Source: Chlorokybus atmophyticus
Taxonomy: Eukaryota > Plantae > Mesostigma and Chlorokybus algae
Direction of reading: 5' to 3'
Length of the DNA stretch: 64,000 bases
NCBI GenBank assembly: GCA_009103225.1
Contig: RHPI01002990.1
Coordinates: forward strand, 854,490 to 918,489
A model generated the notes under the pieces. It was not told the DNA's origin and made no database searches. It saw nothing but the letters and a program-made list of their open reading frames with translations. The stretch's first letter is position 1. Every line of letters starts with the position of its first letter. This document shows, piece after piece, positions 1-64,000 of this stretch. The translations under genes were made by a program, and so were the position numbers.

Positions 1-261
1 TGTTGCCACTAACTGCCCGCACAGGCGCTGCATGGCCATGCCTGCTGCGGTTTTCTTCTCTTCTAAGAGGAAGGCCTCACACACACATACACACACTGTA
101 GCATGCCACTTCCACTGTTCAGCAACCACACAGGCAATGCCCTACAACGTTCCCAGCTGCTCAGTCAATCGATGCCATCTGGATGGATGCTGTCTCGCCC
201 ACCTGCCACACCAGTCGCAACATATATCCTTCAGCCGAGTTGAGACAAGCCTTGGGCCACA

Positions 262-916
262 TCAACAATCTGTGGTCATAGCCCAAACACGACTAAACAT
301 ATGTCTGGATACTGCCAGCTCGCAACGAGAGCGGAGGGTCAACCAGGAACTGCTTTGACCAGTGACTACATAAAACCAGCATTGCAAGGACTTTACGTCG
401 GAGGATAGAAGATTTGCTTTTCGAGTTGCCAGCAAACCGGCAGACAAAGCATAGATGGGCCAAAGCACGACGAGGAGTTGATACTTGAAAGGTTCGACAA
501 CCTTGACTGCGTTTAGATCAGACCAATGGTGAATGCATCCCGTTGTGACACGACAACTTTAGCCACCATACAGCTGTACATGCATGCATGCATGCATGTA
601 TAGATGTATGATGGCTAAAGCCTACAGCACCTGCCAAAGCCAGGAAAGCAACCACCCACAAACTGCTAGCACATAATAACGCCACCACACAACTCGCCTT
701 TCCAGCATGTGACGACGCCATTTTGGAAGTGACTTGGAGGACGGAGTCAAAGAGATCGACAGCCCCGCCTCCGATATCCACCATGCGGTGGCCGGCCTGG
801 ACCAGCGGCTCGCCCAGGTCCAGCAGCGCCCCAGCTGCCGCGACCACCAGCGTCAGCAGCCACAGCGCCGCCGACACGGCGCGCCTCTTCCACGAACGCC
901 ACGCCGCCGTCCACAT
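262..916 (-). CDS. Putative multi-pass membrane protein of unknown function (5' part; probably continues toward the window start)
   Basis: ATG at 916 opens a GC3-rich exon (MWTAAWRSWKRRAVSAALWLLTLVVAAAG...SLWVVAFLALA) ending at a phase-1 GT donor near 631. A phase-compatible AG near 513 gives VKVVEPFKYQLLVVLWPIYALSAGLLA. Three hydrophobic stretches; no recognisable family. Confidence 0.4.
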
Positions 917-1095
917 GGGATGGACACGCCTTCACCCGCACAAGCCAGGCGCCGCCGCCGCCGCCGCCGCCGTCGACCACAACCTCAACCACAATGACGA
1001 CCAGTTTATCTACAGGCTTGCTTACGAGCTCAGCAATATTCGCAGCTGTAAGCTTGTTGCTGTGTTTGTTATATTTCTAGGCGCAAGCTGGAGGC

Positions 1096-3955
1096 ATGGC
1101 GGAGGTGGGCGTGCTGGCGGAGCAGTACGTCAAGCTGGTGCTGGCGCTGGGCAAGCACGACGAGAGCTACGTGGACGCCTACTATGGCCCCAAGGAGTGG
1201 GCGGAGCAGCCGGCGCCGCCGCTACCTGCTGTCCTGGCCGCCGCCCAGCAGGTAAGCTTCATGCATTGGACTACTGCTTTGCTGCTTGCCTTTGTCTGCT
1301 GCACACATGCATGCAGGCATGCTAAGTCCTGAGGAATGCTGCAATGTATGCTGCTTCTCTGCAATAGCACGCAGCATGCCAACGATCAGCATCTCATGCA
1401 ATGCTTCTTCAATGCTGCTGCATGCACATTCAACTTGCACTTGCGAGGCATTGTGATTTGATCTTAGCTTCGTCACTCGTGCCAATCAGCAGTGCATGCA
1501 CTCTATACCATATGCAGACGGTAGCAGTGTCTGGTGTTTGAGTAGTAAACTGTACGAAAACAGTCCCGCACACTGAACAAGTTCTGGGCTGTGAAAGCGC
1601 ATGCTCAATGTTTGTGGCACATGCTTTGACATACCGTGCATGGTTGACATCAAGACATGCGGGCAGTTCCTATTGTAAAAGCTAAGCTTGATGTTAGAGC
1701 ATTCTATGGTGACTGCAGCTGCTGGCGGATGTGGCTGCCACACCATCAGAAGATGCAGACTCTTCTTACCGTTTGAAGTTCCTGCTGAAGCAGCTGCAGG
1801 CAATGGTCGCACGAGCTCGCATCCTCTCAGGTTTGCTCCGGGGTCAGCTCTTGGGCGTGTTTAGGTTAAAGTTGATGCTGTATGCTTACAGTGTCTTCTG
1901 TTTGTGTCCAATGCCATCTGTAGTGTTATGTGTACTTTACCATCTTCTTTGGTGATCAGGCGAAACCATGAGTTTTGATGAGGAGGCACGCGAGATCTTC
2001 GACACAACTGTCCCTAGGTTCCCTTCTTCAGAGCAGGTGTGACCTATTTGTTTCTGACGGTATCAGTAGCCTGCCACGTCACCCAAGGCGTAAGTACGAC
2101 ACTGTGCGCACATGTCTGGTTTGCAACGTTAAACGTCCATGCACAGCATCAAAGCATCATTACATCAAACAAGTCTGACCTGGCATGCATGCAAAGCCTG
2201 CCATGTTTTACTGCATGTCTCGTGCGCACGAACAATTAACTGCTGGCTTCAGTAGGCTGGACAATGCCGAGCATGAGCTTAACTCTACTTGTCATTTGTC
2301 AACGGCGTCACCAGCTTAAGGTTTGATTCTCAGTGTCATTCTGAAAGGCAGGAACCCCCTGAGCTCCAAGCGTTGGATGCTCTGCTGCCTGAGGCCCCGG
2401 GAGGATCAAAGGCGGACGAGAGCAAGGCGGAGGGCTTGGTGCGCCGCTGGGAACACTTCCGCTCACAGTTTCGTGTGCCGGAGGTGAGGACATGCTGCTT
2501 GGACCTGGGCTGGGAGAGAAGGCCCTGTTGTTGATTGTCTGTCCCCACAGTTACATGCTTTGCATGCAGGACAAGCTAGACGCTGTGTTTAGTGCGGCCT
2601 TGGACGAGTCGCGCAAAAGGTCGGCCAAGCACATACAACTGCCTGGTACGTTGCGCTTTGACAACATGTGCAGTATGTTAAGCAACATGCATTTGTCACT
2701 GCCATGCTATGTCGTTGCCCATGTTATGGCATCAAAGCATAACATGTCCAACAGTACCATTGTTTGTCATGAGCACGGCTGAATTGACCTTTACCACAGC
2801 TGACATTGACAACGCCCTGTCGCTTGCAGACCATGAATCCTTCACTGTGGAGTATGTCAAAAATAAGCCGTGGACGGGATACAACCGGTACAAAGGTAAT
2901 GCGCGGTCAGTGATTCAGCTGAACACGGACATCCCCATCACGATTGATCGGGCCATTGATGTGGCGTGTCACGAGGCCTATCCAGGTCGGTGTTGCAGAC
3001 ATCATGTGGTAATCAGCTTTGTTGCACAAAGAACTAACCACCATCACTTGCAGGACACCATGTATTCAACACGCTGATGGAGGAAGATCTCTTCATAAAA
3101 GCGGGATGGGTGGAGTTCACAGTCTACCCTCTGTACAGCCCGCAAAGCTTGATTGCAGAAGGAACTGCCGAATTTGGCATTGAGGTTTGTGGTAATATGC
3201 GTGACTGAGTGTCAGTGGAGATTTTAGTAACCAACACGTATGTTCAGTACATTAATGAATGCAATGCCTACTCTCTCAGGTAGCATTTCCCACAGATGAA
3301 GAGAGGCTGCAATTCGAAAAGGATGTGCTCTTCCCTATAGCTGGCTTGGATGCTTCACAAGCAAAGGTGAGTGTACTCGCGTCATATGATCAGAGCCTGT
3401 GTTTCTGGCATCTGCTTACCATGCTCAACAGTGGTTGTGTACACTGCCTGACGGGCGAAGTCATAATGAGGTGTCCTCCTATGAGCAGTTGTACTTTGAA
3501 GCGCGGTCGATTGTAGAAAAGCTTCACATGCAAGAGATAGAAGTGGCCCGGGATTATCTTGACAAGCGCCTTTCACGGCAAGGCGCTGTTGAAGCCATGG
3601 TGAAACGCTGCTTGACAGAGCAGGACCGTGCAGGTAAGATATATGGCTGTTTGCCAAGCTTTCACAGCAAAGTGCGCATACGCTACATCAACAACGCACA
3701 TGTGGTCACTGCTTTCCGTGTGCTACATCACAAGCTAACCCATCTTGGGCTCATGCTTTTGCCTCTGCAGAGAAACGACTCTCCTTTATTGATGCGTATC
3801 GGGCATACATCATCAACTATGCGTGGGGTCTGGAACTGGTCCGGCGTTATGTTGCACGTTGCGGTGGGACCCCCGACCGACCCGATGTGAGGTGGCAGCT
3901 GCTGAACGCTATGCTGAGAAGGCCGCCTATGCCGTCGGATATAGTGACTGAGTAG
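1096..3955 (+). CDS. Bacterial-like DUF885-type putative zinc metallopeptidase (spliced HEAYPGHH...AEG motif), about 10 exons
   Basis: Exons with GT-AG junctions, phase-checked at the first junctions and at the motif: MAEVGVLAEQYVKLVLALGKHDESYVDAYYGPKEW; GETMSFDEEAREIFD; KPWTGYNRYKGNARSVIQLNTDIPITIDRAIDVACHEAYPG|HHVFNTLMEEDLFIKAGWVEFTVYPLYSPQSLIAEGTAEFGIE; VAFPTDEERLQFEKDVLFPIAGLD; AYRAYIINYAWG. Stop TAG at 3953-3955. Family assignment is from recall of bacterial homologues. Confidence 0.8.
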
Positions 3956-4545
3956 GGCGGGTCCTGCCTGGAATTTGGTTGGTATGTGCAGTGCATGCAT
4001 AGGCATTGTGTTTTGAGCAGAAACTTCACGCAGTGCAGTGCGCACAATGAAATGGCCTCGTGACATAACGTGCGATGTGACCTGCAGTTGCTCGATGTTC
4101 ATGTTGTCGGCCCTCCCAAACTTCGCCATGCTCTCGCCGATTGGCCAACTGTCAGCAAGCATCACCTACCCAGTGACGGGTACAGACAAGATTTTGCGGT
4201 GCAACCTCTCAGCGTGATGTATGAAGACCAGCTGCAATGTGCGCGAAAGGTGACCGCAGCTGAATTTCATCCAAGTGGGTCTGGACTGGAATGTATGCAT
4301 GATTGAGTGCCCTGCTTGTGCTGGTTGTGATAGGAGTCAGGAAGCAAGGTTTAGGCCACTGCTTTTGCAAACTTCTTCGTAAAGTAAACAGTACTTGACC
4401 TGCGGCAGTGCTTGCAGTATTCGCATAATTGCATGCGAACTGGTGCTGGCTTCATGCAAGCATTACTACTACAGCAACTTTGCGTCCATGCTATGTGCCG
4501 CTCTCCACGCCTACCTCACACCACAAAACAAAGCATGCAACTACA

Positions 4546-4960
4546 CTACACGGCTGCAGCCGCCAGCACTGCGCCCAATTTGGTTGTCGGTGCCATGGGG
4601 CCCCAGCCTGGCACCGCCGCCACAACTGCCGCTCCCCGCTCTATCGTAAGGCCTTGGGCACGCTGCAGTTCGCATGCCACGTGTTGCCTGTACAGCGCAA
4701 GAAAGCCAGGCAACCTGCGCAGCGACAGGTCACGTGCGGCGAGTGCTCGTCGTGCACAGGCATCAATGACATCGTGGAAGGCTTGGCCGAGCATGCCGTA
4801 CGTCCCCGCCGCCAAAGGGTAGAACATGTCGTTCAGCGGGTGGTCCTGGTACTTGCGCCGCTTCGCCTGCTCCGCCGCCCTGGCGGCGCCACCCGGTTGC
4901 TCGCCGCAGGCGGTGATGGTCACGTCCCACAACATGCGTATGTCGCGACCCGGCAAGAGT
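4546..4960 (-). mobile_element. 5'-truncated non-LTR retrotransposon 3' end encoding a restriction-like endonuclease (RLE; CRE/Zepp-like)
   Basis: Translation LWDVTITACG...AARAAEQAKRRKYQDH...FYPLAAGTYGMLG...VACELQRAQG matches the DVT..AE..K..KY..F.P.A.ET.G..LQR motif series of RLE domains. No RT domain is present. Confidence 0.75.
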
Positions 4961-5704
4961 GGGAGGGTGGTAACAGGTCCAAAGCTTTGTTGTTCTCTCT
5001 CTCTTTGTTAGTGTCTGATCGAGCAGTTCAGCACAAACAAAATCTGACAGTGTCTGACATCGTGCGAGAATGGGCCACCACCACGCACGCATGCACCAGC
5101 ATTGCAACTGAATGGCTGGCTGATCTTGACTTCAATTGTTTTCTCTGGCTCTGGCTCCTGCTTGCCTTCCTCAACCCTCTAACTGTCAAGTACCCGCATA
5201 CAGCACTGCGTCCTCTTATAGCCAGCTGTAATCAAACAGCCGCCTTTGCATCAAAAGGCCACGACAGCGCCAGTGGTGGTACAACCTAGTGATGCCCGGA
5301 TGCAGGTTCAGGCTCTGTCCACTGCTTGTTGCTTGCTTGGCAGCCAGCAAAGCCAAGTGCGATTCCGTAATACCTGTAGTACGGCGCGGCATCTCAAGTC
5401 AAAAACCTTATCGAATAGAAACTTGATACCCAACAAGACCGCTGTTTGCGTACCAAAACCAAACGCCTTCCCAATTTCTAGACCAGCAGTAGAACGATCA
5501 TGGCCTTGTGAATGACCAGTCATGCGCCACGAGCAACCCTGCAAGTCATGATAGGCTGTCAACACATGCAGGAGAGATGTAGCTTGTATTGCCGTTAGCA
5601 CTGCACACGGGCACAACACGAACCTATGCGATGGAGGCACTGTGGCAGCTTGTGCGTTGTATCACACAACAATTGCACTACGACTGCTCATCCTGGAGCC
5701 AGCC

Positions 5705-7582
5705 TCAGGTAGCAATGTCATAAGGGTTGTCAGCGACTTCAAACCCATAGTTCCAGAACAAATCAGCATTGCTATGGCACCCATAGCAAATTGTCAATGG
5801 CTCGCCAGGCGCAATCTCTCGCAGCGCTACAGCCTCCCAGGTGCCACTGATCCTTCTTTTCACCTAAGAACACGCATAGTGCACAATTCAAACGCAAGTC
5901 AGCGCAACATACATATTATTCTTGAGCGCAAAATTGCAACTGGACACGAAACAAGCTGACGGATACCTCCACGTTGGGTGCAAAGCTGTGGTTCATGCTG
6001 TCGATGACAGGAAGCAGAGCCTCAATGCTGTCGTCGAGACCAAACGCTCGTGAGCGCACAGCACACCAAGCCCATGACATCTCGGCAACTGTTGGGATCT
6101 CAAGTTGCAAAAAGAAAGGAGGTGTCCCAGGGGCTCTACAATGAGACCTCTCCATGAAATGTTGCAGAACCACATCGTCCTCACTCTCCTGCAAAAACGG
6201 TTTCACTGCATCAAGCTAGGTGCTTAGTGCGATAGGTGGTTGCTATTGTGCTCCAGTACGATGATGGACAATTAGAGTAGAAATTCAGACTCGCAAAGGC
6301 CACAATGGATATACAATACCACAGAGACAGCTACGTGCGAGAGAGGGACTAGCAGCCAGTATGTTAATAAGGTGAGTCCAGCTCGCACTCACCATGACTG
6401 CAGGAAAGTCTTCTGGCAATAGCTGTAGATAAGGGAGCCAAAATGAAAAAGGGTTGCCGCGCTCGACTAACAGGTAGCATGCAAGCTTCAGACTTGGCTG
6501 GTACTCTGGCTCAATAGGCTCGAGCGCTTGAATCAGTGACGCCCCTCGCTCGCGGCTGGCAACTGGTGATGACAATGTCCATGACTCCTCAGAGAATGCC
6601 AGCTCGCGAGGCAAGCGCAAAAGTACCTGCCATGGTGCATAGCAGCATTGGCGCCATGCACAAGCACTGCACGACCACTCCCTCTTGTCAGCCAATGCAT
6701 TTTGTGACTGATCAGTGCTGTAAGAGCTCTCTGATCAGACACTACAGCTGCAGTATAGAGTGAATCCCCTTGTCGTGTGTATGCGTTCTGCAACTTGTTT
6801 CAATGTGATGTTACAGGCATCACAGCCTTCCATCAGTTCCGTTAGCTTGCATATATCGTCAGGATGAAAAACAAAATGACACTATACTCAGCAGACCTGA
6901 GTAGTGAAAGGAGACTGCAATGCAAGTGGATCACTGCCTACGTCAAGTTGCTTGCCAACATGCATGCATGCTGAAGCAGGACTGTCTGGTGTCAACTTGC
7001 AAGCGCTGAACTCAAACATGATGAATATGTGTGCTGCAACGCAACGCAACGCAAGTGCGCAGGGGCACACTGTGCTGCACAGCCTACTCACTGCGCCCTC
7101 ACGAGAAATGCACACAACATAAACATGACACTAATGCCAGCTTGAACAGCCTGAGCTTGACGTACGCAATCAACCACTTTGAGTGCTGCATTGCAATCAC
7201 AGACGACTTGAGGGCACAGCTGTTGACTAGCTGACCGACGCCAGAATACAAGCTAGTGAGGTTGCACAAATGTACTGGAAGAACATGCTAACGCATGTAC
7301 CTCTCCTTCGTAGGCATGCGGCGGTGCAAGCGTAAGCCCACGCCCCAGGCCAGGTCCAGCAGGCCCGAGCAGGACACGGTTGCCGCCCCGCCCTCCGCCA
7401 TCGTCCAGCCAGCGCAGGAGCCGCTGGTCAGCACTGCTGCCGGAGACAGAAGCTGCTGCTGAGCGAGCGCAGCTCCACGCCACTCGCCGCCGCTCCAAGC
7501 CCCTCACCGCCCAAACCCGTGACGCCACCACCCTGCATGTTGCCGTCCTCAAACCTCCGCTCAACACCACCGCCGCCGACAT
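5705..7582 (-). CDS. SET-domain protein-lysine methyltransferase (Rubisco LSMT/SETD3-like), probably organelle-targeted
   Basis: Ala/Arg/Ser-rich N-terminus (MSAAVVLSGG...), then GPGLGRGL, VLLRLPRELAF, LACYLLVERGNPFSFWLPYLQLLP, WAWCAVRSRAF...LLPVIDSMNHS, and ALREIAPGEPLTICYGCHSNADLFWNYGF. First in-frame TGA at 5705-5707. The middle exons are only partly resolved. Confidence 0.8.
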
Positions 7583-7783
7583 CAACGCTTGCCGCAGCTC
7601 AATTGAAGCAGATAGTCTAGAGTTTTGGAGCGGCGGCGGCGGCGGCGGCGGTTGAGGCCAAGGCGGACCCGGAGGTGGGGGTGGAGGTGGGGAGGTGGGG
7701 GTTAGCGGCAGGAGGAGGAGGGTTTGCTGCGGGAAGTCTGTGAGCAAATTCCCTCTGGTAGTGTTGAGGTCTGGTTGTGCAAG

Positions 7784-10700
7784 ATGGCGGACACGGTGCA
7801 GCTCATGCTAGAGGAGATGGTTCCCGAGCTAGAGGACTTAGAAAAGCGGGGCTTATTCACAAGGTGCGTTGCAACGTGTGTGGAGATTAACGCCGAAATG
7901 TGTGAAACAAACATGGAGCATGCACTTCAACTGGCAACTGATGGCATGTATTTACTGCATACCTGTGCGTTTTGCATAGGCATGCATGTTTGCTGAGATT
8001 GCGCATCTATGGCCGCAATGCGGCACTGCGACGGATTTATATTCTAAATGGGTTTACTGGTATTGGCGTTTGCCCTGTACATAGTTATCGTTACTCAGGT
8101 AATAGTGTTGCCTCCGCCTACTGCATGCTGTCAATTGTTTTGCGTACAAGGGCATTGTACGTCTTGTGTGTTTTGTGTCAGACAACTCGACTCGCTGCCA
8201 TGGTAACCGTTCAGCTTTCAGCATATGAGTGCCATGCCAAAGCAGCAAACATGCGCGTAGTAGTATTGCAGTGCTTGACAGCATCTGCTTGCAGAAAGGA
8301 GCTTAAGGAGATTATCCACCAGCGCCGCGATCATGAGTACCATCTGAAAAGGCGTGCTGCGCTGCGCAAGGACTTTGTCCGCTACATTGACTACGAAATT
8401 AAGCTGAATCAGCTGCGGCTACTGCGCAAGAAGGTTGTTCACATGCACGATAGTACGACACTAGTTATCATGCACAAGGTTGACTTTACGATGCTCATGT
8501 TGGCTTATATGTCAGCCAGGCTATCGGTGGAGCTGAGGCAGTTGAGCAAGGCACCGCTGACCATGCGGCTGTGAAACGCATACACTACATTTTTGAACGC
8601 ACGCTGCGCAAGTTCAAAGGAGACTTGTCGCTGTGGCTTAAGTACTTTGCATTCTGCAAAAGCCATGACGGCAACCGGCAAGTGGCAAATCTTACCATGC
8701 TTGTTGTGTATATATGTACCTGTCATACTGCTTGATGTGATGTGCTGTTTCTTGCAGGGCATTGCAGAAGGCCACGACAAAGGCGCTGCGGCTGCATCCG
8801 ACTGTGCCCGGCCTGTGGGTTTACGCTGCGCAGTGGGAATTTGAGCACAACGCTAACATAAAGGCTGCGCGCGCGTTGATGCAGCGAGGCCTGCGAATGT
8901 GTCCCAAGGTAACAACAATGCACTTGCACACCTTACACACCTTCGCAGCTTCAATACTTCCAAGCGACTCCTCACTGATTGCTTGTTGTCTCACCAGAGT
9001 GAGACGCTTTGGCACGAGTATTTTCGCATGGAGCTGCTGTACCTCCAGAAGCTACGAACTCGTCGCGCTGTTCTGGGTGTTGATAACAGTAACAGTAATG
9101 GGGATGCCGATGCGGGTGAACCGGAACTTGCCATTGCGGTAGCTGTCGCAACAGCCATATACAGAAACGCCATAGCTGCTGTCCCGGATTCATTGGCGTT
9201 CAGAGTCAAGTTCCTTGAACTACTTCAACCCTTCAACGGCACCCAGAGCGTCGCCGATGGGGTGTATGACAGCCTTGCAGCTGACTTTAGCCGAGACGAG
9301 CAGGCCTGGGATTGCCGAGCCAGGCGTTACATCCAACCCGGCAGCACTATCAATGGCAAAGCTCTCAAACCTAAGAAAGCCCTAGCACTCGCTGTGAAGG
9401 TGAGACACATGCCATTGACTATGTGTGATGTTCATTGTCTTTTGCGTCAGCAGGGAGGGGACTTATTCACATGGAGCTCTTGTTGTTGCAGGTGTATGAA
9501 GAATCCTTGGTAGAAGTGGGCTCTGCGCGCATGTTTGAGCTGTACGTGCAGTTTCTTCAGGAACTGTTGCCAGCGAGGCAGCTTGATGGTGGCAGCGCTC
9601 AACCCGCACTGCAGCGTTCTCTCCTACACGACTTGTTGCTGGACGTGTTGTCGCGCGCTTCGCAAGCCAACATACACTCCCACTTTCTCCTACAGACCCG
9701 TGTTAATCTATTGAAACAGCTGCAGAGGCCAGCCTATGCTCTTGATGTGTTGCGGACAGCATGCTCGCAGCAGCCAGCAGATGCCAGGGTTTGGATACTA
9801 AGGCTGGAGTTGGAGGGTGAACAGCTTCCTTCAGCTGTGATAAATGCTACGGTTGTAGCCAAGTTGTTCACAGAGGCTTTGAGGGCTGTTGCAGCCAGCG
9901 ATGCTTCACATATATGGTCCCAAGTGAGTCAATTGGCAGTCTACACGCACTGTTCGTGGCTGATGTGGCATTTGTCTATTGCTACTTTGCTTAGGCTTCC
10001 CTTCTTGTTCATGTGTGCATGCTCCTTGGTGTGCTACTGCCGTCTCCTTGCTGCCAACTAACCGACACTGGGACCTTTGCAGGCAATCAAGTTCTACAAG
10101 CAGCATGAGCAGCCGCTCGACAACTTAGCACCTACTGTGGAGCGCGGGCTGGCCGCAGGTCCTTCAGGAAGACATGATGAAATAGCAACTACATTCTTGC
10201 AAGGTTTCGCGGATGCAAACGGCGTTGAGTCGACACGGATGTTGTACAGCAGGTGCTGTACCTCAGCGTGCTTATTGGCCTGCTTTGGAGTACGTCACTA
10301 TAAGCGGGACTTATGAGTGACGGGCTTTGGCGCACTGCTTTCTGTATGTCCTACAAGAAGCAATCATCATGGCGACTAGTGCCGAGTTGCTTTTGAGCCT
10401 GGTGCATGTCTGAACATGATTTATGCGTGCAGGTTATTGGCGCTTCCTGGAGCCGGAGTGTCTCTATACCGATGGTGCATACAGTTTGAGAACACGCATG
10501 CAGATCCTGGTACCGAGAGTAGAGTGCTGCGGTTGTTCGACAGCGCAGCCGATCGCTTTGGCGCTTCAGACTCGGAGCTGTGGCTGGACTTCTGCCGTTG
10601 GCAACTCTCAGTAAGTATAAGAGTTAACCGATTGCATCTGAGCTGATATGAATCCATGTTACCAACACTTTAAGCATGGACGCAGTTGACACATATGCTT

Positions 10701-10817
10701 TTGCAGGTTGGGCGTCCCAACGGCGCAGGTGAGGTGTATTGGAGGGCAATGAAGGCTTTGTTGGACCCCAAGCACTTTGTTGAGCAGTATCACATGCTGC
10801 AAGGGTTATCAGCGTAG
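7784..10817 (+). CDS. UTP6: U3 snoRNA-associated protein 6 (HAT-repeat protein)
   Basis: MADTVQLMLEEMVPELEDLEKRGLFT; KEIIHQRRDHEYHLKRRAALRKDFVRYIDYEIKL; ALRLHPTVPGLWVYAAQWEFEHNANIKAARALMQRGLR; LWHEYFRMELLY; last exon EVYWRAMKALLDPKHFVEQYHMLQGLSA*. Confidence 0.92.
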
Positions 10818-13299
10818 TGCCACCATGTACAAGAACCATGTGCATGCCAAGCTAGATAATGCTGCCAAGGAGCGGGCATGCTGTTCGCATGCCTTGCGGC
10901 TTTTCGGTTGATCTTTTGGAAAGGTGTGCAATGTTCATTGTCTGTTATGTATCTGCACATGATTGCACTGTAAATTGTTGGTATGGATGCGAGATTGCAA
11001 TTGCTTTGATTGGGCGTCAGACTAAGCCATTTCGCAACAGCCAGCTGAGCTGGCAGCTAGCGTGCAGCTGGCGCTGTGCCAGACGCGTGACATTGTGATG
11101 TTCGAGAGTCACAAGACTGCACATCTGATTGAGATGTCTGCCATTATTGCATCCTTTGGGTGTGCATGTGCAAAGCCAGTCAACCAACCACCAACAGCAG
11201 TAGCAAACATCCCACCCATGAAGGAGAGTCTATTCTGCGGCGCGCAGGGTAGACGGGGTGTTGGGTAGACAGGGTGTTGGGCGAATGGGGGGTTTGCAGT
11301 GTTTGTACAATGCAGCAAACGGCAGAAGGGTAAAGGAAAGCACTGAACCCCTCAGCGCTATGCTGGGCAGATGTAGTGGCAAGGGGAAGCGAAGGCAACG
11401 GTTCACCTGCCTCGCAAGCGCCCAGCCAATGCCAAGGGGCCAAAGCTGCTGGGGCCGCCATGTGCTGCAATATACCGCCAGTGCCGTTAGGAATGCTGCA
11501 ATCGGTTCAGCGCAGACATCACCGCTGCTGTGCAGGTCTCTTGCCTGTCTGCCTGCGCTGCCTTCTTGCTATGGTCGAACGGTCGGGTCTAGCTGGTCTA
11601 GCTGTCTTAGGCGTTGACGCGCTGGTCTGGGCTCTTAGCACACTTGTTGATATCTGCCTTGCTGATATCGCTGTGGTGTGTGTGCGTTTCGTGGCACATT
11701 GCATGTTGCATTCTTCAGCATCCATCCAGTATACTGGCACAAGAAGGCAATGCCAGTGAGAGGGCTATATGCAGAGGGGAAAGTGAGTAAGGCGCCCCTG
11801 TTGGTTGTGGGGAGGCGAAAAGGAGCGTAAGGGGACACAAGAGAAGTGCCGTGCTACTTCAGTATAACCGCGACACCCCCGCCGCCGACGCCGCCCACGC
11901 TGCCGCCATTGAGGGGTACTCCGAACGCAAATTTGAACATTCAAAATCTGCAGACTGAATGCACCTCAATTCCGATCACTCAACCCCGTTCTGGTCCCGT
12001 CACTGATTCGAAAGAGCGCATGTGACGCGAACACACAAACAGACGTGTTTGCATACCGTCGATGTCAATAACGTCATTCAACGAACACTACGGCCCGCTC
12101 CATTTCCACACAAGGTTCCGAGTCACCTAACGTAACTCTTGCTGCTAACGTGCAGGCGTACTGTCTCCATTGAGCACGGTCAGCGCAGCACAGGACTGCA
12201 CTGTTCAAGTGGCACAGCCTCAGTGGTGGCGTAGCCGCCGCCGCAGTAGGCCGTGGAGCTTGCGCTTTGCGGCTGTAGGAGGACGACAAGGAGGACGAGG
12301 AGGATGAGGAGAAGATCGAGGAGAAGATCAGGTAGGCAGCTTTAGGGTGGCGGGATGGAGGGCGATGGACTGGTAAAGCTGAGGTGAGTGTGCTGTGCTG
12401 GTTGGAGCAGCCAGGCAGGCAGCTAGCCTGCCGCGGGTTTTGCTTTCGACATTTAATGCGTGCAAGCTATTCATCAATTGTTGTCGTCTTTGCGCATATG
12501 CTGCTGAAACATATTTTAGATGAACATGGCACGGCGGGGGACACATTAGCAACAAGCGGTTTGGATCTGGGTCTGTTGTGAGAAGCACATCCCAAATGCG
12601 CTTAGTCCAGCATAAAACCCCAATTTATACCCTACATGCGTAGCTTTGTGTGACAGACTGCTCACAACGGACTGAATTGTCAAGTAGTAGTTGTGTGAGA
12701 TCATAAGCTACTTACGCTTTCCAGTCGTGCTACCACAAGCATACAAGCATGTTGTGATGCTTGATATCATATGAACTTAGCATGTTTGGGCTGCAGTGTG
12801 CCTCTATTACTGCAGAGCGTGAATTGGATTTGTCTTCAACTTACTTAAAGTAGGCTGAGCTGCTTGTGCTCCTATCAATATCAATCCAATACTGTCGTTG
12901 GCACGCAAAACTTGTACGTCAATTCATGTTTATCTAGTGTGTTGAGCCCCAATGCTCGCAACAATTTGGGGTGGGTGATTGCACGCAGCAGCAACATATA
13001 TGATTGTGTGTAGCAGTGCTAACCAGATTTATTGCCTGCCAATGCAGCAGGCTGCAGCGCTAGATGAACAGGTGACGCTGATGATGGCAGCGCCATCCAT
13101 GCGTAGCAATTGCTTACGATAATGGTGCAAGAGCTGCTGCCGCGCCTGAGTTTCGCAGCTTTGAACGCTGCAGACCACCATCACGATGGCGAAGACACAC
13201 TGTGAGTGACTGTAATCTACTACCACTCATTGTATAAATCCATCCACTGAGATTTATGCGTTTAGATGCACTGACACTTGAATGTTACTCACAGCAGCC

Positions 13300-16200
13300 A
13301 GCGTCAGTTTCAATCTGAACGCGCTTCGTGGCTATCTTCGCCATCGGAGCCGACTGCGGAGTCACAGCTGCAAGCAGCAGCGCAAACTGCTCGTCCTGCG
13401 GGACTCCAGCAGCGGCGCACCAGCATTGAGAGCCACTTTCGGAAGGCCCTTGCGCTGGTATAAGAAGCAACTACACACAGACAAAGTCGATCTCTCACAA
13501 TAGTGTGTGAGTGTAAAGCTATACCGCTTTCATTGCTGCGCAGGTGCACTCTGCCTCTGCCTTTCAGAACTCGCCGGGAGCTGAGCTAAGGAGGCTGTGT
13601 AAAGACAATCTTGAACTCTATGCGGAGCTTTCATACCTACAAAAGGTCAGAGGCTTGTCACGTCCCTTGTATATGTGTGTGTGCGTGCGTGCGCATGTGG
13701 GCATGCATGCATACATGCGGCTTCAAAGTGGGTTTGAATGCTTGCATACTGCGGATGCTTTGCGCAGACTTCTCGGCCGGGAGATCCGTTTGTGGCGAAA
13801 GTGGCCGAGCTTGAGGCGCTCAACGTGCAGCTGCGCAAGAAGCTAAGCGAAGCCCATGTGCTGGTTGGCAGCAGAGAGCGGGAGCTCGTCGACCTTAACG
13901 ACCGATCTCAAACGCTTCCAACGGTGAGAGACAAGTTGTGTATGCCGTGGGTCAATATATGTATGTATGTTGCACCTTTCTACAACAGTTGCTACCAATT
14001 GATCAACTTGTTTGTCATGGCTGGTTATTGGATACAACAACAACAAGCACTCTCAATGCTGCTTGATATAAAAAGTGGAAGGTGTCTCCCAATGGCGGTG
14101 GTATGGTGTTAAACACCACATCACGAACGGATAGGGTGCAGAGTTGTGTTGAGCATCTGTTGGCACACAGCAAGAGTAAGTCATAGGATGGCGACTGATA
14201 CACACATCCGTGTTGTGTTTTGCAGGAGGGCGAGTCAGCTACAGAGAAAGCAACGCAGAGCAGCAAAGCCGATAATGGTCAGTATGATATGCAGGTCGAC
14301 ATCAGATGCATGCATGTGTACAAGCCGCTTAACACTTGTCGTTCTCGGCAGCTGCTGACTTGGGACGGTTGCAAGAATTGTACCCTCGCGTCAATACAGC
14401 TGAGGCAATTGGCTCTTTCGCTCATTGACATTGCGATTGTCTTGCGACCGATTGTCACTCTGTCTCACCATTATAAGTGGATAATTGTAACTGTGCGCAG
14501 GAGGAGTCCTTACTTGTGGAGCAAGATGTGGTCATGCACAAGCGCATGTTGTACCGCTTGACGGTGAGTTCCATCGGTATGTGTGAATGAAACAACAACG
14601 AATAAGTCTTGCATGGCGGGATCCCGCATGGCAGGCAACATAGTATGCTGATTTGCTTGCATATGTGCCTACAGGAATACAAGGCCAAAGCTGTGGCTTC
14701 GATGCAACGACTGCAGTCGCACGTGTCGAGCATAACAACTCGTATAGCTGGCGCAGAGGGTAGCATTCGACAATGCGAGCAAGTGGAACTCAACACGCAG
14801 GTGTGGGCTTGTGAACATGTTGCGCACATCACGCCACAACTTGCAGACTTACGTGTATCTTGCCATTGTTGGTGCAGAACGCTATGGTTGCATTGAGACA
14901 ACACATCACAGAGTTGAAAGACGCGAAGCAGAGGATGGCAGAAACCGGACAGCACCAAGCACTAGTCTTGAAAGAGGTGCCTGCCTTCAATCCATCTGTA
15001 GTCTAACTTACGTCACAAGCTTTGCATGAACATCTCTCCTTTGCCTCAGCTGGAAGATTACAACTTGCAACGCGAGCAGCAGCGTGGAGAACTGCGGTGC
15101 CAATCGCCCTCTTTGAATGCAGTGAGTGACCTTTCAGTGCCACACGCAATTGATTCAGATGCTTTCTTCTGTCTCACCAATTGGCCCAACCTGTCCTCGC
15201 AGTTGCAACACCGTCAGTTGCATCAGACCAAGCGCATAGTCGTGACGACCTTGCGGACGGAAGCGGACAAGGCCAAACGTGCTGCTGTCGGACCCGTGAA
15301 CGGGACTGATGAGATGAAGCAACAGCTTGCCATGGTAGCCTTATTGGTACGTGATTCGTCATTGAATGTGCGTTGAGCCATCAGCACATCCGAGTGGCTG
15401 ATTGCATACACATACGCGTGCATGTGCGCAAACATGCACACATGCACAAACACAAAAGCATGCAACCGTGCATGTGTGCGCGTACACACATGCACGCACA
15501 TGCACACACGTAAACCCCCACCCACACCCAAACCCAAGTTCTCTCCTGTACGCACGCACACACGCACGTACACACACACACACACACACACTGCGATGAC
15601 AGAACGCCAAGGCGGATGTGGAGGCTTTGAGGGACAAGCGTACGCACGAGCGCGATGTGCTAAAGGCTCAGCTCCAGTCCATTTCTCTGATGGGCATGAT
15701 GGGAGCTGACTTCCTTAATGGGAGAGCTCCGCTCATCCAAACAGAACAAAGGTTGGTAACATTTACGTTGTCTTGACCACAGCATATATAAGCATGTGCA
15801 TAAGGCAACCCTGGACGTTGAGCACTGAGAACGGCGGCGTGCAGGTTGGCTGAGGCTGAGGGCAGTGCTGAGTCAGTCAGGCAGCAACTTGCACGCACCC
15901 TTTTGCGTGTTTCAGAAGTTCAATTCTGCCTGGAAGCCATTCGCCACCGCGTCGACCTCCTGCCACTACCTCCAAAGGTAGACACTGAGTTCTTTGCAAC
16001 AACACACGGTCACGTTGTGACCATGTCGGCGTGTGGTCTACTGACTGTTATTGACTCGTTTGGCAGCCCAAGCCTGAGGTTGTGCAGCCGCTGTTGTCGC
16101 CCTCCATGCTGGCCAAGCTACCGCATGTACGTTTCAGCAAGTGCTTCCTGGTGTAGTTGCTTGCAACATGCATTGCTCATGCAGAAAGCCGTTTGTGCTT

Positions 16201-17350
16201 GCAGGCGAAAGAGAGAGAGAAGTTGTTGGCTGCTGCGAAAGAAGCGGAAGAACCGTCCCCACCAAAGGAGCCGGTCATCGAGAGTATGGAGCACGTGCAG
16301 GACGTTCTCAGCAGGGTCAGTGCTTGTGCCCATTGCCCTCAGGGGTGTTCTATGCAACTGTTTTATAGTCCCCAACAAGGTTTCTCAACAGTGGCTTTGC
16401 ACCACAGGTAATGGACATGTTGCAAGATAAGGAAGTTGTCCGCCGTCCATCTCCGGTAAGGGAGCCCCATAGTAAAGTTGCGGAGTCCCACAGCAAACTT
16501 GCACTCCTCGTGCCGCCCCGTACTCCCGACCCTGTAAGCACGCTTATTACAACTTGTCATCTGAATGTGCGGTACCAGCCTGCACGCACGCGCAGAAACA
16601 TGAGTGCACACAGTATCTCTATTCCTAAGCGCGAGCTTACCCTCAAGCAGGTGACCAGCCCTGTGAGCCCATACAACTGTCGCGTGCGAGACTCAAAGTC
16701 TGCAGAGACCACAACGGCAGGTCAGCAAGCACAATGCTGCTTGTGCACCTTGCTTGCTGTAGACTCGTTCCACCATCACAGCGCGATGATCATCTTCAGC
16801 ATGAGCACTTACAACTCCTTTCTTGATAGATGTGGACGACGAGGACGTGGCAACCTTTGCGCTTCGCAGTCCTGCATTCCAGCGATACATCCAGATTGCT
16901 GGTACACTTCACTTGTGCACTTGAACAAGAGATCATCATCAAGCTCAGCATGTCAGTACACACTGCCACAACTCACGCACTCCATATACTCCTTATGTAG
17001 GTTCGCACGCGCGGGCCAAGCAGGAGAAGTCCCTCCGCACTCCCGACTTCCGCCGTCACCGTCCCAGCAGCAAGCAGCATTCCCCTAGCAGCAGCAGCGC
17101 CGCCAAGCGCAGCACTATCTTGGGCATCACCACTTCACCCGGCCGCGCGCGCTACAACAAGCAGCCTTCAGGACTTCACGACAGGTCCGTCTCGCTCATG
17201 TGGACGCAGAGGGGATCTACCTCCTACGAGGCGTTTGGGCCCTCAGGACCGAGAACGCCGGTCGGGAGAGGGGGTAGTGTTGTTGTGGGGGTGAAGGGAG
17301 TGAAGCAGACGCCGGAGTTTCACTTGCTGAGTGGGAGTGGTCCTGCTGAC
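13300..17350 (+). CDS. Multi-exon coiled-coil protein of unknown function (boundaries approximate)
   Basis: Series of AG/GT-bounded heptad-rich exons: ELRRLCKDNLELYAELSYLQK, VAKVAELEALNVQLRKKLSEA, KAVASMQRLQSHVSSITTRIAGAE, DVEALRDKRTHERDVLKAQLQ, AKEREKLLAAAKEAEE. These are followed by Pro/Ser-rich exons. Start and stop are not fixed. Confidence 0.55.
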
Positions 17351-17775
17351 TGAGGGTGTGCAGCAGATGTTGTGTGTGCAAGTTTTTAGGCTCCTGTTGC
17401 GGTACACAACTGGTATAGGTAGGGTTAGCCTATAGGTTGTTGACGCCAGCGCTTGGCGTTGCTGCCAATTCATCCATTGGTGCCCTCACAACCGCACGGC
17501 TTGGTTGTATGCACCCTTGAATGCTGTGTGCACTGCAACTATGACTGATACACAGCCGTACAGACGCTCGCAAGGCAAGCACAAGAGCTGAAAGTCAAAC
17601 GTGCTTGCTTAATGGATGGACAAAGCATCATATTGCAAAGCCTAGCATTAGCAGCCATGCTGCATTCTCCGCCATGCAAACTTCGAGGCGATTTGTATAA
17701 AGCTTCCCCTAGCCTGATGCAAGTCTGCACTGTACGATAGTGCTACCATAGTAAGGGCTGATGCGTTGCGCTTAT

Positions 17776-19312
<1,537 letters not shown>

Positions 19313-20102
19313 NCCCTCTGTCTCTATATGTATTGTATGTGTGGATGTATGTGCGGAGGTGACCCTTGGTTTGTTGATTACTTACTGTTCTCTTTCTTGC
19401 TGGCTTCGGTTCCTGATCTACTTTTCTGTGATTGAGCTCTTTTTAACTCGTTCCCATGCTGAATTTTCTCGCCAGTCCCATCACTCACGGGTACTGTTTT
19501 CCCAGTCACTGAAAAAACATGGGGGTGTTGCAGATGCAACTGTGCAGCACAGGCGCGTGGCGTATGTCACAGGGCGCAGTCACTCTTGTCTAATGCACAT
19601 GGCTACCTTTGCGTTGTTAAGTTGGTAACAGCCATACAGCCTGTGTGAATGACGCGGCCATGACTCAGGAGCAGGCATTACCGCAGCCTGCGCGTGCAGA
19701 GCACAGTGACTGTACAGGTTGGTGTGGTGGTAGCTATGCATACAGCAGGGCAGAGAGGTGGCAGGGTGTACTGTACCAACAATGCGGAACGGAAATGCAC
19801 ACGCATAGTGGCATGCACCGTCAGCAGTGCGTATTGTGCTACAACGAGACTGTGTGAGTGTGCGAGTGAGCCAGGGTGAGAGAAAGTTGAGAAAGAGGTT
19901 TGTGCTGGTATCATGCCCTCACCCAGGGCACACAGGATGAACTCTCAACAGGTGCACAGCTACGCTGAGATGAGCATGGGCGAGATGAAGGTATGACTGG
20001 GTAAAGCGTGTTGCTTTTTGCGGCACTGGGCGCTTGTGACACCATCTAATACACATGGCCACTTTGAGACATGTGCACATGCGCACGCACGCGCACACAC
20101 AG

Positions 20103-20853
20103 GCGGAGGCACACCCCGGACAACAGGCGCGACTACATGATGGTGTGGGCCGGCACCCGCAGTGTCAAGGACCTCGATCGCCTCCTCTCTGACGACTACA
20201 TCGGTAGGTGTGGTCTATATGTTGTGTCAAGACTTTTGTACGCAGAAACTGCTCAACTTCTGTGTATGTGTGTTTGCTGCGCAGCGATTCACCCTTTGGC
20301 TCCCAAAGATGAGCCCATCGAGGGCCGCAAAGCCCTGCAGGACTTTCATCAAGAGTTACACAATGTCTTGCAGCCCTTCAACAAATCGTGAGAGCAACAC
20401 CATCATCTCCTCATCATACGCACGCACACGTGCATGTGCACACATGTTTATGTGTGCACATGCGCAGGTATGAGATGATGGAGGGTCCCATGTCCAACGA
20501 GTGCATGTTCGGGTGGACGGTGCGCAGGAAGATGATGAACGACTTCCGCGATAGCAAGGCTTCCAAGGACTGGGTGACCATCTCTGGCTGCGAAAAGCAT
20601 ACATTCAATGACCAAGTAAGGCTGGCATGATGAACAATACATGCATACATGCATCAACAGGCACGCACACGTGCTCATGCGCGTATGCGTGCAAGCATGC
20701 ACACATGCACATACACAGGGGGAGATATGTCGCTCGGAGGTCTGCTATGACGGGGATTACCTGCTGAAGCTGAGATGGAGGGCAAGGTCAAGCACCCCAC
20801 ATACTTTGATGACGAACGCGAGCGCGGGCACGGGGGTTTCTTCAGCAACATAA
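20103..20853 (+). CDS. SnoaL-like/NTF2-fold protein (ends uncertain)
   Basis: Spliced exons: DYMMVWAGTRSVKDLDRLLSDDYI / IHPLAPKDEPIEGRKALQDFHQELHNVLQPFNKS / YEMMEGPMSNECMFGWTVRRKMMNDFRDSKASKDWVTISGCEKHTFNDQ / GEICRSEVCYDGDYLLKL. The pattern resembles the SnoaL ester-cyclase fold. Confidence 0.55.
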
Positions 20854-21434
20854 TCTGAAGAGTGTAGAGAAAGACAGTACGCGAACAAACACTTGCTTTC
20901 TTTCAGTGTATGTGTGCGTGTGGGTGGGTGGGTGGGTGGGTATACGTGACTGATGGCATGTTGTGTTGGGTTGTGCTGGTGGTCGTTAGCAAAAGGCACA
21001 GCTGTGTGTGTCGCGGTGCTTTGTGAATGCCATAAGCAAGGCACCGCTCCTTGACCGAACTTCTCTCAGTTGTGCACAGGCATGCACACGTACACGCACG
21101 GACATTGTCATCAAGCTTTATCGAGATTGAAGTTCAATAATTACGGGGCATGCGTGTTGTGTTCGACACGCATGCTGTAACTTCCAACAACAATGATGTC
21201 GACGTGCCGGCGGGGTGAGGGCGTGACTACGTGTGCCGTCTGGTAGTGAGCGCTGACACGGTGATGGCACTTACGCATATGTATGCATAGTTACTGTATG
21301 TTAGACTGCATTGCCTATGATGAGTATATATATTCACCTTGTCGTAATGTTGCTATGCACGAGCTAGAACCAAGGCAGAGCAACAGATTGTGTACATGTT
21401 GTTCATAGTATGTTGCATGCTGCTGGTTCAACCT

Positions 21435-22569
<1,135 letters not shown>

Positions 22570-25500
22570 NGGCTCCTATACTACTATACTGGCCAATGAC
22601 GGCATCTCTGAAACTCACAGCAACTTCAGGGCCTTGGGTGTGCAGAACAAGATGCATTGAGTTGCCATAATGATGGTACGCTGTGAGGTTGTTGACGGTG
22701 CTGCTTTAGTGTCAACAGCAGTGCGAATGAGCTTCAAGAGAGCCCAACACACTACAACATGCATCACCATATGTGACTAGTTCGGTTTGGTGGTTGGTTC
22801 AACCAAGTACGACGCTGCTTGAGAAAACCCATACATGCAGGTGCTTCAAACCGCCTCAAGAAAGTGAAGAGAACCACATGTATGAGAGTCCTTACCACCA
22901 AGGTTTGCTTTGACTATGGAGTTGCAGCTGCATGATGTCAATGGACTATGCATGATGCGTTGAGCGTGCAAGAAGCGAACCTGCGAAAGGAGATTGAAGG
23001 CCCCAGGGTACTGAGTTTCTGAGTTTTTGTTGTTTTGTTTTTGCTCGTGTGCTTGTCAGGGAGACTAAGTCATGATGATGGCCCAGCAGCGTGGGCAGCA
23101 TACCAATGTGTGGTCTACCCTGACCAGGCAGGAGGAGGCCTTGTGCTTTGCGGTCCTGCTGGGCCATCATGTTACTGAGGTCACCAGAGACAATGTCTCA
23201 GCAGAGAGCTGGGGAGAGAAGGGCCTCAGCTCTCAGCTCTCTGTCATTCAGTGTGTTGGCGACGGTGGTTGGCAGCGCCAGGGCTCAACAATAAAGAGCC
23301 TTGGTAAATCAGGGTCTTTTTTTCTTCAAGGCTCCAAGACGAGAACATGAGAGGTCAATAACATGCAGCAAGCGCTGGTTCAAACGGGGCAGGAGGCGGG
23401 GACCTCAGCAGCAGGGCCGGCGGCGTGGGCGTGGGCGTGAGCGTGGGCAATTTCATCACGGACACATCTCCTCGCTTCGTCTTGAAAGACAGTGCAGCCG
23501 GCGGCTGAACCCCTAGCCCATCCCAGATGAACAATGCTACACCTCCTCCACCCCCTCCTCCTCGTCCTTCTCTCACAGACAGAGCAGCAGTGCTGCACCC
23601 CCTTCCGCTCCGTCCCGTTTGGCATAAGCTCGTGCTGAAGACACTCAATGGGCCGCTGTACTAGCTGCTGCGTTACCATGCGTTCGTGCACGGTCTTAAA
23701 GGGAGCAAATCTGGAAGGAGGAGCAGGTCACCGGAAAAGAAGAAGAGGCATGACAAGAGTAAGTTCAAGATCCGAAATTTGTTCACAGACGTCCCACCAG
23801 CCATGTGGTGTGTGGCAATTTCATCATCACAGTGGCACTCGTGGGGGTGGTCCCAAGAAAGTAAGCTGTACTGGCACATCATACTCCCCCGTTCTTGCTC
23901 TAGGGTTTATGTTTGGCTGATCGCTGATCTTCGTGTGAAATGCTTGCAGCACGGTTCAATTGACTATACCGTTGTCCACGCTACTAGCGACAACCACCTG
24001 ATGCAGAAAATGATAGAACACAAAGAAACACTGGCTTATAGTGTTAGTGTGCTTGTGCGTGTGCGTGTACGCGTATGTGTGGGTACAGTAATTGTAGTGG
24101 CTGATTTGAGCTGGACTTTGCTGGTGGTCGTGAGAGAAGGCAAGGCTCGGCTGTGTCACGGTGCTGTGCGAGGCCCATTGTCAAGAAGCTGTGCCTCGCA
24201 ACAGACACTTCTTCCAGTTGTGCGCACGCACGCACACACGCGCTCACACCAAGTTGAGCAGCAACATACACTGTCTTCACACATGTCCCAGTTGGCAGCT
24301 CGGGGTCAGTGTCTTTTACCCTATGCCCAATGCCCACCACATGAGTACATGTGCAGCTTGTAGAGATCGCAGAACGATTGTCATTGGCATTGTCGTTGAT
24401 GTTGCGTCGGTTGTGTTACTTGTTATTGTTGTTGGCACATGTATGTTTATAGTGGTAACAGGACCTGTGGCTTATGCTTGCACCCACGAGAGAGAAAGAG
24501 AGAGAGAGAGAGACACCTACTCTAACCGGCCGCCAATTCAGTGAAAGGCTTGACACGCAGTCTACAATATAAATAAATGTGTATACAGTCCGTTGCTTGA
24601 GGTCATCTTGATGGCGGAGCGACGCATGCGCAGCAACTTTAGAACCAAGCGTGACTACACGCTTATCACAGGCAATGCACACCAACATCATGGTTGTCAG
24701 TGGTGATAGGGCATGCGTACAAGAGATGCGAGGTAGAACTCGGACATGGAAATCTAGGTGCACATGTTATGCCAACACCACCACAATCACTCACCAACTT
24801 GACCAACGGGCTAAGGCATGCGCTTGCATGCTATCCACCAACTACCCGTTACCTTAACACTGCCCTCTGTTAAACATGCATGCATGCATAGTGGCAGTCA
24901 CCTGCACCACCGTCTGGTCAGAGTGGACCGGTGTAAAATCAGTGTTGATCTTGTTGGGATTGTTGTGTGCCCGCGTGCGTACACAACTTTCATAATGTCC
25001 GTTGCAAGGCATAGCGTATTAACAACGGGTCCCACAAAACACCACGACACGCAGCCGTGCCTTACGTAACCCAGCAGCACAATTACCTGCTTAAAACCAC
25101 AATCACTCTACTCACACATACGCACGCACACTCTAAGCGTTTGTTCGGCCGATGTCAACGTTAGCAAATAGCTGCAGCTGGGTTTGTCCAGAGTTGCCGC
25201 AAGTGCGTTCACAAAAGCATCACCAAGCAAACCATGCTGCAAGCAATTACGCAGATAAGCCAACCCAAATACAAGCAATAAAACAAGGATGGGGCGAATG
25301 AGACGCAAATCTATAGTTCATCTCCTGAGGGCCACGCCTTGTGTTCCACGACCACTAAGATGTTACCATCATGGCCCAAGTTGGTAAAACTGTTTTGAAC
25401 AGCTACTGAATCCAACTATGTCATGCCTTTTCTCTCCCTGTGACTGGATCTCTCACATTGTCTAGCTTTTCTAAAAGAGTGGCTGAAGATTCTAGTGGAC

Positions 25501-26795
25501 GCATGGTAACACATCAGCCAGCACAGTGGCCCAATGGCGATCTTCAGCACGAGCTTCTACAAAAAGGACGAAGGGGAGGGGGTGTAGCACTGCTTTCTCT
25601 GTGAGGACGAGGAGGAGGGGGCGGAGGAGGAGAAGGCGGTGTAGCACTAATTATCGGGGATGGGGAATCAGCTGCCTGTTGCCCTTGCACGATCAAGCGA
25701 GAAAACGTGTCCGTCGAACGCGCCCGCCCACGCCACCCCTGCCGCCGCCCCTCCAAGGTCCCCACTCCGACGAACAATAAAGGCCCTTCGACTGAAAGGC
25801 TGTGTGCCAATAAACAAATGAACATATAGCAGGCTTGTCTAAACAAGCCAGGAGGCGGGGACCTTAGCTGGGGCGATGGCAGGGGCGTGGGTGCGCGGGT
25901 GTTGGGTATTGCTGGGAATGAGGTAGGAGGGAGGAGGGGTTAACGCATGTAGGCAAGGGTTTCAGAGGTTGAGTAAGTAAAGCCAGGGCACGGGGGGGCA
26001 TTGTGTGCGCATGTAGGTCCACCGCGCCACACTAGCATGGCTGATGAGCACAGATCTCCTCTTCCTTTGATCTTGCAAGGGCAAGCGGTTGCAGCTGACA
26101 GCCTAGCGCACATTAGTGCACCTCCTCCTCCGCCTCCTCCTCCCCCTCGACCTATTTGCAGACAGACCAGTGCTGCACCCCCTCCTATTCCTTTTTGGAA
26201 GGAGCTCTTGCTGAAGACACTCAACGGGCCAGCGGTTACCTTGGGTTCAGGATAGGCTAGAAGCTATGTCGTTTATTTCAAAAAGACCTCGAATGAACCC
26301 GTCACCATAGAGGCATGGAAAGAGGCATTGACTAGATTTGTTGAAATTGCGTTGAGTAAATGCGGTCGCTGTTTTGAACTAGCAGTTGTTGTGCTTTGGT
26401 GGTCGTTAGGGAAGGCACCGCTGCGCGCGTCACAGTGCATCAAGAGGCCTGTTGTGTGAGACGCTGCGCCTTGCAATACACATTGTTGCACACGCATGCA
26501 CACACGCTTGCACGCGCACACCAGATTCCAACATGGTGTTCACATGAACTGTTGTTGCAAGAACCAGCTGACAGCTTGGGCCAGTGTCTCACAAGGCACG
26601 CATGCCCGCCAACCACCAGCCATGATGTTGGAGTGAATTGCCTGTGATGATGTGTGTACAGAAAATGCAATCGGGGTATGTATTCACACCTTGTTTCAAG
26701 GTTGGTATGCATGCATTGTTTGCACCGTGATTAGCAGAGCAACCTACTGTGTACACATTGAGGATTCTCTGTTGCATACTCGTCGCAACATCCCC

Positions 26796-27311
26796 NNNNN
26801 NNNNNNNNNNNNNNNNNNNNNNNNNNNNNNNNNNNNNNNNNNNNNNNNNNNNNNNNNNNNNNNNNNNNNNNNNNNNNNNNNNNNNNNNNNNNNNNNNNNN
26901 NNNNNNNNNNNNNNNNNNNNNNNNNNNNNNNNNNNNNNNNNNNNNNNNNNNNNNNNNNNNNNNNNNNNNNNNNNNNNNNNNNNNNNNNNNNNNNNNNNNN
27001 NNNNNNNNNNNNNNNNNNNNNNNNNNNNNNNNNNNNNNNNNNNNNNNNNNNNNNNNNNNNNNNNNNNNNNNNNNNNNNNNNNNNNNNNNNNNNNNNNNNN
27101 NNNNNNNNNNNNNNNNNNNNNNNNNNNNNNNNNNNNNNNNNNNNNNNNNNNNNNNNNNNNNNNNNNNNNNNNNNNNNNNNNNNNNNNNNNNNNNNNNNNN
27201 NNNNNNNNNNNNNNNNNNNNNNNNNNNNNNNNNNNNNNNNNNNNNNNNNNNNNNNNNNNNNNNNNNNNNNNNNNNNNNNNNNNNNNNNNNNNNNNNNNNN
27301 NNNNNNNNNNN
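26796..27311. other. Assembly gap (N run)
   Basis: Run of N followed by a (CT)n tract. Confidence 1.
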
Positions 27312-27349
<38 letters not shown>

Positions 27350-28228
27350 ATCCAATGCAAGCATAGCCCCATTTGTCCTTTTGTATCATCTCCATCATAC
27401 AATCGCCAACGACAACGACAACAACAACAACAATTCCTACGATGATGATAACAATCCGTGATGAGGGCTTCACAAGCTACACGTTTGGTGGGCATCAAGT
27501 CGGGCACAGTGGTGGTGGGGACCTCATATTGAAGCACGGGTTTGCTACCTCGATACTCTTCAGCGTATCGAGGGGGTTCAGTCTCCTTTTCTTGCTTTGG
27601 ACTGACGAGCATAGCCCAAGTATTGATTGCAAACTATAATAGGTACCTACCACTACAAGCTGCAGAAGATCCACAAAAGCTGTAGCATGTCCTCATTAGC
27701 AGCATACGTGCGCACACAGCACAAGCGGTCAGCATAGGTGCGTGGGCAACAGGCGTGGGATGCGTGTCGAGCAGGGGCTACCGGCTTGACATAGCAGGTA
27801 CGGCACCTACTTAGTACCTTTTCATGAAACAGGCACGACTGCGTGTTAACTTCTTTCATCTAGCATGAATATGACACAACAAGGTTGTAAACAATGGCAG
27901 CAAAGTCGTATAAGAAACGGAAAGCCACATTCAGAATTAGCTGAGACATGCATAAACCTGCTTATAGCAATGGCCTGTAATGATGGCTAGGACAGTTAAG
28001 GACACGCCAGGATGGATCTCCTCCAAGACAAGGACTGTACTGCTCTGCACTCCATGCCAGTATAACCAGGCTCGTTTGCAGCAGTCAGAATGCTGCTGAT
28101 AAATCGATTGCACCAAACAAGTAGTGGTTTCAATACAAAGGTGTGGCGCAACCAAGTTAGCGGTTGAGAGAACAGTGCCGAGCACTGTTCTCTCAACCGC
28201 TACAGCTAATGCTTGCAACAAGGGGAGG

Positions 28229-31200
28229 TCAACAACTCCTTCGCGCCTTGGCAATGGCCAAATAAGGGTCCGTGGCAGCAGCCAACACGTCAGGGCGATC
28301 CTGCTGCTTGCTCGTCAAACACCGCCGGATGAATTCCTAAGACATCACGGTTGTTGTTACGCAAAGCCAACCCCACCAACCCATAGCATTATGCCGTCAC
28401 CACTATCTACTGAGCACCTTGCAAACAATAACTGTGGCAACACCAACAGTGATGGTTACAGTGTGTTAGTGCTTGACTGCTCAGCAAGGTCTCATTTACC
28501 TTTGCTTCATTTGACACAACTGGTTTGGGAGGAAACTCCACGCCGCGACTGCGAACGATGGTTTCTTCCCGCAAGATCTTTTCTTGGGATAGGTCGTGCC
28601 CAAATGGTCTTCGACCATACAGCATCTGATAGAGGATGACTCCAGCCGCCCACACATCCACCTGCCAAGGCATCCAAGTTCACAATCTCACGCTGCCGAA
28701 CACAGCTCTGCTTACATCCTGCATGACTGTGCATACCTTAGATGATATTCGCGGTGGCTTCCCACTCATCTCAAAGCACTCTGGCGGCAGATACCTGTCA
28801 ATAATACTCTTTAGCTACACAAGTATACTATCCACACAGTCTTATGTGCCTCAACCTGCTGCATGCCGTCACTGCCGGGCATAATCAATCTTACCAGTAA
28901 GTTCCAGCTCCCTGCGATGTGAGCTCCATGCTATCAATGCCGATTTCTTCCACAATCTTGCTTAACCCAAAGTCGGTGAGCTTTGCTCGTCCGTTAACAT
29001 CGAACAAGATGTTGCCAGGCTTGAGATCGTAGTGTATCACTCGGCGAGACGGGTCGTTCAGATAGGCCAGTGCTGAAAACACCTGAGATTCCAGCCAGAT
29101 GGACATCAGCTTCACGCCTGAGTCCAAACATGTGCTGTGTCATTGACAACACGCAAGACCATGCTTGCCTGCATTACGATGGTGCGCGCTTCACGTTCTG
29201 ACAGCATATGGTTGGCCTTCAGATGCGCATCCAAGTCATTACCTACATCAGCAAAGTGTCAGCCAGGGACCTCAGAAAGCTTTACAAAACCACTGATCAA
29301 GCACCGCCAACACACCTTCACAGTACTCCAGAACTGTGGCAAAGGTGTTGGTGTCAATCTCAAAGATGTCATGCAGGCGCACTATGCTTGGATGCTCCAA
29401 GTTGCGATGGATGTTGTACTCTCGCATAGCATGCCGCACGTAGCTCTGCTTCTTTGCTTCATTCCATTGCATATTCAGTTGATGAATCTTGCAGGCAACC
29501 TCTCGCAGGTCAACAAGATCGTAAGCCTGCGTTCAACAATGCAAGCAACATCGCGTTGGTGAGGACTCAATGGCCAGGGTGTGCAACAAGGGACAACAAC
29601 AGCAATAACCACCAGAGAGAGTGCACACCTTGTACACTTCACTGAATCCGCCCTTGCCAAGCAGATTCAACATCACATAACGCTTGTTCAGCACACAATA
29701 AGTGTTGAACCGTGAAGCATCCTCATCCCTGACTCGCTTCAACTCTCGTATGTGCTTGCTCTTTGCCGCGTCAAGCCTTTCTCTTTCTTTGAGCAAGTAG
29801 TCTTCTTCCTGATATGACAGTCATACTTAGTATCGTGTACACCATATACCAAAGATACTGTGACGGCACAATAGTCACAACTTACCTTTTTCAAGTTCGC
29901 TAGTTTAATTTTGTAAATCTCCTCTGCTATCTGCTGATCTTGGCCGGTCATTGCTCCGTTCTCGTCAACAGCTTCTCCATCTGCAAAGTTGGCTTGGTCA
30001 AAAGCCCTTAACAATAAGCGACAGCTGTTCACAAGTGTGGTTAAACGTGCTCACCTACAACAGTGGGAGGCTTCTTGAGCTGTTTGCGCAACCGTTCCAC
30101 TGCTTCGCGCTGTTGCGTGAGGGCTACCTGCGCAAGGGCGTCAAGTGCTGATACACGGTTTCTACAAAGCAGATGTGGTGTCAAGGAAGTTGGAGAAAAT
30201 CGTACACATAGCGACTACTGTACCTGTTTTGCATTCAGGTCAACAAATGATTGACCGTCTTCCCACACCTCTGACAGAACTGGCCCAGCTCTGGACATGG
30301 ACACACTGCCGATGAGCCTTGTTGTCAACAAAGTGTAAGAAAGGGTGCACGGTTGCTCACCTTTGCACACCAATAGTACCAAGCATGACTTGGTCCTGCC
30401 TGAGCTTCACTCGGCAGGCCATGCGCTCCTTCTTTGCCGCCTCAACGACCAAGTCCGCCAGCATTCGGCAAACCTGTTCGCACCCACCATAAGACACACC
30501 ACATGGGAGGATGTAATTGCCAAGCATGCCCAACAAAAACGCACACCTTCAACTCTCGGCACTGCTCACGCTCTGAGGCTTTCTGCAGCTCCTGCAAGTT
30601 ACAACAGCTGGTAAGCACCCTAATTGCAGACTCAACAAGGTTGCTGTGATTGATGGGCAGCATTATTGTTAATTTTGTCATACAGCTGCTGCCCTTGCGA
30701 GGTAATATAAAAGTAACTTCTTGCCACCAGATGGCATCTAAACACTTTTTAACTAGAACCGTACCGCAACAAGCTTCTGGTTCTGCTGCTCAGCCTCCTG
30801 CAGGGCCTCTTGAGCCCGTGTGCTTTGTTGCTGGGTAGCCTCCATTTGCGATCGCCATGATAGACGCTCTTGCTGAACAAGTACACAAGAGATTGATACG
30901 GTTTTCGTAATACAAGCAGTTCCGACACAAACGGCTTGCTCACAAACGGCGGGGGCTTACCTCAAAAGCCTGGCGCTGCTGCTCCAATGAGGCATGCGAC
31001 TTTTCCAGTGAGACCTGTCGTTGGCAAGTTAACAAGTAGTAAGCAAAGTTGAGATAAGCTGCATTCATGCATGGCAAGTATTGTGAAGTTCAATGACCGG
31101 GGCATAAGCATACCGTAGTTTGGCAACCCTTGGCCGTGCTTGGTGCGCAAATGCGCGTGGTGATAGATGCAACTCGCACATCTGTTTCCGTGGAGTGCCG

Positions 31201-32514
31201 TGATTCCTCATTCAACTGCATGCAGCATATAAACAGCCTTCAGAAATGGTTGAACACCTTACAATGTTGCACACTGCGCTTACCATGCAACCAATTACCT
31301 GTGCACTGAGCCTTGCTTTTCGACTTCTGGTCAGCCGAGCATCCCCGCTATCGTCATGCTGGATGCCAACGCTTGGAGGCGTGCTCAAAACACCATCCCG
31401 TAGCAAACGCTTGTAGCGGCGCTTCAATGCTGCCGGCGTTCTTTCTGGCAAGCACGACGATGACACTACATCCCAGTTTTGTCCATTATTTCGCACGCCC
31501 TGCGCACATTATTACAACTACTTGATTGCCAGTCAATGTGCGGACACGCAACTTGGCACATTCAGTGCTTCAATGCGAACCTCAAGCAATAGGCAATCCT
31601 CTTCCTTGCTGAATGTACGTTTGCTCATTGTCCTCTTTGTGCCTCGCTGGGCATTATGTGCCATATGAAAAGCCGCGCCGCTATCCTGCACGGTCTTGCT
31701 GTGATCAGGCCAGCGTACATGGGCAGTGCTCACCAATCCACACGCAACCAACGTGCTCGGTGATAACACTGCAGTCTAGGACATCTGATGCGTGCCAGTT
31801 CGGGCAACATGCAACAAATGTTGCCCGAACGGTTTACTGTTTCTTATCATGATGAACCACGACGTACGACCACAATCGAGGCTTTCAAATGAACCTGAAG
31901 TGACCACAGTGCTGCAGCTCGCTGCGACCAGCAGCTGACAGCAACCGCTTATAATTCATGCTATAGTCTTGCAGTACCATTGGACAACTGGCATGCTTGC
32001 ATCGCTAGACTGCAGCATCGCTGTGGTGACCAGCTCTCGCCATCGGCGTCCGTGCGCATTGCATGTATGCTTAAAGTAAGTACAACAAGCTCCAATTGTC
32101 CTCATTTTGCATGCGCTGTTCACACTATTGTTTGGTACCCCACCCCGCAACGAAGCGGTGGTAGGGCTTGAGAAGGATGAAACACATAGCTTAGGCTATC
32201 AGCAACCCGTGCGCCCATGTGACCTTGACTGTTCCAATTACCAACCACTTCCACAGCTTCAATTCGCCACAATTATAATGCTGTACTAACACCATTAGGG
32301 TTTGAGAGCAAAGTGCAAACGACAAGCTTACATCGTCGGAGTCGGAGGTGGACGGCAGCTCGTCGTCAGCCAAATCAGGGAGGACGAGGCCACTGGCGTC
32401 GGGAGCAGCAGCCGTCTGGGCCCCAGTCAGCCTGGCCTCCAGCAGGCGCAGGCGCTCGGAGGCGCCATTAGAGTTGGCGCTGTTGGACAGCTGGAGCATG
32501 AGCGCCTCCGCCAT
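28229..32514 (-). CDS. TSL: TOUSLED-like Ser/Thr kinase with an internal Myb/SANT domain
   Basis: Plant TSL-type N-terminus [31 protein letters not shown]; coiled-coil exons ([31 protein letters not shown]); kinase motifs [86 protein letters not shown]; ends EFIRRCLT...ARRSC*. Confidence 0.95.
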
Positions 32515-33590
32515 CGGGAGGAACGCCAATACAACTGCTGCAGCACAGCAACACAACCAACACGACCCCGAAAGAAACTTCAATCAGCTGAGAGCTCACA
32601 TCATGCCACACCCACAAGTTCAACAACGACAACGACCACCTCGCCCACAACCAGCACGCTGCCCTCCACCCGCCTACCACCCGCCGGATGCAGCACAGCG
32701 CTGCTGCTGTGCACACTTGTGTGCGCAAGCAAGCGGCAGGCGCCGAATTACGTGAATACGAACGCAGCAACCTGAATTGGCCGACCCGGGAAAACCCGCG
32801 AGACCCCGCCAAAAAAGCGAGTTGCGAAGCATTTGGGTGGTTGCGCAACATGACCTGAGGTCATTGACCCACACGTGTGCATGCAGAATGTGAAATGTAT
32901 ACCTACATCCAACCAGGGGTGCAGCTAAGGATCTGAACCTCAAGCCATTGGCTGTTTTGTGAGTAGGGTCGCATAAGTCCGAGCCACTTGATGGCTAATT
33001 CAGTTGAAAACTTGAACGCACCTACCAATATGTTTATGCATGTGTAGTTTTAGCAGCAATGCATGCAATGTGCTTATCTGAATATGCAAGTCAGCAAGCG
33101 AGCAACAATGTTTTTAGATTACGTGACATAAAGCTCACAACTTGCAATGCAGCTAGTCTAAGCGCTAACATGGCGTGTATCCTTATTGAGTTAGACCTTT
33201 GAGGCAGCCTTGTAGTTGAATTCGTCATGCGCGTAGCCGCTACGCGTTGCGCGCACACAGATTTTAAGATGCGGCTCCACGAGGCTATTGCTTGGCCTGT
33301 TTTTAATAATATTCATTGTTCAGAAGAAAGACGCTCGTTATGAACGCTACCTATTGGAAGCACTAGCATGATGCGAGCTAATATCAGATATTCGATGATG
33401 CGATCAGCTTGCAACACATTGCTAACCAACTGCTGCCAAAAGTTGAACGCCACCGCCAGGCGAGCCGCCGACTCCATCACCTGAGCAAAAGAATGCTATT
33501 GCGCATCAGTTGGTTGCACATCCACCAACGCAGAGACTGTGCGGGCGCCTGCATGAGTGTTTAGGACATGCTCTACTCTGTAGCAGAGAG

Positions 33591-33636
<46 letters not shown>

Positions 33637-35020
33637 TCCCGCACAAATGCTCCAATATAATATTAGAAGCAGGCATGCTTGCTAAGAAGCTTCGCCGTGG
33701 CAAAGCATTGCAGCAACTTGACGGATGGAAAGCGTGTTTTTAAGTTGCGCATCAGCTCAGCCGCTTGCTTCGCTTGCTTCCTTGCAGCGTCCAGGACCTT
33801 ATCAAAGGACACAGGTGACAGCATGCTTGTCATCATGCAATACGGGCCGTATTACATGACACAGCCTGCCTGACAAGAGCAAGAAGACAACTACTAGTCC
33901 ATGTTTACTGCGTCCTCATGACTTCGGTATGTGTAAGCTCAATTGATGATCTCTTGCTTGCAGACAAATGGTATTAAGCGGAGAGGTGATGACCTTGATT
34001 GTGCCCGCCTCCTCAACACTGGCATCAATGGCAGACGTGCATGTAGCACAGCATATGAGCTCTCCAATGAGAGAAACATCTATACTTACAAGCTTGCGAC
34101 AAAGCACTTACTTGCTCAAAATGAGGCGATTAAATAAACTTTGAAAGCCTCTAGCTGCAGCGGATGATCAAACATGTAATAAGTTTAAATAGCGTGCGTG
34201 TCAGTATCATTCATCACTCACCCTTCATGCGGAGTAAATGAATGGTTTTATGACCTCGTGCTGCGGTAAGTTATAAAGAGAGTTGATTGATAAAACTTTT
34301 TGAGAAAAAGGTCTATTATAAGAGAAGATCTTTTGTTTCAAGGTGATTAATAGAGATTATGAACAATAACAACAACCATAGCCCATTGCTTCTGGCAGTA
34401 GCAACGGGCTGGCCCAGGTCCCAATCAGTAAACAATACAAAACAACACGCAAGCACACGCAAACACGAAGGCAAAAAGGCAGGCAAAGGCTGAGGCAGGC
34501 AGGCACGCACGGGCAATGGTGAAGATGACTGATACACAAGCGCCATGCGTTAGCAACTGCGAAGCGTGGGCAATGCTGACTGTGGCAATGCTGAGTTTTA
34601 TGTTGCTGACGCTGCAATCGGCTGCAAGGCACTCACAACCTTCTGAAATGGCTGCCAACGGTCTGAAATTAGGTTAGGCATAGGCAATGCAACAATGACC
34701 AAAGAATAGCGGGCAATCATGCTCCCCACAATGTGCCCACCTTCGATGCACGTATGCTTGTGTAATGCATTACATGTGTTTTGTAATACAATGTGCATTG
34801 CTTTATGGCACAAGAGTGCCTGACTTCAACACCTGCCACGCTTTTAGTGGTAAGTTTGCGTGAACAAAGCACTTTCAGATGCTGGCTAAAGTGCAATAAG
34901 TACAACAACCACTTTTGCCTTGTTAGCAGCAGCTGCCTTGTGGTGCTTAATAAGCAAACATCTATAATGCACTCGTTCTAGTCACAAATCTGCACTTCGC
35001 GGGATGGAGACCTGCGGCCG

Positions 35021-35155
35021 GAGAGAGAGAGCGAGCGAGAGAGCGCGAGAGAGCGAGAGCGAGCGAGGGAGCGAGAGCGAGAGCGAGAGCGAGAGCGAGA
35101 GCGAGAGCGAGAGCGAGAGCGAGAGCGAGAGCGAGAGCGAGAGCGAGAGCGAGAG
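35021..35155. repeat. (GA)n/(GAGAGC)n compound microsatellite next to an N gap (35156-35717)
   Basis: Tandem GAGAGC units run into the gap; (GA)n resumes after it. Confidence 0.9.
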
Positions 35156-35716
35156 NNNNNNNNNNNNNNNNNNNNNNNNNNNNNNNNNNNNNNNNNNNNN
35201 NNNNNNNNNNNNNNNNNNNNNNNNNNNNNNNNNNNNNNNNNNNNNNNNNNNNNNNNNNNNNNNNNNNNNNNNNNNNNNNNNNNNNNNNNNNNNNNNNNNN
35301 NNNNNNNNNNNNNNNNNNNNNNNNNNNNNNNNNNNNNNNNNNNNNNNNNNNNNNNNNNNNNNNNNNNNNNNNNNNNNNNNNNNNNNNNNNNNNNNNNNNN
35401 NNNNNNNNNNNNNNNNNNNNNNNNNNNNNNNNNNNNNNNNNNNNNNNNNNNNNNNNNNNNNNNNNNNNNNNNNNNNNNNNNNNNNNNNNNNNNNNNNNNN
35501 NNNNNNNNNNNNNNNNNNNNNNNNNNNNNNNNNNNNNNNNNNNNNNNNNNNNNNNNNNNNNNNNNNNNNNNNNNNNNNNNNNNNNNNNNNNNNNNNNNNN
35601 NNNNNNNNNNNNNNNNNNNNNNNNNNNNNNNNNNNNNNNNNNNNNNNNNNNNNNNNNNNNNNNNNNNNNNNNNNNNNNNNNNNNNNNNNNNNNNNNNNNN
35701 NNNNNNNNNNNNNNNN

Positions 35717-35756
<40 letters not shown>

Positions 35757-35855
35757 TAGTGTGAATGCAATCACAATGATTATAAATGCAAACAAACACT
35801 TGGCAAAGATGGAAGCCGCCACCATGCTTGCTTCAATTCCAGGTCCCAGATGCAA

Positions 35856-38800
35856 CTAGCTGGACGATTGACGACGAGCACTATAAATCCTGAATGCAAT
35901 GATGCCGACAGCGGCAACCGCAACGGCTCCTGTGGCATATGCGGCAGTGACACGTAATCGGTGTTTTCTTTCGTGCAAGGCTCTGCTTGCTTCAGAAACG
36001 GCTATTGAGCCTTGAGGTTCGGTTGCAACCGCCGCGACCTGCTTGTAGACCTCTGCAGTGTCACCTGATCTCAATGATAACGACAGCGGTGGTGGAAGCA
36101 TTAATGATGCGCAAAACTGCTGCGACTCCTGCAAAGGCTCTGGAGGAGTGCCCAGATCGTCCTTTGTAGCCAGGACTATGCACGGCACTTGTGCGCCACT
36201 ATCAGCTACCATGCTAAGCAGCGCTGCTGTTGAGTCGAAGGAAGACATGGAGGAGCTGTCAAACAAAAATGCAGCAACATCGCAATGCGCGAGCGCGTCT
36301 GCAGAGCTTGCAAGGTCCTCAGCCTGCCCAGCTGGTACTTCTCTCATCACCAGAGTCTTCTGGCCATCCTCCTCTGTTCGCACTTGGTTTGCAACAACCC
36401 GCTCCAACCCACTGCTACTGGGTTTCTCATTGAACGCTGCAGCAACAGACAACATGAGGACATGAAACCGATGACTGACCTTAAAGCAATGTGTGAGCCA
36501 ATCAGGTCTGCGCTACCAAAAGCAATGTACAGGACAGCTGCGAGTGATACGATACAAGTCTTGTCAAGGGGTTGCACCTCACCTCTTCCAATCAACCCAT
36601 CCAAGAGCGCGCTTTTTCCAGATGCTGCAGGCCCAAACACATAACAGTAGATAACCTCACGTGCACGGGCGCGGCGCTTCTTGTCTACACGTCGCTTGAC
36701 CGGTCGCAACAACACACTTGGATCGCCCGTATAGCAGAGGTACTGGAAGTAGGTCAGTGTAATTATGGGATCCAGGATTGCAGTCATGGCCCAGTATGAT
36801 AGCCAGCCACTGAAGGTGAGTGCACCAGCACTGGTTTCCACGACTGAGGCCCAATCTTGACCTTCCATCGGAGAGCAAGGAGCAGTGGAGAATACATCTT
36901 CCAACTCGCTGCTGTTCAGGGCGCCATCTCTATCACGATCGAAGTCTTCAAAAGCTTTCTTCAGAAACTCATTGGCTTCGCTGGAGAGCTCAAGTACTTG
37001 GTCGGAAGAGTGCCTAGGCAGTGAGGATTGCACCAGCTCTGGCCTCAAGTGCAGTTCATTGTTGTACCCAAACTTGCGAAGGACCTGCAGTAGTCAGCAT
37101 GGCAGGTGAGGTCGCATAAAGTTGATAGCTGTGAGACAGCTGCGCACTGCTGAGGATGTGCAGGCCAGCCTGCTGATGACGTCGTCATGCTCACCTGCCA
37201 GGTTGTTTCAATGCGCCCTCTCTCAATGAACAACGCATGAAGTAGCAAGAACCCGGGAAGAGCAAGACCGCGCTCTGTGACTGCTCCAGATGGCATCTTT
37301 TCTGCCACAACACGCTTCACACCATCCAGCTCGTCTGGTTGCAATGGTGCGTCAAAGCAGATCATCTGAAACTCGTTCAACTCTGCATCACTCAGCACTT
37401 CGTCATGGTCACGGTCACATAGAGTAAATATACGCTTCAAAGCCTTCACACAAGCTGGGTGCAATGCGCTCTGCTGTACATCAAAAAGAGGCGCCACTGG
37501 ATGAAGGACCGCCTGCAGCACAGGTCAGGTAAGCATACTGGAGCAACAACTGACTGGTCTACAAGCAAGTAGGCATACAATTTATCTCGACAATTGGCAA
37601 CTTGTGTCACTTGATTGGCCTGGACTGAACAGTTGACAGTACCACGAAATGCTTCATATAGCTCACATGACCAAGGAGGTCAACTGGGCAAACACCATCG
37701 GTTGACGGCAGGCAAGCACATACCTTTTGTGCATAGTAGAACGGTTCCACCGTGTGCCTCAACTCGCGCGCAGAGCAGGCAAGCGTGGTGTCAATCTGTC
37801 TCCATTCGTCCATGACTGGCCCAACAGTCCGCTCTAAACTACCTTGCGGGTCTGGGGTCAGGTCATGCTTGCAGGCCACCAGAATGACTGGAGCGGTGAT
37901 GCTTAATCGCCGCAGTTCCAGCATCCAATGCGTGCCAATGCGCACCAGTGTCTCTGGCCGGTCTATTGCATAGCAGACAATAACGGCGTCTGCTAACTGC
38001 AACTCTTGCTCGAGCTGTGCTTGATCTTCCCGCCTACTTGACGTATCAACAACCAAAAGCGGCATCCGCTCGGTCATCGTCTCTGCTGACAATCGGGTGT
38101 ACGGCAGCACCTATAACATTGACTGATGAGTGCATGTGTTCATGAAACCGACACTGAAAAGAATGGGTGATGTCGAGAACTGCTGTCTGAAGTTTCTTGT
38201 CAATTCATGCATGCACCGTTACTGATGTCTGCAACAGGGATGCAGCCAACACGGCCGTGCAACGCATGCTGACTTACAACATTGCTGAGCTAACAAGCAT
38301 GAACTGCAAACAGCTTACGTGTGGCAATCGAAGTAAGCTGACCATGAAGCTCACTACGTACTGATGTGCTGCTGACCCTAGTTGGGTACATACCTAAGCC
38401 TGGTAAACATTGAGACGGCCTTACAAACACACAGCAAAACTTCCAGAGCGATGACAGAACATGACTGCATGGCGTAAACCAATTTGCTGTACGCTGTGAA
38501 AGAGCTGACTCACGGAGGACGCAGGCTTGATGATGTCAGTGACGTGCTGCATATGCGTAAGCCAATGCGGAGCAATGGCAGCAGACGTGTGTTAGTATGA
38601 AACCGGACGCTGCCTGTTATACAACAAAGAAATAATATCTGGCGGCGCAGAAATCACCTGACTGGTTAACTCTTCTGCTACCCAAGTGGACTTGACTAGG
38701 GATGGGTGTGCATACAGCCACGTGTGAGGTGCTGCTAAAATTAGGGTTTTAACCACCTCCTGCATCATACCGGTGGCGGGTTGTCTGGGAAAGAGTCAGT

Positions 38801-38911
38801 GGCAGCCGCAACAATCAAGGAGGTCTTCCCAACGCCTTCATCACCAATGACGACAACGCGAACAGTTTGGTCCTCCCCTGCTCCGGAGGACGACGAGGAG
38901 GACGACGCCAT
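35856..38911 (-). CDS. MIRO1: Mitochondrial Rho GTPase (GTPase, EF-hands, second GTPase, C-terminal TM anchor)
   Basis: VRVVVIGDEGVGKTSLIVAAATDSFPDNPPPVLP; PVILVACKHDL; ALKRIFTLCDRDHDEVLSDAELNEFQMICF; FDRDRDGALNSSEL; CYVFGPAASGKSALL; C-terminal TM ATGAVAVAAVGIIAFRIYSARRQSSS*. Confidence 0.96.
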
Positions 38912-39297
38912 GCGGACTAGCTGTCAACAACAACCGTGACAACCGCTGGGACAAGCAGCAAATCCGCCACCAGCTGACAGGAGATGTCTTTTCACCAGCA
39001 AGCCGAACCTAGAGTTCTCCCTGCCTCTGCTCCAGCCCGCAATCCACCCTCGGCCAGGCGGCCACCTCCCCCGCCACCAGCGCCGCCGCCGCCGCCGCCG
39101 CGGTGGACACTGCCTGCATGCATGTGACAGCAGCGAGGTAGAAGCTGTTTGCGAGCCAACAATAGCGACGTTTGCTTGGCCGCAACCCGCAGTGATCTCG
39201 GCTTCCGATGTGATTGGTAACTTTGGCTTCTACTGCCACCAACAGCAGCGACGTGTCAAGTATAGCTGTGCTCGTGATTGTGCTTGTGCTTGCGGCG

Positions 39298-40956
39298 ATG
39301 GCAACGACGGCGCGAGGCGGGCGAGGACGCTCATCGACATCAGCGCTTGCCAAGGCTTACTTGTTTCTGTACAACGCGGTTCAAGCGGCTGGATGGTGAG
39401 TGCTGCATTGCATGCTTGCTGCGAGCGGTGATTTGTGGGTGTGGACACACGAGCTTGAGCTGACTTACACATACACATATACATGCAGGGCGTATGCACT
39501 AGTGCTGCTGGTGACGGAGCTGCTGTCGTCTCGGTCGCATTACGGCACGTACGCAGCGGCTGGTGGTGTTATAAGTAAGGTGGCGAGGCAGCAAGTGCTT
39601 GCCAAGATGATTGCAAGTGCTTGGCTATGATGCAAGCTGAGCATGAAAAGCGCCATTTTTTTGTTCATTATCCCCGACAACGTGCATGTTTTACCAACAC
39701 TTGTACCGACAGCCTTCTACTCTTGCCTGCTTGCAAGAGTTCGTGAATGCATAGCACTCGACATAGCATGCGTCTGCACAACAATACACTGATCACCCTT
39801 TGTGCTGGCAGATGCGTTTCAGCTTGCAGCTTTTCTCGAAGTGATCCATGCCGCGTTAGGTGAGTTGGTTGCTTGCTGTTGACCAGTAACTTTAACCACA
39901 ATAGTGTTGAGGCTGGCATGCTGGTTAGTCACTTCAAGTCTGCACAGTCAGTCGTACTGGGTAACCGTAACGGTAAGCTGGCAATGCAGGTCTTGTAAGG
40001 AGTAACCCTGCATTAGTATTTCTTCAATGGCTTGGCCGCAGCCACGTGCTATTTGCGTGCGTGTACAGTGTTGATGAGGTACGTAGTGCATGTCTGCATT
40101 GTTGCATATGACAAAGCCAGATTGTCAACACTTTAAGCCTGTAGGGTATATAGCGAACTGGCAGTGGTGCATACAGTCTTGTTGAGATCGTCAATCGGCT
40201 AAGAAGCCACACAACTGTATGCCTTCTCACTCCAGGTTAAGGTATCCCCGGCCTTGCCAGTGATGTTCGCTGCGTGGGCACTTACAGAGGTGGGCACTCG
40301 TGAGCAGTCTGCACGACTCAGTTACTGCCTGCGCTGCTGCTTACTGGTCACATGATTCCAGGTAGTGCGTTACCCTCAATATGCGCTTTCCACCATAGGT
40401 GCATCACCAGCCTGGCTAGATCAATTGAGGTAGGTCAGCCGGTCAGCTGTTGGTCTGACGAAGGATTGGTGGCTTCTTATGACAAGGATATGTTGTTTGG
40501 TTTTCAGGTATACCATATTCATTCCACTTTATCCCATCGGCGTGTTATCCGAAGGTAAGTGGGTTGTTACTAAACTCAGCCTGTTTTTTGAGTTTCAGGG
40601 CTGAACACATGCATATCACTGAGCTTGCATGTTATATACCTGTTTCTGACTGTGTCTTGCTTGCCAGTTGCACTGCTATATCAGGCCATTCCTTACGTGG
40701 CAAGGCGACAAATCCATTACTACAATACTCAACTTGCTGGCACGACACTCAACTTTCAGTATGACAAGTTCATCAAGGTAACAGACACTCAACACCGCAA
40801 TTGTGTGCACCGTATGCTTCAGCACTTGCTCTCAAAAATGACTTGTTTCTTTGACCGCAGCTGCTGCTTGTTCCCTATTTCCCGGCTTGGGCCGTGCTGT
40901 ATGTGCACATGTTCAAGCAGAGAGCATCCAAGCTGCGACGCAGCAAACGAGAGTAG
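39298..40956 (+). CDS. PAS2: Very-long-chain 3-hydroxyacyl-CoA dehydratase (PTPLA/HACD family)
   Basis: KAYLFLYNAVQAAGW; FQLAAFLEVIHAALGLVRSNP; AWALTEVVRYPQY; LRYTIFIPLYPIGVLSE; LYVHMFKQRASKLRRSKRE*. Confidence 0.9.
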
Positions 40957-41227
40957 ACGAATACATGGGAGCTTAGGGGGAGACATTTTTGGCGTAGCTA
41001 CATCACTGTTATGTGCGCACAGGAACCAGTAGGATATATCAACTATGCGAGTTGTAGAAGCACAGAACCACAGTTCTGTGTTTGGCACAGCACCAAGGTG
41101 CTATGTTTTGCACAGTACGAGGGTACTTGCCAAGGCAGTCTTGTCTGCAGTGCGCCAAAACTGAGGCAATCCGTGCAAAGCTGCTTGACCAACGTGATTG
41201 CACGTATGTTGGTGCATGTCATCCCAC

Positions 41228-42761
41228 TCACTTGGGCACTGCTGCTGGCATGACTTGCGAGCCTGGCGGCAGCCGGCCCAACCCTGGCATGATCACCTTG
41301 AAACTCCTTGGCCTACACAAAGGACGCGACATATCAGCAACCTGAGACTCATACGCCACACAGCCTGCTGGCCAGTAAGCACAACGTGTTGGTTACTTAC
41401 ATGGGAGTGGGGTCGTAATTGACACCAGACAGAATGATTCCTGTGCGCAAGGTGCACAATATCAGCAATTCTGGCACACACAACAGTATTCTGCCAATTT
41501 GCTTTTGGCGCAACATACGTGCTGCAAGGCTGGTGATCGCCGTATATACTGCGACCATGTGAGACAAATACACACATGCTTTCAAGCTCGCTCTCACCAT
41601 GGCTGCGTATTCCTTGGATCTCTTTGGGCTCCGAGTTGGCGATCACTAGGACCTTCTTCCCAACAGCGTCCTCCACATCCCAAACAAACCTGCATTCCGA
41701 GACAATCGTGCGCTGCTCTGCGCCAAGATTTACCTGCAGACAAAGGCTTCACTGTTGTGTGCAGTGGTCATAGACAAGCTGGACCTGACTTGGACCTGCC
41801 GTGCACAAGTTGACTGCCATTCTGTAATATTACCACAGCTTGAGTATGAGTACTACTACCTATACATCATTACCTTGAGCTCAAGAAGGGTGCGGCTCAT
41901 AGTGGGCTTGCCACGCTTCTCCGATATCTCCTTGTCGTGCACTTGTTTTGCATCCACCTGTGCGTGCAAGACAACTAAACTCGTAAGCACGCAAGAAGCC
42001 GTGTACGCTGTGTAGCTGCTGAGTAGCACAGGGCTGCATGTCCTCACCACGACACCGACTCGAAGATCAAGCGCCGCCACAGCCGCGTCATCGATGTTTG
42101 GCTTGATTGCCGGACATGTGGACACGTCAATCGCTTTTTCAGCAGCAGCAGCTTCAACATGTGAGACTGTTGCTGGCCTTCGGTGCGCGCGAAGCGGCCC
42201 GTTGCAACCGTTACTAGACTTTGCCAACCTGCATCCTGCGTGCGCCAGGCAATCAAGGACAAACTCAGCTACGCAGCGCATGTGTCTGCTGACGCTTTGC
42301 ATATTGCACACATTAACATGCCCGTACTACACCATGACCTCAACCAGCATGACTGAGCAATCAGGCGTCTGTTATTGCGCTTCTGTGTTGCACTTTTGGT
42401 GCTCTTTCATGCACGAAACTGACTCACATTGTGTCCACTCATGTCTTGAGTCAAACCATTACAAATGAACGCCATGGCACGTATTGTGACAATGGGAGGT
42501 TTGTTAGCACTGGTTTCTTCGCAGCAAGAGTACAAAATGGTATTCTACACACAAGTTTCAGCAAGACCCTCAACAGCAATGCGGACTGCTGCACACGCAC
42601 ACAGCACATGACAATGCAGCAGTGTCCTTGCCTGAGCCGCTGCATTGCGCCTTCCCGCTCCCAGCTTTGCGCAGCAGCAACGTGGTGCAGGCTGCAGGTT
42701 GCACAGGGCTGGACACCGACGCCGACGCTGCCGACCACACCGACGCCGCCGACGCCGACAT
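41228..42761 (-). CDS. tRNA-binding OB-fold protein (Trbp111/Arc1-like) with a possible transit peptide
   Basis: DDAAVAALDLRVGVVV; VNLGAESARTIVSE...VGKKVLVIANSEPKEIQGIRSH|GIILSG; last exon KVIMPGLGRLPPGSQVMPAAVPK*. The start is inferred from a Ser/Ala-rich ATG at 42761. Confidence 0.7.
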
Positions 42762-42978
42762 CGCCGCCGCTGGCTGCCCACAAACACCTCAGGGCTCACT
42801 GCAGCTTAGCGGCGGCAGTGTTGGAGTTGAAGCCTGGCTCTCTGCGGCGGCGGCGGCGCCGGTAGGGGAGGCGGTGGCTGAGGTGGTGAAGGAGGAGGAC
42901 AAGGCGAACGAGGAGGAGGTGGTGGTTGCGTGGGCGTGCTGGCCGGGGCGGCTGAGGCTGTCGGGGTGGGCGGGCGGC

Positions 42979-44944
42979 ATGGGCTCGCTGCGCAGCCTCA
43001 GCGTCGTCCGGGAAGCGAGTCATGCCGGCACATGGTACACCGCTGACGGTAAGAGAGAACATAAGCTAGGACCTTATTCGCGTGCACACACGTTTGTCAA
43101 CATGATCACCTCTTCATCAACCTCGGTCACTGTTTGTCCAATCAGGACTTTGATTGGAGGCAGAGTTACGTTGTAGTTGACTAGGGCAGGCTGTCCTGGA
43201 GTGCTGTTGTGGTCTCAGCTTCGCCAAGCTTTGATGCATGCCGTTGTGCGGGGCTGCAGTGATGATGACCGCAGTCATTCAGTCCGTTGCATTGCTGCAG
43301 CTTTTGACAACGTTGGGATGCGTGTATAACATACATCAATTGGAATCCGCATGCATAGAGCAGTCGCTTGAAATCTGCACACTTCTCCCTACAACAGTGC
43401 TCAGCAACACGCATCAACACTCTTGATTGTTTCGAATTCTGCAGCGGAGGAATTGCAGCAAGAGCTAGACGAGTGGCTGGCAGCAGCAGAGAAGGTCCTG
43501 GAGCCGTCGCGCGTGATCATTGCACCGTAAGTTCCTATCTGCTGCTGCTGCTGCTGCTGCTGTTTATCCAGCTGGCATAGACAATGTGTATACAAATTGT
43601 TGGTGCGGTGACAGTCCCTCAGTCACGCAGGATATCGGTACTCGGGACGGTGCGCAGGTCACGCGTATACTCACCTCGACACTGAAACGACGTACGAAGC
43701 TGCTTGCAAGTTGACAGTTCATCACATATCCTGCGTGCACACAGCACTTCTGTTACTGTTTTGCTTAGCTTGCATCGTTTCTGTTGTGCTGTCGTGTGTG
43801 CGCAGCAAGCGAGTGTTCCTGTTGGGACCTTCGCATCACCACTACACGCGCAAATGCTGCTTATCATTGATGAGAACGTATGAGACGCCACTTGGTCAAA
43901 CGCCAATCGACACTGCAGGTTGATGATCAGCGACTGTTGCACACATCATCCACTAGTATGTTGTGATGCCGAGTGGGGTGCCTGCAAAGGTGTTACTGTT
44001 GTGATGCCGCATCTCTGCAGTGTATGAGGAGCTCAAGGCCTCGGGCAAGTTTGATTCCATGAGCAAGGACGTTGATGAAGCCGAGCACAGCCTTGAAATG
44101 CATTTGCCTTACATTCAACGAGTATACAGCGGGTAAGCATACCACTCTTGTCCCTTTTATTTGATGCTAGGAGTATTGCTGGCTTGTCAGGATTGTGCAA
44201 TACTCATGCATGATAACCAATCCCACCACTTGAGCAATGATGGTATATGGTACATACATACAATTCCTGCATCATATCACACAAACAGTTCTCACAATGG
44301 GTAGTAACCTCGGCGTGTCATGTTTTTGACACTAACTGCAGCTTACCGTGTTGCAGCAAGCCGTTCACGTTGGTGCCAATCATGGTCGGCGCATTGACGC
44401 CCGAGAATGAGGCTGCGTACGGCAAGTTGCTCGCGCCGTATGTGGACGATCCCAACAATGCATTCGTCGTCTCATCCGACTTCTGTCATTGGGGGATGCG
44501 GTTCAACTACACGCATTACGACAAGAAGTGCGGGCCGATCTACAAGTCCATTGAGGCGCTGGACCGCCAAGGCATGGACCTCATCGAGGGCGGCAACCCC
44601 GCCGCATTCACTGAGTACTTGAGAGTGTACGAAAACACCATTTGCGGGCGACACCCCATTGGTGTCCTTCTACAGGTACTCGCACTGCATATGTGTGCAC
44701 GTGCATGCGTGTAAACGTGTGGGCAGGAGGGTGTGTACGTGCGTGTGTGTGCGAGTGCGTGGGTCACTTGACACGTGTTGTGGGAACAAGTGGCTTCAGG
44801 ATTCCGTTTTTGTTGCAGATGTTGAAGCATTGTCAAACGCCCCTGGCGCTCAAGTTTGTGCAGTACGAGCAGTCGAGCCAGTGCCGAGCTAATCACGACA
44901 GCAGCGTGAGCTACGCTTCTGCGGTGGCCAAGCCTGCAGCATAG
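42979..44944 (+). CDS. MEMO1: MEMO1 family protein (AmmeMemoRadiSam system protein B)
   Basis: [12 protein letters not shown]; VFLLGPSHH; TYETPLG; [15 protein letters not shown]; LVPIMVGAL; [16 protein letters not shown]; [13 protein letters not shown]; SSVSYASAV...A*. Confidence 0.93.
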
Positions 44945-45943
44945 CAGAGAGAAGAGAGCAAGCGCTCAGTTCTACACGGTTGGTTCCGGCAGTGTTGCCA
45001 TGCACGCAGTCTATGATTGGCGGTAGGTTTGTACATTTGTACAGAGACATCTCTTTCGATTCCCTTGCAATGATGCTCGCATGTAAATGATAGACGCCTG
45101 TGATATGATTGTCTTGCAGGTTATTGTGCTAAGGTTATCACATTCGCATGATGTGTGTTCTTGTAATCTGGCCCCTTTCTATCCTATGAATGCATATGGC
45201 AGCATGCGGAGTCTGTTATGCAGTGTTCGACGTGTATACACCAACTAGGATGGAGGCTGAATGGTCTTTATCTTGCGCTCGGAATGAGCATGCTTATATG
45301 CATACATGACCGTATGGCACCGCGATAGCGATGCGACTGCGATGGCGATGCGTTGGCCATGGTTGACTTTTACAGGTGGTTATATTTAGATCTTCTCGTT
45401 GACAGCCTAATTGAAAAGCTGCGTGGTGGCAATTGCATCTTATTCATCCACAATGAAATGCGGTTCACATGCTTCGTCTCAACATGCAGGTCCATGGCAC
45501 TGTTGTGGAGGGTACACAACTAATCTACCATACCAACTTCCATACACAATCGCAAGGCATGGCAGCGGACATCCGTAAGATGCTCTGCATTTTACCTAAG
45601 GTACCCAGGAGGCCTAACCGCCTTGTGCCGCAGCGCAGTGCCAGTTGTTGAATAAGGTATAGGTCGTGTGTTTACACAATGGAGCAGTCACACAACAAGC
45701 GCACAGCAGGCAAATTATCGGGCAGGGGACTTCAATTACAACATGGGCTTACAAGACTATGTGCTCTATGTGCACTATGCTGCAAGCATACAGTGATCAA
45801 CTCACTATCGCTCTTTCAGGACGTGACCCTGCCAACACCAAGTCCTTTTCACCAACCGTGCATCCTCATCTTATAACTACCCTCTGAGCCGCTGTCTTTG
45901 GTATAGTCGAGCCTTTCAAGCAGCAGACATAAGCAGCCCTGCN

Positions 45944-46072
45944 CAAGCCGCGCAACTCAAATGTGTCCGCATCTGCAAGGCCCGAGGTCAAGCGGTCCCC
46001 TACCAAAGCAGAGTTCGTTGATCCCTATTCATTCATGTGCTAGAGCTGCCTTGTACATACGTACATACAACC
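45944..46072 (+). repeat. 129-bp copy of the WNK 3' end (last codons, stop, start of 3' UTR) right after a single N
   Basis: Identical by eye to 57313-57441. Confidence 0.9.
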
Positions 46073-46122
46073 CCCCCGCCCTTGTATTTACACGTGCACA
46101 AACACACATAAAGCCAGCACAC

Positions 46123-47215
46123 TCAGTAGAACTCTGCCGGCCTGGACTCCTGTTCAAAGGGCTTCAGCTCAGCCTGCAACAAAACAGTAAACAGTTCCAA
46201 GCAGTCAGTCCCCACAGCGAATGATTTGCACTATCACAAGCGAGTCCTTGTTGCTTGCGCGTACCGCAAACTGCGTCTTCAGGTCGCCCAACTCCTTCTG
46301 CAAGTCTTCTATTGCGCTCAGCAACACCTCCATCGGCGAAGTCCGCTTTGTCGTTTGTATCTGCATGCATGCAAACGGAGCAGAAAAGATGAAATGACGA
46401 CATAGGCATACCGTTGTACAGATACACATATGCAGTGCATGTTAAGGTGATGTGTATCCCTGCACGTGCACATGCTGTGATTGTATGCGCAGGCATGTGC
46501 ATGTGTGTGTGTGTGTGTATTCACGCGCGAGCGTGTGTGCGTGCATGCATGTGTGCGTGCGGAGTACAGCTTGAACCTACTAACATACACGGATTCAATA
46601 AAGGGTGCAACCGTACCCTGATATACATCTTGTACTCAAGCGGGTGTGGCATCTGGTAACCAGCAAATAGGACATCCTTGTCGCGCAGCAATTGCCTGCA
46701 AGAAAGCTCAAAGTTCAGCAATCTACACATCAAACACACACCCATATACATGCAACATCAATATTAACAATAACTGCATGCACAACTACCATATATCCAT
46801 GGCGAAGAAAAAAAGGCATGCTGATGTGTGCAATTGTACAGCGAAGACAATACAACTTTGTGCTTACATTCTCAGCAGGTTGCCAACGGTGTGATCTTCC
46901 CTCTGGACGGTGAAAGTGGCTCCATTGGCCACCTTTGTGTCCTTTTGGTAAGAGACCCTGACAAAATGCAGATGAAAAGAGGAGCACACAGCGTGTATTC
47001 TACTGCATACTGTACCGTTGTGTCTGATCAAATGTCGTTGTCTACGTTTGTGCAACACTATGTGTGAAGCAACGCAACACAGACAAGAATTGAATCATGA
47101 GATTGGTTAGAACTAATTTGCAGGCCAAGCAGTTTGTAAGGCTTTGGATAATATCTTCTTACTTTGCGACGCCTTCAGGGACGACAAAGCGCTCATGGCG
47201 CTCGGGCGCATTCAT
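46123..47215 (-). CDS. RPB11: RNA polymerase II subunit RPB11
   Basis: [18 protein letters not shown] / [30 protein letters not shown] / [26 protein letters not shown] / [31 protein letters not shown] / [16 protein letters not shown]. Confidence 0.96.
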
Positions 47216-47471
47216 CACCCCACCTGTGCAATTCCACGTCGACGCCCACACTCACAACCACACCCACAACCACGCCTGTACCGCCGCCGCTCACCTCAGC
47301 AGCACCGCCAACAAGGAGTTCATTTGCGCTCAATTTGCCTTACATCATGTCAAGGCAAATGCATTAACATGTAGATTACATGTCAATGCATGAACCGATG
47401 TTGTTTTTCCACCCCGAATGCCTATATCCATTGGGTCTTACGTAACTCATTCTCGCAAGTAGAATTCTGAC

Positions 47472-47504
<33 letters not shown>

Positions 47505-47650
47505 AGGGGACGGGAACGGCGTCTTCGGCGTCGTCGTAGGTAGCTGGCGCGTGTAGAGAGTCTCTACCACCTACTCAACGCTTGCTGGTTGGTGAAAGAG
47601 GGGGTCGGATTTGGTTCATGCGTGAGGCGGAGGCGGGTTGACCTGCAGCC

Positions 47651-50600
47651 ATGTAAGTCACTGACTACCAATGCATGTTGAATTGGTTGCTACGCTGTCT
47701 GTTGGCGGGTTGCTACTTGCGTTTGTGAAACTTCCAGCCTTATCAGTTGCGGATAACGAGTGTGCAGTTGTCAATATGAGAACAAGCTGCTGCTTTGTAG
47801 CTGCCTTGTTCAATTCAGAGAAGAGAGCAATCACCTCTGCTCAGCAGCTCTCATTGAAACTAGAGATTCTTAAGGCGACAACACTGTGTAGATAGGGCTT
47901 TAAAAGTTGGTTGCCTTAGCTCGAATAGCTTTTCTGCTGTCCTCCTGTTTGTGGGTGCATGCAAGCTTGTGGCATGTCAAGCATGTATGTTGAGCATACA
48001 CTGAGCACCGCCTGCACACCACGCAGCAGCATGCATTACAGACGAAGTGATCCTTCCAGTTGTTTGAAATTTCAGTTCGGAACCAGCCGCATGCAATCTC
48101 CTTAAAATGCTGTTGTGGTTTCGCCGTTGACAGGTCGCGAGTCTGCGTGAAGGGTGTCCCTACATACGTCAACGAGGACCGCCTGCGCGAGCACTTCTCT
48201 GCACGAGGCGAAGTCACTGATGTCCGCATACCAAAAACCATGTAAGAGAGACTTTGCTTTACGACTTGTTGGTTTGCACTACTCGCACGCACAGTAAGTA
48301 GTCATGACTTCAACAAGTGCGGCAACTTCAGTCTAAGATTCATCATAACCTGTCTGACAGTGATGGACGCTCTCGGCAGATGGCGTTTGTCGGTTTCAAG
48401 ACGGAGGAGGCCGCGGCGGCCGCCATCGGCTACTTCAACAAGTCCTATCTGGACACGTCCAGGCTGATTGTTGAGGTGAGAAAAGTCAACACGAGATATC
48501 TGTGTGCATTACCATCATCAACTTGTAACGCTACTGTCGTGTTGTGGCAGTTGGCTTATGCCAAGGGCGATGCTTCCATGCACAGGCCCTGGAGCAAGCA
48601 TTCTGAGGGCAGGTCTGCTTGGGAAAAGACTCATCATGCAACGTCTGATGATGAAGACAACAGCAAATCCAAAGCAAAGAGCAACAAAGGCGACGATGCC
48701 AATGGGAAAGATGGCAATGATGCTGATGACCCTCAGCTGCAGGAGTTCTTGGCTGTCATGCAGCCAAGAAGGAACACAAAGCTTTGGGCGAATGATACCG
48801 TTGACAATGACAATGGCGGCAAAGGTGGTGCCATTGCTGCCAAGAAGAAATCCTCCAAGGATGCACTGAAGGCTGCGCGTGATGAAGCGAAGCCGCAGAA
48901 AGTTAAGAGCAAACGCAACAAGGGACAGAAAGATGGAAGGTAAGTACTATATGAGGTTGAAGTGTTGTTGGTAGTGGCGGTGGATCATGTCTGACTGTGT
49001 ATCATGTGTCCAGTGAGAGCGATGACAGCGAGTTGTATGAAGATGTTCATAATGAGGTTCCGAAGTCGGCGGACGCATCTGCAGAAAGCTCTCAACAGGA
49101 AGCCGACGACTTGGAAGGTGGGTCATTACACAACAAGTTTTTGATTGCCTTATTTGACTTGCTCTGTGTTCAATGACGTTTACAATGTGTGCTACATCGT
49201 GCAATTGTTTGTGCTGCAGAACCAAAGAGCGGGGTGGTTATGGACGATGCTGTATCAAATATGGACTACTTGCGCAGCCGCGTGGCCACGTTCAACGATG
49301 AGACAGATGAGGAGGAAGAGGAAGAAGATGACGCCAAGGACAATGACGCGGACCCGCTGCAATTCGACGGACAAAACGGTGCCGTTGGGAAGCACGTTGA
49401 CGCGCAAGACGACGACACAGATGGAGATGAGCAAGAGGCGGGTCCATCATCAGATGCAGTTGATGCTCACGAGCATTCAGTTCATCTTCACGGCGAGCGC
49501 GTAAACGAGAAGCCTTCCGTTTGCACGGTGAACGCGTCGGCAGCCGAGGCGGAAGAGGCGGACTTGATGGAAACAGGTCGGTTGTTCGTGCGCAACCTTG
49601 CGTACACGACAACCGAAGAGGAGCTGTCCGCTTTGTTTGGCGCTTACGGGGAGCTATCGGATGTCCACGTGGTGCGAGACAGAGAGACGAAGCGCTCCAA
49701 AGGCTTCGCGTACGTGCTGTTTCTGCTGCCCGAACACGCCGTGCGCGCTAAGGAGGAGCTTGACGGCAGCGTGTTTCAGGGAAGGCTTTTGCATCTTATA
49801 CCTGCTAAGCTGCCGCCTGCATTGGAAGCGAGAAATGTGGACCCGCGTGCTGGAGCTGATGCGCGCAACAAGTTCAAAACAGAGAGAGAAGAGCAGAAGA
49901 AAGCTTCTGAGCGCGCGGGCAACACTAAGTCATGGAACGCTTTGTTCATGAGGAGTGATACTGTGGCAGACAGCGTGGCTGAGCGCTATGGTTTGAGGAA
50001 GAGTGAACTCGTTGATGTTGAGGCCGGAGACTTGGCCGTGCGCATGGCGTTGGCGGAGACGCAGACCATTGCGGAGACGAAGAAAGGGCTTGAAGAGGAG
50101 GGAGTCGACGTGTCGTTGCTGGAAAAAGCCGCAGAGAACAATGGCAACATCGCGCGGTCCAACAACGTTCTCATTGTGAAGAACCTCCCTTTCTCGACGC
50201 AGCTGGCGGACCTGCTGCCAATGTTCGAGAAGTTTGGCACGCTCGGGAGAGTGGTTTTACCGTCGAGTCGTGCGCTCGCGCTGGTGGAGTATCTCGAGCC
50301 CAGTGACGCGAAGCCCGCCTTCCGCGCACTCGCGTACAAGCGGTTCCAACACGTGCCGCTCTACTTGGAATGGGCGCCGGAGGGAGTGTTTAATGCTGGC
50401 AATGCGAAGGAAGCGGCCAATGTGCGTGCGGCTTCTGCGCATGCGATCGTACATAAGAAGGTTGTTGAGAGCGGCTCCAAGGATGTTGTTAAGAAGGTGC
50501 TTGCGGCTGAAGAGGAGGATGAAACCCGCGTGCTGTTTGTGAAGAACTTGGCGTTTGCCACGAATGATGCGAAGCTGAAGGCGCACTTCAACAAAGGTAG

Positions 50601-51494
50601 CCCGGCTGGTCTGCTCGCCGCCACGGTGAAGATGAAAGCCAAAGGCAAAGATGGCAAGAAGCTCTCAATGGGCTTCGGCTTTGTTGAGTATAGAACCACA
50701 AAGGAGGCCGCCGCCGCCTTAGCTAAGTTGCAGGTACTGTTCTCTCACTTCTGGCCACTGTTTCAACCTGTACACACCTCAACATGTCTGCGTGTCAGTG
50801 TCAGTTAAGCATTGGTTTGCGGCAAGTGTCGCTTGCTTGTGGGGACGCGTGTCAAACTTCTTATTGTCATGCAGGGCTCCACACTTGACGGTCACGCACT
50901 TGATATACACTACAGCACTGCGGCCGGGCAAGCAACCGAGGAAGAGGCGAGCAAGGCAAGGGCGCCTGATGGCAAGGGTATGTCGAGCACGAAGCTTATC
51001 GTCCGCAACGTCGCTTTCGAGGCCACCAGGAAGGACCTGCAGCAGCTGTTCGCACCGTTCGGTCAAGTGAAAAACATCAGGCTGCCGCGCAAGTTTGACG
51101 GCACACACCGTGGGTTTGCCTTCGTGGAGTTTGTGACCAAGCGGGAGGCGGATAGCGCGTTCGAAGCCATGCGCAATACGCATCTTTATGGCAGGCATCT
51201 GGTGGGTGTGTATGGAGTATATCAGCTTTTGCAGTGGCACTTGTGTTGTACACTTGTGTTGTGGGCATGTGCCTTACATTGAGGCACATGCCCAAAATCT
51301 ATGTTGGTGTTATGCAGGTGTTTGAAAGAGCCAAAGAAGAGGAGGGCTTGGATGAGCTGCGTGCTAAGACTGCTGCGCAGTTCAGTGCGCTGGAAGAAGG
51401 TGGAGCCACTGCCCAAAGAGCAAAGAAGCGGAGGAAAGCAACGGAGTTTGTGGACGATGCCCAGCATGCCTTCGCTTCCCACATGGCAGATTAA
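47651..51494 (+). CDS. MRD1: Multiple-RRM ribosome-biogenesis protein (MRD1/RBM19)
   Basis: MSRVCVKGVP...GRSRQMAFVGFK; GRLFVRNLAYTTTEEEL...SKGFAYV; WNALFMRSDTVADSVA; AVRMALAETQTI; AFRALAYKRFQHVPLYLEWAP; KLIVRNVAFEATRKDLQQLFAPFGQVKNIRLPRKF; HLYGRHLV. Confidence 0.96.
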
Positions 51495-53555
51495 GCAAGC
51501 GCAGGAATGTAGTTGGTCGTTGGTTTGCAAGCCAAAAGCGAATGACAGTGGTTGTGGGTGTAGTCCGCGTTGTCGTAGCGTGATTGATGCAGATTGGTCA
51601 ATCCGCAGTCATCACATGCCGTGCGACAGCGTAGACAGCGTGCGTGCCTAGTATGGGTTGTCCATTGTATCAGATCATGACACAACCCCGCACAACAAAG
51701 CACATATGCCCCACGTGCAATTGCTGATCAATGGTGCGCAAGTTACGGCTTGCTGCGGCGCATGGCGTATGCTAGTGCACATGCTCCTTTGCCCAGGTAT
51801 CCCTTGGCGCAACTCCAGCCCTCCCTCACCTGCCCCTGCCTGGTCTTGCCTAGTTGTTCTGCATGCACATAGGAACCCAGCCCCTTAGCTAGTTGTGCTG
51901 TTTGCTTACTTGTGTTGTTGATGAAGGCTGTACGCTCTGCCTTGTCCTGTTTGCTCTTATACTGGCTGGTTATCTCAATTCTATACCCTGCTGCGAAGGA
52001 TGGCGATTTGTTGTAGCAGGGGTCAATGAGTAACATAAGACAAACCCGCTGCTTGTTGCAATCACGGCATTGCATTTGTGGTACGCACTACAGCCTTGCA
52101 GTAGTTGACCTGCCATAGAATAATGTATATTGCATTTGGCCGCCCATTGCTGATAGTAGAGTTCATGGTCGTAAAATCACACATACCGATAGTTCACATA
52201 GTCAACGGCATGTGTGTTTTGGATCAATGTGCGCGTGGCAACATCCGTGCAGAAGATAGTGATTGACAAAATGAAATTGCATAGCGCATGTAGCCTGCCG
52301 TCAATGCCGGTACCTTGTACAGGTAAACACGAGGCTATTATAAGCATACATTTCAACGCCACGCATCATGTGTGCGCTAACCAAACCGAGTCCTGAAGGC
52401 AATTGTGGCATGCATCCATGTAGTCCTGACAGTTTACGTGCTTTGAACAGATATGGGTCACAACAATATCATTTCATTTGAAGTGCCATCCATTGCGTGG
52501 ACGATGCTAATTTTAATGATGCATATATTAAAGGAGACTCATTAACAAGATGTTCAAGGCTTGAAAGCCGTGCCGAAGCTCAAGCATAACAATATCATCA
52601 TAGGCGAGCCTGCTAGTTGCAGCACCTAGCTTGAGGCTCCACTCGAACAAGGAAATTTACATTGAGATCATCGCGGTATAGGAAATTGCATACTGTAGTA
52701 CTCGGTAGCTTGAGGGTTTGTACATGCAAAGTACATGGAGCGGCTGCACCCAAGTTTATGGTCAATCTGACATATAATATAGTGAATAATAGTTACAAAA
52801 ATGTGGTGTAATTAATGAGTCATTTAAGAGAGCACCGCAATCGTCACATGTGTGTTTAAAATTGCGGATAGACGCATTGCGTCTAAAATGTAGACATCGT
52901 TTATATATACAAACCACTATTGGAATCCTACACTTATACAGTCCTCTCCGCTGTACATGTATGAGGTAGAACAAAGCAATGCCTCCATTGGTTGAGTTGC
53001 GCTAAAAGAGGGACTCAATTGGAGTAAGCACATGCCAATTGAAGAGACTGTGAAGGTCCAGCAAAATTCACTTCGGGACGATCAATTATGACGGTCAGAA
53101 CTCTTGGCTAAAGTGGTGTCTCCGTTCAGCGATCGCAGTCACTTGAGAGAGCACTTGACCGCATGAATCCGCAGCGCCGCCAGCTGGCAGCTATGCAGGA
53201 CGAGGACAGCCGAGCGACACAGCCCCCAGATACTGTGAGCCGCGTCACGTGGCGTGACGTAAACTGACATTTTACTATTCATTACGCGATCACAGGGAGT
53301 TGATGCGCTAGCCTAGCGTGGTGACCAGCTGCGTGATCCCCTAGACGTGACGTGAATCACTCCGCTTAGGGCATGACGTTCAAGGGGGTCTCAGCAGCGT
53401 ATCGCAGCGAATGGATAAGCTTCCGCACAAGCTGTGACGGCTAGGCATATTCCCTTTGAAGTCCAACAACGTGTTAACAAGCTGCAGATGTATGCAAGGC
53501 AAACTGGCAGTGAACTGGAGTTGCCCGTCAGTTGAAACGAAAGGCGTTAAAGCGC

Positions 53556-56500
53556 GTAGGATAGAGCCACGTGGCCTAGCTATTGCACGTTGCAGCCTGT
53601 TGCAGGTTGCAGGGGCAAGCAGCAGGATAACCAATTGTTGGTGCAATGCATTGTGACTGCCGTTGCGGTTGCTGTCAGTGGGGCCTGCGTCAACCAAACG
53701 GCAACTGTCGGTCCCTTCAACGAAGGGATGCCGTTCGGTCAAGTGTGGCGGCCAAAGTCAGTCAAGCGTCACTCGTGCCTAACCAACTAACCCAACCAAG
53801 CCGGAGGAGGCGGCGACCGCTGCGGCGGCCTGCTTGGGCTCGTCGCAGTCGTCGGTTAGGGGGACGGGGTGCACACGTGGAGACTGGGTTGTTCTGCAAT
53901 TTGCGCATGCTTGCCACAATCAGCTGCACCGGCCGACCCTGCGCTGCTGTTGAGCTCAGTCCAGTGTTGTTCAGTTCAGCCGTAGCTTGCCGAAGTCGGT
54001 GGTATTGGTGGTGTTGGTCCACTGCTGCTGGTCGGTCGCCTTAGGTTCTTATGCTTGGTTGCTTGAGTGGAGGCTGCTTTGTAGGGCTTGGTGGTGAGCC
54101 CATTGCGCCTGCTGGGGCAAGGCAGCAGGGGGCGAAGGGTCAGCTGGTTCAGTATTCTCAAGCAGGCAAGTTCTAGCACTGCTGCTGTAGTAGCAGCCTG
54201 CTTCTCGTGCCGCCAGTGTCACAAGCAGAGGCTTTGCAAGTAGCAGTGCAGCAACTGACATTGTCATTGGATGTTACATGCTGCCGCATGCATGTAGTTA
54301 AAGCTAGTTCTTGACAGACGGTTCAATCCTGCTTGAGGACAAGGCCGTCATCACCTGCGCACGAGCTTCCAGCGGCAGTGACGCCTGTTCCTGACGGTAC
54401 GTCGTCAAATGTTAATAAGCTGTTCACAATCGGCACCTCGCTTTGCATGGGACTTCTCGTACAAGCATCATTCTCCAGTACTGGTTGTGCTTGGTAAATC
54501 TTGTTTTGCTCTCATTCAGGAGTGACCTGGGCTTGTGCGTGTGGTTCTCAGTGTGATGCATCTTGTCCATCTTCTCTTCCCTGAAAATTGTCTTTTCTTT
54601 GTCTTCCCCGCTCTTCCCCCCAATACGTACTCTGTGCAAGCAACGCAGTGGTGATTGTACATGCCTAGGCATGCCACAAATGTTGCATGGCGTCTTGCCG
54701 AGCTTGCTGATTGGATACAAGCCTGGCCCATCCTTGGTATGAATGAATTGTGTACTACGAGATTGCGATCTTGTAGGTCCAGTGGTCACTCATTGGAACT
54801 ATGTGTCAGCACTCAATGCACAAGCGTTGTCCTCATCTGAGGCTGTTTACCGTTGCTGCTTTGCACACTTCCGGCCCCTCGACACGCTGCACATGTGTGC
54901 CTCGCGAGTTGTCCATGTTCTAGCTGCCAAGCTTGCTTTGTAAACAGGGGCTGGTGCGCATAAAGAGAAGTAGCTGGTAGGAGGTGGTCTGCTGCTGCGC
55001 TGCCAAGATGTCTGGGGAGTCTTTCAAAATGCAGTCCGCCAGTGGTCCCATCATGGATGATCCAGACTATGTCGAGGATCAGCCATTTGCAGCTGTGGAG
55101 CCTACTGGTCGCTATGGGAGGTACTCTGAAGTTTTGGGTAAGTTCTGTAGTTGTTACAAGCCAGACTGCTCTGCTGGTTTGAGCAGTATACCTACACCAA
55201 ATCATGATTCCGAGATGGCTAATGCATACGCCTTTGGCAATCTCAGGCGAAGGTGCATGTAAAATTGTCTATAAAGCATTTGATGAGGACGAGGGCATGG
55301 AGGTGGCGTGGAATGAGTGCAAGATGCGGGTTCTTATGCACAGCAAGGGAGAGCGTGATGCTATGCATGAGGTGGAGGTTTTGAAGACATTAAACCACAA
55401 AAACGTGATGAAGCTGTACGACTCATGGATTGATGCAGTCACAGGTGAGTTGAGGTCTGGCACTTGTTAGTCATGTGGAAGCAATGACGTGTCGTGCGCC
55501 TTGTGGTGTGACGTCCAATGACATGTCATGTGACATGCTTCTCTGTGTAGGTCACGTCATCTTTATCACTGAGATCTTCACATCTGGAACCCTGCGCCAA
55601 TATCGGCATAGGCACAGGAATGCAGATATCAAAGCCGTCAAGAACTGGGCACGACAGATTCTTCGGGGTCTGCTCTACCTCCACACACACAACCCCCAGG
55701 TCATTCATCGCGACTTGAAGTGTGACAACATTTTTGTCAATGGCAACCAAGGTGAAGTCAAGATTGGGGATTTGGGCTTGGCAGCTATCATGGAGCATGC
55801 ACACGTCGCGCAAACTTGTATAGGTATGTTAAAGCGCGTATCAACTTGCAATGCTGGTGTTGCTGCATTGCTACTGTGCTGAGACATGGTCGTCCAGGTA
55901 CCCCTGAGTTCATGGCTCCTGAGCTTTATGATGAGAGTTATGATGAGAAGGTGGACATATATGCCTTTGGTGAGTTGGCATTACTATGCTGTCATGTGTT
56001 ATAGTGACATGATGTTATGATGAGAAGGTGGACATATATGCCTTTGGTGAGTTGGCATTACTATGCTGTCATATGTTGTAGTGTCATGAGCCGGAGCCTA
56101 TATATCTGTGTGCTGTCACAGGTATGTGCATGTTGGAGCTGTTGACTCAAGACGTCCCATACCGGGAATGTCGAAATGCTGCTCATGTAAGTGGTATTCT
56201 TTTTGGTGCACACTCAGTCATGCTGCTGCTCGATGGCTGTGCTGTTGGTCCTAGACAACTGTGTTGATGATCTGCTTGTCATTGGCAGATCTACAAGAAG
56301 GTCTCTTCAGGCACGCCTCCCACATGCTACGAAAAGGTCAAGGATCCAGCCACGCGCAGTTTTATTGATCTCTGCATAGCCAGGAGCCCACCAGATCGCC
56401 TTTCGGCAGCGGAGCTCCTAATGCATCCATTCCTTGCCGCTGAGCCTCCCAGGGCATTGGGCACTGGTGAAGTCCTCATTCGCATAGCCACTAAGGACCC

Positions 56501-57375
56501 CATCACGAAGTGCGCGACGTTGCCATTGCCAAAGGTGGCTAGTCAACCCGATGTCCTCTCAAGGGGCAGCAGCATGTCCGTTGCAGAACTAGGCAAAAGC
56601 AAATTGCAACCCCTGTCTTCATCCGCTGGTGACTTGCAAGCACCAACCCCTGTTCATGCAATCCACCGTGAGGAGTCCACTGAGAGCGTTGAGTTGGATG
56701 GTTGGCACTCCGATGCGCGCTCTTCGCCTGCAAGTGCGCCACAGACTCCCGAGCCAAGGCGCCAACCCCCGCCAGCCTCAGTGCGTGTGTCTGGTGCGCT
56801 CAGCCAAGAAGATCCCAGTATTTTCAACCTGAAGATCAGGATCAGGGCTTCAGATGAGAACTCAGGCCGTGTCATCAAGGTAAACATGGGGTAGGTGGCG
56901 GCAGTGCTGCAGTTGGCTGATGCGGTTGTCACAGCTAACTCGTGCTTCTGATGTAGTTCCCATACGACTTGCGTGTGGACACCGCTGTGTCCGTTGCATC
57001 GGAGCTGGTTGAGGTGCTGCAGATCGCTCACAGTTACCAAGTAATCATTGTTGAAGGCATTGAGCAAATCCTTGCGTCCGTGACCACAGAAACGGTCCTC
57101 TCCGATGCAGCTCAGGCCGCGGAGAAGGCACCAGAACATCAGCAGGCTGCTCCTCTGCCAGCCAAGGAGCAGCAATCAATACAAGAAGTGGTGAAGATTG
57201 GGGGTGAAGATTCAATGTTGGTTTACAGTGCCCGTCACCCTGCCAGCAATGGCGTGGTCTCAACAACCATTGCGCCAACCAGTTCACCAGCTGTTTCTGC
57301 AATCAGTCCTAGCAAGCCGCGCAACTCAAATGTGTCCGCATCTGCAAGGCCCGAGGTCAAGCGGTCCCCTACCAA
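53556..57375 (+). repeat. 3.82-kb direct repeat, copy 1 (WNK gene plus about 1.45 kb upstream)
   Basis: All ORFs in the track recur unchanged at an offset of +6309. Confidence 0.95.
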
Positions 57376-57412
57376 AGCAGAGTTCGTTGATCCCTATTCA
57401 TTCATGTGCTAG
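55008..57412 (+). CDS. WNK: WNK (With-No-Lysine) Ser/Thr kinase, copy 1
   Basis: [14 protein letters not shown]|[22 protein letters not shown]; [15 protein letters not shown]; [49 protein letters not shown]; [31 protein letters not shown]; ends DPYSFMC*. Confidence 0.95.
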
Positions 57413-58039
57413 AGCTGCCTTGTACATACGTACATACAACCACAATTGTGTGATATAGTCAGTTGTAGTATTGTGTAGAGTAGTAGGGGTGCGCAGCCAG
57501 CTCGGCCGTTGCAACAACAGTACACCTATGTGTTTAGATTCGTTGCATTTTGTGTTGTAGATGGAGCGCATTCCTTATTCTTGCCCCACACTTTCGCTGC
57601 GCCTCGCTGCTTCACCAAATGCTGCAGCGTGCTAGTGGCAATAAGCACATCCACTGGATAGTTGCAAAAGTGACTGTCTCCGCGGCATCACTTTGTTAGT
57701 CAGTGCATATCGATGCGAATTGTGTTGTAGCTGTATGGTGTATAGGGTGTGCAATGGCAATGAGAAACCAGTAAAATAAGCCAGGCAGGGCAGCGCAACA
57801 CGCGGCAGAAAGTAGGAGTCAGTCGGCAACCAACATACAAAACCATGTTGATAGTGTTTGGAGACGCTGGATGTACAGAGTGATGTCGTGCTGTGCGGTG
57901 CCGTCCTGTCCCCGGTCTCATCCTCTATCAGCATTGATATACATGCGTCCGATGTCAGTGCTGCCACCATACCTACCTGCTCAACAATACACATTTAACA
58001 CACAACCAAACACGTGTACCATGTCATCCTAAGCAAGTG

Positions 58040-58420
58040 CGGCGTCTGCCTCAGTAGTTGGAGGGCCTTGCGGTATAGGACCCATTTCGGCACTGCGGCT
58101 TCAGCCGCGGATCTTCGCTCCAAGATCGCTATCGCCCGCTCCCGCTACAAGGTGCATGCCACACGCCGACGGCAGTGCGGATGAAGCCCTCCACGCGCCG
58201 TGGCTCCGCCCCGCGCACTGTGGCAATATAACGCGCACACAAACGGAGCACATGCTGAAAGTTCTCTCCCAGCATCCCATGCGTCTCCATCGCAAGCGGG
58301 AAGGCGTCCCCTAGCGGGTGATCACCATACTTGCGACGCTTCGCCGCCTCCGCCACCTGCACGGCCGCGCTGGCGCGATCCCCACACGCTGTGACCGTAA
58401 CGTCCAACAACAGCTTTCAA
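58040..58420 (-). mobile_element. Second, diverged and pseudogenised RLE retrotransposon 3' end
   Basis: LLDVTVTACG...AVQVAEAAKRRKYGDH...FPLAMETHGMLG. After a frameshift it reads RRRVACTL*RERAIAILERRSAAEAAVPKW, homologous to YRQHVACELQRAQGLTIERGAAVVAAVPGW in the 4.5-kb copy. Confidence 0.75.
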
Positions 58421-58433
58421 TCGCGGCATGGCT

Positions 58434-58915
58434 CTGTCACAATTTGGAATAGATTGTGACAGATCTCACTCATGGTAGCGTCTGTTGCTATCATAGCCTA
58501 GTGGTCGGAGCCCACTTATTACAATGGTAATGGAGCTTGATGTCTCAGCCTGAGGTTCAATTCATGTAGGGGATGAAGCAGATCCAAGGGTAAGAAACAT
58601 TTAGAGCGACTTGCCTTAGGCTTGGCGCAGGTTCGCAACCTGCGCGCCGAGCTAATTTAATCTATGGCCGCGTGAGCGGTCGCGCCGCGATGGCAGGTCG
58701 CGCCGTAAGGATGGCTGGATTAAAAAAGGCCGCGGGCGGACGGGTCGTGGTACGGCCGTGACCACGGCGAGATGGGCTAGTAAGTGCTTCATTGGATAAT
58801 GAGGAGCCCGTGGATTAAATTGGGGAGGAATGTCACAATTTGGGATAAATTGTAACAGACCTCACTCATGGTGGCGTGTTGCTTTGCTACCATAGCCTAG
58901 TGGCTGGAGCCCACT
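58434..58915 (+). mobile_element. Tandem SINE-like unit: hairpin plus tRNA-type Pol III A/B boxes (396-bp period; second copy truncated)
   Basis: Direct repeat 58435-58517 vs 58831-58916. A-box TAGCCTAGTGG at 58494 (+8 from GCTATCA); B-box GGTTCAATTC at 58554. No intact cloverleaf. Confidence 0.55.
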
Positions 58916-59864
58916 TGTCACAGGCTCGGATGCCACCAGGTCCAAGCGTCTGCCCTGCACCTCTCCTGCACGGATGGGCATGAAACCGGACTGCTCGCTC
59001 CGCACCTCCTGCTGTACATGCAGGCTCCACACCTGCTGGCTCCGCTCCTATGCCGCACACGCTGGCTTCGCACCTGCTGCCGCACCTGCTGCTAGCTCCG
59101 CTCCTGTCCCGCACACGCTGCCGCCGCACTTGCTGCTGACACCACCACCCGCTACTGGCACCGCTCCCACTCCCCACCTGCTGCTGGCTCCGCAGCTGCT
59201 CCACACCTGCAGCTGCACATGCCACAGCCGATGGCGCTACCGCCGCTGTTGCCTTTGTGGATACCGTCGCCGCTGCCGCAGATGCCGCCGCTACTCCATC
59301 CAAGCCATCATCGCCGCAGCTATCGGTACTGACACCCTATCAACCTCCATGGGTTGGCGTTCGTGGCGACGCAGGCGCTCTGCCGCACGCGCAGGTGCTA
59401 AGCCAACCCGCAGATGGACACAACCACCGTCTTCTACCGGCTCTTGCTCATGTCTTGGCCTAACATGTCCCTCACATGCCCCTACGGTGCGCATACCTAG
59501 CCTAGCAGTGCATGGCCTAACAACATGCATGAACGGGCGGCGCCCAGCACCCACATACTCACCAGGCTAAGTCGCCACCCGCTCTCGCCGCCGGCCACGC
59601 CGTCCCGCACCCCACGCGCCTTCAACTGGCACTCACGCAGGCGCCTCGACAGCCGCCGCCGCCTCTACCGCTATGCCCGCCGCTAGTTTCCGCCACCGCC
59701 GCCGCATGCATCGTCAATGTTATAAAGTAACTGGCAGGCAGCAGGTTCCAGGCAAGGGCTAGCAGGCATGTACGACATACGTTGCAGGTTTGTTACGTGT
59801 TCACGCGAACTTAATGCCGCCCCTACTATAGCCCGTGAAAAGAAGGTGCGAGGGGGGGAGGGGG

Positions 59865-62800
59865 GTAGGATAGAGCCACGTGGCCTAGCTATTGCACGTT
59901 GCAGCCTGTTGCAGGTTGCAGGGGCAAGCAGCAGGATAACCAATTGTTGGTGCAATGCATTGTGACTGCCGTTGCGGTTGCTGTCAGTGGGGCCTGCGTC
60001 AACCAAACGGCAACTGTCGGTCCCTTCAACGAAGGGATGCCGTTCGGTCAAGTGTGGCGGCCAAAGTCAGTCAAGCGTCACTCGTGCCTAACCAACTAAC
60101 CCAACCAAGCCGGAGGAGGCGGCGACCGCTGCGGCGGCCTGCTTGGGCTCGTCGCAGTCGTCGGTTAGGGGGACGGGGTGCACACGTGGAGACTGGGTTG
60201 TTCTGCAATTTGCGCATGCTTGCCACAATCAGCTGCACCGGCCGACCCTGCGCTGCTGTTGAGCTCAGTCCAGTGTTGTTCAGTTCAGCCGTAGCTTGCC
60301 GAAGTCGGTGGTATTGGTGGTGTTGGTCCACTGCTGCTGGTCGGTCGCCTTAGGTTCTTATGCTTGGTTGCTTGAGTGGAGGCTGCTTTGTAGGGCTTGG
60401 TGGTGAGCCCATTGCGCCTGCTGGGGCAAGGCAGCAGGGGGCGAAGGGTCAGCTGGTTCAGTATTCTCAAGCAGGCAAGTTCTAGCACTGCTGCTGTAGT
60501 AGCAGCCTGCTTCTCGTGCCGCCAGTGTCACAAGCAGAGGCTTTGCAAGTAGCAGTGCAGCAACTGACATTGTCATTGGATGTTACATGCTGCCGCATGC
60601 ATGTAGTTAAAGCTAGTTCTTGACAGACGGTTCAATCCTGCTTGAGGACAAGGCCGTCATCACCTGCGCACGAGCTTCCAGCGGCAGTGACGCCTGTTCC
60701 TGACGGTACGTCGTCAAATGTTAATAAGCTGTTCACAATCGGCACCTCGCTTTGCATGGGACTTCTCGTACAAGCATCATTCTCCAGTACTGGTTGTGCT
60801 TGGTAAATCTTGTTTTGCTCTCATTCAGGAGTGACCTGGGCTTGTGCGTGTGGTTCTCAGTGTGATGCATCTTGTCCATCTTCTCTTCCCTGAAAATTGT
60901 CTTTTCTTTGTCTTCCCCGCTCTTCCCCCCAATACGTACTCTGTGCAAGCAACGCAGTGGTGATTGTACATGCCTAGGCATGCCACAAATGTTGCATGGC
61001 GTCTTGCCGAGCTTGCTGATTGGATACAAGCCTGGCCCATCCTTGGTATGAATGAATTGTGTACTACGAGATTGCGATCTTGTAGGTCCAGTGGTCACTC
61101 ATTGGAACTATGTGTCAGCACTCAATGCACAAGCGTTGTCCTCATCTGAGGCTGTTTACCGTTGCTGCTTTGCACACTTCCGGCCCCTCGACACGCTGCA
61201 CATGTGTGCCTCGCGAGTTGTCCATGTTCTAGCTGCCAAGCTTGCTTTGTAAACAGGGGCTGGTGCGCATAAAGAGAAGTAGCTGGTAGGAGGTGGTCTG
61301 CTGCTGCGCTGCCAAGATGTCTGGGGAGTCTTTCAAAATGCAGTCCGCCAGTGGTCCCATCATGGATGATCCAGACTATGTCGAGGATCAGCCATTTGCA
61401 GCTGTGGAGCCTACTGGTCGCTATGGGAGGTACTCTGAAGTTTTGGGTAAGTTCTGTAGTTGTTACAAGCCAGACTGCTCTGCTGGTTTGAGCAGTATAC
61501 CTACACCAAATCATGATTCCGAGATGGCTAATGCATACGCCTTTGGCAATCTCAGGCGAAGGTGCATGTAAAATTGTCTATAAAGCATTTGATGAGGACG
61601 AGGGCATGGAGGTGGCGTGGAATGAGTGCAAGATGCGGGTTCTTATGCACAGCAAGGGAGAGCGTGATGCTATGCATGAGGTGGAGGTTTTGAAGACATT
61701 AAACCACAAAAACGTGATGAAGCTGTACGACTCATGGATTGATGCAGTCACAGGTGAGTTGAGGTCTGGCACTTGTTAGTCATGTGGAAGCAATGACGTG
61801 TCGTGCGCCTTGTGGTGTGACGTCCAATGACATGTCATGTGACATGCTTCTCTGTGTAGGTCACGTCATCTTTATCACTGAGATCTTCACATCTGGAACC
61901 CTGCGCCAATATCGGCATAGGCACAGGAATGCAGATATCAAAGCCGTCAAGAACTGGGCACGACAGATTCTTCGGGGTCTGCTCTACCTCCACACACACA
62001 ACCCCCAGGTCATTCATCGCGACTTGAAGTGTGACAACATTTTTGTCAATGGCAACCAAGGTGAAGTCAAGATTGGGGATTTGGGCTTGGCAGCTATCAT
62101 GGAGCATGCACACGTCGCGCAAACTTGTATAGGTATGTTAAAGCGCGTATCAACTTGCAATGCTGGTGTTGCTGCATTGCTACTGTGCTGAGACATGGTC
62201 GTCCAGGTACCCCTGAGTTCATGGCTCCTGAGCTTTATGATGAGAGTTATGATGAGAAGGTGGACATATATGCCTTTGGTGAGTTGGCATTACTATGCTG
62301 TCATGTGTTATAGTGACATGATGTTATGATGAGAAGGTGGACATATATGCCTTTGGTGAGTTGGCATTACTATGCTGTCATATGTTGTAGTGTCATGAGC
62401 CGGAGCCTATATATCTGTGTGCTGTCACAGGTATGTGCATGTTGGAGCTGTTGACTCAAGACGTCCCATACCGGGAATGTCGAAATGCTGCTCATGTAAG
62501 TGGTATTCTTTTTGGTGCACACTCAGTCATGCTGCTGCTCGATGGCTGTGCTGTTGGTCCTAGACAACTGTGTTGATGATCTGCTTGTCATTGGCAGATC
62601 TACAAGAAGGTCTCTTCAGGCACGCCTCCCACATGCTACGAAAAGGTCAAGGATCCAGCCACGCGCAGTTTTATTGATCTCTGCATAGCCAGGAGCCCAC
62701 CAGATCGCCTTTCGGCAGCGGAGCTCCTAATGCATCCATTCCTTGCCGCTGAGCCTCCCAGGGCATTGGGCACTGGTGAAGTCCTCATTCGCATAGCCAC

Positions 62801-63684
62801 TAAGGACCCCATCACGAAGTGCGCGACGTTGCCATTGCCAAAGGTGGCTAGTCAACCCGATGTCCTCTCAAGGGGCAGCAGCATGTCCGTTGCAGAACTA
62901 GGCAAAAGCAAATTGCAACCCCTGTCTTCATCCGCTGGTGACTTGCAAGCACCAACCCCTGTTCATGCAATCCACCGTGAGGAGTCCACTGAGAGCGTTG
63001 AGTTGGATGGTTGGCACTCCGATGCGCGCTCTTCGCCTGCAAGTGCGCCACAGACTCCCGAGCCAAGGCGCCAACCCCCGCCAGCCTCAGTGCGTGTGTC
63101 TGGTGCGCTCAGCCAAGAAGATCCCAGTATTTTCAACCTGAAGATCAGGATCAGGGCTTCAGATGAGAACTCAGGCCGTGTCATCAAGGTAAACATGGGG
63201 TAGGTGGCGGCAGTGCTGCAGTTGGCTGATGCGGTTGTCACAGCTAACTCGTGCTTCTGATGTAGTTCCCATACGACTTGCGTGTGGACACCGCTGTGTC
63301 CGTTGCATCGGAGCTGGTTGAGGTGCTGCAGATCGCTCACAGTTACCAAGTAATCATTGTTGAAGGCATTGAGCAAATCCTTGCGTCCGTGACCACAGAA
63401 ACGGTCCTCTCCGATGCAGCTCAGGCCGCGGAGAAGGCACCAGAACATCAGCAGGCTGCTCCTCTGCCAGCCAAGGAGCAGCAATCAATACAAGAAGTGG
63501 TGAAGATTGGGGGTGAAGATTCAATGTTGGTTTACAGTGCCCGTCACCCTGCCAGCAATGGCGTGGTCTCAACAACCATTGCGCCAACCAGTTCACCAGC
63601 TGTTTCTGCAATCAGTCCTAGCAAGCCGCGCAACTCAAATGTGTCCGCATCTGCAAGGCCCGAGGTCAAGCGGTCCCCTACCAA
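59865..63684 (+). repeat. 3.82-kb direct repeat, copy 2 (ends at a single N)
   Basis: Identical to 53556-57375 wherever checked. Confidence 0.95.
61317..63684 (+). CDS. WNK: WNK kinase, copy 2 (last ~12 codons cut off at the N break)
   Basis: Same exons as copy 1, at +6309. Confidence 0.9.
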
Positions 63685-63685
63685 N

Positions 63686-63905
63686 GAACCATGCGGGACC
63701 AGTTGCGGCTGTGGGAACAAGCACAGAGGAATGCAGAGGTACGCTCAACAGTCACATACATTTCCTTGCAAGAGCAATTTGTTTTTGAGCGCAGTCCATG
63801 TGATATATGTAGCGTGGCTGCAGGCCTCCACTATTCACCCATACCCACTCTACAGTCAAGCCGACATTGCGGAAGCAAGAGCAGATAGACAGAGCTGGGC
63901 GGCGG
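63686..63905 (+). CDS. Internal exons of an unidentified gene on the next contig
   Basis: TMRDQLRLWEQAQRNAE followed by a GT donor; a second AG/GT-bounded segment near 63856-63903. Confidence 0.3.
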
Positions 63906-64000
63906 TATGTTGTTACCAATCTCGCTGTGCATGTTGACTGCAATGTCGGCTCCAATGCATGCCTACCTTTCCATGCTAGGATGTGCGTGAGCGTGCGAAG

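Follow-up and report, generated by a model that had tools for sequence, protein, structure and literature searches.

Tousled-like kinases (TLKs) play an essential regulatory role in chromatin assembly and in the stability of the genome. To our knowledge, nearly all work on them has been done in animals and Arabidopsis. In TLK1 and TLK2, an N-terminal region is followed by three coiled coils and the kinase domain, and TLK2 dimerises via its coiled coils, which is needed for its activity (PMC6023931). In Arabidopsis, the kinase TOUSLED (TSL) binds and phosphorylates TKI1, a separate SANT/Myb protein (PMC4081062). A sequence-only reading of the present locus had made both points, namely that land-plant TSL and animal TLKs have no DNA-binding domain and that TSL binds a SANT/Myb protein. 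The interaction is as described in the latter paper, and the absence of a Myb agrees with the former and with the Pfam annotation of approximately 100 land-plant TSL and animal TLK entries, in which the kinase is present and the Myb is not.

The single TLK gene of Chlorokybus atmophyticus, a streptophyte alga in the Chlorokybophyceae, lies in a window of 64,000 nucleotides, which is the whole stretch of DNA analysed here. Its product resembles Arabidopsis TSL and human TLK1 and TLK2 in having an orthologous kinase and the same coiled-coil block. It is 57–65% identical to land-plant TSL over the coiled coils and kinase, and it shares with plant TSL a KLAKLEARM-like N-terminal motif followed by an acidic run. 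In the Chlorokybus protein, a complete Myb repeat separates the N-terminal motif from the coiled coils, whereas TSL and TLK1/2 have no Myb.

The gene is on the minus strand. The RNA contigs divide it into 18 exons and give a product of 708 residues, which begins with the TSL-type N-terminus and continues with the basic arm, a single Myb repeat, a linker, the coiled coils and the kinase (Table 1). In an exon-by-exon check, the frame is open through all 18 exons from the ATG at 32514 to the stop codon at 28231–28229, and the summed exon lengths of 2493 nt agree with the 2497-nt contig X1 described below. Exon 1 encodes the TSL-type N-terminus with its LLEARL motif and acidic SDSDD run. Exon 2 contains a TSL-conserved segment (residues 62–74), the basic arm (75–85) and Myb helix 1 (F86 to E96), and helices 2 and 3 (residues 97–129; positions 31499–31401) lie within exon 3. 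The donor of intron 2, GTTCGC, is weak, yet the RNA contigs are spliced there. Exon-sized open reading frames at 29800–28400 encode an unmistakable protein kinase, and the catalytic motifs are found in the translation of exon 15.

Table 1. Features of the Chlorokybus atmophyticus TLK gene, in window coordinates.
Feature	Position	Strand	Description and evidence
Exon 1	32332–32562	-	5'UTR and CDS from ATG 32514 (CDS 32514–32332); 61 aa; RNA contig start at 32562
Intron 1	31686–32331	-	646 nt, GT-AG; RNA contig and splice-site check
Exon 2	31581–31685	-	105 nt, 35 aa, phase 0; RNA, translation, Pfam, hhalign
Intron 2	31500–31580	-	81 nt, phase 0; cuts the Myb after helix 1
Exon 3	31299–31499	-	201 nt, 67 aa, phase 0; Myb helices 2 and 3, then linker
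Exon 4	31114–31215	-	102 nt, phase 0, 34-aa linker; joints 31215/31299 and 31012/31112, frame check
Exons 5–11	29886–31014	-	Coiled-coil region including the TLK-conserved G-x6-E-x-WEDG block; RNA joints, translation
Exons 12–18	28229–29808	-	TLK kinase domain up to the stop codon; Pkinase match, matches of single exons, joints
GC-AG intron	29083–29168	-	RNA contigs of two studies splice GC-AG
3'UTR	27911–28228	-	To contig end

The sequence-only reading had assigned two phase-0 exons, 31685–31581 and 31499–31299, to the TLK gene on this strand, and their translations are exactly as it quoted them. It had also described every inspected junction as GT-AG. This holds at the flanks of the Myb exons and for 16 of the 17 introns but not for the intron at 29168–29083, which is GC-AG. 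Its proposed junction from 31299 to approximately 31014 missed an in-frame exon of 102 nt, exon 4 (31215–31114), between the two positions.

A search of 1.84 billion representatives with a 70-aa kinase exon returned a 100% match to a public gene model of 705 residues (P0001; EukProt EP00898 P002224, JGI Chlat1 3001), in which the exon occupies residues 443–512. P0001 differs from the RNA-based product only at the GC-AG intron, where it is spliced differently and is without three residues, MQV. The longer form containing MQV is backed by the RNA contigs and by the TLK family consensus. Whole-protein tests were done on P0001, and exons were searched singly.

The RNA evidence consists of assembled contigs from two studies, placed on positions 27500–33400 of the window. 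Contig X1 (2497 nt) runs from the 5'UTR through the 18 exons into the 3'UTR, reaching 27911, and contains no introns. Since all 17 introns are missing from it, X1 is derived from spliced RNA. Its pieces cover 32562–32331 (record 1–232) and 31498–31299 (record 338–537), and the 105 letters between them are exon 2, for which the depth bins match 31581–31685 to the base. In X2, from a separate and older study, record 4 begins 54 nt within exon 2 and extends through exon 3. The contigs show 17 joints for 17 introns and no exon-skipping form, minor isoforms being beyond the power of contigs. Both Myb exons belong to the TLK mRNA as a constitutive part of it. The joints predicted in the sequence-only reading, 32332 to 31685 and 31581 to 31499, are therefore found in transcripts, with skipping absent from the contigs, and the Myb repeat that it had read across them is real, in frame and transcribed in the TLK mRNA in both studies.

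A further X2 contig of 157 nt lies at 32481–32637. The transcribed region thus reaches upstream to at least 32637, and the 5'UTR is longer than X1 shows (32562). X1 differs from the window at three bases, 28208, 28993 and 28996, with no difference in the exon 1 and exon 3 pieces, and X2 is identical to the window; X1 probably comes from a different strain, or else from a cryptic species of Chlorokybus. An assembly gap (a run of N) at about 26800–27300, with GA/CT repeats on its flanks, is located just downstream of the 3' end of the gene. Elsewhere in the window, two very long and perfect dinucleotide arrays, (CT)n, at 17777–19325 and 21436–22569 (774 and 567 copies, 99–100% match) account for the extreme GC and AT skew of the 18–24 kb region.

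In P0001, the Pfam profile PF00249 (Myb_DNA-binding) matches residues 84–129 with 30.9 bits, where the gathering score is 24.4 (E = 3e-7; profile positions 2–46 of 46), and PF13921 matches with 29.5 bits against a threshold of 22.9, the Myb matches together spanning residues 84–130. Both scores are above threshold, as the sequence-only reading would lead one to expect. The kinase domain follows at the C-terminus (Pkinase, E = 4.8e-55). When searched singly, exon 3 gives below-threshold matches to PF13921 (E = 1.3e-3) and PF00249 (E = 4.1e-3), and exon 2, which is too short, gives no Myb match in Pfam. The aromatic positions of the repeat are F86, W105 and Y125, spaced by 19 and 20 residues, and the sequence shows the LP-x-RT...K-x-R-aromatic pattern.

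The AF2 model of residues 70–140, built from a 20-sequence alignment, contains three helices at model residues 19–32, 36–42 and 49–61 with a core pLDDT of 93–95. Its best Foldseek matches are c-Myb R1 (rmsd 1.1 Å over 48 columns) and a TRF2–DNA complex (1.6 Å), each with a probability of 1.00. The Foldseek E-values are weak, which is normal for a fold of 50 residues, and SANT domains (MTA1/3, DNAJC2) appear at similar scores. By its score and three-helix fold, the domain is a member of the Myb/SANT superfamily (PF00249). Against a profile of the TLK-Mybs described below, c-Myb R1 scores 43.7 bits, TRF1 43.1, TRF2 41.8 and SNAPc4 37, compared with 24 for the SANT domains of CHD1 and RSC8. The pI is 9.6 in Chlorokybus and has a median of 9.7 over 20 TLK-Mybs; the net charge of helix 3 is +5 in Chlorokybus and +3 to +6 over the TLK-Mybs, and the arm is positive. 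The domain thus departs from the SANT subtype, for which an acidic or neutral pI and remodeller SANT domains as the closest relatives would be expected, both in its median pI of 9.7 and in its scores of 24 versus 43 bits.

The remainder of the protein is that of a TLK. The 70-aa kinase exon matches 558 proteins at E ≤ 1e-10, and those that are named are TOUSLED or tousled-like kinases. In a maximum-likelihood (ML) tree, the Chlorokybus protein falls in a clade with plant TSL supported at 100/99, which identifies it as a TLK/TSL kinase. In the G-x6-E-x-WEDG block of the coiled coils, R304, E311, W313 and G316 are invariant or nearly so in 68 TLKs and 9 Myb-TLKs. The plant-type N-terminal motif (KLAKLEARMAGK with the acidic SDSDD run) is present, as in the TLK/TSL family, and residues 1–74 of P0001 align with land-plant TSL N-termini in hhalign with a probability of 95% (E = 2.8e-8). 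The aligned part is made up of exon 1 and the opening 13 residues of exon 2. The notion of exon 2 as a foreign insert, which the sequence-only reading implied, thus does not survive, since the exon opens with sequence that aligns with the conserved land-plant TSL N-terminus.

At the end of the aligned part, land-plant TSLs keep a QKRxR arm, and beyond it the Myb is absent. The sole outcome of a profile–profile search for a Myb relic in land-plant TSL N-termini was a match of 18 columns at the basic arm (E = 0.09), which is no evidence for a relic past the arm. In Selaginella TSL (P0197, residues 67–80), QKRKTFQMDE is located where the Chlorokybus Myb starts; it may be the last trace of helix 1, at an E-value of 0.09 that is without statistical support.

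The Myb-TLK architecture extends well beyond Chlorokybus. A Pfam Myb is found in 8 of 68 full-length TLK representatives, and the number of TLK clusters with the repeat rose to 20 when the search was widened with phmmer and a family-specific HMM; the further Myb-TLKs listed by the profile search all have precomputed PF00249 and PF00069 matches, and the total is at least 20 clusters. Named carriers include six amoebozoan genera (Luapelamoeba, Stenamoeba, Balamuthia, Clastostelium, Phalansterium and Soliformovum), the chytrid fungus Synchytrium microbalum, the glaucophyte Cyanophora paradoxa, Anaeramoeba ignava (Metamonada) and Pharyngomonas kirbyi (Heterolobosea, Discoba), and metagenomic sequences are also among the carriers. 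The TLKs of Cymbomonas, Diacronema and Andalucia have the kinase and no Myb. Chlorokybus is the only member of Viridiplantae in which we found a Myb-TLK, in a sample of land plants, one chlorophyte (Cymbomonas) and Chlorokybus itself as the sole streptophyte alga.

On a 247-kb metagenome contig, Myb and kinase are encoded in one uninterrupted ORF of 650 codons, and the fusion is therefore no assembly artefact outside Chlorokybus either. This gene (L001:3001–4953) is intronless, encodes 650 residues and belongs to a gene-dense eukaryote. On the kinase tree, the metagenome Myb-TLK clusters with Myb-less representatives.

Further searches for relatives of the N-terminal part were of limited reach. 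A word search with residues 1–300 of P0001, a weak search owing to its strict word index, returned the query and one insignificant Myb/SLIDE protein; it revealed neither a close paralogous donor of the Myb nor a second green-algal Myb-TLK. The same index was too strict for the 61-aa region of a near-consensus TLK-Myb (P0161:75–135), which returned the query only, and a feature search of the ESM Atlas with residues 60–200 gave no usable match. Full-text searches combining tousled with Myb, SANT, Chlorokybus or algae found no paper describing a Myb-TLK architecture. In this respect the sequence-only reading, which knew of no described Myb-TLK, stands for the papers searched but not for the databases, where the carriers already bear an automatic Pfam annotation of Myb and kinase.

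The TLK-Mybs align in register between the N-terminal L-E-x-R-L motif and the coiled coils. Their shared features are a KKRK arm, F as the first of the aromatic residues and an EG pair that follows helix 1. When an HMM was built from the 19 TLK-Mybs other than that of Chlorokybus, it scored the Chlorokybus repeat at 46.8 bits, compared with 30.9 for the generic Pfam model. The Chlorokybus repeat is the most divergent of the set (19–32% identity to the others). Since c-Myb R1 and TRF1 reach approximately 43 bits against 46.8 for Chlorokybus, these scores on their own are no proof of one origin of the TLK-Mybs. The intron inside the Myb of Synchytrium is at a different place from that of Chlorokybus, a difference that favours neither a shared nor a separate origin.

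The ML tree was computed from the coiled coils and kinase only (412 columns), the Myb-bearing N-terminal part having been cut from every sequence. Chlorokybus lies inside the 100/99 clade with Myb-less land plants and Cymbomonas, and Cyanophora branches off immediately outside it; Synchytrium is placed with the animals, and the Amoebozoa form their own clade. The Myb changes state six times on this tree, and at least four changes are forced by strongly supported branches. An AU test rejects a single clade of Myb carriers (delta lnL 87.6, p = 0.0003), and the carriers are non-monophyletic. Scattered as they are on the tree, they therefore form no paralogous Myb-TLK subfamily. The pattern of carriers follows organismal groups, as predicted by ancestral presence and repeated loss. 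The TLK-Mybs most likely have a single ancient origin. Since the Chlorokybus Myb is homologous to the N-terminal Myb of many protist TLKs, it is most likely an ancestral TLK domain, which Chlorokybus would have kept and which land plants, a sampled chlorophyte, animals and others would have lost.

The sequence-only reading had instead proposed a new, Chlorokybus-specific Rosetta-stone fusion. The proposal gives way to the finding that TLKs from Amoebozoa, a chytrid, a glaucophyte, a metamonad and a heterolobosean have the same Myb in the same place. A broader version, in which Chlorokybus and each of the other carrier lineages captured a Myb exon independently in a fusion mirroring the TSL–TKI1 pair, would fit the patchy distribution with its six state changes, and the divergent Chlorokybus Myb on two small phase-0 exons would suit exon shuffling. 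Arabidopsis TSL binds a SANT/myb protein (PMC4081062), and the scores of generic Mybs with the TLK-Myb profile are almost as high. However, in all carriers the Myb sits at one insertion point, is preceded by the basic arm and has the EG signature, the leave-one-out HMM scores 16 bits above the generic Pfam model, and exon 2 opens with TSL-orthologous sequence. The search with the N-terminal 300 residues, within the limits of its word index, found no close paralogous donor, and at least six independent captures at one site would be unparsimonious; we regard independent capture as distinctly improbable. Much the same evidence bears on whether the architecture exists at all. The Myb exons as a separate gene or as chance ORFs were rejected, as RNA contigs join them to the TLK. 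That the exons of a separate gene, or of a rare isoform, were merged by gene prediction or transcript assembly could be argued from P0001, an automatic model that is wrong at one intron, and from RNA evidence in the form of contigs whose runs are only presumed to be RNA. Such an artefact is hardly credible in view of the intron-free X1, which is thus spliced RNA, of two independent studies that join exon 2 to exon 3 and to downstream exons, of the absence of alternative joints from the reports (17 for 17 introns), of the frame that is open throughout, of the TSL-conserved residues in exon 2, and of the same architecture in other species, once in a single ORF.

A different question is what the Myb does. 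Histone-tail binding is common among the single Myb/SANT repeats of chromatin enzymes. A SANT-like or NLS-only role of the TLK-Myb is possible, and the frequency of histone-tail binding among such repeats would favour the former, as would F and Y, not W, at the first and third aromatic positions and the SANT domains (MTA1/3, DNAJC2) that Foldseek lists at similar scores; the KKRK arm, for its part, resembles an NLS. The basic pI and strongly positive helix 3 are nonetheless unlike those of acidic SANT domains, and the profile is much nearer to the DNA-binding repeats of c-Myb, SNAPc4 and TRF than to CHD1 and RSC8 SANT (43 versus 24 bits). An ancestral Myb that serves as a SANT-like protein or histone module, or as part of a nuclear-localisation region, and does not bind DNA therefore seems unlikely to us. 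We consider it rather probable that the locus is a single TLK gene with a retained ancestral c-Myb/TRF-like domain that would tether the dimeric kinase to DNA.

Protist Myb-TLKs (e.g. Balamuthia KAL6043926.1, Anaeramoeba KAJ5070229.1 and Synchytrium XP_031026924.1) share the domain order, the Myb position, the basic arm and the EG signature with Chlorokybus, whereas the kinase part of the Chlorokybus protein is only 34–45% identical to theirs and nearer to plant TSL. In TRF1, TRF2 and the plant TRF-like and TRB proteins, too, a single Myb repeat occurs together with a basic N-terminal arm, and a separate domain serves for dimerisation. The TLK-Myb profile matches TRF1 with 43 bits over positions 6–60 and TRF2 with 41–42 bits over positions 4–59. 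Helix 3 of many TLK-Mybs, K-D/E-R-F/W-R-R-L-K, resembles the telobox. In contrast to TRF and TRB, where the Myb is C-terminal, that of Chlorokybus is N-terminal (residues 84–129 of 708), Pfam finds no TRFH domain, so dimerisation would use the coiled coils, and helix 3 (LKRRYKRLL) departs from the telobox, so that the likeness there is partial. The domain does not belong to the TRF/telobox family, and the likeness to TRF can be read as a functional analogy only.

Among c-Myb and R2R3-MYB proteins, c-Myb R1 is the best match in both sequence and structure, with the LP-x-RT...K-x-R-aromatic pattern in common, and plant R3 repeats can have F as the first aromatic residue. The Chlorokybus TLK differs from these proteins in having one repeat only and no transactivation region. 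TKI1 offers a parallel of another kind, in that its Myb-type domain is coupled in function to a Tousled kinase (PMC4081062), except that TKI1 is a separate polypeptide.

From the charge of the domain and its nearest relatives, we infer DNA binding and chromatin tethering by the TLK-Myb. The basic Myb and its lysine/arginine arm would contact DNA. Since TLK2 dimerises through its coiled coils (PMC6023931), a Myb-TLK dimer would offer two Mybs to DNA, presented jointly as in TRF-type single-Myb proteins. The Myb contact would then hold the kinase on chromatin, close to substrates such as ASF1 and histones. Extended to the last eukaryotic common ancestor (LECA), this becomes a tentative picture to which we give somewhat less than even weight: the LECA TLK may have had a TRF/c-Myb-like DNA-binding domain, tethered as a coiled-coil dimer and possibly directed to repeat or telomere-like sequences, and animals and land plants may have lost it and replaced it by recruitment in trans (e.g. 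through TKI1 in plants), with Chlorokybus as the only known green holder.

The Myb is found in TLKs of several supergroups and, within the streptophytes, in the lineage most distant from land plants, which suggests that the architecture known from model organisms is derived. Loss of the Myb would date to the land-plant stem or earlier within the streptophytes. An ancestral Myb would also offer a rationale for plant TSL working with a separate Myb protein, and direct DNA tethering of a dimeric kinase is a concrete and testable hypothesis for how TLKs are targeted to chromatin. The spread of Myb-TLKs would thus change the picture of the ancestral Tousled kinase.
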